In this document: one piece after another, positions 1 to 64,000 of the stretch
Layout: the number at the start of each line of letters is the position of its first letter
How positions within the stretch are numbered: the stretch's first letter is position 1
Assembly (NCBI RefSeq): GCF_000315625.1
Contig: NW_005434621.1
Coordinates: 419,539 to 483,538, forward strand
Direction: 5' to 3'
Source of the DNA: Guillardia theta CCMP2712
Taxonomy: Eukaryota; Protista; Cryptophyta
Length of the DNA stretch: 64,000 bases
Program-made: the position numbers and the translations under genes
Notes under the pieces: generated by a model
What the model was told of the DNA's origin: nothing
The model's input: only the letters and a program-made list of their open reading frames with translations
Databases searched by the model: none

Positions 1-20
1 GACAAGAGGGAGGGATCCTG

Positions 21-1331
21 ATGTGCAAGTACGCGTCTGCGGGCGACAAGCTGCAGATCCTGCGGATGCTGGCGAACGGCATCGAGATCAACGTGAGCAA
101 CTACGACTCGAGGACCGCCCTCCACCTGGCAGCGAGTCAGGGCAACACGGCAGTGGTGGAGTACCTGCTGGAGAAGAAGGCGGAGGTGAACGTCAAGGAC
201 AGGATGGGAGGAACGCCGCTCGCCGATGCGCTGCGCCATGGCCACGTGCAGATCCAGTCGCTGCTGAGGAGCGCTGGGGCTCAGCTGCTGGGGATGGACA
301 CGGCAGTCGCCATGTGCAACGCGGCGGCGGTAGGAGACGTGGACACGGTCCAGGCGCTGATCCGGAACGGAGCGAATCCGGACGCCGCGGACATGGACAA
401 GAGGACGGCACTTCATCTCGCTGCTTCCAACGGGGAGGTGACGGTCCTGGACTTCCTGCTGCGATGCACCGACCGCAACATCAACGTGAACCCTGTGGAC
501 GACCTCGGAGGAACGCCGCTGGAGGACGCCTACCGCCATGACCAGCCCGTCGCTATCGCCATGCTCGAGGCGGCCGGCGGGCTGCGCATGGGAGACTCGC
601 AGCTGCTGGCGATGGGGGAGCAGCAGAAGAAGGACGTGGAGGAGTTCCAGAAGAACGACAGGCTGCCGAGGGTGACGGAGCTGGTGGAGCAGAGCACCGA
701 GATGAAGATCCAGATCTGGGTGAGGGGGCGATGCGGCAAGCTGATCCCCAACAAGCTCAAGGTCATCGCGTCCTCGACGGAGCAGATGCTGATGGAGATG
801 AAGATGCTGATGGTGAAGGTGCAGCAGCTGTGGGACAACATCGACGATATCATGTCGGGGAAGGAGACCCCAGCTGACAAGGTGAAGGACATCAAGCCCA
901 CCCAGAGCTTCCTCTTCAGCCAGCTCAGCGGCAAGATCGAGCTGGAGGAGGTGCGGCAGATGGCCGTCAACTTCCTGCAGACCCTCTGGTCGTGGCACGA
1001 GCCGGTGAATCAGATGCTGGGCATCATGTCGGAAGACCTCCCCTCCAACCGCGTCGTCCGCCTCACCTCCGCCGAGTATCGCAGGCAAGCTGATCGCGTG
1101 CTGGAGCTTTTCAAGAGGCTGGTCGTGTCGACTCAATTCTTCGACCAGAACCTCCGAGAGATGCTCAAGGTACTCGACACTTCCTCCTGCTCCTTCCACC
1201 TGCCCTTCCCCCTGATCCTCCTGCTCTTCCTCCTGCAGTCCCCTGCCCCTGTTGCTCCTGCTCGTCTGACACCCCAGCAGGTACTCAACATCGTGATCGA
1301 TGACATGAATACCGTAACTGAGGAATACTAG
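21..1331 (+). CDS. Ankyrin-repeat protein, 3' part of a gene that probably starts upstream of the window
   Basis: Repeated ankyrin motifs: YDSRTALHLAASQG, DRMGGTPLADA, DMDKRTALHLAASNG, DDLGGTPLEDA. The frame is open from the window edge. Probable in-frame GT-AG intron at 1170-1280. Confidence 0.85.
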   Translation: MCKYASAGDKLQILRMLANGIEINVSNYDSRTALHLAASQGNTAVVEYLLEKKAEVNVKDRMGGTPLADALRHGHVQIQSLLRSAGAQLLGMDTAVAMCNAAAVGDVDTVQALIRNGANPDAADMDKRTALHLAASNGEVTVLDFLLRCTDRNINVNPVDDLGGTPLEDAYRHDQPVAIAMLEAAGGLRMGDSQLLAMGEQQKKDVEEFQKNDRLPRVTELVEQSTEMKIQIWVRGRCGKLIPNKLKVIASSTEQMLMEMKMLMVKVQQLWDNIDDIMSGKETPADKVKDIKPTQSFLFSQLSGKIELEEVRQMAVNFLQTLWSWHEPVNQMLGIMSEDLPSNRVVRLTSAEYRRQADRVLELFKRLVVSTQFFDQNLREMLKVLDTSSCSFHLPFPLILLLFLLQSPAPVAPARLTPQQVLNIVIDDMNTVTEEY

Positions 1332-1548
1332 CGCTCTCCTTGTACTCTATGGTGTATCATGTATGAAAGCATGTTCTTGTCTCATCGCTCTGCTCGAGGC
1401 ATGTAGAGGAACATCAAGGCAAACTCCCTCCATCGCTCGCACAGCTAGTGTTCTTGCAAGTCCAAGTGAAGCTTATCAGAGTTTCTCAGATTACAATTTA
1501 AGAGTCATGAACTAGTCGAGCAGCTTGAGGACTTCTGACCTCTGGCCC

Positions 1549-2813
1549 TCACATGGGAGGAGGAGGAGGCGGTTGCTGCAAACAGGAATCAGCCGTCCAG
1601 GAGCAAGAGGAGGAGCATGAGTATGGGAGCAATGGGGATGAGTGGGAGGGGGGAGAAAGCGAGAAGGAGGATCAGTACCGGAGGAGCCGCTCCGGGAGGA
1701 AGTGGCGGGCCAGTCTCCCTCTTACCCCTGAAGTGGATCTGATTGGGATGTGAGTCAGGGCAGGCAGCAAGGACTCAGCTGGGGTCTACCTGCATGGTGA
1801 AGGTCTTGGTGTCAAAGTCCCAGTTGGTGAAGAATTTGCTGGGGGAGTTGTCAATCTCTTGGTTGGGAACCTGAGCGAGTCATGAGCAGGGCTGGAAGGA
1901 AGAGGACTCATAACCTTGAACGCGATCGTCTCGTACGGGTCCGCCGCCACCAGGATGTACTGGTAGTTCTTGTCCGCCGGCTCCACTCGCTGCTCGTAGG
2001 CAGACATGAAGCGGTGTCGCGGCTGCGGGAGTCTGAGCGATTCAGAGGAGGAGAGGAGGAGTCTGAACCTGCAGTCCCTGCTCGATCTCGGGGTAGTCAA
2101 TGAGGAACAGGAGGGATCGCTGTCCTGTTTCCGGATCCCGCTGCTTCGTCACTCTGCAGCCTTCACGTCAGCTCCTTCCACACCAACACACAACAACCAA
2201 CCTGTAGCCGGGACGACCGATCTTCGCTGACTTCCTTTGCACCTTCTGCATGAAAGGGATCATGACTGGCGACACGACATCTGCTCAAACCATCTCCTTG
2301 GGTGCGGCTGGCTGAAACCCGAGCCCCTGCTCATAGGCGTCCTTGGCCAACCTTCTGGCGATGTTCTGCTGATGCCTCTTGCCTTGAGTGTGCGCCAGGT
2401 AGTTTCCTTGCAGGACGTCACCACACCAACACCGCACGGCCAGCAAGCACACCTTCATTCGTGTGGATCGTCAGGCAGAGCTTGCACTCGTAAGTTCCAA
2501 GGTGGTTCTTCATGAAGTAGGGATCCTATGGATTGGACACCTTCAGTTGTCGTTCAGTTAGCCTGCTCCCACTCACCCTGTTCAGGTCGATCGTCTCGAG
2601 CGCAAGCTTACGCAGGCGCTCTCGTCGCATCTGATTCTCCTGCGGACAAACTTGTCAGACCCTTCCCGCTGTCGCAAAGGACTTCAGACCTGACTCTCCG
2701 ATGACTGACGGCCGGACCCCGTCTTACCTCCCCTCCCCATCATATCCGCATCTGTCACAACCACCTCAGTCTTCACATTATAGTTTGCAACGGAGGTCAC
2801 CTGAGAAACCCAT
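1549..2813 (-). CDS. SF3A2: Splicing factor 3A subunit 2 (SAP62/Prp11), multi-exon
   Basis: Exons read MGRGGKTGSG, RRERLRKLALETIDLN, DPYFMKNHLGTYECKLCLTIHTNEG, NYLAHTQGKRHQ and PRHRFMSAYEQRVEPADKNYQYILVAADPYETIAFK. Pro-rich end PPPPPM* at 1549. The start is inferred from manual splicing. Confidence 0.93.
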
Positions 2814-3751
2814 CTTGGTCTGTCAATGGCCTATACGTAGCGTTAGGATGATTAAAGCAGAGCAGGAAAAGTTGAATCAAAAGTGATATCTCTCTATCGA
2901 TTGGTTCATACCCTGAAGATCTTTTCCCTCGAGATTTCAATGCACAATTCCTACATTTCCTTTTTCTCCTCGCTTGCTTATGCCTTGTTTCTTCTCTCCC
3001 CTTCCCTCAATTCTCCCTCCTCCCCATGTAACCCTCAATTCTTCTTGATCCAGAACGCTTCCCTCCATTTCTCTTCATAGCCTCCCCTTACTTCTGCCAT
3101 TTTTGTCTTTCCTCTCCTCTCCCCTCCCCTACTTCCTCCCCTCCCTCTCTCTTCCTCTCCCTCCTTCTCCCCTCTCCCTCCCTCCCTCTCCCTCCCTCTC
3201 CCTCCCTCTCCCCTCCCTCCCTCTCCCCTTCCTCTTCATGGATTGCTGTTCTTCTCTCCCCTCCTCCTTCCCGCATGCTCCTCTCATCGCCGCTGCGCGG
3301 TCCCTCGAGCGAAACGGAAATAACCGATAGTGTATGAGGGCGATGATCCTTATCACCAATGGGCCGGACTCCGATGATCGGACCGGGCCGCCCGGCGGCC
3401 CGGCCGAGTGATGACGATAGTAGTACCGCCGCTGGTCAGCCTGGCCCCAGTGGTACTGGTAGGCTGGGACTCCGAGGCTCAGTGACATTCAGTGTCCCCG
3501 GGGGGGGGGGGGGGCGGTGACCAGTGATTTAAGCCTCCGCGAATAGAAACTTCTCTTTTATTGACTGAAAAAGAAAGGCAAACCGGAGCAAACAAGGGAG
3601 GACGAGAATAAAGCCTACGGAACCCGCCTCAATAAAATACTACTCCCGAAACGAAGGACTTCCGACACAGGCTCGGACTTCACTGCTGAGCTTCACTGGG
3701 GATGATTAAAAGGGATGAGCGGGGACGAGGGCACAAATCGCACGTGCCGTC

Positions 3752-5130
3752 ATGGCGACAGGTGAAGGAGCAAGTGGTGGTGATGGTGATGAAGGGGAGG
3801 AGGAGGAGGATGAGGATGAGGAGGAGGAGGAGGAGGAGGAGGGGAGAGAAGCGGGGTACAGGGAGAGGGGGGCGGGGGGAAAGATGGAGGGGACAAGAGG
3901 CAGCAAGACCGGGCAGGACCCGGCAGGAGAGAGGGGAATGTAGAACGAGGGCATGGAGTGTTGGAGAGGAGAGTTGGAGTGAGACAGGGGAAGGAAAGGA
4001 TCAATCCAAACTGACGTGTAATCAGGACGCGAGCGGTCAAGAGTATTGGAGGGTTTCCGAGCCATCGGGGTGGTGACGCTTCCTCAGAGGTGAGTCAGAA
4101 CAAGCATTGAGGAGCTCTGAGAGGGGATGGCAGGGCTGTGATCAACAAGTTGGGCACGGAGAACTTTGTGACGACATGCGTGAAGAGAGGGTTTCAGGTG
4201 TTCGATTGCAACAGACTTCGTCTCCTCTTCGTTTCTTCACCCGCCACCCCGAGGAGCATCAAGGCTTTGGAGGTCTACAAGTAAGGGCATCAACAGCACA
4301 CGTTAGTCGCTCTAACCTCCCCGCAGAGATCTCACGTTTGCTGCCTGCGGGCCTATTGTGCATGTGTTCAAGCGCGGAAAAGAGATCGCCCAGCTGAAGC
4401 GGCAGCAGGGGAACGTCAAGCTGCTCTTGGTCGTGGGGGAGATTCTCTTCACCTACAGCTCGGACGGGACGATCGCGAGCTTCGATGTCAACACGCACGA
4501 GGAGATCTCCTCCTACAGCCTCGTCGAGGACGGTCTTGTCGCCTCCACCACCCAAGCGACCTCTTGGATCCACCCTCACACGTACCTGAACAAGCTGCTC
4601 ATCGGCTTCGATGACGGCAGTCTGCTGCTGGTGAATGTGAACAGCAAGAAGCTGGTCCATCAGTTCAAGAGCTTGGTGACCCTCCTCCCACCTCTGCTGC
4701 CTCCTCACTCACTCTGACCGCCAGGAATCGACCGTGACGTGCTTGAGCCAGTCGCCCGCAGTGGATGTGGTTGGTGTCGGGCTAGCGGACGGGAGGATTC
4801 TGCTGAGGAACATCAAATTCGACGAGACGCTGATGGAGTTGGAGCAAGCAGACGGGTCGGTGAACGACCTCTCCTTCCGCACAGACTTCACCTCCATCCT
4901 CTCCTCCTGCAGCCCCTCCGGCGCCATCCACATCTGGAACCTCGAGAAGCAGCAGCTCGTCGCCAGCCTGCCTCAGGCGCATGATGGTGCCGTACAGACG
5001 TGCAGATTCCTGAGCGGAGAGCCTCTTCTCCTCACTACAGGCGCAGACAACGCGCTGAAAGTGAGTTTGACCTCTCGCCCTCCTCGTCCTCGCCCTCGCC
5101 CTCCTCGCCCTCGTCCTCCTCGCTGTTGCT

Positions 5131-5169
<39 letters not shown>

Positions 5170-5495
5170 ATTGCTCTTGCCCTCGTCCTCCTTATCCTCG
5201 TCTCCCTCCTCTTTCCTCGTCTCCCTGCAACTTCTTGTCCTGCACTTCTTGCTCCCTCCCTGAAGCCTGCATCTCTGACTCCTCTATCCCCCTACCGTCC
5301 GATGCTTCAAGAAGCGCGTTCACATGCTTCAGGTGTGGATCTTTGACCAAGAGGACGGCTCTGCTCGCCTCCTCCGCTGCAGGAACGGACATTGCGAACC
5401 ACCTTCGAGAGTGAGGTTCTACAGGTAATTTGCTGCTGCTGCTGCTGCTCCTCCTCCTCCTCCCCCCCCCCCCCCTGCTCCTCCTGCTGCTCCTG

Positions 5496-5531
<36 letters not shown>

Positions 5532-6146
5532 TTACCCTCTCGCTCCCTTCTCTATTCTTTGACGCCTCGTGTCGTCAGCCCTCACACCATCCTCTCCGCC
5601 GGCTACGACCGGAGCTTCCGAGTCTTCTGCACCATCCAAGACCAGCAGAGCCGCGAACTGTCGCAGGTGGGAAGTAGCTGGAGCAGCACGGAGCTGACCT
5701 TGAGCTCAGGGCCACGTGGCCAAGAAGGCAAGGAAGCTGGACATCAAGGAGGAGAAGCTGAAGCTGCCGCCGGTCGTTGACTTCGCCTTCTCCTCCATGA
5801 GAGAGAACGACTGGGCCAACATCATCACCTCCCACCACGACACCAACGCAGCCTACACTTGGAGGTCCCTCCCCCTCCTCCTGCTCTTCCTTCTGCTGCT
5901 GCTGCTGCTCCTCCTCCTCCTCTTTCTCCTGCTGCCCCTGCTGCCTCTGCCGCCTCTGCTGCTGCTGCCATCGCTGCCGCGTCTGCTTCCTCTGTTGCTG
6001 CTGCTCCGTCTTCCTATCCTCTTTCACTCTTCCCATTCTCATTTCTCCCGTTTTCTTCGGTCTCTCATGGTGCTGCCTCAGGTACAAAGCCAACGCTATC
6101 GGCGAGCACGTGCTCAAGCCTCCCCCTATGGATAAGGTGTGTGCCA

Positions 6147-6184
<38 letters not shown>

Positions 6185-9100
6185 CCTCGTCCTCCTCGTC
6201 CTCCTGCCCTTTGCCTGGTGTTTGTCCTCTGCTTCACCTCCTTGCGATGTCTTCATCTGGTTTTGCTCGTCATGCGTCTTCTCACTCGATCGGTCAGAAT
6301 GCGCTGGATGCGGATGCTCGGGGAGAGCCCTTCCTGCCTCCTGATCCTCTCGCAGTGAGAGGTCGGGTTCCCGGCCAGGTGACTTAAGGAGGCAGAAAAC
6401 GATGGCGCTGGTGCTGGTGCTGATGCGATGATTATGATGATGATGATTATGATGATGATGATAAACTAGAGGAGTGGACTATTCAAGTTGATGGATGCGA
6501 TGCAGATTGCTGAGGTGGAGGAGAAGCGAAGGAAACGAGGAGGACAAGCAAGTCACGAGACAACCCTGGCCAAGTCAGTCTGCATTTCCCCTTGTGGAAA
6601 CTACGGTGAATCTGCTCCTTCCCCCCTCTCTTCTCTCCCCCCCCCCCTCTTCCTTCCTCCTCTTCCTCCCTCTTCAGCTCCTCCTCTTCTCTCCTCTCTC
6701 CACCTGGTCCACCTCCTCTACTGACGATTACAACAAGGAATCGTCGGCTACTCTTGCGGTCGCATCGACAAGTACAACATGCAGTCCGGCAAGCACAGAG
6801 GCACTTTCTGGTAACTCTCGCTCCTCCCTGCTCCTCCTCCCCTGCTCCTTCCTCCCTTCCCTTCCTCCCTCCTCCCGCCTTCACCTGTCTTGCATCATCT
6901 TTCTGCTATTTCCATTTGCTCCTTCCGCTTCTCTTTCTGAAAGTCCTCGCAGGGCGTATCCTCCTCTCGGTCACTCCTCCTCCATCTTCGGTCTTGCCAT
7001 GTCAGGTACATACCTGCTGGTGCTGGTGCTGGTGGTGCTGGTGGTGCTGGTGCTGGTGCTGGTGCTGGTGGTGCTGGTGCTCCTCCTCCTGCTCCTCCTC
7101 CTTTTCCTGTCATAATCTTTGTTCTGTAGGTCTGGGAGATGAGCTTGTAAGCGGAAGTTTCGATGGGACCGTGAAGGTGAGGAGGGAGGAAGAGGAAGAG
7201 AATCAGAGGAGGAGGAGGAGGAGGAGAATCAGAGGAGGAGGAGGAGGAGGAGAATCAGAGGAGGAGGAGGAGGAGGAGAATCAGAGGAGGAGGAGGAGGA
7301 GGAGGAAAGGCTGAGGGGCTGAGTAGGTGTGGGACTTTGACAAAAGGAAGCTACTCCATACCTTCGACATCGGATCTCCAGTAAACCAGGTCACCCCCAA
7401 CAAAATTGAAAATATCGCACATTTCCATCCTCCTATTCTCCTCTCCCCACCTCGTCTTCGTCCTCGTTCTTCTTCGTTACCTTCTTACATCTCCTTCTCA
7501 CCCCCCGCCCCCTTCCCTCATCTCCTCTTCCCCTCCCTCCCTCCCTTCCTCTCCTTCTCTCGCTTCAGTCCTTTACTTTCTGCAGCTCTACATGAACACC
7601 GAGAACTCTCTGCTTGCTGTCACTTCGGACGACCTGCAGGTAGCAGCTAGGAGTAGGAGGGAGGAGGGGGAGTAGGAGGGAGGAGGAGGAGGGGGAGAAG
7701 AGGGAGGAGAGTGAAAGGAGGAGACAGTGAAGATTGACACGAGAATGTTCAGNNNNNNNNNNNNNNNNNNNNNNNNNNNNNNNNNNNNNNNNNNNNNNNN
7801 NNNNNNNNNNNNNNNNNNNNNNNNNNNNNNNNNNNNNNNNNNNNNNNNNNNNGTGTGGAGTTGGGGATGTATCACAGATCTCTGCATGAGCTCGGATGGT
7901 CGCTGGCTTATTTCAGCGTCTGCAGGTTAAACCCTCTCTTCCCCTCCCCTCCCCTCCCTTCTCTCCTCCTGTCTCTTTCCCTCCTCCTTCTCCTCCTCCT
8001 TCTCCTCTCCTGTTCTTCTCGCCTCTCATTGTTCTCCTTCACTAGATTGCACCATGAAGATCTTTGATATCCCAACCTCAAGACTCATCGACTGGGTTCG
8101 TTTTGACAAGGCAGTCACCGGCGTCAGGTCTCCTCCCTCCCTCCCTCCACCCCCCCCTCTCTCTCCCTCTCCCTCTCCCTCTCTCTCTCCCTCTNNNNNN
8201 NNNNNNNNNNNNNNNNNNNNNNNNNNNNNNNNNNNNNNNNNNNNNNNNNNNNNNNNNNNNNNNNNNNNNNNNNNNNNNNNNNNNNNNNNNNNNNCTCCTC
8301 CTTCGCTTCTGCCAAACTTCTCCTTCTGTTTCCTCGTTTCCTCTACTGCTTCCCTGATACTCTTGTTGCAGCATGTCTCCCTCTGGCGATTTTGTCTGTA
8401 CAACACACTCAGGTACCGTCTCAAAGGAGGAGGACGAGGAGGAGAGGAGGAGAGGAGGAGAGGAGGAGAGGGCAGGAGAGGAGGAGAGGAGGAGCTGAGC
8501 TTTCTCCAGACTCGGTCGGTCTGTATCTCTGGGCTAATCGGACTCACTTCGCCAACGTCTTCCTCGGCGCTTCAAGCCCTTCACATGCTGTCGACTTGTC
8601 CCTCCCTCCTCCGCCGGCCCTCTTGCGGACATCGCGGTGAGCTCCTACTCCTTCTCTCCCTTCTCGTCCTCGTCCTCTTTCTCCTCTTCCTTCTCGTCCT
8701 CGTCCTCGTTCTCTGACGAGCTTGCAGGATGACACAGAGGAGGCAGCGGCAGGACCGGCCATGCTCCCCATCACTGAGCAGCTTCTTCCTGAGCTTATAA
8801 CCTTCTCGACTGTTCCACGTCCTAGGTGAGAATGCTCCTCCTCTTTCCTTTGCCCCCCCCTCACCCGTTTTCCTCAAATACACACCTTTCTCTTCCTCCT
8901 CTCATCTTCTTCCTTCCTCATTCCTCCTCCTCCTCCTCCTCCTCCTCCTCCTCCTCCTCCTCTCCCTCATCATCTGATCTGATCTGATCTCCTCCTAGGT
9001 GGCAGATTCTTGCCAACCTAGACACCATCAAGGCTCGTAACAAACCTCTAGAGCCTCCGCAAGCCCCCCAGCAGGTTCCCAGCTGCCGCTACTGTCGCAG

Positions 9101-9946
9101 GTGACGGTCTTGACAGGCTCCCTTCTTCCTTCCGACGCTTCCCGGGCTGGAGCCGAAGTTCGTTCCCAACGAGGAAGAGCGAGAGGAGGAGGAGAGCAAG
9201 AACTCGAAGATCATTCACCTCTCCGAGCTGCGACCCAGCACCAAGTTCATCAAGCTCCTAAGGCAAGCGCTGCATCTAGCTCCTGCTCCTCCTCCTCCCG
9301 CCCTGCTCTTCACCTTCCCTCCTCCTGCATTGCTACTCCTCATCTTCCTCTACCTCCTCCGCTTCCTCCTCCTGCTCTTCGACTTCATCCTCCTCCTCTT
9401 CCTCCGCTTTCCTGACTCCTGGTCGTTGATAGGAAGTGCCGTATCGCCCAGCACGCCTCCTTCTCGGACTGTGTGCGGCACCTCTCGGAGCTCTCGCCTG
9501 CTCAGGTGGATCTCGAGATCAGGTCCAGTCGCCCCCCAGCTGTTGTTGTCCCTCACAGCTGTCGTCAGGTCTCTAAGCCCCTCGCTGGATGAAGATGGCG
9601 AGCTTGCGCTCTTTCTCGACATGCTCATCGGTGAGTGAGGGAGGAGGAGGAGGAGGAGGAGGAGGAGGAGGAGGAGGAGGAGGAGGAGGAGGAGGAGGAG
9701 GAGGAGGAGGAGGAGGAGGAGGAGGAGGAGGAGGAGGAGGNNNNNNNNNNNNNNNNNNNNNNNNNNNNNNNNNNNNNNNNNNNNNNNNNNNNNNNNNNNN
9801 NNNNNNNNNNNNNNNNNNNNNNNNNNNNNNNNNNNNNNNNCTGCTCCTGCTCCTTTCTCGCTCCTCCTCTCCTCCTTCCCTTGACCCCTCTCCTTGGCCT
9901 CCACGCCTAAGATCCTGCTCCTGCTCCTCCTGCTCCTGCTCCTGCT

Positions 9947-9982
<36 letters not shown>

Positions 9983-10234
9983 CCTGCTCCTGCTCCTGCT
10001 CCTGCTCCTCCTGCCCCTGCTCCAACTCCTTGTACCGCCTCTGCTTCTTCTCTTTGACTTTCTCTAGGCTCGAGAGGCTGCGAGACCTCGAGCGGCGAAT
10101 GTGGCTGAAGCTCAAGGTTGAGTCCTTCCCTCTTGTCCCGTCCTGCTCGTCCTCGCCCATTGCTACTCATCTTCTTGCAGGACAAACTGCAGAAAGTTCT
10201 CTGCCTCGTCGGCGCCTTCGCGCACATGCAGTGA
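3752..10234 (+). CDS. WDR36: WD-repeat protein 36 / U3 snoRNP Utp21, many exons, introns filled with microsatellites, three gaps
   Basis: Exon peptides: FRAIGVV, HPHTYLNKLLIGFDDGSLLLVNV, QSPAVDVVGVGLADGRILLRNIKFDETLM, GEPLLLTTGADNALK, ILSAGYDRSFR, QSRELSQ, ITDLCMSSDGRWLISAS, NLDTIKARNKP. Ends DKLQKVLCLVGAFAHMQ*. Start codon uncertain. Confidence 0.9.
9640..9740. repeat. (GGA)n microsatellite in a WDR36 intron, running into an assembly gap
   Basis: Perfect GGA run. Many similar CTC/CTG/GGA tracts occur in the WDR36 and ZGRF1 introns. Confidence 0.95.
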
Positions 10235-10445
10235 ACTCTTGTACTTGAATGTAAATATATTTCTCTCCCGCTTCTTCAGTTTATCTTTTGTCTTCTCCCT
10301 CCTCCCTCCTCCCTTCTCTTCCTACCCTACTCATATTCTCCTTCCGTCCCACATGTTCCAGGCAGGGCGGCAACTACACATGACAATCTGAGACTTTCTC
10401 CTTCTCTCCCTCTTGTTACATACAACTCGCAACCCTCTCCTCCTC

Positions 10446-12555
10446 TTACTCGTCCATGGGCTCCCCATCTAGAGGCTCTCCGTCCAACGGCTCTCCGTCC
10501 AATGGCTCTCCGTCCAACGGCTCCCCGTCCAACGGCTCCCCGTCCAACGGCTCTCCGTCCAATGGCTCTCCGTCCAATGGCTCTCCGTCCAACGGCTCTC
10601 CGTCCAACGGCTCTCCGTCCAATGGCTCCCCGTCGATCGCCTTATCCGCTTCTACTTTGCTGAGGCTCTCGGCCGCGTTCTTAGCTGGACCCTTGGCGGA
10701 GGGGTTGCCGAGGAAGGTATCCTCCAGCTCCTGGATCATCTCGTTGGGGTAGATGCACCAGACCTCCCACACCCGCAGCACACGCGACACCTTCTCCTTC
10801 ATCGCCTCTGCCGTCATCCTGCCAACGTCGGGTGACCTGAGCTTCTCTCCGAGAGCCTCGAAGATGTGCGGCATCGCCTTCTCGAAGCAGGTGCGGAACA
10901 AGGAAGCTTTCTTGACGGCGGCTGAGCTGTTGTGGAGGATGTCCGAGACGAGGAAGAGGCGAGCGATCTTGGTGGGAATCGGCGTCTTGAGGATGGTCAG
11001 CGACTGAGTGATGATGTCGACGATATCCTGAGCTGCCTCAGCTCGACGGATCGACCAGTACATGGCGTCTCCGATCTGCTCTCGCTCTGCCGACATGTTC
11101 CGAAGCATCGACTGGAGCTCCTCCACCTCACTGTCTGTCAGAGCAGCCCCGCTGTTGCCATGGCCAGGAGACCTCGACCGGCTGCGAGATTTCTTCCTCT
11201 CCAGGGGAGCAGGAGCAGACTCAAGGTCCCCAGGAGGCGTCCACACCACTCCTCCGAGAAACATCTGGAAGGGCATCCGGCGCCACTCAGTCAGCGAGTC
11301 GCCTTGAGCGAGCGAGAAGACTTTCCACTTGTAGTAGACCCCGTTCCGAGAGTCCAAGTCCCACAAGAACTCAAAGAGCGGGTTTTCTCTCTCTCGGTTC
11401 AGGATCGCCTTCTCAAACTCGTGGCCCTCCCTCACCACGTACTCCGCCATCTTGTCGATCATCTGCCGCACTTCGTTCGACTTTGGGAATCTCACCGTAA
11501 CCTCTCCCGTCCTCCTGAACATGACCGGCTCCTCCTTCTCGCCAGGCTTCATCGCGTAGCAGGGGACAGCTCCCTTTGACATTGCCTTCCCCCATCCTAT
11601 CTTCATCTCCAGACCGAAGAACTCCTTCCCGTTCAGACTGTCTTTGGCTGCCTCTGCACTCTTTCTGTCCATCATGTTCACAAAGCCACAGTTTCGCTGT
11701 CTCGATTTCTCCTCGTCCGTCCGAGGCCACATGATCTTGACAGACGCAATGGGCCCGTACTTCCCAAACTCCTTCATCAGCATCTCCTCAGAGATCTGAA
11801 GCGCTGTCAGCCCAGCATCGCTCGGTCACAAGTACCTGAGGATGAAGGTTGCCAACGTATAGGTTCGTTGTGTTTTCATCTCCATCATCAAACGAACCCT
11901 GCGGCATGTCCTTGTCCCGGAAGTGCGAGGCGATCAGTTCCTCAGTCTTCTGCGCCTGCGAACTATCACTCCTCCTCCTCCTCCTCCTCCTCCTCCTCCT
12001 CCTCCTCCTCTTGCACCTTTGATGCCGGAGTGGTTCCTCGCAGTTCCTTCATCAGCTCTTCGATTCCTCGCTTCTTGTTCTGGGCCTTGTTGATTCCCTG
12101 CCTACTGGTGAGCTGCCTAACACATTGAGGTACAGGAGTTTCACTTTGATCTCCGTCGGTGACTTCTTGGAGTCGAAAGTCTGCTTCTCCTCGCGATAGG
12201 TCTCATGCTTTGGCACCATGCTGTAAACCTCTCCCGGTCTGACTTGCATGCCCGCATTCCCACCCAGCGGGTTCGACCCTTTCTGAACCACCTCACCTCT
12301 AACGAAGCCCTTGGGCTTTGCCGCTCCATCAGTCTCGAAAGAGGCGACGAAATCTTCGAAGACCTTGGCGGCTTCCTCTTCTTCCTGCCTCTTCCTTGCC
12401 TCTTGCTCTTCCTTGTGCTTTTGGAAACGGGACTTGGTTTGATTGCCGATTTGGAATCCCTTTATTTTGTCTTGGGTGATGGAATCTTTGGATCCTTTGG
12501 CGAGCTTTGAGCTATCCAGCCCCCACGGCAGCTCTGGTTTCTCATCATCCTTCAT
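10446..12555 (-). CDS. U2SURP: U2 snRNP-associated SURP protein (SR140): RRM, SURP and CID domains
   Basis: RRM: TTNLYVGNL..., FGKYGPIASVKIMWPRTDEEK..RNCGFV. SURP: IDKMAEYVVREGHEFEKAI, YYKWKVFSLAQGD. CID: KIARLFLVSDILHNSS. N-terminal FEDFVASFE. Start approximate. Confidence 0.93.
10455..10634 (-). repeat. 12 x 15-bp coding tandem repeat encoding (DGEPL)11-DGEPM
   Basis: Units such as caacggctctccgtc counted directly. Variation between units is almost all synonymous. Confidence 0.95.
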
Positions 12556-12869
12556 GACCTGAACCATATTGTCACATGCGAACATTCGAGGTAGATTTTT
12601 GTTCAGACAACAAGTCTTGTTACTCACTATCATTCACGCTCGCACAGCTACTTCTTCTACAGAGACAATCCTGCATCAGATGCTTCCTCCTTGAACACAA
12701 CTCTCCTTCCCTTCTCTCCCCTCCACTTCCTCCTCCCTTCCTCTTCCTCCCGCTCCCGCTCCCTCTCCCTGTCTTCCCTCTTCCCTGCATGTTCCAAACG
12801 TTATGGACCGTTATAATTCCTGATGGTTACAGACCGTTACAGACCGGTACTGCGTTTGGGTTGGCGGGA

Positions 12870-14072
12870 ATGGCGGAGGTGCATGTAGTGGGCAGCATAG
12901 CACAAGGCGAAGACTTCGACGAGCCATCGCTGCTGTGCAAGTGGTGAGAGACGATGCTGGTGGTTGCGATGATGATGGAGACGATGATGACGATTGCGAA
13001 GATGATAGATGATTGAGATGACGATGATGATGATAAAGTCATGATAATGATGGCGATGATGATAATAATGATGGAGATAATGATGATGGGATTGAAGAGG
13101 CGAAGAGGGATCTGTATGTGAAACAAAGAAGAGGCCTATCGGTTTGAAAAATTCTCAGGAGTATCGTAACTGACGATGGTCGAGCCGACAACAAAAGATG
13201 GACATTACTGGAAGGGTTTGCTAGCGGGCAGACACAGGCATTCCTTTCCTTCTCACTCCCTTTCGTGAGCATGAAGTGTCTAGGTGGACGTGATGCCGAG
13301 GGGAGAGCCATGCGTCTGGTCATATCCCCTCGATCTACACTACAGCACTACAGCGCTACAAGGATGGCCCAAGTTTCACTGCGAGGTTTCGTGCATAGAC
13401 CTGTCTGTGCCACGATCATGTGAGCTCGTCCTTTAGGTCTGGAGCCAAGACAGTCACGGGAGGAACAGCCTGGCAGGATATGGCTTCTGCTATGTGAGAA
13501 GCCCTTGTGATGACATCGACTTGTCTGCTGACCCGGCATGGCTCCTTCTCCCTCAGATCCCTTCAAGCCCTGGGACATACGAGCTCAAGGTCTGCACATG
13601 GCGACCGAAGCCTCAGAGTTGGTTGGAGTATGTCAGCGCGTTCTTTCTCGGTCTCTTCCTCCTCCTGTAGAGCAACACAAGTCTCACGATCACGCGTGGC
13701 AGGAGCGTATCCGCAGCTGAAGGACTCCGATCTCATATGGCGACAGGTGACGTTCTTTTGTTGGCCCTCCTTGTGTGATAGAAGATGCTTCCTCGCATAG
13801 CTGATGTAGTGGCGGTTGATCCTGCTGTCTGTTGATCGTGATGGTGGTGGAGAAGATGAACATGAAGCCGATGCTGCTGCTGTCATGGTCGATGACATGA
13901 GGTCTTGTCTTGCAGGACGATCGTTACAGGCTGTCGACCTTCGCTTCAGGAGTCGTCGTTCTTCGTATCTCGGTGAGGTCATATTCCCAGCTGGATGGCT
14001 GCTGACAACGAGCAGGTCATCACTCTAGGCTTCGAGAAGCACGGCATCCAGTACAGCTCGACCTCCTCCTAA
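12870..14072 (+). CDS. B9D2: B9 domain-containing protein 2 (ciliary transition zone, MKS complex), multi-exon
   Basis: Manual splicing gives [38 protein letters not shown]|[49 protein letters not shown]|[53 protein letters not shown]. This follows the B9D2 pattern throughout. Confidence 0.92.
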
Positions 14073-14234
14073 GCTCTTCACTCCCTCCAGCTCTCCCTCA
14101 AGCTGTGTCGTTCTCCTCTCCCCTCTCCCTCTCAGTTTGTTTCTCTCGAATTCTTTCAGTTCGAATGTTTGAAGACGATTAAAGTGTAAAGCATAACAGA
14201 CTTCATCGTCTACGTCGGTCGTCAGCCTCCTCCG

Positions 14235-17200
14235 CTACGTTAGCTTCAGCCGGCTCAACAACTCCTGGAAATGCGCTAGAGAAGTTTCGCTGCTGATTGC
14301 TGGCCCGGGGGCGGCAGCCGGGCGATCAGTGCGACGGTCTACGTTGTCAAGGAGAGCGTTCCATGGCGAAGCATCTTGGAGCAGCTGAAGGAGCGAGATG
14401 AGGATCAGGTGAGGGGTAGGGAAACAGAGGTAGAAGTGTGGCAGGAGAGTGAAGAAGAGAGGAAAAGAGTGCCAGAGGAAGGAGGAGGAGGAGAAAAAAG
14501 GAGGGAGGAAGGAGGGAGGAGAAGGAGGAGACTGACAGGAGCGAAGCCAGAGACGACGAGGTGTCTCTTTGCTCGGGTGATGGCGACGTTGACCCTGTAG
14601 AAGCTTGAGAAGGGCAGCAGTAGGGGAAGCTTGAGGTACCTGCGAGGGTTGCAGATGTGGGACAGGGGGAGAGACCTCCACTCATCCTTGTAAGGCAGAC
14701 AAACACGATGTCTCGTTCCTCTCCCTTGGTCAGCGTCAGCCTCCTCCTGATCCTCGTCCTCCTCGTCCTCCTCCTTCCTCCTCCTCCTCGTCCTCCTCCT
14801 CGCTTCTCCTCTTCATCCTCCTCCTTTCTTGCCCCTCCTCGTTTCTGGCTCCTCCTCCTCCTCCTCGCTCCTCCTCCTCCTCATCCTCCTCCTCGCTTCT
14901 CTTCATCCTCCTCCTCCCTCCTCCTACTTTCTCACTCCTCCTCCTCCTCCTCCTTTCTCGCTCCTCCTCCCTCCTTGCTTCTCTTGCTCCTCCTCCTCCT
15001 CCTCCTCCTCCTCCTCCTCTCTTGCCTGGAAAGCATCAACCGTGCTCACTTTTACGTGTCGAGTGATTTCAGTCAAGTCACGCGAAATGTCCTTGACCAG
15101 GTCGCGCTGCAGCAAAAGACTTCAACATGGTATGCGATGAGGAGGCAGGGGAAAGTAGTGGAACGGGGAGGAGGAGAGGTGTGGAGGAGGTAGCGAGGAG
15201 AGGACGAGGAGGAGGAAATGTGGGCAGGAGGTAAAGAGGAGAGGACGAGGAGGAGGAAATGTGGGCAGGAGGTGAAGAGGAGAGAATGAGGAGGAGATAG
15301 AGAGGAGATAGAGAGGAGAAGAGAGGAGGGGAGGAGGAAGAGGAGCATGACTCAGGAGACTTCGTACTCACGTCGGTACTGGACATTTTAGATCTCGCAG
15401 CCTTTTCGAGGAGGAGGAGGAGCCTCTGAATCATACCCACCTGCGCTCGATACATGCAGATGATGCCGATCTGAGGGGTCACGTCAGTGATCCGACGAAG
15501 AGGAATGCAACGGGAGATGGAGGTGGAGGTGATAATGGTGGTGGTGGAGGAGGAGGAGGAGGAGGAGGGAAGGGAGGGGGAAGGAGGAGGGAAGAGAGGT
15601 TGGGGGGAGGAGGATGAGGGAGGAGGGGGAGGAGGAGCAGGAGGAGAGGAGAAGATCAGCTCTGGCTCACCTGCTTTGCCGGCACGTTGGCCCTGAGGAG
15701 TTTGCTCAAGAGGCCGAGGACAGCAGCGGCTTCATGGAAGTCCGACCAGTTCCTTAGCTCCTGCACGTCCGAGCCGAAGTCGGAGAGGAAGGAGTCGGAG
15801 GTCACCTCCTGCTGCATGAAGGCTGGCAGAGAGGAGCGGTCAAGCGAGGACGTGTCGAGAAAGAGAGTGGGGGGCAGGAAGCATATCGCCTGCCTGTCCT
15901 CCCCTGCTACTCCGTCCTTGACCTCCTGGTTGTAGAAGAGGAGGGAGGCCAAGCGGGAGATGCGAGGATGACATCGGTACTGCCGGGTGAGGCGAATGCT
16001 GGAGGAGGGCGATAGCTCACTGAGCCGCTGCAGGAATGTGAGACGAAGAGGATGTGGAGGGCGAGGAGGAGGAGGAGGAGGAGGGACAACGAGGAGGAGG
16101 AGGAGGAGGAACAACGAGGAGGCTTGTGAAGCAATTTGAGAGAGTGCAGGAGTGAGGGGAATGAAGGGAGAGGAGTGGGATAGCGCAGGAGCAGCAGGAG
16201 CAGGAGCTCAGGGAGGAGGAGGAAGAGGGGCATGGAAGACCTCGAAGAGAGTTCTTGTCAGGTCATCTGCCGGGCCCAGCAGTCGGTTGGGTCCTCGTAA
16301 CGTGGGAGGAAGTTGTTTAGGATCTCCGACGAGGATCACGCGCGCAGGATGGAACCTCAGCAGCGGCAGCAGGCAGGCAGGCTGAGCTGTCAGTGAGACT
16401 AGCTCCTCCTCCTCCTCCTCCTCCTCCTCCTCTTTCCTCCTCGCACCTCAGGGATCTGAGTCGCCTCGTCTACGATCACAAAGTCAAACTCGCAGTCGTC
16501 CAAGGAGGAGAAGGAGCAGGAGGCGATGGTTGCTGCACAATCATCAGCAGCATCCTCAGCTGACCCGCGTGCTCACCCCCCACGATGATGGGCTTCGACT
16601 GCTCGGGCCGCCTCCTCTCTTCGTGCTTCAGCTGCAGGCACGAGTACTTGAGCAGGTCCTTTGACATCCTCGTCGCGCTCCCGTGCCGCTCAAAGTCCTT
16701 GATGCCGCGCTGCTCCAGGCTCAGCAGCACGCGATCCACCGCCACGTTTGTCCAGCTGACGACGAGGACGCGGAGAGGATGGAGAGCCGTCGAGCTCTGC
16801 TGGGTTAGGTCAATGGAAGGAGGAGGAGAAGGAAGGGGAAGAGGAGGAGGAAGGGGAAGAGGAGGAGGAAGGGGAAGAGTAAGCACCTGCTCGGCCCTCT
16901 TGCTCAGTCGGTAGAGGAGGAGAATGATAGCGCTGAGGAGGTGGGTCTTGCCGCTCCCGAAGATGCCGAAGAGGAGGATGAAGGGGTTGACCTCTTGCTG
17001 CGGATCAGAGGCAGGGAGGAGCGACTTCTTGACAGCCTGCAGTGCAAGCTGCTGCTCCTCGTTGAGAGCAAAGTGCTTGAGAATGTCCTCCGCCTCCTCC
17101 TGCTCTGCCGTCAGGTCTTCTCCACCTGACCCTCCGCTACCTCCAATGCTCCTTTGAAGCTCGCCTGATCCTCCTCGGAGAGCTGCCGGAGGCTGGAAGA

Positions 17201-20200
17201 AGAGTGAGGAGAGCAGGAGGAAGAGAGCGGACGATAAGCAACCGCTGATGTAGAACGTCGTCCTGTGAGGTGACGGGACCGAGTGCGAGCAGGGAGCGGA
17301 AGAGAGGAGGCGAGCGTCTCTTCGTCCTCTCCTCCCTCGTCAGGTTCGCCAGGACGTCGAGCATGTAGACTTCAGTCGCCACGTTTGACCCCCGGAGAGC
17401 GAAGACTCTAGTGACGCGGGAGGATCGAGGAGGAGGAGAAGACAGAAGAGGCTTGACGGACACGAGACCTGACGGAACCATCACCACTGCAGCATCCTTC
17501 GTCTCCCCTCCTCCCCTCCACTTCTCTCCCTTCCTTTATCCCTCCCTCCATGCCCTTCCTTTCACTCTTCCCACTCCCTGCCGTCCCCTCTCTCTACCTG
17601 ATGACGAGACGCCGTAGTACTCGCTACGAGCAAGGAAGGTGAAGGAATTGTCGTCGGTTGGCTCGTCGAAGGTGGGAGAGGAGGAGATGACCCACAGGTC
17701 GTCCTTGTCGTAGGATGAAGACTGTCGAGACGAGAGTCACGAGAGAGAAGAAGAGGAAGGGAAAGTTAGAGGAAGGGGATGGGAAGGGACAAGAGGAGAG
17801 AAGGAGAGTGAAAAGTGGCCAGAGGGAAAGACAGGGACAGGGGGTGTAAGAGGTGCAGGAGAGGTTGAAGGAGGAGGAGGAGGAGGAGGAGGAGGAGGAG
17901 GAGGAGGACCAGAAGGACGAGGAGGAGGAGGAGGTTCTCTTACTTCTTTGCGTGCTGCTTGTCTTGAATTGGAAGCTTCAAGTACATTTTATGATTCTCG
18001 TCGTCATCTTCATCCTCTTCCTCACGATCTCTCCTGCTCGTCGATTGACCGGGAGAAGGTGAAAAAGTGTGAGGTACCTGCGAGTTCGTCTCTGTCGCAG
18101 CATACTCCTTCTCATCATCTCTGCCTTCTTCTTCCTGTCAGCCTCCTCCTCCTCCTCCTCCTCCTCCTCTNNNNNNNNNNNNNNNNNNNNNNNNNNNNNN
18201 NNNNNNNNNNNNNNNNNNNNNNNNNNNNNNNNNNNNNNNNNNNNNNNNNNNNNNNNNNNNNNNNNNNNNNGAAAGCCACGTCGACCTCCTCCTCCTCCTC
18301 CCCCCCCCCCTCTGCAGCGAACCATCACCTGCCAAACCTTCCATGGCGACTTACCTTGGCCTTGAGATTCTCTTGCTTCCCCCACTCCTCTTCCTTGTTT
18401 GCTTCTTCTGCTGACAGTGGGAAAGAAAAATTCTACACTTGCCATCTTCTCTCGTCCCTCCACCGCCTCGGCTCCTCCTCCTCCTCCTCCTCCTCCTCCT
18501 CCTCCTCCTGTCTCTGCCTCCGTCGAGTCCTCAAAGTCCTCAACATTGTCCCTTGCCGGTCCATCTCGCGTCAACATCTGTTTCACCTGAGCCTCACCCG
18601 ACATACCGTCGATCCCCTCCATGTCGACCATACCACCCATCTCCTCCTCCACTCTGATCGCACCTCTCCACCTCTCACTCTCTTCCCCCTCAGCTCGGAA
18701 AGCCTCGCTAAGCTCCATCTCCTCCCTCATGGTCTCTGCCGTTTTGTCTTCGGTTGCTCGCTGCATGTTCAAGGACTGGATGTTACTTCGCACGTTCTTT
18801 TCACCCCAGCAGTATCCTTCTACTTTTAGAACTCGCTGCAAATATCTTCAGAGTCCCGTAAAATCTCCTCCTCCTCCTCCTCCTCCTAACCCCTCCCTCC
18901 TCACCTGTGACATTCCGCAGACTTTACAAGCATATCGACCTCCTGGGTACGAGGGCACACGAGAAGGACCTCGGAGTTCAACTTGGATGCGCGAGTTTGA
19001 AGCTCTTTCAGCCTTGACATCAAATCAGCATGACGATGATGTTGGAAATGATGTTGAAAATGACGGTGACAATGATGTTGAAAATGATGGTGATGGTGAT
19101 GGTGGTGGTGATGATGATAAGGACGATGGAGGTGGTTATGGCAATGAGACAAATGAGTATCGGGGACAAACAAGTTGTTCACTTGTTTACCTGGATTGTT
19201 CCACAGTTTGCGCAACGAACAAACAGAAAGAGGTGGCGGATATCTGACATGAACGTGTCTGACATCAACAAACAAGTTCCCCACTGTCTGCATTACCTTT
19301 CACTACCTCGCCCTCACTTTTCTTCCCAACAGTCTCATCACTTTGCATTCTTTCTTCCAAGCTCGACTCGGGATATTCCAGCACAAACTTTGACCGACTC
19401 TCGCCATCCTCGCTTGCTCGTGGCTTCTCCTCCTCCTCCTCCTCCTCCCATCCTCTTCCCACCATCTCCTCCTTCCTGCGTCTCTCAGTCCGCTGGTTCT
19501 CCTCAACTCGAGGAGCTTTGAAGTTGGGCGCGCTCCCATCCGACTCGTTTGAAATTCTCTGCAGCCCCACTCGCCGCGTCTGCAGCTCCAACGACCTCCT
19601 TCCGGTCGGCTCCTCCTTGGCCCTGCATCTCACTTCACCTCCTACCGCAGCTTCGCACAGCCTCGCCTGTCGACGTCGCTCACGTCCTCTCCTCTCGACG
19701 TGATGTCGACCGAGAACTCTCTCATCTTCACAACTTCTCCAACTTTGGCGTTCACCTGCCGCATCCTTCAGGCTGAAGCTCTCGGTGCTCAGCCTCACCT
19801 TGCCCCCCTTGCACACAACCTTGCGATCCTCGTCCAGCAGTGTCGCTTCCCCACGGCTGCTGACAACCTGCGAAGATGCGCATGAGGTGGCAGACTTTAG
19901 GAGGAGGAGGCATTTCTCACCAGAAAACCATCTTGCCAGCGCTGGTTGGCCCTTTTATGATGGATGCGGTCCGTGAAGACACATCTGAGCATGAGATCAC
20001 TGGAAGGCGCAGGATCAGACGAGCAGGCGAGGACCGGAATGTTTCAGAGTTGATCGGTTCGCCTTTCAATACAATCATCCGACAAAGAAATGAAATTACA
20101 TGTATTGACCTGCAGTCGTGCCCCGCGCTGCTTGCACTCGTGGTCCTCGTAAACATGAAGTTGAGGACACCGCGGTGAAGATGATGAAGAGACGAAGTGG

Positions 20201-20394
20201 AAGAGAGGCAGAGGTGAAGGAGCTCTGCAGCATCAGGGTTGCTTCCAAACTCCCTCACATTCTGACTGGTCCCTTTCAATCTTTCCCCATCTCAAGTCGT
20301 GATCGTAACTTCTTCTTGAGTTGGTGTCTTTGAGCCATTCCTCGTCGATGTTGTCACATGCTTCCTCTGGGATCGGCTCTCCTCGCCATTCCAT
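14235..20394 (-). CDS. ZGRF1-like SF1B (Upf1-family) helicase with N-terminal DUF2439-like domain, many exons
   Basis: Helicase motifs: GIFGSGKTHLL (I), VSWTNVAVDRVL (Ia), VILVGDPKQLPPT (III), LTRQYRCHPRIS (IV), IGIICMYRAQV, VSTVDAFQ|GEERDIV (V), RVNVAITRAKRHL (VI). Exons near 19800-19985 read CVFTDRIHHKRANQRWQDGFL|..ATLLDED, like the DUF2439 start of ZGRF1. The 5' end is uncertain. Confidence 0.82.
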
Positions 20395-21439
20395 CCCTCC
20401 CCCCCCCCCCTCCTTCTCCTCGTAGCGTCTCATCTCGATCCTGACATTTTCGGGCTCATCATCCCCCTCATCCTCTCATTTTACCACCGGTACCGAGATC
20501 TCAAAAGATGTAGTTGAAATGGGGGTAGGGGTTCAAATCACAGTGGTCGATCGTTTTCTATTTTTTTTATTCTTTAGTAAAGGAATCATTAGTAACTAAA
20601 GTTTTTATGTAGCAAATAAGTATTGGCTAAAGAAATCTATTTATATTGTTCTGCCCCCACCCCCCGCCAGCATGCTGGCCTTCCCCCTCGGCACAGCCAC
20701 CCCAGCGCCATCCTGCCGCCTCCCTGCTCCTCCTCCTCCTCCTGCTCCTCCTGCTCCTCCTCCTCCCACTATCCTAGTGACTCATTCCTGCTTGCTCATC
20801 ACCAACCCCTGCCCTGCTCCCATCCTCCTCCCCCGCCATGCAGTCTCTTCAAGTCAGTCCGCGTGCTTGCCATGCAGACACTTGAAGGCTGCGACATCAT
20901 CGGCTGCGATTCTCTTCCTCCCCTGTCCTGTTTGTTTTGTTCTGAAACCTCCCATCCTTTCCCGCTGCCCCTTCATGAATCGTTATGTGTCCATGCAATC
21001 TCCTTGAGATGTGGTGGTGTGATTCAAAGTCATTTGCTTGACGACACGCTGAAGCCAGTCAAACTCTCCGAGACAACATGCGCATGTGCATGTCTTCACT
21101 ATGATCATGTCTCCTCCCACAAAATTCTATGCTTTAGAGCGTTTGTTTCGATCTGCTTGTTTGTATGGCTGGAATTCAAGCCGATGACGTGGATGAATGA
21201 GATGACAAGGAGGGTCGTGAATGTCTGCTCGCCATTGATCTTGCTTGCGTTCGCTCATACGAACAGAGTCATCTCTTACATGCTTCTGCTTTCAGGAAGA
21301 TTCGCGTCCATCAGAGACAATTATAAGCTCAGTTGTTCACCAATCACCCAGCAAGAGCTAAGGATCATCGTCGGTGGCCAGAGACGTTCACTAGTGGTTG
21401 CGCGCTCCTCCACTGACCCTCTCGATTGTTGTGGCTGCC

Positions 21440-24400
21440 ATGGATGGTCAGACGTTCTGCTCAGTTGCAAGGCAGGGCATCAGCAAGCTTCAGAAGGCGA
21501 TCCACGAGCATAAGAAGCAGAAGGAGGCTGAAAACATCAGCGGCGCGTGCGAGCGCTTCTTGCTCGACCTTGACAAACTCTCTGAACCCTCCAACTCCAA
21601 CGATCCTGTCAATCTCCAAGAAAACTTCGACTATGCCGCTCTCTTCGTTCCTTTCCTCGCCGCCCTTGAGCTTCGCAACCCCAAGCTGACCGAGTCTGCG
21701 CTTGACTCACTGCACGAGTTCATTGCGCATGGATACCTCAAGGACCTGAACCTCCGCACAGACCCGCCTCGAAGCCTCGCGGAAGTTCTTGTAGAGAATG
21801 TGTGTGGATGCAGCAGCATAGAAGACGAGACCGTGCAGATGCAAGTCATCCGAGTCCTCCAGACCTCTGTCATGTGCGAGCCCAGCATTGTGCATGGCGC
21901 CAACCTACTTCAGAGCGTTCGGACTTGTTTCAATCTGCACCTGGGGAGCAGCAGCCAAGCGAATCAGACGGCTGCCAAGGCTGCGCTGTCGCGAATGATC
22001 AACGCGATGATGAACCGACTAGAGGGCCTCCCTGCCTCAGCATCCCGACACGTCGAGGACCGTGGGATTCCTGACCTGCCGGCCTCTGTCCCCAGCACCC
22101 CCGAGCCTGCCAAGAGCTCTCAAGCCGGCGACTTTCCTGCGGAGCACCCGGAGATGCCTGCCCCGAGCCCCAACGGGTCCCACATGAACGGATCCGCTGC
22201 ACATACGAAGACGCCCGAAGCGGAGAAAGTCAGCGAAGAGACAGACTTCAAGTCTGTTGAAGAGCGAGACGTGTATGAAGTTTTCCACAGACTCTGCAGA
22301 CTGTCGATGAAGTATGAAGTAGTGGACAGCTGGGTGAAGCCAGACGAGACGATGAATATGCAGAGCAAGATGCTCTCGCTCGAACTTCTTCTCTCCATGC
22401 TCGATCAGAGTGGTCCCAAGTTCAAAGGTTAGATGCTCGTTGCTGTGAGTCGTGCCGCTGATCCTGTTTGCTTGTCCAGGTTCCGCAAAGTTCATAACTT
22501 GCATCAAGCAGCAGCTCTGCATGTCTCTCTTGAAGAACGGAGTGTCTCCTGCTCCGCGAGTCTTCAAGGCAGCGCTGCAAGTGTTCGTGACGTTGATCTT
22601 GAACTTCAAGACGCACCTCAAACAGGAGATCGGAGTTTTCTTCACGACCATCTTCTTGAGGATATTGGAATCTCCTCACTCTACCTACCAACAGAAGACC
22701 ATGGTCCTCCAACTCCTTCACAGCATCTTCCGAGACCCGCAGACCGTCGTGGATGTCTTTGTAAACTACGACTGCGATTTAAAGCAGGTCACCTGTCCTC
22801 CCTCCCTCCCTCCATCCATCCATCCATCCATCCATCCCTCCTTCCATCCATCCCTCCCTCCCTCCCTCCCTCCCTCCCTCCCTCCCTCCCTCCCTCCCTC
22901 CTGTGCCTAACGTCCCACAGGTTGACATCTTCGCCAAGATGCTAAACCAGCTTACCCGGACGGTTCAATCGGGAAGTGGCGCTTCCAAAGACACCGGTTA
23001 CTTTACGCCCGAGCAGGTTCATCTCCCTCCCTCGCCACATCAATATCATTCGTTTTTCCTTGTTCAACTACCTCTACTCCCCTGTTTCGCTCCCTTCCCT
23101 TTCTCTCCCTCTCTTCTCCCTTCCCTTGCTCCCTCCCCCTCTTTCCAACCCATCCCATCTCCCTCTCTCTCCTTCTTCTCCTTGTCTTCTCCTCCTCTGT
23201 CTGGCTTGACTGCGTCTTTCTCGTCCTCATGTCTGACGATCCTCCAGGAGTTTCAGCTGCGATCGCGGGGTACGGACGCGCTCGTGTCAATGGTGGAGTC
23301 GCTGATGAGGTCGGAGGTCTGCTGGGGTTCTGCTGGAGCTGACCCGCAAGCAGGTTCAGCAAGCTCGTCGAGAAGGACTTCATCTGGCTGGAGACGGGGG
23401 AGATTCTTCCCAGGTCCATGGCCAAGAACGAGAGCAGCGAGGGAGACCTGGAGAGCTCCGTAGACTCGAGGGTGGGAGGAGAGAGCGAAGACGTGGACCC
23501 CGTGCTGAAGCAGAAGGAGCACAAGACGCAGCTGCAGCAGGGGATCAAGGCGTTCAACCTCAAGCCCAAGAAGGGAATCGAGATCCTCACGTCCTCCGGT
23601 CACCTCAAGAAGGAGCCGCAAGCCATCGCCGCCTGGTTTCACAACCAGCCGAGCTTGGACAAGAAGGCGATCGGAGAGTACATGGGGGAGCCGGACGAGT
23701 TCAACAAGGCGGTGCTGTACGCCTACGTCGACATGATGTCCTTCGCCAACATGACCATCGACGAGGCTCTTCGCCACTTCCTCTCGGGTTTCTGGCTGCC
23801 CGGGGAAGCGCAAAAGATCGACCGCATGATGGAGAAGTTCGCGGAGAGATTCTGCAAGGACACCGACTCCTTCTCCAACGCCGACACTGCATACGTGCTC
23901 GCCTACTCCATCATCATGCTCAACACTGACGCGCACAGCCCCAAGATCGCTAAGAAGATGACCAAGGAAGAGTTCGTGCGCAACAACCGAGGGATCAACG
24001 ACGGGATGGACCTGCCACCTGAGTTCCTGGAAGGAATCTACGATCGGATAGTGGCCAGCGGCTTCAAAGTGAAGGAGGACGAAGACGTTGCCACGTCAAT
24101 GTCCACGGACTCCGAGAAGTCAGTGCATGAAAGGTACCGAGCTGAAGCCCAGCAGCTCATGTCAACAGCTCAGGGGCTGCTGAAGAAGGCGGCGGAGCAG
24201 AGCTCTGATCACTTCTTGATCTCCAACAAGTCGGAGCACGTCATCTCGATGCTCGAGATCAGCTGGGCTCCCATGCTCGCGGCCTTCAGTGTGGTCATGG
24301 AGGAGTCAACGGACAACGGGCTGATCGCACAGTGTCTCAAGGGCATGACGGGAGCCATCACTCTCCTCAGCATCTTCAGGCTCCACAGCCAGCGCGACGC

Positions 24401-26666
24401 GTTCGTCTCCACCCTCACTCAGTTCACCAACCTCCATGGCCACACGGTGCGCGAGGTGCGACAGAAGAACCTCGAGAGCATCCAAGCCGCCATCGCCATC
24501 GCCCGCAACCTCGGAAACTTCCTGGGCTCCTCCTGGGGACCTGTGCTCCGCTGCTTCAGCGAGCTCGACCGCCTGCAGCTTGCGGGCTCGGGGTCGCGGT
24601 TGGGAAACGTTTTCGGAGGGTCGGAGAGCTCGGGGAGCCACGGGTCGAGGAGGGAGTGGTTCGAGGACAAGGACAACCGCAAGGAACTCATCGAAGAAGC
24701 CAACTCCCTCAAGCTCGAAGAGATCGACACCGCCGCCATCGATCGCGTCTTCTCCTCCTCCGCTCGCCTGAGCGACGAAGCCATCATCGACTTCGTGAAG
24801 CACCTTGTGGCTGTCTCTCACGAGGAGATCGAGTCCTGCCCTTCCGCCCCGCGCGTGTACAGCATGCAGAAGATCGTAGAGATCACCTACTTCAACATGT
24901 CGAGGATCCGCATCGTGTGGTCGCGCATCTGGTCAATCCTGGGGGAGCACTTCCAGAGCGTCGCGCTCGCGGTCAACACGGAGCTCTCGATGTACGTCAT
25001 CGACTCCATGCGGCAGCTGGCGCTCAAGTTCCTGGAGAAGGACGAGCTGACGTCCTTCCACTTCCAGCGAGACTTTCTCAAGCCGTTCGACTTCGTCATC
25101 GCCAACAGCAAGACGGCTGAGATCCGCGAGCTGGTCGTGCGCTGCCTCACGCAGGTGGTTCGATCGACGGCGAGGAACATCAAGTCGGGCTGGAAGATCG
25201 CCTTCCAGGTGCTCAACATCGCAGGGCGAGACGAGTCAGACACCATCGTCCTCCTCGCCTTCGACCTCGTCCGGAAGGTCATCCACGAGAGCTTCCACCA
25301 GGTCACTTCCGACCCGGCCCATGGCCACCTCGCCTACGCCGACTGCCTCAACTGCCTGGGCGTGTTCGCCAAGAACCTTCGGAACAAGGAGGTGGCGCTG
25401 GAGGCCGTGGACCTCATGTGCCTCTGCAACAAGATCTCCCTGCAGGCTCTTGGCGAGGACCTCGACCACACGCTCTTCACCGACAGTGAGCGGCACGTCA
25501 GGATCTGGTTCCCCATCCTCACCGGCCTCGCCGGCCTCTCCTCCGACCCTCGTCTCGACCTTCGCACTCGCGCGCTCGACAAGCTCTTCGAGACGCTCAT
25601 GGCGTACGGGCCCAACTTCGACAAGAGCTTGTGGGGGCACGTGTTCCATGGCGTTCTCTTCCCCATGTTCGACGACGTGTACCACGTGGACGAGGTGGCG
25701 GACACGGAGTGGCTTGAAACCTCCTTCTCTGCTGCCATGGCCCAGATGACGGACGTGTTCGTGTCGTGCTTCGAGGGCGCGTCGCCGCTGCTACAGGAGT
25801 TTCTCAAGATGCTTTCCCTCTGCATCGTTCAGCACAACGAGCGGCTGGCGGAGATGGGCGTCAACAGCATCAAGCGGCTGCTCAGTGAGGCGGGTCGGCA
25901 GTTCTCGTCGGAGATGTGGGCCATCACCTGCGGGACGGTGGTGCAGCTCTTCGAGTCTGCGGGGCCTCTGAGGGAGGAGGAGCTCGCGGGGGGGAGCGAC
26001 ATGGAGGAGAGGCTGCGGGCGGTCGAGTCGCGACATCGAGTGAGGATGCTCCTCTTCCGCCTCGTGCAAGACCTCTGCTACGACTTCTGCGACGTCCTCA
26101 CCGAGGCTCAGGTGCTCCAACTCCTCAACCTGCTGGGCTCAGCACAGAGCAACGCGATGGGGCTGTCGGGGGAGGGGAGGGAGAGGATGGGAGCGAGTCA
26201 GTTCCTCCAGTGGATCTACGCGGAGTCAGCGGAGGCGTCGAGGAGCGAGCTGCAGTTCATGATCGGCGCCTACCAGACCGCCAAGGGGGACTCGCGGTAC
26301 CTCGAGACCCGCCTGCTGGAGCGCCTGCTGGAGGTGCTGAGGGAGTACTCGGGCCTGACTTCGCAGGACCAGAGGGGGAAGTGGGAAGAGGAAGAGGCGG
26401 CGGGAGTGACCCAGGGGAGCAGGAAGGAAGCGGAGGAGGTGGAGGCTGCGCCCTACCGAGAGCAGATCCGATGGATCCTCGCGCCGACGGTGATTGTGAT
26501 CCTGCAAGGACTGGCAGCACTCGACCAGCAGCGGTTCGAGCGGCTGCTTCCCCACATCTACCCTCTGCTGTGCGCGCTGGTGGAGGGCAACGACGGGAGA
26601 GTTCGATCGCTTCTCTCCAACCTCTTCCTCCTGCGAGTGGGTCCAGCCCTGAGGATCATGAACTGA
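21440..26666 (+). CDS. Large ARF guanine-nucleotide exchange factor of the BIG/Sec7 subfamily
   Basis: DCB region, HUS box FVNYDCDL, Sec7 domain FWLPGEAQKIDRMMEKFAERF / YVLAYSIIMLNTDAHSP. HDS motifs IDSMRQLALKFLEKDEL and NIKSGWK. Terminal exon of about 3.2 kb. Confidence 0.95.
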
Positions 26667-26773
26667 CCTCCTCCTCTTCGACTTGTAATCTACAGTTCTC
26701 ATGTGCGTCAGGACAAGCTCACGGTCTCCTCTCGGTGTCGAAAACTTGCTGTTTCGCTTCGATAAAGTTCACA

Positions 26774-26935
26774 TCATCCGCCACCTCCTCGTCCACCACC
26801 TCGTCCTCCTCGTCCACCACCTCGTCATCCTCGTCCACCACCTCGTCCTCCTCGTCCACCACCTCGTCCTCCTCGTCCACCACCTCCTTTTCCTCGTCCT
26901 CAACCGCCACCTCCTCGTCCACCTCCTCAACCTCC
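26774..26935. repeat. 21-bp tandem repeat (ctcgtccaccacctcgtcctc)-like between convergent gene ends
   Basis: Several near-identical units are visible. Confidence 0.8.
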
Positions 26936-27021
26936 TCCTCAAATACACCACCATTATCATCACCCCTCTTCGTGTACTAATAAGCGTAGGCCGCCATCTT
27001 CGCTCTTCGTTTCTCTTGAGC

Positions 27022-29017
27022 TCATTCGAGACTCAGCGGCTCCTCCCAACTTCCCGTCGCTCCTCCCTGCGAGAAGTAGTCGAGCAAGTTGGTCTGTCCC
27101 GACGAGCCGCCTGCCTTGATTGTCAGCTCCTTCCCCCCTCCTCTCCCTCACCGAGAGTGATGCTTTCGCCCCCGAAGTTCCCGACGCCCTGCCCGTCCAG
27201 CGCGTTCCCGACAACGTTGAGTTTTTTTTCGATGCACTGAGGTTGAGGTGAGGGAGATGAAAGAAGAGCAAGAGAAGAGCAGAGCAAAGGAGAGGAGCAG
27301 ATGAGGACAGGAGGCTCACCGGCCACATGATATCATCAACGCTTCCCTTTGCAAGCATGTAGTGGATGTTCACTGAGTACTGCTGTCCTATCCTGTGCAC
27401 TCGATCCTCAGCCTGCATCATCACTCCTGGAGTCCAATGAAGCTCCGCAAACACCACTGCGTTGGCTGCCGTGAAAGTCAGCCCGGTCCCCGCCGCTGTC
27501 ACCGACAGCACAGCAGCGCTTATGTCAGGGTCCTTCTGGAACGCGTCGACCAGCCTCGCTCGCTCGCTCATGCTCGTGCTCCGTCGATGCGGATGCTCTT
27601 CGTCCTGGCCAGCTTGAGAGCGTTCTCGATCCCGTCCAACACCTCGATGTGATGCCCGAACACCAGGAACTTGCCTCCTCCATCAACCATGGTCGCGAGG
27701 TACTCCTTCACTGCCGCCAGCTTCTCTGCTCCCGTCTCCTTGTACAGCTGATTCATGAGCAGCTGTGCCAGCCCCTTGGCGTTCTTCCTCTCCTCGGGTG
27801 CCGCTCGGTTGTTCATAACGATTGCGTTCAGGCTCTGCATCTCCTCCAGCTTCTTCTTGAACGCAGCGTTCGCCTCCTTGGACGTCTGCACCCAGATCTG
27901 CTGCCGCCGCTTGCTGGGCAGCTGGGTGAGAACCTCTGACTTGAGGCGTCGGATCATCACGTCGTTGAGGAGGCACCGGAGCTCCGACAGGTTGGAGGCT
28001 CCCGAGGCGTCGAGGGCCCACCGGCCAGGCTTCGCGTCGCAGTAGCGATAGGCAAACTCGTTCCAACTGCCAAAGAGCTTCGGGCGCAAGGAAGAGATTT
28101 GCGTGTAGAGCTCGGAGGGGCGGGAGAGAGCTGGCGTGCCCGTGAGGAGGATTGCTCTCCTCACCTTGCGGATCAGAGGAAGAATCGCCTTGGTGCGCTT
28201 TGCGGAGGACGACTTGAGGAAGTGACTCTCGTCAGCTATGAGCACATTAATACTCATCTTCGAGAGCTCCTCCGTGAATTTAAGGAAGAGATCGTATGAG
28301 ATGATGGTAATCTTACCGCCCATCTGATCTTTTCCTGCTGCCATGTCAGTACGAGTCAAACACGACACGCTCCTCACCTGACATGATGACATTCACGTCT
28401 TCGTGATCGACGTCCTTGAGCCATTTCATGAGCTCCTGCAGAGCGCGTGAGTGGCCGAGGACAAGCCAAGGGGAGAAAGTGACCTGCTTCCACACGAGTC
28501 TGAGAGGGGATGGGGTCACGATCAGCAGCGGCCATTCTTTCTCGTAGTACTTGGCGATGGCGATGGCTTGTACGGTCTTGCCCAATCCCATCTCGTCCCC
28601 TATCAGCGCCCGACCCCCATGCCGGATGGCGAACGCGATCCCCTCGCGCTGAAACGGCAGAAGCCCGGCGAGCAAGTCAGGAGGCAGAGCTTGCCAGATA
28701 TGCTCGAGGGAGACCATCTCAGAGCTCACGGCAGAGCTCTGACTCTCAAGCTCTCTGAGGGCCTTGAGGAAGGTCGCAGGCAGCGGCTTCACACTTACAT
28801 TGCTGCACTTGCTCAGACTGCTGACAAGCTCATCGTGCTCGGAGACATGAAAACTCCACTCGCGAGATTGAGGGTTGTAACTCCTTGTCTTCATCTCCTT
28901 GAAGATGTTGATCACTTTAGGGTTGTAAGCGCACCTTGCCGTCATCTGACTGTCTCCTGTCATGTTGAGAGTAACCTGGAAAGATGGTCCTGTCTGCTCC
29001 TGTGGCTGCTGCTGCTG

Positions 29018-29051
<34 letters not shown>

Positions 29052-29175
29052 GGCTGATGCTGCTGCTGCTGTTGCTGCTCCTGCTGCTGCTCCTGCTGCT
29101 GTGGCTGCTGCTGTTGTGGCTGATGCTGCTCGTGCTGCTGCTCGTAATGATGTTGCTTCTGTAGCTGGTGGTATG

Positions 29176-29227
<52 letters not shown>

Positions 29228-29764
29228 GTGCTGTTGCTGTTGCTGTTGCTGCAAGAGGATCGGTCTGTTCTGGTGATTTATCATCGATTGTGACGGGAGA
29301 TTGTTTTGCATGTGTGTGAGATCGCCATGGTTTCTCTGTTGCTGTAAGTGCAATGGCCTGATGGGAGAGTTGGAAGCAGCATGTTGAAGATGACTGGCAT
29401 CAGCTCCTCTCGACCGCGCGTTATATTCTTCATGGTCAGCCTCCTCCAGCAAGTTCCCTCCACGATAGACTGTCGGCAACTCTGAAGGCGATTTGTGGGA
29501 TGTACAAGGGGAGGAAATGTTTGATGTGGAGGAAGCGAGCGGAGAGGAGGGGATGTGGCTGGGTCTCCTCAGGCCTTCAGACCTCAAGCTGGTATGTGCC
29601 ATGCTCCCTGCGGATGAGAACAAAGACTCGGAGGGCTCGTCTCTCGTAGAAGAATCTCTAACGCTGTGATGATTGACATGGCTGGAGCCTTTGAATCTTT
29701 TTGCCTGATTTAGTGCCAACTCAATGGCTGCCATTTCTTCCGCATCGACGAACTCAAGCTCCAT
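27022..29764 (-). CDS. SMARCAL1/ZRANB3-family SNF2 annealing helicase with poly-Q tract and HARP-like domain
   Basis: HARP-like [30 protein letters not shown]2 motifs [82 protein letters not shown]. The last exon is inferred by splicing. Confidence 0.92.
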
Positions 29765-30270
29765 GGAGACTGAGTATGATAAAACTTGGAATTTCCTCTA
29801 TATTGCAACGAAAGAAATCTGACTACCTTAACTTTCCCAAAAGTCCGAGCAACTGTTTTGATTGTTTTGGATTGCTTTTTCTGCTGCCTTCACGTCAAGA
29901 TTCTCTACGCGTTGAAACCTTACTGCCAACATCTGTGCATACATGCGAATGGAGGGAAGCATCAACAAGCACCCTCCGCATAAACGCCTCTTTCCTCTCT
30001 ACTCTCTCCGGAAGTTTCACTGATCTCACTGCCTTCCCTTTACCACTCACCCTTCCCGTCTATCTTCTACACGTCTCTATCCTCTACACGTCTCTATCCT
30101 CTATCCTTGTCTCTCCTCATCTACCTCGCACCTCCCATCTTTCTAGCCGCGCCATTTTGCCCGTATTCGCCGTTACCACCCGTTACACGAAACGTGCTTT
30201 TACCAAAGCTCTAATCAATTTTTTCGGCGCACTAAAACAGATAGATTTCGAAATTTTAAAAGTATGTATG

Positions 30271-33200
30271 GTGCACTGACAAAAAAGTTGCAAAATTTTA
30301 ATGATTGACAGTGCAACCTGCAATGTACCGGTACTATCCAGCCCATTGGATGGGCAGGAGTGGGTGGTACTGCATTCACAACGTTATTTTGTCAAAATAA
30401 TTGTGCAAAGCGCACTCCAAGGTAGCACCACGCAATAATGCTGACTCATGGTGACATTGAGTAAACATTTTTGTATCGAACCAGAACTGCCCGAAAAATG
30501 CAATCCAGCAGAGCAAATGATGCCATGTTGCAGGAGCGACAACGACGACAAGAAAGGGCATTTGACCTGATAGAGAACAAAGTCATCGCTGATAGTACAA
30601 AGAAAGTTTACCGATGCAAGATCAATAGGATCGTGCGTCTGTTACTCAAAGTGAACCCCAGGGCTGTCGACGAGGACGGCGAATTGATACTCCCAATGGC
30701 ATGGAAAGATTTGAAGAGTTTGTTTGGAGACCTTGTCACCAATACTGACTTACCAAAATCTAGAAGGAGAAGAGGAGGTCAAGAGCAGGAAGAGCAGGAA
30801 GAGCAGGAAGAGCAGGAAGAGCAGGAAGAGCAGGAAGAGCAGGAAGAGCAGGAAGAGCAGGAAGAGCAGGAAGAGCAGGAAGAGCAGGAAGAGCAGGAAG
30901 AGCAGGAAGAGCAGGAAGATCAGGAAGAGCAGGAAGATCAGGAAGATCAGGAAGACGACGATCAGGAAGACGAAGATCAGGAAGACGACGGAGATCATGA
31001 GGATGAGGAAGAGCAGCAAGATGATCCGCATAACGTACACGAGGGTGAGAACGAGGACATTTCAGGATACCAGGCAAGCAAGAGAACGCTGTCGTTAGGA
31101 GCACTGCAGGGGTACAAGAGTGCGTTGAAAGCATATTACAGAGACAGAAATGTAGCTTTTGACGCGACTGGAATGCCATCGGGCAGTACTTTAAACGACC
31201 GGCTCAGTCGACTCATCAAAGGTTATGGAAGGGTGGTTACTCAAAAGAAATCCACGGGAGTGATGAAATTGAAAGAAGGCAAAAGTGTCTTGGCAGTGAG
31301 AGAGTATGGAATTATTTGTGAAAAGATGACCCAGATACGTTCAGACACTATGGCACGAGAAATAGGATCAACAGGCTTGTTCGGATTTGCTGGTACCACG
31401 ATCATGTGGAACTGTTGCTGTAGAAGCGAAACTTTAGACATTCTACATCTTGAACACTTTGATTGGGAGAACGACTGCTTGAAGCTGACAATATTGAAGA
31501 CCAAGATGGACCAAGGGGGTGTTGACGCCGACATTTTTTCTCCCAGAACAAGGCACATATTTGCAGCACCCAACAAACCTATGTCTTGTCCTATCTTGGC
31601 CATTGCTTTGTATGCGTTTTCCCAAACCAGAATGAGGATAAGTCACACCAAATTTTTTCTGGGAAACGACCAGAAGCAGAGGTTTGGCCAAGTCTTGAGA
31701 AGGGTATTGTCCACAGAGGACATGCAGGAGGAAGTATGGAGGGATGTTGGTAAGTGCTAGCCTGAGGAAGTCTTGAGACTGAGATTGAAATGTGCAGGTT
31801 CGCACAGTTTTAGGAAGGGGAGCGTGACGCATCTACTAGGCATTCCGGGAGGACCAGTCAGTACATCAATATTTCAACGAGCCAGCTGGTCCTTAGGCAA
31901 CACCAAGGACAGGTACATCGGAACAGTGGAACCAGGCAATGATCAATACTGTGGGCGTATTCTAGCAGGGAACAACACCAAGAGCGAGAATTTCGATGTG
32001 TTACCTCCTCATTTCACAAGAGAAGGTCTGGCAAGAATCAACGATATTGGTATGCACAAGTTCATTGATGGATACGACACGTTCCCGGACAGCTACAAGA
32101 GATGTTTACCAATGTTCCTTGCGCAGATAGTGTACCATCTGGACCGTCTCAAAGACATGTTTCCAAGTCACCACTTCCTATGGGGGTCACCTGTTTTTGC
32201 AGTGAAAGGCTCAAGAACAATGCAATTTTTACAAGAATTGAAAGAGCATCATATCAGTGTTTGTCGCGGGGAATGCGAAGAATGCGGTATGACCTGCAGT
32301 GGAGTTCCGATGCACGTGATGAATGTGGCTGAAATCAGGAAGCTGCGAGAGAGTCAAGAACAGGGAACAAAGCTGTTGCACGATACAGTGTTGAATGTTT
32401 CAACTTCGCTACCGCAAGACATTTACGAGCTGATCATTAGAAACTTTGAGGTGAACGGAGCCATTCCACTAGCTCAACGAGATCTGGAAAAGCTGCGGGA
32501 GGATCTGACATCCATGATGAATACAGGATTCAGTGAAATCATGCAAGGACTTCTGACGTCGAGACTCAGGATGCAGGGTCCTGAGGAACTGACAGGGAGA
32601 GGGGGTGGAGGGGAACTGCCANNNNNNNNNNNNNNNNNNNNNNNNNNNNNNNNNNNNNNNNNNNNNNNNNNNNNNNNNNNNNNNNNNNNNNNNNNNNNNN
32701 NNNNNNNNNNNNNNNNNNNNNGGACAGGCATACTGATTGAAGGCGAAACGTTTACATGGGGGGGGATGCAACATCCTGTACCTCAAGGTTTATTTCCCTC
32801 AGAAGACGCCGTGCAAAAGTATGTGGCAGAAATGGCACCTAGGGCAAGAGGAGAAGATTAATGGAGAATGGAAGCGTATTGGTCCACTCAAACGTTTGGA
32901 AGGAACAGATCTAGTATGTGCCAACATGAAGAAGAACCTTTGCAAAGCAAAAGCAGTCATGTTGGCCATCGAGGTAATGGGCAGAAGACTTGCAAATTTG
33001 AGTACTGATATTGGGATCGACCATGAGAACTATTCAGAGTGCTTCAATCATGGTTACGTTGAACTTGTCAAGGAGAAGTATGGACCGAATGCATGGAAAA
33101 AACAGAGAAAAAGATTCACCGAGCTTTCATACACGACTATGTACAAAAGGTTATGTCGGAGCAACACAGGCCGAAAGAACAAGAGGAAGAGGAATGCGGT

Positions 33201-33656
33201 TGCCAACCGTGACGAAGGTGTACGACGGTGCGTGTGGACATGTTACATTGCAATGGACAGTGACTGACTTTGTGTAGGGTAAGAAGAATTGACGCTGCTC
33301 GAAGCCTGACCCAACAGACTCATTCTCCACTTCATTCAGACGTTGACATGGAGAGCAGCGATTGACATGCAATAGCCTACCGGACTGTAAGATGACTTAC
33401 AACCAAGTCAGTGTAATATTGGTATAAACTGCGCAGATGTGTTTGCATACAACGATTATGTCTCACCCGCCTTTCACCATTTTTTCGGCTAAGTCACATA
33501 CAACTTGATTATAAAGAATAATCCAGTACTGATTTGTACCAGTTTTGGAAAACACTCATCATGATTTGTACCGTCCTGAAATGTGTTCCTTGTACCAATC
33601 TTTGTACCAAAATATTTAGTCAATATCTTTAAAACTAGTGCTATAAGCTGTGCACT
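30271..33656 (+). mobile_element. Crypton-type tyrosine-recombinase DNA transposon, boundaries tentative
   Basis: AT-richer island encoding a YR. GTGCACT direct repeats at 30271-30277 and 33650-33656. Clustered TTGTACC subterminal repeats at 33533-33608. Confidence 0.7.
30498..33267 (+). CDS. Crypton tyrosine recombinase with an intron at 31750-31797, a gap, and an apparent frameshift near 32790
   Basis: Catalytic set R (CCRSETL), K (KTKMDQ), HxxR (GSHSFRKG), W (RASWSLG), Y (KDRYIG). Also HIFAAPNKPMSCPILA, FDVLPPHF and C-terminal FTWGG.HPVP../MWQKW. A (GAGCAGGAA)n repeat encodes poly-EQE. Confidence 0.88.
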
Positions 33657-33790
33657 CACAACAAGGTCTGTTTAGTTTCTAGGGTGTAGGTTTTTCTCTA
33701 CCACGATCTCAGCTGAGCAACTCAGACTGGCAGTGCAGCCTCCACTCGCTGCTCACGACGCCATCGCGCCTCTCTACCAGCCACATGCAC

Positions 33791-36238
33791 TCAAGCTTGC
33801 TTGTCCCGAGAGAGGAAGAAGGACGTGAAAGCCAGCTGAGCCTGCTGCTTCATCCAGGACTGATCGCCAAAGCGGTAGTCACAACCTTGAGGCTTGTTGG
33901 GAGGCACAAAATCCTCCTCCTTGATGGGATAGAGCACAACGCGCACGTCATCCCTGGAAGGAAAGATGCTGAACAAGTAATCGACTTCATGATTGTAGCA
34001 CGAGCTGACGAGACACTGCGAGCAGAAACTGCCGAGGATGAGCGTCGACTTGGCAGGCAAGAACACTGAGATCATGGAGGCAGCTCCTCCTGGAGAAACT
34101 AACAGGAAGGAGCGAGAGACCATCTCAACCTGCTCAGCAAAAGCCAGGAGGCTCAGATCATGTAGCAACACCCTTGTCGAAGCATTGCCAAGGGCATCTT
34201 GCACAGAACCTCTGACTTGTTCCATGTTGGTGACCCTTTTTCGCAGACCAGGCTTCTTCAAGATGATCAGAGCATGGTACGTCTCACTCCCTGTACGAGA
34301 GAACGAATGNNNNNNNNNNNNNNNNNNNNNNNNNNNNNNNNNNNNNNNNNNNNNNNNNNNNNNNNNNNNNNNNNNNNNNNNNNNNNNNNNNNNNNNNNNN
34401 NNNNNNNNNNNNNNNNNNNNNNNNNNNNNNNNNNNNNNNNNNNNNNNNNNNNNNNNNNNNNNNNNNNNNNNNNNNNNNNNNNNNNNNNNNNNNNNNNNNN
34501 NNNNNNNNNNNNNNNNNNNNNNNNNNNNNNNNNNNNNNNNNNNNNNNNNNNNNNNNNNNNNNNNNNNNNNNNNNNNNNNNNNNNNNNNNNNNNNNNNNNN
34601 NNNNNNNNNNNNNNNNNNNNNNNNNNNNNNNNNNNNNNNNNNNNNNNNNNNNNNNNNNNNNNNNNNNNNNNNNNNNNNNNNNNNNNNNNNNNNNNNNNNN
34701 NNNNNNNNNNNNNNNNNNNNNNNNNNNNNNNNNNNNNNNNNNNNNNNNNNNNNNNNNNNNNNNNNNNNNNNNNNNNNNNNNNNNNNNNNNNNNNNNNNNN
34801 NNNNNNNNNNNNNNNNNNNNNNNNNNNNNNNNNNNNNNNNNNNNNNNNNNNNNNNNNNNNNNNNNNNNNNNNNNNNNNNNNNNNNNNNNNNNNNNNNNNN
34901 NNNNNNNNNNNNNNNNNNNNNNNNNNNNNNNNNNNNNNNNNNNNNNNNNNNNNNNNNNNNCCATACTTGCAGTTGGAGGAGATCAGAGTCTCGAAGCACA
35001 CGGGATGTCGCATCGCCTTGACATAGATCACTGACTTGGCGAGCTCCGGCAAGATGCGTTGGCTCATCCTGTCACAATCAGCAGCTGAGTACTCGAACAG
35101 ACTCGCTCCGTCATCGCAAAGGTCGTCAACGACGATGTTTTCTGGAAGCGAGACATTTGGTATCATTGTGTACAAGGAGATGAAGGCAGGAACAATGGAA
35201 TCCAAAAGAAAGTGCCCGAAGTTCCCGGCTGAGTATCTGCGCAGGAAGATGGAGGGCCCCGGAACCCACTGAGATCGACGAGGAAGCGTCAGCGAGGTCT
35301 CACTCTCCACTACCCACGCGTGCCTCTCGTCCGAGTCGTCGCAGCGACCTAGTCCAGCCCCCACGAACTGTGCGTCCTCACCCGCGTACATCACGTAGCG
35401 TCCGTGCACGTGACAGACCTGCGAGGCAGCACAAGAGCTTGTCTGCCATGCCGACGGTCCTCTCTCGCACTCCCAGCCTGCTGCATGCCCAGGAAGACTC
35501 CAGGACCCCGAGGCTTGGTCCAAGACCCGCGACTGCCAGAAGCGAACGGCATAGAAAGCCTGTAGCTCGGCGACGTCTGCAGGCTCAGGAGAATCCTCGA
35601 GCTGGTTGAGCGAGGGCTTGTCAAATATTGCTTCCAGCTCCTCCACATTGCTGGGGTCGACAGGGACTCTCCTCTTGTGCAAGTAGATTGACATCCACTG
35701 ATCTCCTGCTCGCCTCGCTGGAAACGCGATAGGAAACGCGCGGAGCTGAGCGAGGACATGTCTGCGCATGAGCAACCCGAAACGACCAGCAACCATCCCC
35801 CCGCTCGAGTTGCGCTGCAAGTGTCGGTGCCGATTCTGAAGGACCAGGGAAGAAGGGGAGACGTCGGAGAGCATGCGGCCGATCAGTGTCGGGTGAAACT
35901 CTTGCTCGTCATCCGTGAAGAAGATCCATGCATCGTCATAGGCTGATGCTGTCGCTTCGAGACTCGTCAGGTACCGCGCCGGAGCTCCGACGTCCTCTCC
36001 CCATGTGACAGAGATGTTGCGTTCCTTGCTCAACCCGCCGTCGTCATTCAGAGCTCCCCAGTCGGAGTAGACGCGGCTCAAGCACACGAAGACATGCAGT
36101 ACTTGAGGGGCGAGCGAGCGAGCGACTCGTCGGCACTGACCTGACGCGACCCGTGGAGGGATGCAGGCAATGCTTGCGACCACTCGAGGAGGCGCACAAG
36201 AGAAAGAGCCCTCCATGCCTGCCGTCACCACCAGAAAC
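33791..36238 (-). CDS. Two-domain glycosyltransferase: GT-A-like N-terminal domain and GT61/DUF563-like C-terminal domain, spanning gaps
   Basis: VVASIACIPPRV..DVGAPARYL..IFFTDDEQEFHP..GDQWMS is GT-A-like. GNFGHFLLD and FAEQVEMVSRSFLLVSPGGAASMISVFLP are GT61-like. Confidence 0.7.
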
Positions 36239-36841
36239 NNNNNNNNNNNNNNNNNNNNNNNNNNNNNNNNNNNNNNNNNNNNNNNNNNNNNNNNNNNNNN
36301 NNNNNNNNNNNNNNNNNNNNNNNNNNNNNNNNNNNNNNNNNNNNNNNNNNNNNNNNNNNNNNNNNNNNNNNNNNNNNNNNNNNNNNNNNNNNNNNNNNNN
36401 NNNNNNNNNNNNNNNNNNNNNNNNNNNNNNNNNNNNNNNNNNNNNNNNNNNNNNNNNNNNNNNNNNNNNNNNNNNNNNNNNNNNNNNNNNNNNNNNNNNN
36501 NNNNNNNNNNNNNNNNNNNNNNNNNNNNNNNNNNNNNNNNNNNNNNNNNNNNNNNNNNNNNNNNNNNNNNNNNNNNNNNNNNNNNNNNNNNNNNNNNNNN
36601 NNNNNNNNNNNNNNNNNNNNNNNNNNNNNNNNNNNNNNNNNNNNNNNNNNNNNNNNNNNNNNNNNNNNNNNNNNNNNNNNNNNNNNNNNNNNNNNNNNNN
36701 NNNNNNNNNNNNNNNNNNNNNNNNNNNNNNNNNNNNNNNNNNNNNNNNNGGGAGGGAGGGAGCGTGATGGAGTGTCGAGATGGAGGAAGTTGAGGGAGGG
36801 CAACTGTTGATTTCTTGCTTGCATTCAGGTGCAGCCATCGG

Positions 36842-38083
36842 ATGGCGGCGGAGATGCGGCGGATCGTTGGAGGAGACGAAGATACACTCGACCTTCTTCT
36901 CAAGGCTGCAGAGGGCGATGAGCAGGTGGCATTGGAAGCCTTCTTCGAGGAGGAGAGCAGGACAGAAGAAGCGTTGAAGAGGAAGGGCGGAGGTGCGAGG
37001 AGGGTTGGTCCTCGGAAGCCTGTGCTTGAGCTCACTCGCGTGCTGGGAAACGGCATCGATGAGGAGATGTTTGGTCGTCTCCTTGCAGACGCGCAAGGGA
37101 ATGCGGAGCAAGCAGTGCGAGCATACTTCGAGAAGAAGGAGGAGCACGAGGAGGCGGTAGCGGCAGCAGCAAAGCGGGCTGTGGAGTACGCAGAGGGGTA
37201 CTACAAGAGGCCGGAGGGGAAGGGAGAGCCCGTGATGTGCAACGTCTATGACCTGAGATTTCAGAGGGAGGAGGGGGAAGGGGGGGTGAAGGGAGGAAAC
37301 GCAGGGCTGAGCAGGCTGGGGCTGGGGCTGTACCACTCAGGGGTTGAGATCTACGGGCGGGAGTTCTCCTTCGGGTACTCGGAAGGGGGCAGGACTGGCG
37401 TGTTCGAGATCCCTTGCAAGTGTGCTTCAGCCGTGATGTCTCAGGTCACGTTCAAGGAGAGCGTCCTGCTGGGCTACTGCCAAAGGAGTCGCTTCGAGGT
37501 GACCCGCGCGCGATCGTGCCAGGCGATGAGAAGCCGCAGGTCGAGCACTTGCTGCGAAGACTGTCTGTCAGCTTCCAAGGCGATTCCTACGATATCGTGA
37601 TACCCTCCCTCCTCCCTCCTCCCTCCTCCTCCCTTCCCCTCCCCTTCCGTCAACAACTTCCTCCCTCACCCCTTCTCTCTCCTCTGTCGCCTTACTTGCC
37701 CACTGGTTTGCTTGGATGTATTCTATCCATTCCTTCTGTCTTCGCCTTATTCTTTCCCTTCTTTCTATCTTCTTCATCGTCTGCTTTGTCGCTCACCTCC
37801 TCCAGGTCCGTCGGAATTGCAATCATTTCTCCAACGAGCTCAGCAAGCTTCTTGTGGGCAAGCCCATCCCCTCCTACGTCAACCGCCCAGCCAACGTTGG
37901 ACAGAATCTGCTAAGCCTCTTCTCCATGCCGGCCTCTGCGCTGGGGGGGATGTTGAAGGGAGTGAAGATGGTGAGGAGAAGAGGCTGTGGTGGGCTCTGA
38001 CAGGCTCTCAGGTCAAGAAGGCAAAGAAACGAAGCGTAGGAGGAAAGAGCGATCCCGTGTTGACCAGGCATGCATCGATATGA
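36842..38083 (+). CDS. PPPDE/DeSI-family cysteine isopeptidase with two N-terminal UBA-like repeats; 5' end may lie in the gap
   Basis: VMCNVYDL, GLYHSGVEIYGREFSFG (catalytic His), SYDI|VRRNCNHFSNEL (catalytic Cys), IPSYVNR. Confidence 0.9.
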
Positions 38084-38301
38084 TGTGAGTGTGAAGACAA
38101 AGAGATACAAGGTCCAGGCTGACAGCTTCTTGCAGGTGACACTCGCTCTCGTCCCCTCGTCTCGTGCGGATAGTGAGATGATCGAGCGCGTAGAAGAGGC
38201 TCAAGGGGAAGCGAGAGATTTGAAGACTAGTGTTGCACTGACAATTCTAAGTTCCAACCTCTCTTAGCTCCCGCCCCAGCTGCTTCCCTACTCGTCTATT
38301 G

Positions 38302-39686
38302 TCAGCGATGCTCCGTCTTCAACCCCCTTACCTGCCCAAACACCAGCAAGGAGAGTAACGGCAGTGAGCAAGCAAAGGCTAATGAGGCATCTGAGAAGAA
38401 GTAAGACGAGACGAGACGAGACGAGATGAGACGAGACGAGATAGGGGGGGAAGGGAGGGGAGAGGAGGAGAGGAGAGGGAGAGTTTCTTTACCCATCTTG
38501 GAGCGAGTTCAACGAAGTTGCCGTGGACGCAAGGAGGTGAATGAGAAACACAGCCGCGACTCGCAGGCGACTTCTCCTTTTGTATCCCTCGACCGCCAGC
38601 ACCTGAGCTCGTTCACCGACATCTCATCGCAGCCTCGCGCACCATCAGGATTAGGTTGAGCATCGCCATCACGCTCGTATGGATGGCAGAGTTGAGCTGG
38701 AAGGAGAAGGCTCGACACCTGCCCGCCCTCTGACTTCTCCTCTCACAGCCTCTCATCCTCACGTCGAAGTGTATGAGCTGCCTGGACCTAGCGCAAGCTC
38801 CAAGGGCCTCCCAAGCTGGACGAGAGCAGAGGCAAAGCCGAAGCTGTGAAGCTGATGAGACGAGGGGTGGGGCTGAAGGAGAGGAAGAGCAAGTTGAGAA
38901 GTACCCAAGCCCACTCGCCAGGATAGAGTCGAAGCTGACGAGAGTCTCAGTTGGAGCGCATACTGTCTGTCTCACCTGTCCGGATGAAAGAGCTTCTGTG
39001 ACGTCAACTTCCTCACCCGCCTATTCGCAAACTCGCTCACTCTCTTCAACATCTCTCCCTCCTCGCTCTCATCCCCTTCCGATCTTCGTCTTCGATTCCA
39101 ACCACAATCACCTTTCAGCAGCAGAGCAGAAGGCATAATAGGCGTAACGACCGAATTCCTGTGAGTTGGATTTAACCGAGAGATGGAGAAGAACAAGCGA
39201 TGGAGGGGAGGGGGAGAACGAGCGCGAGAGATCGAAAGAAGAGAGCAGAGAATTAAATATGTGAGAAGAGGAGACAAGGAGTGAGAGGCAGGCGAGGGGG
39301 GTCCGACGAGGGAGGGAGGAAGGAGGGATACCTGCATCACTACAGCACAGAGGATCGACCTAAACGTGCTCTGCTTGGCACGTGAGCACCTCCCGACATC
39401 CTGCTGACGTCATGGCTGACCTGCAATACGGGGAGGACGAGAGAGAGCAAGGAAGCGACGGCGACGGAACAGACCCACACGTAGCCGCTGCACATGGACG
39501 TGACCAGAGGAAGAGACTAACGCTCGGATCACCTCAAGATCATGAGAACCACCAGCTCGGCGTTGGGAGCGATCGCAGACAAGAACACTAGGATAAGAGT
39601 CACAAGGAAGATGACGAGGAGTAGCAACCGATGGTGATGGGACCCAGCGCTATGAGACAACATCCCGCGAATAGAAGAAGCCCCAT
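38302..39686 (-). CDS. APH1: Gamma-secretase subunit APH-1, multi-exon
   Basis: Exons read MGLLLFAGCCLIALGP.., AIAPNAELVVLMIL, VVMQ|EFGRYAYY, LASGLG|FGFASALVQLGRPLELALGPG. These parallel the APH-1 motifs FFGC...GP, QE.FR..YY and GL.FG..LGPG. The 3' end is approximate. Confidence 0.82.
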
Positions 39687-39796
39687 GCTCAACTCATCGC
39701 CTTTCTGCAAATTATCGACTTGTGAGGAGGGGAAGAAATCATAGCACGAGGTCAAGACAAGAGCAAATGGAGGTGTTGTGAGAGCGAGGTCAGGCA

Positions 39797-39946
39797 GGGG
39801 AGCGAGGAAGCGAGGGAGCGAGCGAGGGAGCGAGGGAGCGAGGGAGCGAGGGAGCGAGGGAGCGAGGGAGCGAGGGAGCGAGGGAGCGAGGGAGCGAGGG
39901 AGCGAGGGAGGGACGGAGGGACGGAGGGAGGGAGCGAGGGAGGGAT
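39797..39946. repeat. (GGGAGCGA)n minisatellite
   Basis: Octamer tandem array between the divergent APH1 and U-box genes. Confidence 0.93.
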
Positions 39947-40025
39947 GGCATAAATTCGCACAACGTTCTAAAAAGTACGCAGTCGCTTAAGTACGCAGTG
40001 TGCTGCTGGAGAACCGCCATGCAAG

Positions 40026-40180
40026 GAGAAGAGAAGAGAAGAGAAGAGAAGAGAAGAGAAGAGAAGAGAAGAGAAGAGAAGAGAAGAGAAGAGAAGAGAA
40101 GAGAAGAGAAGAGAAGAGAAGAGAAGAGAAGAGAAGAGAAGAGAAGAGAAGAGAAGAGAAGAGAAGAGAAGAGAAGAGAA
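40026..40180. repeat. (GAGAA)n pure-purine microsatellite
   Basis: Perfect pentamer array. Confidence 0.97.
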
Positions 40181-40332
40181 GAAAAAAAAGCAAGGGGAGG
40201 GAGATAAGACAGAGGAGGGAACAGCTTGGAGGAACATACATAAATTGAGCAACTAGTCGAGGGGGGGAGCAGGAGGAGCAGGAGGAGGTTCACAATTATC
40301 AAGGGTTATCTGGGTGCGGTCCTTTCTTTCAC

Positions 40333-41811
40333 ATGAAGAGAAAGGACCTGATTGTGTTGGCTTCAGTGATCTTCAGCTTGCTGCAAGTACATGGTGGAAC
40401 TTCAAAGAAGCTCCCCAAAAGTGCAGAGGTGGAACAAAGTGCCGAGCTGGAATTTTGGTCGTTTGTGGAGAGCGATGTGGACACGGCTCAGTTGTTCCTG
40501 CTGTCGTACTTGTACATTCCAAGATCTCTCTTCATGTTCCTCATGTATACAGTTCCAGTCAAGAGTGACTGCCCTCCTTCTCATCGCGTCCCCATGCAGA
40601 TATTCAGCCGAGGGAACCTGACGAACAGCAGCAGGGACTCCTGCAAGCAGTTCCAGCAGTTTCAGTACGAGTGGATGGTGCCTCCAGTATTGCAGAATCT
40701 CAACATGACCTACTGGGAGAGATTCACCCTCCTCGTCGCTCCTCGTCTGTATGTCGTCAGATTCTTCGACAAGCTCTTCCCAAACAACTTCGCCATCGTC
40801 AACTTCTTGTGGATCCTGACCTTGTACGACACCTCCTGGGAGATTGCAAACACACTGCTCCTTCGCGGTATGAATTTGACGTCCCTTGTGCTGGAGCCAC
40901 TGGCAAGAATGCTACTGCTCTTGTCTCTAAACGTGTTGCAAGCTGTCTTGCACCGCTACATCAAACTTGCGATCATCTACTGCATCATGGCCATGATGGC
41001 ACTGAAGGCGATCTGGCTGTATTGCTTCTTCTGTCGCTCGGGATATCGTCCGAGGAAGAAGAAACGTTCTGCCGCATGGCCTGTGGAGCTCAGCATCCCC
41101 GAGTGGATAGAGAGTCTGCCTGAGAGTGACCTTCCCAGCGCCTTCTTGTGCCCCATCAGTCGCGGCATCATGAAGCAGCCCGCCATCACCCCCGACGGCA
41201 GCACCTTCGACCGCGAGTTTCTAGCCAGATGGATCTCGACCAAGGGAACAGACCCCATGACCAAGAAGCGACTGCAGCTGCATGAAATCGCCCCCAACCG
41301 CGCCCTCCGTTCCCTCATCGAAGAGTGGATCAGACAGCGCTGCTTGCCCGACGCTCTTGACAGCTTTCAGGTCGGTACTCGAACATCTGGTGAGATAGAG
41401 ACCAGCTTCAGCGCAGGCCCTGCTTTCGCATCCGTCCTCTTGGGTTCAGGCAAAGAACCTCGTCTGTGGAGCAGGGAGCAGCCCCATGCATCCATCTCAA
41501 CTCATGAGCCCCGTCGAGCTAGTGCTGTCACTGAGACGCTCAGCAGGCAGCGTCAACTGCTTGCAAGCAGCTCTGAACCCCGTCCACACCCCTCTGCGTC
41601 ACCGAACGCGATCGATCAAAGGAAGGAAAGCTTGCACCAGTGTTCGGACTTGCCGCAAGAGAACCGAGAGCATCAGGGAGGATGTGTAGATAGCGAAGAG
41701 AAGGCATTGGATATCGCCATGTGTGGACAAGAAGAGTTGGCTTCGAGGAGGAGGAAGCGAGAAGAAGAGGGCGATGGGGAAGAGGCGGTTGTCAAGAGAG
41801 CTAAGCCCTAG
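40333..41811 (+). CDS. U-box E3 ubiquitin ligase with a signal-peptide-like N-terminus and hydrophobic segments
   Basis: U-box: PSAFLCPISRGIMKQPAITPDGSTFDREFLARWI..GTDPMTKKRL..IAPNRALRSLIEEW. Hydrophobic stretches precede it and a basic RPRKKKR follows the last one. Confidence 0.88.
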   Translation: MKRKDLIVLASVIFSLLQVHGGTSKKLPKSAEVEQSAELEFWSFVESDVDTAQLFLLSYLYIPRSLFMFLMYTVPVKSDCPPSHRVPMQIFSRGNLTNSSRDSCKQFQQFQYEWMVPPVLQNLNMTYWERFTLLVAPRLYVVRFFDKLFPNNFAIVNFLWILTLYDTSWEIANTLLLRGMNLTSLVLEPLARMLLLLSLNVLQAVLHRYIKLAIIYCIMAMMALKAIWLYCFFCRSGYRPRKKKRSAAWPVELSIPEWIESLPESDLPSAFLCPISRGIMKQPAITPDGSTFDREFLARWISTKGTDPMTKKRLQLHEIAPNRALRSLIEEWIRQRCLPDALDSFQVGTRTSGEIETSFSAGPAFASVLLGSGKEPRLWSREQPHASISTHEPRRASAVTETLSRQRQLLASSSEPRPHPSASPNAIDQRKESLHQCSDLPQENREHQGGCVDSEEKALDIAMCGQEELASRRRKREEEGDGEEAVVKRAKP

Positions 41812-41867
41812 TATTCACAAGCTTGCTGCTCAATTGTTGTCTAGAATGAAAAAGAGCAGCCCGAGTA

Positions 41868-43167
41868 TCATCTTTCTAGCTGGGCACTTAGCTCAGCCCT
41901 CAGCTGCTCAGCAGGTGGAGCTGGAGGAGCCAAAAGCGGTTGGAGGAAAGGGAAGAGTGCGCTCCTGGGTTGACAGTCAGTCCTCGGCATGCACGTGCAG
42001 AAGCCTCACAAGAAGATGTCCCAGCCAGGCAGAGAGAACCTGCCAGCCTCGCGTGAGACGAGAAGGAACGGGAAGGACTAAAACCTGTCTTCCTGGTACT
42101 CGATGAGCCCGTTGGAGGGAGACACGCGCAAGTCAGTGAAGACCTGAGTCAGCAAGAGTAAGGAGAGGAGAGTGGACTTTCTGATGCTTGCTCCCTTACC
42201 ACATACGGTTTGATCCGCAACCCCAGCCCGACGTTCACCTGCGAGCGGTTCAAGGCGCCGCTTCGCTGCTGCTTCGTTACCTTCCCCTCTAGTCGCCACA
42301 CAATTGTGATAGTGTTGGGAACAGTCGCGTTGAGACTGCAAGAGAAGCGAAGAGTTGGCAAGAGCAGAGCATGGCAAGAGCATAAGAAGAGCAAGAGAAG
42401 AGCAGATGGGCGCGTTGTTGCCTTCACCGGCATGCGATGATCTCAGCACGCGACGTCGCTTGATCAAAAAGTCGTCGCACACCCCCTGCCATCAGCCACA
42501 GTCACGCACGTTGGAGGTGAGGAGAGCTCAGCGACGTGCGTAGTTGTCGATCCCAGAGAGCTGGACATCGGGGTCCTGACACACGTGAGAAGAAGCTGAG
42601 AGAGGTGGGGCAGTAGACCTTGAAGGTGAAATCAGAGCTGAAGAGTTCAAATGGAACGTTCCCCGTCACGAACCATTCTCTCTTCGTCAATTCTTCAGAT
42701 ACAACGTCGCACATCTTGATGTCATCGTCATTGCAACCCGATGTCGCATCACAAAGACCTCTTCGACACTCAACCCTGTTCTCTTAGGAGGTAGCTCCCT
42801 GCTGTCCTCGCTCTGGTACTCTTTCGTTGCCCCAGTTGCCCCAGTGATCCTAGTAGGACATGAGGGAACGAGAACAAGAGAAACTTCTGGGATCAGACCA
42901 TCTATCAATTGTCTTGATCAAATTGTTCTGATATCTTGTCGACTTTTCACCTCTCTGCTCCTTGTTTGTTTGCCGCCGTACGACATTGCTGCGCTGGTTT
43001 CGATGGATCAGGTTCCCAGTGCGCTGCGCAAACCCCAAAGACGAAGAGGAAGGGACGATAGGAGAGAGGAGAGGAGAAGTAGGAGAGAGAGAAAGACAAG
43101 GAAGGGGACACAAGGTCGATGCCGAGGGCAGGAGGAGCAGGAGGACAGGCCAAGTCTGAGCCACCAT
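41868..43167 (-). CDS. SnoaL/NTF2-like (DUF2358-type) algal protein, probably with an N-terminal targeting peptide, multi-exon
   Basis: Spliced peptides: REWFVTGNVPFELFSSDFTFK|DPDVQLSGIDNYARGVRRLFDQATSRAEII..WRLEGKV|NVGLGLRIKPYV|VFTDLRV..GLIEYQEDR|FSLPGWDIFL. Hydrophobic start MVAQTWPVLLLLLPSAST. Confidence 0.7.
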
Positions 43168-43304
43168 TCCCTGCCAGATCGAAAGATCGAAAGAAAAAGA
43201 AAGAAAATAAAAGCGTTTTACACAAGAGAAAGAAAAACAAAAAAAGAAAGAAAAACAAAAAAGAGAAAAAAGAAAGAAAAGTGGAAGGGGGTCAAGAAAA
43301 ATGC

Positions 43305-43517
43305 CACGTGGGTATAAAGTTTTATATACTACGAGGGTGGGTACCTATATGGGTAGTAGGTGGGGTCATATGCAGATGATACACGGGTCGTTTTGACTTC
43401 AGTATTGTTTTTGCAGGGGTGGTGGTGGTAGTCAGGAGTAGGTAGTCAATGATAATCACGGGTGGGTACTTCAATAAAGTTTTAGACACGTGGATCCACC
43501 AACATTTGCATATAAAA
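43305..43517 (+). promoter_or_regulatory. Candidate bZIP promoter: two CACGTGG boxes and TATAAAA
   Basis: CACGTG at 43305-43310 and 43487-43492, TATAAAA at 43511-43517, upstream of ATG 43804. Confidence 0.4.
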
Positions 43518-43803
43518 CGAGGAGCACGGAACGATGGGCAGGGCAGACGGTCGGGAGGAGGGAGGAAGAGGGATAGGAGGAGAGACTAGAGGACTAGATG
43601 GAAGAAGAGAGAGGAAGAGAGATAGGAAGGAGACTTGAAGACTAGATGGAAAAAGTATTGGAATTGAGTGATCCTCCCTCCCTCCCTGACTCTCTTTCCC
43701 TCTTCCCTCTCCATCCACCCTACAAGTGAGGAAGAAACCTGTTTGTTTGTATTTTCCCTCTCGTATCCGGTTTATCTTCTCACTTTTAGTCATCAGGAGT
43801 TCT

Positions 43804-44729
43804 ATGAAGAGACCGCATGACCCCTCCGTGAACATCGAACAGGAGCTTCAGGACTTGTCAGAGCTTCAGCAGCAGCATGCAGATGAGGAAGAGGTCCCAG
43901 CAGAGTTGAAGCAGCGGGTCAGAGTGCTGAAGAACAGGCTTTCTGCGAAGAAGTCGAGGGAGCAAGCAAGAGAGTATGTCAAGAACCTCGAGGCCAAACT
44001 CGCAGTCGTCTCAACTGAGTCACAGATCCTCGCACATCGCCTCGCTACGCTCGAGGCAGAGAACGCCCAGCTAAGAGCCTCTCGAACGTTTCATGACTGC
44101 CCGAGCATGGAAGCAGGGAGGTTCCACATGCCATTTCCGGCGAGCCTCAGCTTTGAAGTTGGAGGAGAGAAGAAGAGAACGATCAACGAGCCTGCAGTGC
44201 TCTCACAAACATCCCTGCAGTTGGATGCCCTTCTTCTCCTCCTCTCCACGGCATGGGCTTCTCTCCTTCACGGCTCGTCTCCATCGCAGAGGCCGCTGGT
44301 GCTCATGGCTGCCTGGGCCTTGTCCTGCATCCGCTGCTGGGCGAGCATCCCTGCCATGACTGCTCCTCCTTCGGGCTCAAGGCAGTCCCTCTTGAAGCTG
44401 GTTGCTCAGGCTTGGCGTTGCCTCCCTGGCAGGCGCAGCACCAAAGGCACGCGATGGCGAGGGATGCAGCGGAGGCGGCAGCTACTATTTCGGCTGAGGA
44501 TGCTGTTGAGCAAGATATGACAGCTGCGGACGTAGACGAAATCTTGCAGTGCCAATTGAGAGTCAAACAAGAAGAGGAAGACAGAGGAAGACGGAGGGGG
44601 CATGAAGAAGTTGGGGTGGAGGATAGAGAAGGAGAGCAAACATGTGCGAGTGATGGAGGAGCGTTCAGTCTCGGTCATTCTGACTCCTGCATAGAGGCAT
44701 CTGAGTTCCTGGAGCGCTTCCTCGAGTGA
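43804..44729 (+). CDS. bZIP transcription factor, XBP1/HAC1/bZIP60-like; unspliced ORF ends at 44520 (238 aa), predicted spliced ORF ends at 44729 (300 aa)
   Basis: Basic region RVLKNRLSAKKSREQAREYV plus leucine zipper. The EPAVL motif is followed by a hydrophobic segment, and an overlapping open frame runs to 44729. Confidence 0.9.
44161..44242 (+). other. IRE1-type unconventional intron structure with a 23-nt intron at 44195-44217
   Basis: Hairpin GAGC-CUGCAGU-GCUC (44188-44202), hairpin CAUCC-CUGCAGUU-GGAUG (44210-44227), basal stem GAGAAGAAG (44167-44175) / CUUCUUCUC (44230-44238). Confidence 0.85.
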
Positions 44730-44784
44730 CCTTTGCTCCTCTTATTGTACAAAAGAATAAAGAATGGCATGATGGTCCCGCCCC

Positions 44785-47700
44785 TTACTTGCCTTCGCCC
44801 CGTCCCTTGTGTCTTCCTATCCACCGCTGGAAGGCAGGGTTTTGATAGAACAACTGAAACCACCCGCCGCGGTTCTCATCCTGTCCCACCTGAAGCAAAT
44901 CAATCCGAGGGCTTGAAGAGGAGGCCATCAAGAGGAGGCCATCAAGAGGAGGACATCAAGAGGAGGACATCAAGAGGAGGGAGGTCAGCAGAAGGTCTTG
45001 CCTGTCGTTCCTCCTCATCTCGAAGGTCAAGGATCGGCTGCCACCAGGGGTCCACGCGCTCGACAAACTCAGCCTACGGGGCATCTTAGCACCTCCGCGG
45101 ACTAAGACGCTTCCTCCACCAGTGCGTCACTCCCACATGCTGCAGCGTCATGAAACTCGCGGGCAAGCGCGTTCGTCTTGACAACAGAGTCGCTGTAGTT
45201 CCTCACTTGAAGCCCCTCCATGCTCGACGCGCGTGACAGGGCCACGTACGCCTGCCCTTCAGCAAAGCAGCCTGCGAGATCGACACAGACCTGAGGAGAG
45301 GTGAGAAGGAGAGACAGGTAGGGAGGAGGCACTTGGTCTAGAGTTTGACCCTGACTCTTGTGGATCGTGATAGCCCAGGCAAGCTTGAGGGGAATCTAGG
45401 AGGAAGTCAAAGCCAAGCAGCTGAGAGGGTCGGCACCTGAAATCTGCAGCATCGGCCGGTGAGGAAGACGTCGACTTCGAAGGCGACCGGCAGGCACGTG
45501 TGGCGGCAACCGTTGAGAAACTTGACAACCGGGCAATTGACTTCCCTCCACTTGGTCTGGAGCGCCTGAGAGAGACTAAGCGGGACAGAGGAAGAGGGCG
45601 ACTGAACCTGCAGCTGCATGTTGATGGTGGCGACCTCGTCCAAGTAGACCTCTTGCTCCTCCGCACTTATCCTCGAGGTTTGAGAAGCTTCTCAGGTTAA
45701 CGTCAGAGCTCTCGCCCTCGGGGGGGGCATCAGACGCTACCGAGCTGCTGCTTCACTTCCTCCAATCGTCTTCTTATCTCATTCGACGCATCAACGGCGC
45801 TCACAAAGTCGACAACAACCCCACGACTTCCGTTGACAAGTCGCTTGCTTAGAACGTTCTTGGTCAGCATGACCTGCGCGCCTTTCTTGAGGTGGAGGGT
45901 CTTGGGAACCAGACAGGAAGAGAAGAACTGATTCTGCCACAGCTTCCTCATCGCAGCGCTGCTGCTCATTCCCCCGCACCTCAACGGCTCGACCTTGCCG
46001 GCATCAGCCCACAACAACCTCAGCGGCGAATTACCGAGTCGTCGGCATCATACTTGAAGCTCTGATCAGGCAGCATGTCAAGCCTGCAGACGTTCTCACG
46101 GTCAACGTTTCGGTTGGTGGAGTAGAGGATCGTCGCTTCGATCCCATCCTGCTAGGCCTGTCAACGATGCCCATCTGAGCACGTGAGAGTACCTGACAAT
46201 TGAGGGGTCTCGAGCAGCTCTCGATGAAGCAGCGAGTGCAGTCGTCGATGGTCCCTCGTCTCAGCTTGCCGAGGACGTCAACCATCCGCTGATCCTTCTG
46301 CCTGCGACACCTAGAGCGTGAGAGGACTCGCTTCCATCGCCAAATTACCGAAACACATGCTGCAGCTCCACGGCAGCAAAGTTAGCTTCTCGCCAGCAGG
46401 CTGACTGAAACACAAGAGCCTCGCAATCTTCCACCACCACCGGAATGTTCAGGTCAACATTCTCTGAGCTGCTATGGCATGAACAGCTCTCAGATCCATC
46501 CCTCTCTCTTACCTTCGCAGCACGGGCGGGCACTTGTTACGGAGCTTAGCGCCGTTCCTGGTGAAGCTGCAGAGCTGGTAGAAGTCACCTGCTAGTCTCT
46601 CAGCTCCTGTCGCAGTGAGTCTCACTCGCCTGAGAAGATCAGCTGGAGGCCACCGAAGACTCTCTGGGTGTCTCCTCGAATTCTGCGAACCACCTGGTCG
46701 AGCCAGTCGAGAAAAGCAGGCTCGATCATGCTGACCTTCAACGCGGTCAGTCTCACAGACAAGACGAGGGGGCAGGACCTCATCGATGATGAGGACTTGC
46801 GCTCTTCTCCACTGCTTTTTGTTCTTCCAGCACTTCTCCAAGTCATATACGTTGGTAGGGATACCACAGCCAGCAAAGGAATGAAGCGTTTGGCCTTCAC
46901 AGAGAATCGACGCAACTCCTGTGGCTGCTGTAGGCACTACGGCATTCCTGCCATAAAGTCTCCGCAGCACCTTGATAAGTCTCCGCAACAAAAAAGTCTT
47001 TCCTGTGCCTCCCATCCCCGTGAAGAAGACATTTCGACCCTGTCGACACAAGTCGAGCACGAGCTTCTGCTGAGGGTCGAGGTCGCTCACGTCCACGTCG
47101 TCTGTGGTTGGCGACACCAGAATGACTTCCGCTCTCTTTTCATCTCGCGAGTATTGAGCCAGGTAGTGCCCCCCCTCCCTCTCCTTCCAGCGTTGGCACC
47201 TCGAGGCAGGAATCTCACACACGCAGCACTGAGAACCAGTCAGGTGGGGTAGCAGATGAAACAAGGACTTACATAACAGTTGTCACAAAACTGAGCACTA
47301 CCGAACTGATGGATCGCACAATGTTCTCTTGCATGAGGAAGGCTGACGCCAGCGAAGTCTCCTTTCATTCCAGTCACGATCAAGTCGTCTTCGATAATCT
47401 CGCCCTCTCTCGTTGTCATCCCCCACTCGCCCAGTTTGTCAGAGTGGGGACTGGAATCAAGAATCACACATTCATCGTCGTCATCGGATGTCCAACTTCC
47501 CCTGCCAATTTCCTCCATCCTCGCTTCCTGTTGCTCCACCCTGCCCAATTTCCTTTTTCCAAGTTCTCTCTCCAAAGCTTCAGCTCCACTTTTTCCCTCG
47601 CCGTCGCGATTGGAGGAAGATCCTGGTTCCTCTTTATGCTGACCACCACCCCTATCTGAGCCGTGAGCAGCTTCGTCTAGAATGCAAGATGCTCCCGTGA

Positions 47701-47848
47701 TAAGACAAAGAAGACTCTCTTGGCTTAATGCGGGAGGGGCATGAAGAGGAGGGTGGCTCGTGTGTCTCTCTCTCAGGTATCTCTCTGCTGCTCGCATGCT
47801 CTCCTCGATCATCGCCATCTCCTCCTCTCCCACCACTTCTTCTTCCAT
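44785..47848 (-). CDS. PIF1: PIF1-family 5'-3' DNA helicase with an N-terminal Cys/His-rich domain, multi-exon
   Basis: [33 protein letters not shown]|[14 protein letters not shown]|[59 protein letters not shown]. Termini approximate. Confidence 0.92.
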
Positions 47849-48195
47849 TTCGAAATCAAATCTATAACCGTCCTGTAACCACCCCTTTGGGTCTTGAGTC
47901 GTAAGCCCGGCCTGCCTCACTGAGGAAAGCCCAGCTCACTGAGCCTGCCTCAGGAAAATGATCGCACTGAGGTCAGCTCGGATTCATAGGGGAGACCTGC
48001 TGGACCTTAGTTGGAGATTGGAGGCTTCATGGACCGTGAGGGCAGTAGAAGCGTTTTGCCAATCAATCAACGGTTTCCATGAGGTAAACTTGTATGATGG
48101 CAATCAATCAACTTCAAGCGGCCCGACGCATGATTGACAAGATTTAGCAACACAAATGGACAGTAGACATGAGTAAGGTAATTGGACCATGCAAC

Positions 48196-48936
48196 TCAAG
48201 AGATCGAGGGGGTAAAGAAAGAGATCAAGAGAGGAGCAGCTTCGAAAAGACAAGAAGCAGCTTCGCAATAGAGCAGACGCTCTTGTCGGCAGTTCCCATT
48301 GCCGACCACCATCAAGTAAGGGGTATCTACACGGAAGTATTTCTTGTCATTGCACAAGCCCAGGCGATCAAGCCCAGCATCTGACTCTGTCCAAGCAATG
48401 CTCGCTCCCGACAAGGGACTCTTCTGAAGGCTGCCCTCTCTCAATTGAAGCAGCTGTCGAAACTGCTTCTTTTCTTTTCGAAGCTGCTCCTCTTTCTTGT
48501 AAAGCTGCTCCTTGTCTTCACGAAGTTCTGCATGCCTCCTCGGATCCTGTTGCCCTACACTCTTGATCTCTTTCTCTACAACCTGAATACCGTGCTTGAC
48601 CCCCTCGATCTCATTCTCGACCCCCTCGATCTCTTTCTCGACCCCCTCGATCTCTTTCTCTACCTCCTTCTTGGAGCTCTCATCTCCTCCGCGCAGTGTG
48701 AGACATTCTCGGACATTACCAATATTCCGTACATCACTCTCAGGGGCTTCTAGCAAAGTTTGTGCAGACCTTGTTTGGAATCCTCCGCGAAAGCTTCCGT
48801 CCAGCTCCCTCCCATCAGCGAACTGCATGCTTGCCGGTCTCTTGAAGCATGCCAAGAGGACAAGCAAACCACGCATGGCAGGTACCGGCACAGCGAGGCA
48901 GGCGCCATCACGTCTCTCCCGAATGAACAAGTCCAA
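48196..48936 (-). pseudogene. Truncated coiled-coil gene of a Crinkler-like repeat family, ended by an inverted self-duplication
   Basis: Signal-like MRGLLVLLACF, LTLRGG, heptads EVEKEIEGVEKEIEGV and KEQLYKKEEQLRKEK, then LLYC. After that, 48196-48260 is the reverse complement of internal parts of the same ORF. The family call is a weak recollection. Confidence 0.45.
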
Positions 48937-50747
48937 ACTCAGGCCGCCTCAGTATAGGAAACAAGCAATAGAGTCACTTATTAGCTCTACGTTTATCCTA
49001 GTTTGCAGTTCGATATCAGCTATATAAACACCGTCTTCACCTGTTACAATCAGCTTCTTTGTTGTGAATAATTCTCCTATTACAGCAAACATGATAATCA
49101 AACGAAAATATAGTTCAAGCACAATTTGAGCAGCTGTTGGACACACTAATCGGTGCCGCTGTGTTTCATCCAAACGTACAACAACGACAATGGCCATCTG
49201 TGCATTCAGCGACAACATCGGCTTACCTAAGAGAAGGAATCCAGCACAGCCTCAGGTACCTCCGAACTTTCAGCCGCATGATTGCAGATGCAGGTTGGAC
49301 TGGCTTGACATTGTCTGATGCGATGGATATGCAGGGTCTCGAGACAGTTTTCATGGTGCTTGCCATGGACGCTTGCTGGGAGGGTTGCAACCCTTCGCTG
49401 CTCCTCCTGTCGAGGCGCTCTCCCCCCTCACCCCCTGTTCGCGTTAGCGATTTCTTGTTGAGCTCGATCCTCTTCAAGGTTCACTCTGTGCTGGCAGCCT
49501 CTCCTCCTCATCCTAAGCTCTGCATCAGCTTCGGCCCATGGTCTTATGTCTCATTTTCAAACCTTCCGTTCCTTTGCGTGGTTTGTCAAGAGAGTAATTT
49601 GATATTTGTTCTGCGCGATGTTTGCTTCTCAGACGCGTTAGTATTTGCCCCCCCGCTATCAATCAACCGAAAATAGCTTGATACAACAACGCTGCTTGTT
49701 CTTCGTTGGAGTGGAGGAGCGAGTTTGGCTGTGGGTGAACGAGTGTGCATTGAATGATCGATGGATGAGTTGCCATGATGATTGCGGCTTCTTCTTGGTC
49801 CGGATACCGCTAGTGTAGTATCACGACTGAAGGAAGGTGTGTTTGTAAATCCGAACACAGCAAGTGAGCCCGATTATTGCGGACGCACCCGTGCGCATCA
49901 GGCGTCGTTGTAGGCACATGTTATGCCTTGCAGCCTCCTTACGGCGAATTCCTCCTTTGCCAATCGCCTGGTTGTGACTTGCTCGTTCACTACGAGGAAC
50001 AAGAAGATCGCGTACACGATTTCTCTACCTCGATCACGCATATCAGGCGCAAGGTATGATGGGATGTTGGTATATGGCCTGAATCAAATCGATTTCTCCT
50101 CGGACACGCAGCTCCCAGCGGTCGATGATCTCTGCCTCTATATTGTGCTCCTCGTCTTGTCCATCACAGGCAAGCGGCAGGCTCACGTAGGCAATACATT
50201 TGGTACACAGATGGGAGGTGTTAGACCAGGTCAACTTTGCTGATCCCATACCATTCAGTGTAAGCAGCGTGACTCTATCACCAAGGCCTCAGGGCGAAGG
50301 ATCAAAATGACTCAGCAATGAGGGAAAATTTCTGAGCGACATGCTGCAATGATGCAGCTATCTCATCCTATCTGGTCGTGTACGGGACCTTTTAGATTGC
50401 GAGACACCATCAATACTTGTGACGCATGTGGGACTCAATTGCCAGTTTTGAACAGGCAATCGAACAAGACAACATTCCATCCGCCATGCAATCTTGAAAC
50501 AAGCGTGGGCTTGTGTAAATCCCCATGATCACACGACAGACGTTGTGAGCCTGGCAACATAACGTGGCTCGATTGCAGGAGAGTGAAGGATACCAGTGTT
50601 GTTCACTATCAGCTAATGTTTCTGTGGATGTTGTGCATTCAGAATCGTACAAGTAGAGGCATCATGGTGATTTTCTCCACTTAATTTATTACCAAAATCA
50701 GACTATCATCTTGCCAAAAGCAGACACTGGCACCTGTACCAGCATCA

Positions 50748-51476
50748 CTAAAACGGGGAGACAGGTATCTGAGTCTGATGAAGGACGGGAGGCTGCAAAG
50801 CGACCACTCCTGGGGAGGATACCACTGGCGTGAGCACGGGATAGGAGTTAACAGCAACAAGCGGTGGCACTATGGGCCCAAGGGTGTATGGCTTCAATAC
50901 GATCTTTTCACAGCAACCCAACATGCTGTGAATCCAGTCAATGATTGAATCAGGACAAATCGATCTTGTTCCAGCTGTGTTCAGAATGTCGTGGATTGGT
51001 CTCTTAAGAGACTCGATGAGACATGGGAGGAGGATCAGGAAAAGAGCGAGCAAGCAGAAGATGATGAAATGCATCCAGCTGATGATGTGGTATGCAGAGC
51101 ACGCCCAGTGACTGGAGGCAGCCATCAAACCAAGTTTGACACAAGCAGTTGTTGGGAAGACAGCAGCAATGATCCAAATGCCCAAGACTGTCACAGCAAG
51201 ACCTCCCAACAAGTTGAGAAGAAAGGCGATTGTCCTGATGAAATTTCTTTGCCCTCTGTCATCGCCGATCCCGATCAGTGGAGCCAAGATGTTGACAATG
51301 GTGAGCAACCACAGCACACCGACGTAGGTACCGAACACTTTGTACAGTGAGGTGTTGTGTGTGTTCTCGTTGGTGTCCGTAGAATCGATGTTTGCCCAGG
51401 AATAAGCGTAGTAGATTGGGAATGCAGACTGGACGAGCGAGAAGCCAGCCAGCAAGAAGCAGGAGGAGTCCGGCAT
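50748..51476 (-). CDS. Intronless multi-pass (about 4 TM) membrane protein of unknown function
   Basis: 242-aa ATG-initiated ORF with four hydrophobic segments and a Pro/Val-rich tail. Confidence 0.7.
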   Translation of the reverse strand: MPDSSCFLLAGFSLVQSAFPIYYAYSWANIDSTDTNENTHNTSLYKVFGTYVGVLWLLTIVNILAPLIGIGDDRGQRNFIRTIAFLLNLLGGLAVTVLGIWIIAAVFPTTACVKLGLMAASSHWACSAYHIISWMHFIIFCLLALFLILLPCLIESLKRPIHDILNTAGTRSICPDSIIDWIHSMLGCCEKIVLKPYTLGPIVPPLVAVNSYPVLTPVVSSPGVVALQPPVLHQTQIPVSPF

Positions 51477-51635
51477 GGTACAAGTAGAGCCGGTGGGTGG
51501 CGGGCGAAGGAGCCTGACTTATCTTCTCTCCTTGTAGAGTCCCTGTGTGGGGAGCAGGGGTGTCAGGAGCCCGGAAGTAAACAGGAAAGGAGAGGTGGGT
51601 GGTAGACTTGGGGATGCAATTCGACAAAAAAAACA

Positions 51636-51916
51636 ACCAGGGGGAGTAGCGGTAGTAGCGGTTTCTAGGGAACTACCAGGGGTAGTAGTAGGGATGCTTC
51701 TAGGGAACTACCAGGGGTAGTGGTAGCGGTGCTTTCTAGGGAACTACCAGGGGTAGTAGTAGGGATGCTTCTAGGGAACTACCAGGGGTAGTAGTAGCGG
51801 TGCTTTCTAGGGAACTACCAGGTGATGCCAGTAAATCCGTATCTATACCGTAGGGGTAGTAGTACGGATGCTTCTAGGGAACTACCAGGGGTGGTAGTAG
51901 CGGTGCTTCTAGGGTT
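51636..51916. repeat. About 37-bp satellite (ttctagggaactaccaggggtagtagtagcggtgc-like) with alternating variants
   Basis: Around seven units, interrupted near 51825 by a retroelement-derived CCAGTAAATCC. Confidence 0.9.
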
Positions 51917-52862
51917 ACCGTTGACTCGCGGGCCGTCTGGCGTACCGTTGAACAGTCAGCCCAGAGTAACGGCAAACTGAAGAAGAGGAAGAGTTTTACT
52001 CAAATGATGGTGTCAGTTAAGTTTGGGGGCCAGGTTAAGGCCCGGTTGGTTGGTGCCAGGGCCCCCGGCCCGTGCCCGGGGGCCGGCTGTAACAAGACAG
52101 TTTTTGCTCAAGACCAAGTTTAATGCACACAAAAACCAGTATTGAGGAGCACATGAGAGATAGACTGTATGCTAGGATGTGAAACCCAAGCATCCAGACA
52201 TGAGAGGACCTTGGCAAGACGGCTAGGAAAAGCCCCCTCTTCGTCCCACACGCTACATGCCGCCTCGCAAAACACGTAAGTCGTCTTGGTTTACAGGAGA
52301 GTTTTTGTTAACTCGGCGCTATCTGACTGGCACGGCTGGCATACGTTCCATCAGCCTCCGGAGAGCTCGACGCCACTTGGGTGCTCGCTGCTGGTCCGCG
52401 CTCGCCTGCCTGCTTCCCCCCGTCGGGGTCCTTGGGCAAGGGACAGGATTTACTGGCAGCCTCGGAAGGTAAAAAGTGCCTCAAGCAGGGGGGGTTGGAC
52501 TTTTTGGCACTTTTGCACAGTGAGGGACGGAGACGCAAGCCCGAAAAGAACCAGCACTGCTGGCAACTGTCAGCAGACCCGGCATCGCCAGCCCAAGCGC
52601 GAAGCCGCGCAGTTCGCGCTTGGGCTGGCGATACCGCCAGGGCCGTCATCAGGCACGAAGTGCCGACCAAACGCCGCATCCTCAAGAGGCATCGAGCGCT
52701 GAGCATGATGTCCGCCAGATACCAGATGAAGCGGAGGGTGTCAGGATGCAGCCAAGTACGGATTTACTGGCAGAAGGTAAAAAGGGTACCGTCCGTCGAG
52801 ATGGCATGGAGGCATAGGATTTACTGGCAGAAGGTAAAAAGTGCCTCAAGCAAAAGTCACAT

Positions 52863-55800
52863 GGATTTACTGGCAGAAGGTAAAAAGTGCCTCAAGCAAA
52901 ACAAAGCAGGAACAAGCTAAACCTCCTGGCACACAGCGCACAGCGAGAAGCTGCACAATCACACACAAAACACAAGCCCGAAAAGAACCAGCACTGCTGG
53001 CACCAGACGCGGCACCGCCAGCCCAAGCGCGAAGCCGCGCAGACAAGCAGCCTAAGGGTCAGGCAATCAAGCAACAAGCAGCAGGAGCATGCAGGAGGAA
53101 TAAAATCCCTTAGACGCGATACCCGGAGGCAGCCGACTGACCACTGTCAGTCGAGACGTCCGCTGCCGCCACAAAGCTGGCGGCCGCGGACGGAGAAAGG
53201 GCAGCCGCCGACAAGGAGCCGGCGTTGCCCGGGGGTCCGCCTGGGGCAGCGGACGGAGGGAGGCTGGACACAGGAACACGGTACCGCTCGAGGTAGTCCT
53301 CCTCGCTAGCCTCCGAGTCAGCGGTAGCCGAGTCAGCGGTAGCCGCCCGTGACGGCGGCGACGCCGCAGCAATGCCCAAGGACCGGCGTGACCCGACCGA
53401 TGCCGGGGAGGAAGCAGGCGAGCTCGGACCAGCAGCAAGCACCCCAGTGGTGTCGAGCTCTCCGGAGGCACCCGACGTCACAGTGAGGGACGGAGACGCC
53501 TCGCCAGCTCCGCGCCGATCGTCGGGGCCACTCGAAGGGTGTCCCCCATCGGAGTCGGAGACCTCCGGCGAAGACTCCTCGGGCGACTCGACAAAGTCCG
53601 AGGAGGAGCTGTCCTCTGGCTCGAGAAGTGCTTGCGCCCGCAAGGGCGTCATGCGCCTCGCACCAGACAAGAGCGCTTCCAGCGTCAGCGGCATGGTGAG
53701 GCGCTGATAGGTGGCGGCGCGTTTGCGAGCCAAGACCTCAGCAGCAGGGCCGTCATCAGGCACAAAGTGCCGACCAAACGCCGCATCCTCAAGAGGCATT
53801 GAGCGCTGAGCAATGATGTCCGCGAGATACCAGATGAAGCGGAGGGTGTCAGGATGCAGGGTACCGTCCGTCGAGATGGCAAGAGGGATGAACGCTCGAG
53901 GAGGAGTAGTCATGGCATATGCAGCGCGATGTTTGCGAATCTTCTCAGACGCTGCAACATGGAGGGCGTCGAGGTTGACCTCCCCCCACTTGGTCAGGTC
54001 GGCAGAGCTACCAATGTAAGGGTGGACCAACGTCACGTCCGCCATCAAGCCCTCGTACTGCTCGGACCCTCGATCGCGGATTCCAGGAATGTGGATATCG
54101 CCCTTCATCTTGCGGCCATGAGGATGGGAGGGTACCTGCCGTCGAGAACGAGGATCCCCCACTGTATCGATGACGCTCTGAAGACCAGCTTCGTTCAGCA
54201 TCGACCGAATCGTACGAGTAAGGTTGTCATGCGCCGTGGGAAGCTTGGAGGATCGGCGTTTGCAGGTCTGGAGATGATGTGCAGCAACGGAGGGATCGAG
54301 CTCGCGCTGACATCCATCACATTCCGTCGGACACTGGCAGATCGGCATGCCATGGAGATAGCAGTCGAGCATCTGAGCATAGCGGTGCGGGAAGGCCTTG
54401 AGGGGGTAGTAGCTCGAGACTCGCATCGGAGAGTGGCTCAGGTCACGCTCAGGAAAATGAGCGAAGATGGTAGACTGCAAGACCCTATCCTGCGACTTGA
54501 GCGAGTGTGTCCTGCGGCTGTGCAAGGTGAGGATATCACGCTGCTGATCGGTCAGCGCAGCGCGAGCATGCACATGGCGAGGGAAGACGCGCATGACAAG
54601 AGGGGTCACATTTCGCTGCGCAGGGGGAGGAATGAAGTGCTGGTGGTAATGGAGCTCATGAGACGAGTCGACGAGAGCGCGCAAACCAGGGATGTGTACC
54701 ACAGATGCCGGGGGGCGTCCTGCGTCATCAGGCACAGCAGCCGGGGCAGGTGGGATCGCCGCGCCATCTGCAGCCGGTGCAGGAGCCTTGACACGACGGT
54801 AGAGGATCGCTCCAGCATTATGAACGAAGTCGTGCGCCTCAACGAAGAAGGTCGCCAGAGGATGCTTCTGGGCAGAGGGCAACATCCGGGACATCGGCTG
54901 GTCAGAGTACCAAGCGAGGAAGCGAGCGATAGCCGTATAGTAAACAGCGGGGTGTAGACCCTCAGAGGGCGTGAACTCGTCCCCTCCCCGACTATGCGGA
55001 AGCTCCCGCTTGAACCTCGCAAACTCTAGCAGGTCGGGATGCGCGGCGAGGTACTGCGAGGAAGGCCAGCGGTGGTATTTCTCAAGCGCCAGGTGGACAG
55101 AGAGGTCAAAGCGACGAATCTGTGATTGGACCCGCGGGAGAAACGGAGAAGACCCCTGGAGGAAGAAGCGCAGCTTCTGGAGATGGCTCGCCCTCACCAG
55201 CGTCTTGAACATGTCGGAAGCCATGCTGGACGAGCCCGAGCTTCGAGAGCTCTTCGTTGAGGGTGGAGACCTTCGCTCGGAGCTGACTAGCATGAAATCC
55301 ATCCGTGCCGATAGGCAGGCCGCCAAGTGTAATCCCGCCAGTGACGACCTCGAAGTGAAGAAGTTGAGTCTTGAGACGGCGCTTAAGGCTCTTCTTCAGC
55401 TGCGAGAGATCAGGGTGTTGATGCCAGGAGGGGATGTAAACTTTCGACTCGCGAGGTTGAATCTCTAGCTTCAGATCAGCCACCATGTACTTCTTCATAG
55501 CGGACGTAGCTGCAACGGCATCCTCGAGTGGACCGACAAGTACGACGTTGTCAGCATAGGCCAAGACTCGAACAGAGGGAAAAAGCTCTGCGATATGGAG
55601 GAGCAGGGGGTGGATACTGTGGCAGAAAAACACGCTGGAGGGGACATCGCCCTGACAGACGCCCGAGGTACACTGAACGGAGGCTGACTCGGACTTTTGT
55701 GAAAGAGTCGAAGGTCAGCAGAGTCTCCATAGTAGCTGGAGAGGTAGGAGGCGAACAAACGGAGATGCTCGCAAGAGGGCAAGCTTGCGCCTTCAGTGAG

Positions 55801-56330
55801 TAGTCGCGACTCGCACGTCCCTCGATTGCATCGAAGAGAGCCTGGCGGTCGAGGGAGTTGAAGGCGTTCTTTGCATCCAAGCATCCAAGCTCACCAGCAC
55901 TGTGGGGTTGGCAACATCCTCATCATCACCGCGAGCGTGAAGGGGCAGGAGCGCTGACGCGGTTTGCGAGAACTTCAGACAGCCGTCTCGATCGAGTCCG
56001 AACTGAATCGCTCGAGGGTGAGACGAGAGGAAGTGCTGGTCAAGAAATGAGCGAATCGCTGCCAAAGCAAGCTTCGTCGCGAGTCGACGGTGTGCAGAAC
56101 CGATGACAATTGGCCGGAGACCAGGTTTATCAGCTCCCTTGGAGAGGGGAATAAATCTGCCTCCTCGACGAATGGCTGACAGGGCAGGAATAAGAAGATC
56201 CGGCATCCGGCCAAGAAGGACCCCTTGGAGGATATGTTGGCAGTAGAGCTTCAAAGCTGCAGGATGACTAGAAAGGGGTGACAGGTGTTGCCGAATCCTC
56301 CACCAATCATCCACCCTTGGTCATCGGTCC
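52863..56330 (-). mobile_element. CRE-like non-LTR retrotransposon (RT plus restriction-like endonuclease), frameshifted and 5'-truncated
   Basis: RT: FIPLSKGADKPGLRPIVIGSAHRRL, LDAKNAFNSLDR, GVRQGD, AYADN. C-terminal CxxC..H..C knuckle and HDNL, GDIHI, ADVTLVHP, SEKIRKH, FIPLAISTDG (RLE). An 8-bp duplication GCATCCAA near 55873 shifts the frame. Confidence 0.87.
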
Positions 56331-56338
56331 CCGCAAAC

Positions 56339-57144
56339 CTGCGCAGCGAAATGTGACCCCTCTTGTCATGCGCGTCTTCCCTCGCCATGTGCATGCTCGC
56401 GCTGCGCTGACCGATCAGCAGCGTGATATCCTCACCTTGCACAGCCGCAGGACACACTCGCTCAAGTCGCAGGATAGGGTCTTGCAGTCTACCATCTTCG
56501 CTCATTTTCCTGAGCGTGACCTGAGCCACTCTCCGATGCGAGTCTCGAGCTACTACCCCCTCAAGGCCTTCCCGCACCGCTACACACACAAAACACAAGC
56601 CCGAAAAGAACCAGCACTGCTGGCACCCAGACGCGGCAGCGCCAGCCCAAGCGCGAAGCCGCGCAGACAAGCAGCCTAAGGGTCAAGCAATCAAGCAACA
56701 AGCAGCAGGAGCATGCAGGAGGAATAAAATCCCTTAGACGCGATACCCGGAGGCAGCCGACTGACCACTGTCAGTCGAGGATCCTCGTTCTCGACGGCAG
56801 GCGGGCGGCCGCGGACGGAGAAAGGGCAGCCGCCGACAAGGAGCCGGCGCTGCCCGGGTGTCCGCCTGGGGCAGCGGACGGAGGGAGGCTGGACACATGA
56901 ACACGGTACCGCTCGAGGTAGTCCTCCTCTTTGTGCAGCTTCTCGCTGTGGACTGTGTGCCTGCCGGTTCAGCTTGTTCCTGCTTTATTTTGCTTGAGGC
57001 ACTTTTTACCTTCTGCCAGTAAATCCATTACCCCACTGTATCGATGACGCTCTGAAGACCAGCTTCGTTCAGCATCGACCGAATCGTACGAGTAAGGTTG
57101 TCATGCGCCGTGGGAAGCTTGGAGGATCGGCGTTTGCAGGTCTG
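56339..57144. mobile_element. Rearranged fragments of the same CRE-like element in both orientations
   Basis: 56339-56582 is the reverse complement of about 54380-54622. About 56583-56928 copies about 52961-53304. About 56930-57026 is an inverted 3' end. About 57032-57144 copies about 54157-54269. Confidence 0.88.
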
Positions 57145-59420
57145 TCGGCAGGTTCGACCCGGCTGAGGTTCGAATCACAGCAGTTTGAAGAATTGATCAC
57201 TGCAAACAAGAAATTGCGAGAAGAACTGCAACTCGCAATGGACATGAAAGGAAAGTATGAAGCTTCCGTTAAGGAAGAGAGGTCTCGTGAAGCAAGGGAG
57301 CTCTCAGAGACAAAGGAAGCATTTTCCGCCTTCAAGGAAGAAAGTAGAAAAATGTTCGAGGAAATGAGGCAAATGTTCAGATCAAGTGAACCAGATGCAA
57401 TTCAACGCCTTCCGGTCAAGGCAGCGGCAGGAGGGGCCGATGCAGCATGCATGCAAAACGATGATTCGAACATGTCGACGACGTTACATGTTGATGCGTC
57501 AAATCGTTTTGTCAAGCCAACTCCCTTAGTGAAGTTTCATTCCACGGATATTTCCCGATTTAATGGAGAAATGACTCTAGAGTATTCCGTTGCCAGTTGG
57601 TTTGGAGAACTTGAGTTTCAATTTCAACGACAAAGGGTTCCTAGTGACCAACAGGTAGACGCAGTGTTGCCACCACATTGGTAGGAAACAGAGTGCGGAA
57701 TTGGATGTTGACCTTAAGAGGGGACGACAAAGAAGCGGTTGAGCATGGTCCATGGAAGGAATTTAAGAAAATCATGGTCGCAGAATATCTTCCGTACTCC
57801 CAGGTTCAGAGTATCTTGAATCAGATTTCGTACACGAGGCAAGGAAGCAAAGAGAAGATCAACAACTTCGTGGACCGATTCTCTTCGTTGGCAAATCATT
57901 ACATTGCCTGTTGCATGACGGCGGAGAACGAGGCGGAATATGTAAGCACCGCGTGTACCAAATTTGGGTTAGAACGACACTTCGTGCAGAACTTATCGAA
58001 TGAGGTAACCGCGAGTTTTGCGAGGAAGTTGTTACTCTCGCTTGAAAAAGAAAATGCTGGATCGTCGATCAACGTCGGTAGTTTTCTGCCTGAGCTTTAT
58101 CGCGAAGCGAAAGCTTTGAGCGTGGTACGATCATTCACCTCGTCTTCACAACAACGAAGCCATGTCGGATCTAAGACAGTGAATGCGATTAATGGTAAAG
58201 ACACAAAACCGGGACAAAGAGGTCCTGAGGAGAAGAAATCTGATAGGGGACCGAAGTGTTTTCTTTGTGGTCTTCAAAAAAGGTTTGTCCGTTGGCTACC
58301 GTCGAAAGCAAGAAGTCAAACCCCTGAGGTCGTCTCTCGCGGAGGGGACGGGCGACCGAGATTCTTCAGGATCAACTATATTTGATTCAGAAGTACCTCC
58401 AGAAATAGAAAAAAGAGAAGTGGTGGTGTGCAAGATGACAACTACAGTTCAAACGTACGAGTTGCCGTGCGTACCGATTGAGATTGATGTAATGGGGAAG
58501 ACGTTTACTTTAATTGCGCTGTTGGACAGTGGGGCAGAAGCGAATTTCATCTCAGCGGAATGTATGAGACGCGTTGGTTTGCAGAGCCAGCAGGCAAAGG
58601 ATCATGTTCTTTCCGTCAGCATGGCAGATGGGACCATCAAATATTCGACAGAGTGTGAGGTACTCGGCACAAAATTTCGGATTGGTAGTACATTATTTGT
58701 TGCAATATTTGTTGTCGCAGAAGAATTTGCAAGGTCGTCTCTTTCGATGGGTTCAAATCTTGGCAGATTTCCAGTTGGCGGAGGTGAAATACATACCAGG
58801 CGAAGACAACAAAATTGCTGATTCATGTCTCGGCCTAACGAGAACAGTGAAGTTCAGAATCATGAGGAGCTCGAGAAAGAATTTGAAGAGCGTGCGGACC
58901 TTCTCAATCTAGATCCATCAGTGTTGTGTGTTTGTACAACAAGCACAGAGATGGTCAGGAATGAAGCAACAATGGACATTGGTTTCAACAAGAACGCAAT
59001 GTTGGACCTTGTTCGTGAAGGATACGAGAAGTCAACGTACTTCAAGTCAATTCTCGAAGGGATACGACAGAATCGTCGAACTCACATGGAGAGCAAATCG
59101 TTCTATCTGAAAGATGGCGTGTTGATTTTTCATGATTCTTTGGGAAGAGAACGAGTTTGCATACCAGAAGATGCTAGAGGAAAATTCCTCGAACCGTGGT
59201 ACATGATCACTCATGTCATGGGGGCAAATCAAAGACTATCTTGAGAGCAACAAGACTCGCATTTTGGCCAAGGATGAACGCAGACATTCTCGCATACGTC
59301 AATTCTTGTGAGCCTCGGAATGCTTGCAAGCCAAGAGTTTCAAACAACGTTCTGTTGCAGTTCCCCATAGTCATGCGATTCCAAAGTGATAGGATATGTT
59401 TACTGACTTCCTGTCTTTCT
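57145..59420 (+). mobile_element. Degenerate Ty3/Gypsy element: gag, protease, RT and most of RNase H deleted, integrase zinc-finger remnant
   Basis: Gag RQGSKEKINNFVDRF. Protease ALLDSGAEANFIS joins directly to LQYLLSQKNLQGRLFRWVQILADF. Integrase remnant HDHSCHGG..FWPRM..YVNSC. Multiple frameshifts. Confidence 0.88.
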
Positions 59421-59459
59421 TAAGTAGGTGTCCTAGGCAGTCTCGTTTCTTAGGAAATT

Positions 59460-62400
59460 AGATTACTTACTTTTCTTTATCTCTAACGTTGATTTGGAGT
59501 AAATTGCCGTTGAATTGTGCATTGCTGTCGCGCGCTTGTTCTTTGGTTTCTTGACGGGATCACTTCGTGTGTCAACACTGGATCGAGAGATACTTGTAGG
59601 AAGTTTTTCTAACATTTTGGTACGCGAAGGCCTGGTTTTCCTCTCGGAGTTGTTGTGTTGAAAGAAGTTGTTCAAGAAAACATGGATAGGACGAGCATTC
59701 AGTCAGGTAGCGTCGTCTCGGACTTCATGAGTCGAAGCATGTCGCGGTTGGGCAGCTTTGTGAAGGAGACATTGAATGGGTTTAGGCGTTTTCCTACGGT
59801 GACAGGCATGTCGCCGCAGTCACATGCGTACGATCCGTCGGAAACTGTCATTCAGCAGGAGGCTGTCGTACGTGCCGACAGTGTTGACAGTGGTCGTACA
59901 GTGCCTTCATGGTTGGAGAGCAGGGATGAAAACGAAAGAGATGGTCCCGCCCTTCCCTTGAAAGCCAGTTTTCGTGACATCGTGGAGGAAAACGAGCACC
60001 TACGCCGGACATGTAGAGAGCTCAGGTCGGTGGAACAGAACAACATGGATAAGATGCACAATCTCGTAAATGCACTCGCAGAATCCCAGAGAGAAGCTGA
60101 TCGCAAACTCCAGGATCTTGTGAGGGCACTTGAGGAATCCCAGCGAGAGAACCGTAGGCTTGCCAAGGAGGCAGCGGAGATGCGTGTACTGCTTTGTGAG
60201 CGGGTTCGGGAACCCGAGGACAAGCCTCACAAGCTTAAGCATGCGGAGAATGACGGTGGTCAGATTTGCAAGCTGGATCCGAAGTCATTGTTGCAGTACA
60301 ATGGTGAGCAGACCATGGAGAGGTCGGTGGTCTCATGGCTCGGATATATCGAAGGCAGGTGTAAATTTCACCGTATAGCACGCCATCGATGGGTAGGAGC
60401 GGCCATCTCCGCGTTCGGGCCGGAGGTGCAGCTATGGTGGGCCACACTCCCGATGACTGAGCAAGATCAGTTCTCTGCTGAGCATGGTGATTGGGAACAG
60501 TTTGTGGAGAAACTGTTGTTGAAATGGTTACCATTCGAGTTTATTGAGAAACTTGAGCGTCATGTGCAGAAGCAGGCTAGGCAAGGGCCCAAGGAGTCCG
60601 TTGAGGCGTACACCGCAAGATTCCAGGCGATGGTTACACACCTGCAGGCGTGCTACCTTGTGTCCAAGAGACCTAGTGTTGCGCTAGGTAGCTGAGAACG
60701 CGTCTTTGTCGATGGAATACAAATGGACTATGCACGTGCTATGCTACGGAAGGAATTGAGCATGCTGATGGAACGCGATGGTAAGACGTTTGGGATTACT
60801 TATCATGCGGAGCCGTCGGAGATGGGCAAGTATTTGCCGCAGTTGTATCGCGAAGCTCTTAATCTGCGTCAGAGACACCCACAAGACGGTCAGACGAGTC
60901 TTCATTTCACCCAAGCACAACCTCGTCATGAGGGCAAGCGGTCGGCTCCTACTCAGAGCGAGGACATGCAGGGCAAGGAGAAGAAGTTCGACAAGAAGAA
61001 GGTGAAGTGCTACAACTGTCAGAAGTTCGGTCACTTCAGAGACAAGTGCCCTCTCTTGTCGAGGTCTGAACAACCGTCAGCTTTAAACCAGTGACGTCGG
61101 TTGCCGCGGAGGGCGCAATCGACGGGGGCACGGGTTTGCAGACTTCGAATGTTGTCTTCGACCCGGGCACACCTCCGACAGAAGATCCTAGGGATGTTCG
61201 TCAATGTCGTATCACCGTTGACTCTCACAGGATCAAAGCTCTACCTATGGTACCTGTGACCTTTCGGTTCGGGAACCAATCCATAGTTCTCAATGCATTG
61301 CTCGATACAGCTGCTGAAGAGTCGTTTATCAGCACGAAGGCAGTGCGCAAATTTGGTCTGTCGGTCACGGATGCAGAAGTTCGCAAACGAGTTATCATGG
61401 CCGATGGGACGTGTAGGTTGTCTGATATGGTTTTCCAGACAAAATTGGGCGTAGGCTCCAGTTTCAAGAGTAGTGGGTCGTTCTACATGCTTGACTTGCC
61501 GCATGCGGACATGATCCTCTCATGGGAATGGATGCGTGCGAACAAGATCGTGATTGATGCGGGTCACCCCAGAGTCTTTGCCAAGTGGCGCAAGAAGATG
61601 GTCGAGCTTCCGTTACTTGTTTGCCCGACAAACAAGCAATTTGGGGCTGCGGACGCCTCGCTGTGTCAGGTACTTTCTTACATTTGTGCAACCTGTTGGA
61701 GATGGCTCAGCCGACAGATGGTGCCACGAGTCTCGAGCAGAAGGCTGCCGAGACGATCATGGAAGATTATTCGGATGTCATTCGTGATGACATTCCNNNN
61801 NNNNNNNNNNNNNNNNNNNNNNNNNNNNNNNNNNNNNNNNNNNNNNNNNNNNNNNNNNNNNNNNNNNNNNNNNNNNNNNNNNNNNNNNNNNNNNNNNNNN
61901 NNNNNNNNNNNNNNNNNNNNNNNNNNNNNNNNNNNNNNNNNNNNNNNNNNNNNNNNNNNNNNNNNNNNNNNNNNNNNNNNNNNNNNNNNNNNNNNNNNNN
62001 NNNNCATTGCGTTTTTGCACTGATATGAGGTTCGTTAACAGCTTGATCCGGAATGATAACTTTCCATTGCCGTTGGTGATGGAGCTGATAGAACGAGTGG
62101 GTCGAAAGATCATGGAAGAGAGAGCGCGTTATGCTTCAGAACCTGGGGCACGGTTGTGGATCAGCTCACTCGACCTGGCGAAAAGTTTTTGGCAACTTGA
62201 GTTGGACGCCGCGTCGAGGAAGTACACCTGTTTCATCACGAAGTTTGGGAAATATCAGTATCGGAGGATTCCTTTCGGCTTGGTAGATTCGGCAAATCAA
62301 TTTCAGAAATTTCTCGAGAGTGTTCTTCAAGGTCTCGAGAATTGCCTGAGCTATATCGACGATGTTTGCTTGATCAGTTATGGGAGCTTGGAGAGACATG

Positions 62401-63464
62401 AGCGTTTGCTTCGACAGGCTCTGGATCGATTTCGTAAAGAGCAGTTGTTTGTCAAGAAGTCGAAATGTAAGCTGTTTCACTCTGAAATTGATTTCCTCGG
62501 TTTCCACATCAGCGAGGCAGGCGTCTCGACACAAGAGAAAAAGGTACAAGCGATTGTGGATCGTTCGGCGCCGCAAACAGCGAAGGAACTCAAGTCGTTT
62601 TTGGGAGTGTTGAACTTTTACAGGAAGTATGTGCCGGATTACGCAGCGTTAGCACTTCCGCTAACGAATCTTCTACGTAAGAATGTGAAGTTTTGTTGGG
62701 ATGACGCGCAAGAGGCGGCCTTTCAGGAGCTGAAGAAGCGTTTGATATCAGCCCCTGTTTTAAGGTACTTCAACCCAGCGTTAGCTACTTGCGTGTTGGT
62801 CGATGCGAGCGACTACGCCATTGGTGCTGTCTTGACACAACAGCATGGCGAAGATCTGTTGCCTGTCGCCTTCTTCAGCAAGCGTCTCAACAGTGCCGAG
62901 GTAAATTATTCAGTGCGCGAGAAAGAGCTTCTGGGATTGATTTCAGCATTGGTGCATTTCAAGTTTTACTTGTACGGACGCAGGGTGTTGGTTCGTACAG
63001 ATCACAAGAGTCTCAAGTATCTTCTCACGCAGAGCAACCTCACGGGTCGATTGTTTCGATGGAGTCAAATTCTTGCTGATTTCGATTTGGATGAAATCTC
63101 CTACATTCCTGGAGAAGAGAATGTCATCGCTGACTACCTATCTCGTCCGAACGATTCTACGGTTGTGCCGTCACAGAGTGCGTTAGACGATGAGATTCGA
63201 CAGCGTGCTGATTTGGTCAACTTGGATCCTACCTTGCTTTGTACCATCTCGTCCTCTGGGGAGGGGGAGGTGATGGAGGTGACTGACAACGCACTGCTAC
63301 GCTCTAGCAACAGACAACGCATTTACAGCTGATGTCGTCAAAAATTATCAGCAGGACAGATATTTCGCGCAGGTTCTCCAGGACATTCAACAGGGAAACA
63401 TGGTCCCAATGCAGCGTCGAACTTATTTTCTGCGAGACGGAGTCTTGTTTTGGAAGGACTCGCT
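59460..63464 (+). mobile_element. Ty3/Gypsy LTR retrotransposon (gag, PR, RT, RH), truncated before the integrase core
   Basis: Gag QGPKESVEAYTARF and CYNCQKFGHFRDKC, with an in-frame TGA at 60693. PR ALLDTAAEESFIS. RT LDLAKSFWQ, IPFGL, YIDD. RH VDASDYAIGAVL, NYSVREKELL, TDHKSL. Confidence 0.93.
61082..61177 (+). other. -1 programmed ribosomal frameshift signal (U UUA AAC plus predicted pseudoknot)
   Basis: The heptamer is in gag phase two codons before the gag stop, and the -1 frame is the protease ORF. A 10-bp stem starts 6 nt downstream. Confidence 0.85.
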
Positions 63465-63999
63465 TGCTCAGATGCTCGACTGCTATCTCCATGGCATGCC
63501 GATCTGCCAGTGTCCGACGGAATGTGATGGATGTCAGCGCGAGCTCGATCCCTCCGTTGCTGCACATCATCTCCAGACCTGCAAACGCCGATCCTCCAAG
63601 CTTCCCACGGCGCATGACAACCTTACTCGTACGATTCGGTCGATGCTGAACGAAGCTGGTCTTCAGAGCGTCATCGATACAGTGGGGGATCCTCGTTCTC
63701 GACGGCAGGTACCCTCCCATCCTCATGGCCGCAAGATGAAGGGCGATATCCACATCCCTGGAATCCGCGATCGAGGGTCCGAGCAGTACGAGGGCTTGAT
63801 GGCGGACGTGACGTTGGTCCACCCTTACATTGGTAGCTCTGCCGACCTGACCAAGTGGGGGGAGGTCAACCTCGACGCCCTCCATCATGTTGCAGCGTCT
63901 GAGAAGATTCGCAAACATCGCGCTGCATATGCTATGACTACTCCTCCTCGAGCGTTCATCCCTCTTGCCATCTCGACGGACGGTACCGGTGCATCCTGA
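63465..63999 (+). mobile_element. CRE-like RLE domain fragment, inverted relative to the 53-56 kb copy
   Basis: Near-identical reverse complement of about 53850-54379. Confidence 0.92.
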
Positions 64000-64000
64000 T

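Follow-up and report, generated by a model that had tools for sequence, protein, structure and literature searches.

In this study, we propose that the bZIP gene at positions 43804-44729 on the forward strand of the window (the whole stretch of 64,000 nucleotides of Guillardia theta DNA that was analyzed) is very likely the cryptophyte counterpart of XBP1, HAC1 and bZIP60, and that its mRNA carries an IRE1-type intron of 23 nt; the splicing itself has not been observed. Our data establish the RNA element and show that it is conserved and covaries, that both reading frames are under selection, that the unspliced mRNA is expressed and that the enzyme genes are present. We regard the case as a known mechanism in a new lineage, i.e., an extension of the IRE1-bZIP switch to cryptophytes and not a new mechanism. 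In the genome, the phycoerythrin alpha-chain family (PF02972) is represented by more than 20 nuclear loci, which supports that the organism is a cryptophyte.

The bZIP gene and its two predicted products

The sequence reveals a gene without conventional introns that begins with a start codon at 43804. Its coding features are the following:

43804..44520, + strand: unspliced open reading frame (bZIP-u), 238 aa by translation, stop codon at 44518-44520
43903..44079, + strand: bZIP basic region and leucine zipper, residues 33-92, matched by PF00170 and PF07716
44218..44729, + strand: predicted second exon in the +2 frame, a 169-codon tail ending in the acidic motif ...SDSCIEASEFLERFLE

The Pfam bZIP_1 match at residues 33-92 has an E-value of 1e-8, and the nearest solved bZIP in a PDB look-up is CREB (E 1e-5). 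Look-ups in the PDB and the ESM Atlas with the bZIP of the window returned generic bZIP matches only. At the protein level, orthology to XBP1, HAC1 or bZIP60 remains unresolved, as the deep forks in a tree of the bZIP halves are without resolution; for the same reason, this tree gives no answer as to whether the window gene and its paralogue on contig C35 (see below) define old clades.

In bZIP-u, the N-terminal bZIP domain is followed by a hydrophobic, Arg-rich tail, whose hydropathy peaks lie at residues 137-155 and 164-182 and whose end is rich in Arg. Twin hairpins are located about 35 codons 3' of the bZIP domain, and past these hairpins the unspliced frame reads ...EPAVLSQTSLQLDALLLLLSTAWASLL... 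Translation of the form lacking 23 nt (bZIP-s) yields 300 aa with a stop codon at 44727-44729, and reads ...EPAVGCPSSPP... across the junction. Excision of the 23 nt thus amounts to a swap of the C-terminus, from a 238-aa protein with a hydrophobic tail to a 300-aa protein with an acidic tail, and the same holds for the relatives described below.

A twin-hairpin RNA element downstream of the bZIP domain

The predicted splice sites are embedded in a compact RNA element with the following parts (^ marks a predicted cut):

44188..44202, + strand: hairpin 1 (5' splice site), GAGC[CUG^CAGU]GCUC, predicted cut after 44194
44210..44227, + strand: hairpin 2 (3' splice site), CAUCC[CUG^CAGUU]GGAUG, predicted cut after 44217
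44195..44217, + strand: predicted IRE1-type intron, 23 nt between the cuts after G44194 and G44217
44161..44175, + strand: basal (closing) stem, 5' strand, purine-rich, from the minimum-energy fold
44230..44244, + strand: basal stem, 3' strand, pyrimidine-rich, from the fold, flank permutation and covariation

Hairpin 1 consists of a GAGC/GCUC stem (44188-44191 with 44199-44202) and a 7-nt loop, CUGCAGU; hairpin 2 of a CAUCC/GGAUG stem (44210-44214 with 44223-44227) and an 8-nt loop, CUGCAGUU. The CxGxxG motif is present in both of these adjacent loops. Both hairpins are enclosed by the basal stem, which continues outward from a core of 44167-44175 paired with 44230-44238. Folding of 44159-44247 gives, at minimum energy, a three-helix shape that includes the basal stem (-30.3 kcal/mol, z -2.3). 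None of the 23-nt registers at the site has GT...AG or GC...AG ends. A first-pass annotation, made from the sequence alone, had described the hairpins, their loops with the CNG^CNG consensus and the 23-nt spacing at 44195-44217, a 9-bp extendable basal stem (44167-44175 with 44230-44238), a hydrophobic unspliced frame stopping at 44520 and a spliced frame open to 44729, and had found no 23-nt register with GT-AG or GC-AG ends. Every one of these claims held when the sequence was re-examined, folded and translated.

Exactly one pair of twin CNGCNG hairpins occurs in the window. In simulated 64-kb sequences (first-order Markov), the mean is 0.28 pairs, with at least one pair in 47 of 200 simulations. 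Since the motif is thus expected in about a quarter of such windows, the case rests on context and comparison and not on the motif alone. What goes beyond chance is the position of the site right after the bZIP domain, the logic of the frames and the conservation in relatives.

RF04247, the Rfam family of the non-canonical bZIP intron of Hac1/Xbp1, is the top Rfam match on the window element (21.8 bits) and likewise in nine relatives; all ten sequences are aligned hairpin to hairpin, with scores of 21.8-33.1 bits. Every score falls short of the gathering threshold of 41 bits, and the element is therefore a divergent relative of this family and not a formal member. A scan of the whole genome with RF04247 gave no match at E <= 10, the model being too weak at 87 Mb.

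Conservation in relatives and in a paralogue of the same genome

Besides the window element, 17 further distinct elements were identified, 16 in transcriptome or metagenome contigs and one in a paralogue of the same genome. A protein search yielded eight homologues, mostly from marine-protist transcriptomes (L012-L015 and L017-L020), which were chosen by protein homology and leave the RNA unconstrained. L012, L013, L014, L015, L017, L018 and L019 carry twin hairpins with cut sites exactly 23 nt apart, and the divergent L020 has 20 nt between the cuts, resulting in the same frame shift. Among the ten elements obtained by protein homology, the distance is accordingly 23 nt in nine and 20 nt in one; over all 18 elements it is exactly 23 nt in 17, L020 being the exception. 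A scan with a degenerate pattern of the element added 13 environmental contigs, of which eight are distinct; genomic contigs of up to 21.7 kb are among them. The 96%-identical contig L037 shows 39 differences, none of which lies within 44161-44244; these are too few for a codon-position test.

When the bZIP half was searched against the window's own genome, a family of bZIP paralogues emerged. The paralogue on C35 carries its own 23-nt intron (C35:625958-625980), flanked by the hairpins GAGU[CUGCGGC]ACUC and UAUCC[CUGCUGUU]GGAUG. Unspliced, this paralogue encodes 215 aa with a hydrophobic tail; the predicted spliced product has 314 aa and ends in ...EDDLLDLLSCDSSCSPEDGLDLF. The element is absent from six other bZIP paralogues of the same genome, also when these are scanned with a covariance model. 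This model was built from 16 elements with the C35 paralogue and L020 left out, and it recovers both, at 41.8 and 29.9 bits, respectively. Genome-wide, it finds only two loci, the window gene and the C35 paralogue. Marginal matches on C12 and C46 were rejected as chance because they are not in bZIP genes.

Covariation of the stems

Hairpin 1 is 97% paired across the 18 sequences. Its inner pair is C-G in 16, U-A in one and U-G in one, including a C-G to U-A double change in the C35 paralogue, and an A-C mismatch is found in two relatives (L017 and L019). Hairpin 2 is 100% paired across the 18 sequences, and its second pair is A-U in ten, G-C in seven and G-U in one. The C, G and G of the loop are the same in 17 of the 18 elements, but the N positions differ (U, C or A at position 2; A, G or U at position 5 in the paralogue). 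The 3' loop has 8 nt instead of the canonical 7 in 17 of 18 sequences, a small but conserved departure; in L020 it is shorter and lacks the consensus. As the pattern scan fixed most hairpin letters for eight sequences, invariance in those is partly an artefact of selection. That scan put no constraint on the covarying pair or the basal stem.

The strongest evidence for selection on RNA structure is the complementarity of the basal stem across clades. In L018, L020, L022, L023 and L039 the basal stems are unlike in sequence and encode different residues, yet they remain complementary (e.g., AGAACCAC/GUGGUUCU in L018, ACAGUCGCAC/GUGCGACUGU in L020 and GAGCAAG..UGACCGCG/CGCGGUCA..CUUGCUC in L022). 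The closing stem is present in the minimum-energy folds of all relatives. In a test that needs no alignment, the duplex energies of the 5' flanks with their own 3' flanks sum to -220.2 kcal/mol, compared to -150.1 +/- 14.1 kcal/mol with permuted flanks, and none of 20,000 permutations reached the observed value. In a model-made alignment, double changes occur in 12 of the 15 pairs of the basal helix; its covariation score is 0.248 versus 0.172 when shuffled, a value reached by none of 500 shuffles and by no slid control. Counting pairs in a fixed register gives 61% for the basal stem, which is an underestimate because the register shifts between clades; the alignment-free test is the better one.

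Both reading frames are under selection

Of the three frames that follow the element, the +2 frame stays open longest in each of the 17 sequences compared. It extends over 99-205 codons (at least 136 in all but L023), versus 5-113 codons for the third frame. An acidic-hydrophobic end is found in 13 of the 14 complete cases, with motifs such as FLERFLE, DFLEEVLGAL, WETLDVELCGL, YPFESELGL, FDEVMW and DGLDLF; in the exception, L023, an indel swaps the frames. The last 78 nt of the +2 frame, a stretch located past the unspliced stop, differ between the window and L012 at 15 sites, distributed 2/1/12 over the first, second and third codon positions, with 24 of 26 residues unchanged; the subsequent 3' UTR diverges. 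This codon-position pattern shows that the +2 frame is under purifying selection beyond the unspliced stop. It must therefore be translated, which requires a change of frame after the zipper and before the tail. Conservation also extends to the unspliced frame: SLQLD followed by 16-20 hydrophobic residues is present in all sequences, together with an Arg-rich end, and one clade shares the motif LRRAGLLQC.AHS.

Transcripts retain the 23 nt

RNA contigs and tag reads delimit the transcript as follows:

43540..44774, + strand: approximate mRNA, from the RNA contigs of three studies and the loose poly(A) ends of 3'-tag reads

The 5' ends of the contigs lie at 43538-43559, TATAAAA is found at 43511-43517, AATAAA at about 44757, and poly(A) follows after about 44774. 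Over 43550-44892 the contigs of the three studies are colinear with the window without a single difference and keep the 23 nt. The same contigs skip 44893-45004, the ends of which fit a GC-AG intron of a convergent minus-strand transcript; the runs behind the contigs are therefore RNA. Because the poly(A) site lies 45 nt beyond the stop of the second frame, just after the AATAAA, the entire second frame is located inside the mRNA. The gene is thus transcribed, and the unspliced mRNA is dominant in unstressed cells.

The spliced molecule has not been seen. The 23 nt are retained throughout, in the contigs of the three RNA studies, in nine homologous transcript contigs and in one ENA contig, the transcript contigs originating from at least ten organisms or samples. 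The sole raw RNA run consists of 60-nt 3' tags that do not cover 44195-44217. Protein searches with the unspliced protein and with the +2-frame tail returned no bZIP fused to the +2 frame, and the only match to this tail (P0010) is an open reading frame called on an unspliced contig. This is what unstressed cultures, and assemblies that lose minor isoforms, would give, but the central step stays unproven.

IRE1 and RtcB are encoded in the genome

A complete, multi-exon IRE1 gene is located on C31 (L035, C31:306000-315999). Its exons encode, in order, a signal peptide, a PQQ-like (beta-propeller-like) lumenal region, a transmembrane segment (NVIFFSSLILFLLLAGTYI), a kinase closely resembling known IRE1s (motifs GHGSQGTIVYVGELDGRKVAVKRLL, HRDLKPGN and ISDMGFSK) and a KEN domain (PF06479) with RDLLRAIRNKKNHF and the RNase motif LRDLLRAIRNKKNHF. 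A 4-kb scaffold, C559, encodes a different kinase C-lobe, which has HPFFW at its end and continues into a KEN domain (89 bits), and at the sequence level this fragment is a second IRE1 paralogue. RtcB is encoded on C6 (263 bits) and on C98. The domain of Trl1/Rnl1-type ligases (PF09511) has no match in the genome, but control genomes are equally silent.

The first-pass annotation had inferred an IRE1-bZIP cytoplasmic splicing pathway and named ways to check it. Conservation of the hairpins, the 23-nt spacing and the second frame, and covariation in relatives, came out in favour. Of the enzymes it named, IRE1 (kinase plus KEN) and RtcB were found, and for Trl1 the PF09511 search is uninformative. 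Its search for the junction in RNA data met only unspliced contigs and 3'-tag reads that stop short of the site, which speak neither for nor against. The inference is thus supported, with the spliced junction itself not shown and all assembled transcripts unspliced.

Alternative explanations

The hairpins might be IRE1 sites that serve decay only (RIDD-like), or are cleaved without productive ligation, so that the second frame is never joined. In favour of this view, the spliced form was seen neither in contigs nor in protein searches, and some fungi, e.g., S. pombe, use IRE1 solely for mRNA decay (PMC3470409). Yet it leaves unexplained the exact spacing of 23 nt in 17 of 18 elements, a +2 frame that is open over 136-205 codons in nearly all elements, and the purifying selection (12 of 15 differences at third positions) together with the conserved acidic C-terminus, and we consider it very unlikely. 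Equally improbable in our judgement is that the +2 (i.e., -1) frame is reached by programmed -1 ribosomal frameshifting on structured RNA instead of by splicing. The -1 frame is indeed open from 44157 through the element and a stable structure is present at the junction of the frames. However, an in-frame X_XXY_YYZ slippery heptamer is lacking in all 18 elements, the structure surrounds the shift site instead of lying downstream of it, and frameshifting gives no role to the invariant CNG^CNG loops or to the fixed distance of 23 nt, both of which IRE1 needs.

Two further explanations can practically be ruled out. The hairpins could have arisen merely from coding constraints, and the long second frame could be an accident of composition. 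Both hairpins overlap conserved peptide motifs, with constraint from the codons for E-P-A-V and S-L-Q-L-D and from Glu/Lys-rich versus Leu-rich stretches; the purine-rich 5' and pyrimidine-rich 3' flanks of several clades cross-pair to some extent, and pairs of such motifs turn up by chance in about a quarter of 64-kb windows. Against this stand the complementarity kept by the unlike basal stems of L018, L020, L022, L023 and L039 (0 of 20,000 permutations), compensatory double changes in the stems, a second frame with a synonymous-site substitution pattern and a conserved acidic end, and the lack of the element in six other bZIP paralogues of the same genome. Alternatively, the 23 nt could be a tiny spliceosomal or otherwise constitutive intron missed by annotation. 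Very short introns are known in some protists, but GT/GC-AG ends are lacking in every 23-nt register, and the 23 nt are kept in every transcript contig and are therefore not removed constitutively. An IRE1-type intron thus remains the preferred reading.

Proposed mechanism

According to the IRE1 model, the unspliced mRNA would be translated in unstressed cells into the 238-aa protein, with a hydrophobic segment and an Arg-rich tail behind its bZIP domain. By analogy with HR2 of XBP1u and the transmembrane domain of bZIP60u, this tail may hold the protein, or its nascent chain, at the ER membrane in an inactive state. Upon ER stress, IRE1 would cut after the G of CUG^CAG in both loops, the hairpins being held by the basal stem, and an RNA ligase, for which RtcB is an available candidate, would join the exons. 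Loss of the 23 nt would shift translation to the +2 frame, replacing the hydrophobic tail by a 169-residue tail with an acidic-hydrophobic end that resembles an activation domain, and the result would be a presumably active 300-aa factor. Cleavage, ligation, dependence on stress, the role of each isoform and the activity of the enzymes on this RNA are all inferred. The C35 paralogue shares the same design, and the genome contains two IRE1 genes.

A bolder reading combines several claims: that this is the first IRE1-bZIP splicing switch outside opisthokonts and the green lineage; that the plant-like design, with 23 nt and a hydrophobic tether lost on splicing, arose no later than in the ancestor shared by Cryptista and Archaeplastida, and probably as early as the last eukaryotic common ancestor; and that two IRE1 genes and two spliced bZIP substrates form two parallel channels, possibly answering different stresses, e.g., in the ER around the complex plastid. 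Taken jointly, we hold this reading to be tentative and would lean slightly against it.

Implications

IRE1 is nearly universal in eukaryotes. To our knowledge, no spliced bZIP substrate of IRE1 has been reported outside animals, fungi and green plants or algae. The substrate is unknown in most protist lineages, and it is hence unclear whether ancestral eukaryotes already had the splicing branch or only mRNA decay. The first-pass annotation knew of no such system outside animals, fungi and the green lineage, and our own search agrees: we found no account of IRE1-dependent splicing in cryptophytes or any other lineage outside these groups in the searchable literature, a provisional result as most subscription journals are beyond its scope. 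A cross-eukaryote study (PMC4891664) covers yeast, Arabidopsis and human only. If true, an IRE1-type switch in cryptophytes would reach a fourth major branch of eukaryotes. It would bear on the age of the splicing branch of the unfolded protein response, and the conserved, covarying, canonical element in two paralogues and many environmental relatives opens this question to tests in a culturable alga with a sequenced genome. The stems, the CNG^CNG loops and the frame switch also provide a search model for other lineages. The cryptophyte plastid is kept inside the ER lumen, and ER stress signalling in these algae is therefore of particular cell-biological interest.

The standard gene model of 238 aa represents only the isoform inferred to be inactive. 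The claim that standard gene prediction misses the active isoform held, in that the predicted active 300-aa factor is absent from annotations and protein databases; its activity is inferred.

Comparison with known IRE1-bZIP systems

In plants, bZIP60 (AtbZIP60, OsbZIP50, Marchantia MpbZIP7) has a 23-nt intron, twin stem-loops with CxGxxG and a flanking stem (PMC11077094, PMC3216516), and immediately behind the site its unspliced frame codes for a hydrophobic or transmembrane segment that is lost on splicing (PMC11077094; PMC3216516). The window gene is similar in all these respects, with a 23-nt predicted intron, twin stem-loops and a flanking stem, and a hydrophobic segment that would be lost on splicing. 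It differs in the 8-nt 3' loop of its element. Whereas AtbZIP60 has an N-terminal activation domain, the window gene would gain an acidic, activation-like motif at the C-terminus, like XBP1s and HAC1s. The ligase of plants is the tRNA ligase RLG1 (PMC4891664), whereas only RtcB was found in the window genome.

Metazoan XBP1 has a 26-nt intron with CUG^CAG loops, and splicing brings a C-terminal activation domain in frame (PMC11077094). The hydrophobic HR2 of XBP1u, which is lost on splicing, brings the complex of ribosome and nascent chain to the ER (PMC11077094). Similar to XBP1, the window gene combines a bZIP domain followed by twin CUG^CAG hairpins, a hydrophobic unspliced tail, a predicted acidic gain at the C-terminus and RtcB in the genome, and RF04247 is the best Rfam match to its element, yet with a score below the threshold. 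Unlike XBP1, it has 23 instead of 26 nt and no recognizable arrest peptide of the XBP1u type, and its unspliced tail is Arg-rich and conserved only within the family of the cryptophyte gene itself.

With fungal HAC1 and Chlamydomonas CrbZIP1, the window gene shares stem-loop sites for IRE1 and a new C-terminal activation segment upon splicing, both inferred for the window gene. In HAC1 the intron reaches about 252 nt in S. cerevisiae, and base pairing between this long intron and the 5' UTR keeps the mRNA from being translated. In CrbZIP1, the donor-side CxGxxG is incomplete (PMC11077094). Compared to these two systems, the cryptophyte element is of the compact, canonical type.

Candidate IRE1 substrates and the IRE1 paralogues

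The genome encodes a second bZIP gene, on contig C35, in which a 23-nt twin-hairpin intron is predicted from sequence:

C35:625958-625980 (L039:1826-1848), predicted 23-nt twin-hairpin intron of the C35 bZIP paralogue

Its hairpins read GAGU[CUGCGGC]ACUC and then UAUCC[CUGCUGUU]ggaug, and its product would lengthen from 215 aa unspliced to a predicted 314 aa with an acidic tail after splicing. Since two bZIP genes of one genome, this paralogue and the window gene, each carry their own 23-nt element, the alga possesses two candidate IRE1 substrates. The genome also contains two IRE1 paralogues, distinct from each other, with abundant SPLLSS-type low-complexity repeats in the introns of both:

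C31:309300-314620, IRE1 paralogue 1, complete
C559:1-4011, IRE1 paralogue 2, only kinase C-lobe and KEN domain present (4-kb scaffold with many gaps)

The IRE1-type element is absent from all six members of a longer bZIP paralogue family, whose proteins (307-400 aa) share a near-identical N-terminal bZIP and an additional basic stretch, EEWRKEKRRRQNREAQRRHRERQ:

C31:574244; C2:125196; C2:131200; C80:48544; C80:310769; C31:398616, longer bZIP paralogues (L040-L045)

A divergent homologue, L020, carries an element in the context SESAVLQTS..., with hairpin 1 intact and a short loop in hairpin 2, ACGUCC[GUGCU]GGACGU:

L020:551-570, possible variant element, predicted 20-nt excision

As removal of these 20 nt still opens a frame with an acidic end, the second hairpin is perhaps a variant 3' site.

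Surroundings of the window gene

Transcript contigs of three studies skip 112 nt (44893-45004) holding a tandem GAGGAGGMCATCAA repeat. The ends are compatible with a minus-strand GC-AG intron (44890-45001), which suggests that a convergent gene extends with its 3' end into the 3' UTR of the bZIP gene. Upstream of the bZIP gene, the region at 43200-43300 and 43540-43720 contains long A/G-rich low-complexity runs; in the 5' UTR (~43545-43700) a GGGAGG-rich block is mirrored by a CCCTCC-rich block, with which it could pair.

The unspliced C-terminus

Conservation extends to the C-terminus encoded by the unspliced frame (window 44218-44517; also L039 and the homologous contigs L018 and L023), which is Arg-rich in the window gene and its homologue L012 and reads LRRAGLLQC.AHS in the group resembling the C35 paralogue. 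The frame ends ~55-85 residues beyond the hydrophobic segment. XBP1u and bZIP60u stall ribosomes at ~55-85-residue spacing; as the cryptophyte distance equals theirs, this C-terminus may, by analogy, act as an arrest or ER-targeting peptide.

Follow-up and report, generated by a model that had tools for sequence, protein, structure and literature searches.

A bZIP gene of Guillardia theta is a real new member of the class of bZIP genes whose mRNAs are spliced by IRE1. We consider it likely that the region 3' of its predicted intron, within the 64,000-nt stretch of DNA analyzed here (the window), makes up the switchable C-terminal portion of a cryptophyte UPR bZIP mRNA of the XBP1/HAC1/bZIP60 class, with tail functions that are predicted. 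The region is in use as dual-coding sequence, and the constraint on it is partitioned: the frame of the unspliced mRNA (U) is constrained in the overlap, where the frame of the spliced mRNA (S) merely stays free of stops, and S is constrained after the U stop. IRE1-type excision is real in the cryptophyte bZIP family, and for the window's own gene it is predicted from the sequence.

Gene layout and transcript

The features of the gene, all on the plus strand and numbered from the first base of the window, are as follows (grounds in parentheses; slashes mark cut or junction sites throughout).

43538-43803, +: 5' untranslated region (UTR) of the bZIP gene, with two upstream ORFs inside (RNA contig starts at 43538-43559; ORF scan)
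43804-44194, +: coding part common to both isoforms (Pfam bZIP_1 match; low omega)
44165-44241, +: RNA switch structure (fold; 9-sequence alignment)
44195-44217, +: predicted IRE1-type 23-nt intron, with a CUG/CAG cut at both loops (read from the sequence; spacing in relatives)
44218-44520, +: overlap, U frame (translation; omega of 0.28)
44220-44520, +: overlap, S frame, a poorly conserved linker without stops (translation; omega; cross-lineage stop avoidance)
44521-44729, +: S-only coding part (codon-position rates; omega; invariance against contig L014)
44756-44774, +: AATAAA (44756-44761) and apparent mRNA 3' end (the high-depth contig of RNA run X6 ends at 44774)

The shared coding part consists of an acidic N-terminal stretch of 34 aa, a bZIP domain (43900-44079), and a linker that runs to ...INEP and takes in one further base, the first of the junction codon. 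The domain matches Pfam PF00170 (bZIP_1) over residues 33 to 92 with an E value of 1e-8 and 35.6 bits (cutoff, 27.6). From the ATG at 43804, the U frame encodes 238 aa, including a tail of 100 aa, and stops at 44518-44520; the S frame has a tail of 169 aa and ends with the TGA at 44727-44729. The public annotation of the gene gives the 238-aa unspliced product only.

RNA contigs from four runs in four studies span 43538/43559 to 44774/44888 with no joint within the bZIP gene. Because the contigs are colinear with the genome, we conclude that the gene has no conventional intron; that the contigs represent RNA follows from the spliced introns of the neighboring gene that are present in them. With the mRNA 3' end at ~44774, the whole S frame is covered by mRNA. 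The four RNA assemblies contained the unspliced form only, with no 23-nt-skipped junction of the window's own gene; because minor variants are lost from contigs, the absence of that junction carries little weight against splicing.

The host genome contains IRE1-type kinase/KEN sequence and ligases of two types. In the assembly surveyed (87.1 Mb in 669 contigs, eukaryotic), a KEN domain (PF06479, 89 bits) on C559 adjoins a kinase C-lobe whose last residues are HPFFW, and C31 carries another KEN locus. An RtcB ligase domain scored 263 bits and a Trl1-type tRNA_lig_CPD domain scored 49 bits.

RNA switch and predicted intron

Two hairpins with CNG/CNG(N) in loops of 7 to 8 nt lie within a flanking stem. 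Hairpin 1 (44188-44202) has the loop CUGCAGU at 44192-44198, and hairpin 2 (44210-44227) has the 8-nt loop CUGCAGUU at 44215-44222. The flanking stem, a longer purine/pyrimidine stem in which 44165-44175 pairs with 44230-44241, encloses both. In an alignment of nine sequences, pairing was maintained at 94% for hairpin 1 and 100% for hairpin 2, where one AU-to-GC replacement is compensatory, and at 78% for the flanking stem, where two pairs are doubly changed. Rfam family RF04247 matched in the right place (44169-44236), with a score of 21.8 bits that is under the gathering score of 41 and is not taken as proof.

IRE1 cuts after the third loop base in HAC1, XBP1, and bZIP60 (PMC3216516, PMC11077094). 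This rule gives a 23-nt intron at 44195-44217 and makes 44218 the first base 3' of it. The junction codon (G44194 + C44218 + A44219) is still Ala, and removal of the inter-loop segment, which has codon phase 0 in each relative examined, replaces the C-terminus. The loops are spaced by exactly 23 nt, in the same codon phase, in nine sequences (the window's own counted) and by 20 nt in the clades of L013 and L021; twin loops 23 or 20 nt apart were present in 10 of 10 relatives examined and in the second gene copy of the host genome. The Leu run of the U tail is encoded by the CUU/CUC 3' strand of the flanking stem, and its conservation may act partly at the RNA level.

That second copy, at C35:625633-626016 (L024, about 1500-2500), is an IRE1-type bZIP paralog with the same layout. 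Its loops, CUG/CGG and CUG/CUG, are 23 nt apart, its U frame has a hydrophobic tail, and its S tail of ~190 aa ends in DDLLDLL...DGLDLF. L011 and P0022/P0025-29 look like orthologs of this paralog.

Spliced transcripts in relatives

A word search combined with a profile search found 51 relatives, and the named ones are all cryptophytes (Hemiselmis andersenii, H. virescens, Rhodomonas sp. CCMP768, Chroomonas sp. CCMP1168, and Geminigera cryophila). Eight unspliced-form transcript contigs, the metagenome contig L014 (96% identical), and the genomic scaffold L021 were read at the nucleotide level. The closest species-level relative of the window gene is L005, with 76% amino acid identity. Spliced forms were judged solely from natural sequences in public assemblies.

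Spliced-form transcripts with exactly the predicted junction were found in public assemblies of three relatives, and one of these was checked at the nucleotide level against genomic DNA. In P0018, from Chroomonas sp. CCMP1168, residues 1 to 121 are 100% identical to the N-terminal part of L007 and 158 residues are 99% identical to the L007 S tail, with the two parts joined exactly at EPA/AGC. P0024 (spliced) and P0019 (unspliced) follow one another among the transcripts of a single assembly and share the same N-terminus; P0024 continues in S from EPA/VGC, and P0019 continues in U. P0047 is a spliced form found on ten contigs, with cDNA contigs L019 and L020. Both of these cDNA contigs match genomic scaffold L021 at 100% except for a conventional 279-nt intron upstream and a 20-nt skip. 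The skip, at L021 positions 3524 to 3543, is bounded by CCG/CUG...CCG/CAG and has no GT-AG. Scaffold L021 is a marine metagenome scaffold that carries a Geminigera/Teleaulax-type ortholog; the conventional intron lies at 2773-3051, upstream of the coding sequence (CDS), the local fold has a z score of -3.4, and the hydrophobic segment is transmembrane (TM) grade.

Three proteins from older MMETSP peptide sets, P0016 (Hemiselmis virescens), P0020 (Rhodomonas sp. CCMP768), and P0055 (Geminigera cryophila), start in U, keep the hydrophobic segment, and continue later in S. We think it most likely that the older peptide caller corrected the frame in these three; it is not probable that they reflect a real second frame-changing event.

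Constraint on the two open frames

A preliminary description of this DNA had reported that about 300 nt are open in both frames, and U and S are indeed both stop-free across 44218-44520, which is 303 nt. It had also named stops in the second frame of close relatives as the observation that would count against dual coding; S proved to be open in 10 relatives and one paralog. The complete S tails of relatives comprise 168, 136, 160, 178, and 85 aa, and three more are open to the contig end, with at least 146 aa. Of the remaining two frames of 44220-44726, one has 4 stops and the other, which is the U frame, has 9. In dinucleotide shuffles of 44220-44726, S was open over its 169 codons in 0.4% of trials, and the S-only part was open in 4.5%. 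When synonymous codons were reshuffled with the U protein held fixed, S stayed open across the overlap in 7 to 26% of trials, which is unremarkable for the window sequence alone; the product over five lineages for stop avoidance by S in the overlap was ~3e-4.

Substitution rates at codon positions 1/2/3 between the window and L005 followed the U frame in the bZIP part (0.14/0.09/0.45; P = 8e-13) and in the overlap (0.18/0.12/0.34; P = 4e-4). Past the U stop they followed the S frame (0.04/0.17/0.47; P = 2e-6). Omega values were calculated by the Nei-Gojobori method for three close pairs.

Window versus L005: upstream, 0.07; overlap U, 0.28; overlap S, 1.8 (apparent); S-only, 0.27
L006 versus L007: upstream, 0.18; overlap U, 0.32; overlap S, 1.0; S-only, below 1 (pN of 0.36, pS of 0.77)
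L010 versus L012: upstream, 0.43; overlap U, 0.69; overlap S, 0.95; S-only, 0.54

Estimation of dN/dS in both frames had been proposed in the preliminary description as a check on dual coding. In the overlap it bore out constraint on U but gave no amino acid constraint on S, which is constrained only 3' of the U stop. Compared with L014, the last 142 nt of S (47 codons) contained 0 changes versus 15 in the 171 nt downstream (P = 9e-5), and the middle of the S tail was fast changing.

Unspliced tail

Within the overlap, U encodes hydrophobic segments 1 and 2, an LLKL motif, and an arginine-rich end. The two hydrophobic segments and the basic end that had been noted earlier are present (DALLLLLSTAWASLL at 44224-44268, PLVLMAAWALSCIRCW at 44293-44340, and the basic end at 44443-44517), but the segments are marginal as membrane spans. 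They score 1.5 on the Kyte-Doolittle scale, with a Hessa sum of about +4 kcal/mol. The best 19-residue windows in the window's clade gave Kyte-Doolittle values of 0.5 to 1.6 and Hessa values of +4 to +11 kcal/mol; those of the Geminigera/Teleaulax-type clade gave 2.1 to 2.6 and -3 to +2 kcal/mol. The second segment did not hold up as a general feature: as an insert it occurs in just three sequences, those of the window, L005, and L014, which are Guillardia-like, and most members of the window's clade have a single segment of about 14 aa. The same hydrophobicity scoring found no hydrophobic segment in the spliced forms.

Three elements of the U tail are kept across the family. SLQLDALLLL lies directly 3' of the intron; the other two are LL(K/R)L(R) and, close to the end, a motif rich in arginine. 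The net charge of the tail is +15 in the window and ranges from +6 to +17 in the family. Between 60 and 95 residues come after the hydrophobic element, so the element can exit the ribosome while the basic tail is still in translation. This geometry resembles that of XBP1u and also that of plant orthologs that stall ~50 residues past the hydrophobic region (PMC11077094). Judging from these features, the U-tail element probably acts in membrane association and mRNA targeting as a peripheral element; in Guillardia, it could alternatively form a two-helix hairpin with the basic end in the cytosol.

Spliced tail

As the preliminary description had stated, the spliced tail is longer and acidic (169 versus 100 aa; net charge of -17 versus +15), and the C-terminal peptide quoted for it, IEASEFLERFLE, is present. 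In the window's clade, where five tails are complete, S always gives a longer tail than U; the S tail is the shorter one only in the distant 20-nt homolog L013 (85 versus ~116 aa). The S-only part of the window's tail consists of an acidic, fast-evolving middle (44521-44587) and a conserved C-terminal module (44588-44726) ending in SEFLERFLE. The S tails of different clades show little similarity apart from their very beginning, which the hairpin and the U frame dictate, and their end. A psi-KxE SUMO consensus had also been claimed; VKQE does occur at 44562-44573, but it is VKQG in L014 and is absent from all other relatives, and its reading as a SUMO site is thus probably due to chance.

The final 30 aa have a net charge of -5 to -9 and contain 7 to 9 bulky hydrophobic residues in all six complete S tails, with ends such as SEFLERFLE, DFLEEVLGAL, DDAEWLL, and DEDLVQWFG. 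Two further spliced or predicted tails end alike, in EEFMPFA (P0047) and DGLDLF (the paralog). A composition that is acidic and rich in bulky hydrophobic residues is typical of acidic activation domains. An AF2 model of the S tail placed a C-terminal helix at tail residues 158 to 168, with low confidence (pLDDT of 64, pTM of 0.26). The 9aaTAD pattern was absent from the window's S tail and scattered elsewhere and was uninformative, and searches with the S tail alone matched no family.

The preliminary description had inferred that a plant-like intron is combined with an animal/fungal-like gain of an activator tail. The intron length, the position of the hydrophobic segment, and the longer, acidic-ended product agree with that picture. 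The gain of an activator is putative, because the shared N-terminal 34 aa are acidic too (net charge of -8, with conserved residues) and could be the activator, as in bZIP60.

Model and alternatives

We propose that the unspliced mRNA encodes a bZIP domain, hydrophobic segment(s) right after the intron, and an arginine-rich tail and that this U tail would hold the nascent chain and the mRNA at the ER membrane, away from the nucleus. An XBP1u-style peripheral hydrophobic region, coupled with slow translation of the basic tail, would be a likelier means of doing so than a true membrane span. When the ER is stressed, IRE1 would cleave both loops behind the G of CUG/CAG, and a tRNA ligase would rejoin the exons minus the 23 nt, shifting the frame. 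In the spliced mRNA, the same 303 nt would then encode an unconstrained linker, and 209 nt more would lead into the acidic, hydrophobic C-terminal module, whose end would serve as a transcriptional activation domain.

The logic of bZIP60 would assign these roles differently: the U tail would be a true anchor (possibly a two-segment hairpin), the shared acidic N-terminus would be the activator, and splicing would mainly release the factor. The hydrophobic segment does lie directly after the 23-nt intron, as it does in bZIP60 (PMC3216516), the N-terminal 34 aa have the charge (net -8) and the conserved residues that such an activator might show, and the Geminigera/Teleaulax-type clade has TM-grade segments; two segments followed by a basic C-terminal end would also suit the positive-inside rule. 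However, segments in the window's clade score as marginal, and most members have a single one of ~14 aa. Purifying selection acts on the end of the S tail, which is acidic and hydrophobic wherever the tail is complete; mere release would not need this. The S tail also exceeds the U tail in length wherever tails of the window's clade are complete (five cases), which is not so for bZIP60s; the distant homolog L013 alone has a shorter one. We regard this bZIP60-type reading as rather unlikely.

Two other accounts do without regulated splicing. Were this an ordinary bZIP with a hydrophobic tail, its second frame would be open by chance or composition and would go untranslated; the 7 to 26% of synonymous reshuffles that leave S open in the overlap of this single sequence, the absence of the spliced form from four RNA assemblies, and the lack of amino acid constraint on S in the overlap are what would be expected. 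Chance does not explain why S stays open in every relative as well as in the paralog, why codon periodicity in S sets in after the U stop (P = 2e-6) with the last 47 codons invariant, why the twin loops are conserved, or why three relatives have transcripts with the exact spliced junction, and we consider it very improbable. The S product might instead arise independently of IRE1, whether through a ribosomal frameshift or through translation starting internally at the ATG at 44253, which opens a 158-aa S-frame ORF (44253-44729) that gene callers do call on unspliced transcripts. Against this, the spliced cDNAs of relatives miss exactly the 20 or 23 nt between the loops, no slippery site was noticed on reading the sequence by eye, the ATG at 44253 falls outside the conserved pattern in distant relatives, and a stand-alone tail would have no DNA-binding domain. 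Production of the S tail by such a route is extremely unlikely.

Comparison with known systems

IRE1-dependent splicing of bZIP mRNAs is known from animals, fungi, land plants, and green algae (PMC11077094, PMC12530127), and the literature that we searched contained no paper linking cryptophytes, the UPR, and bZIP proteins. The design found here is that of XBP1 and bZIP60, and strict membership in either subtype fails on at least one feature.

The likeness to plant bZIP60 (Arabidopsis bZIP60 and rice OsbZIP50) lies in the twin CxGxxG loops within a flanking stem, with a second loop of 8 nt (PMC3216516, PMC11077094), and in the intron lengths: the bZIP60 intron is 23 nt long in dicots and 20 nt long in monocots (PMC3216516), and both lengths are found in the cryptophyte family. 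In both groups, moreover, a hydrophobic segment starts right after the intron and is lost by the frameshift (PMC3216516, PMC11077094). Although that position is the one expected of a bZIP60 TM domain, the hydrophobicity of the segment is marginal in the window's clade and TM grade in another. bZIP60s is shorter than bZIP60u (258 versus 295 aa) and has its activation domain at the N-terminus, whereas the cryptophyte spliced tail is the longer one (169 versus 100 aa) and has a conserved acidic end, and the cryptophyte N-terminal region, though acidic, is only ~34 aa long. A profile search with the cryptophyte family returned no protein named bZIP60.

XBP1 shares with the cryptophyte gene the overlapping frames 3' of the intron, an unspliced form with a moderately hydrophobic region and an ORF end about 50 or more residues further on, and a longer spliced form whose C-terminus acquires an acidic region (PMC3216516, PMC11077094). 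Without stress, the unspliced form prevails in both (here in assembled culture RNA; PMC12530127 for nematodes). The XBP1 subtype is defined by a 26-nt intron, a C-terminal gain of activation, and SUMO sites; the window's gene has 23 nt, its acidic end is present, and psi-KxE occurs in the window only, the SUMO-type motif of the cryptophyte tail being not conserved. The hydrophobic region of XBP1u lies further from the intron. Sequence searches detected no similarity between the cryptophyte tails and those of XBP1.

Yeast HAC1 and green-algal CrbZIP1 likewise undergo an IRE1-dependent change of the bZIP C-terminus, and in Hac1 it is splicing that supplies the activation domain (PMC3216516, PMC11077094). 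HAC1 differs in having a long, translation-blocking intron and in leaving overlapping frames unused. CrbZIP1 has incomplete CxGxxG motifs (PMC11077094), whereas the cryptophyte genes keep both perfectly.

The whole switch extends across cryptophyte genera, namely, Chroomonas, Hemiselmis, Rhodomonas, and Geminigera as well as Guillardia, and its spliced forms were already in public transcriptomes, where they had been overlooked. The segment-wise selection is a clean natural example of two overlapping frames sharing constraint. Because constraint is partitioned in this way, the cryptophyte family offers a tractable comparison for deciding which features of XBP1 and bZIP60 are ancestral. It is conceivable, if doubtful, that cryptophytes, a lineage outside animals, fungi, and green plants, keep two paralogous IRE1-spliced bZIPs that join a plant-like hydrophobic element at the splice site with an animal/fungal-like gain of an acidic activator and that the dual-frame arrangement and the activator gain are ancestral. 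If so, the N-terminal activator of bZIP60 would be derived.

Flanking features

The ~260-nt 5' UTR of the bZIP mRNA contains upstream ORFs at 43598-43645 (15 codons) and 43646-43729 (27 codons), and most relatives have one to three upstream ATGs; these ORFs may form an extra layer of translational control. A purine-rich/pyrimidine-rich inverted repeat in the 5' UTR (43549-43720) was considered as a candidate structure and set aside: its folding energy of -67.7 kcal/mol corresponds to a z score of -0.38 against shuffles, which is not significant. The same repeat draws many weak matches to Rfam miRNA models.

Downstream, a convergent gene on the minus strand (44785-45332) encodes the C-terminus of a PIF1-like helicase and is spliced in four of four RNA runs, with introns at 45073-45118 (GT-AG) and ~44890-45001 (GC-AG after a 1-nt shift). 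Antisense coding by this neighbor was weighed as a source of the S-only conservation and rejected; by exon-wise frame arithmetic from the RNA joints, its CDS stops at 44785, short of the S ORF. That end lies 56 nt from the S stop, and assemblers fuse the two convergent transcripts.
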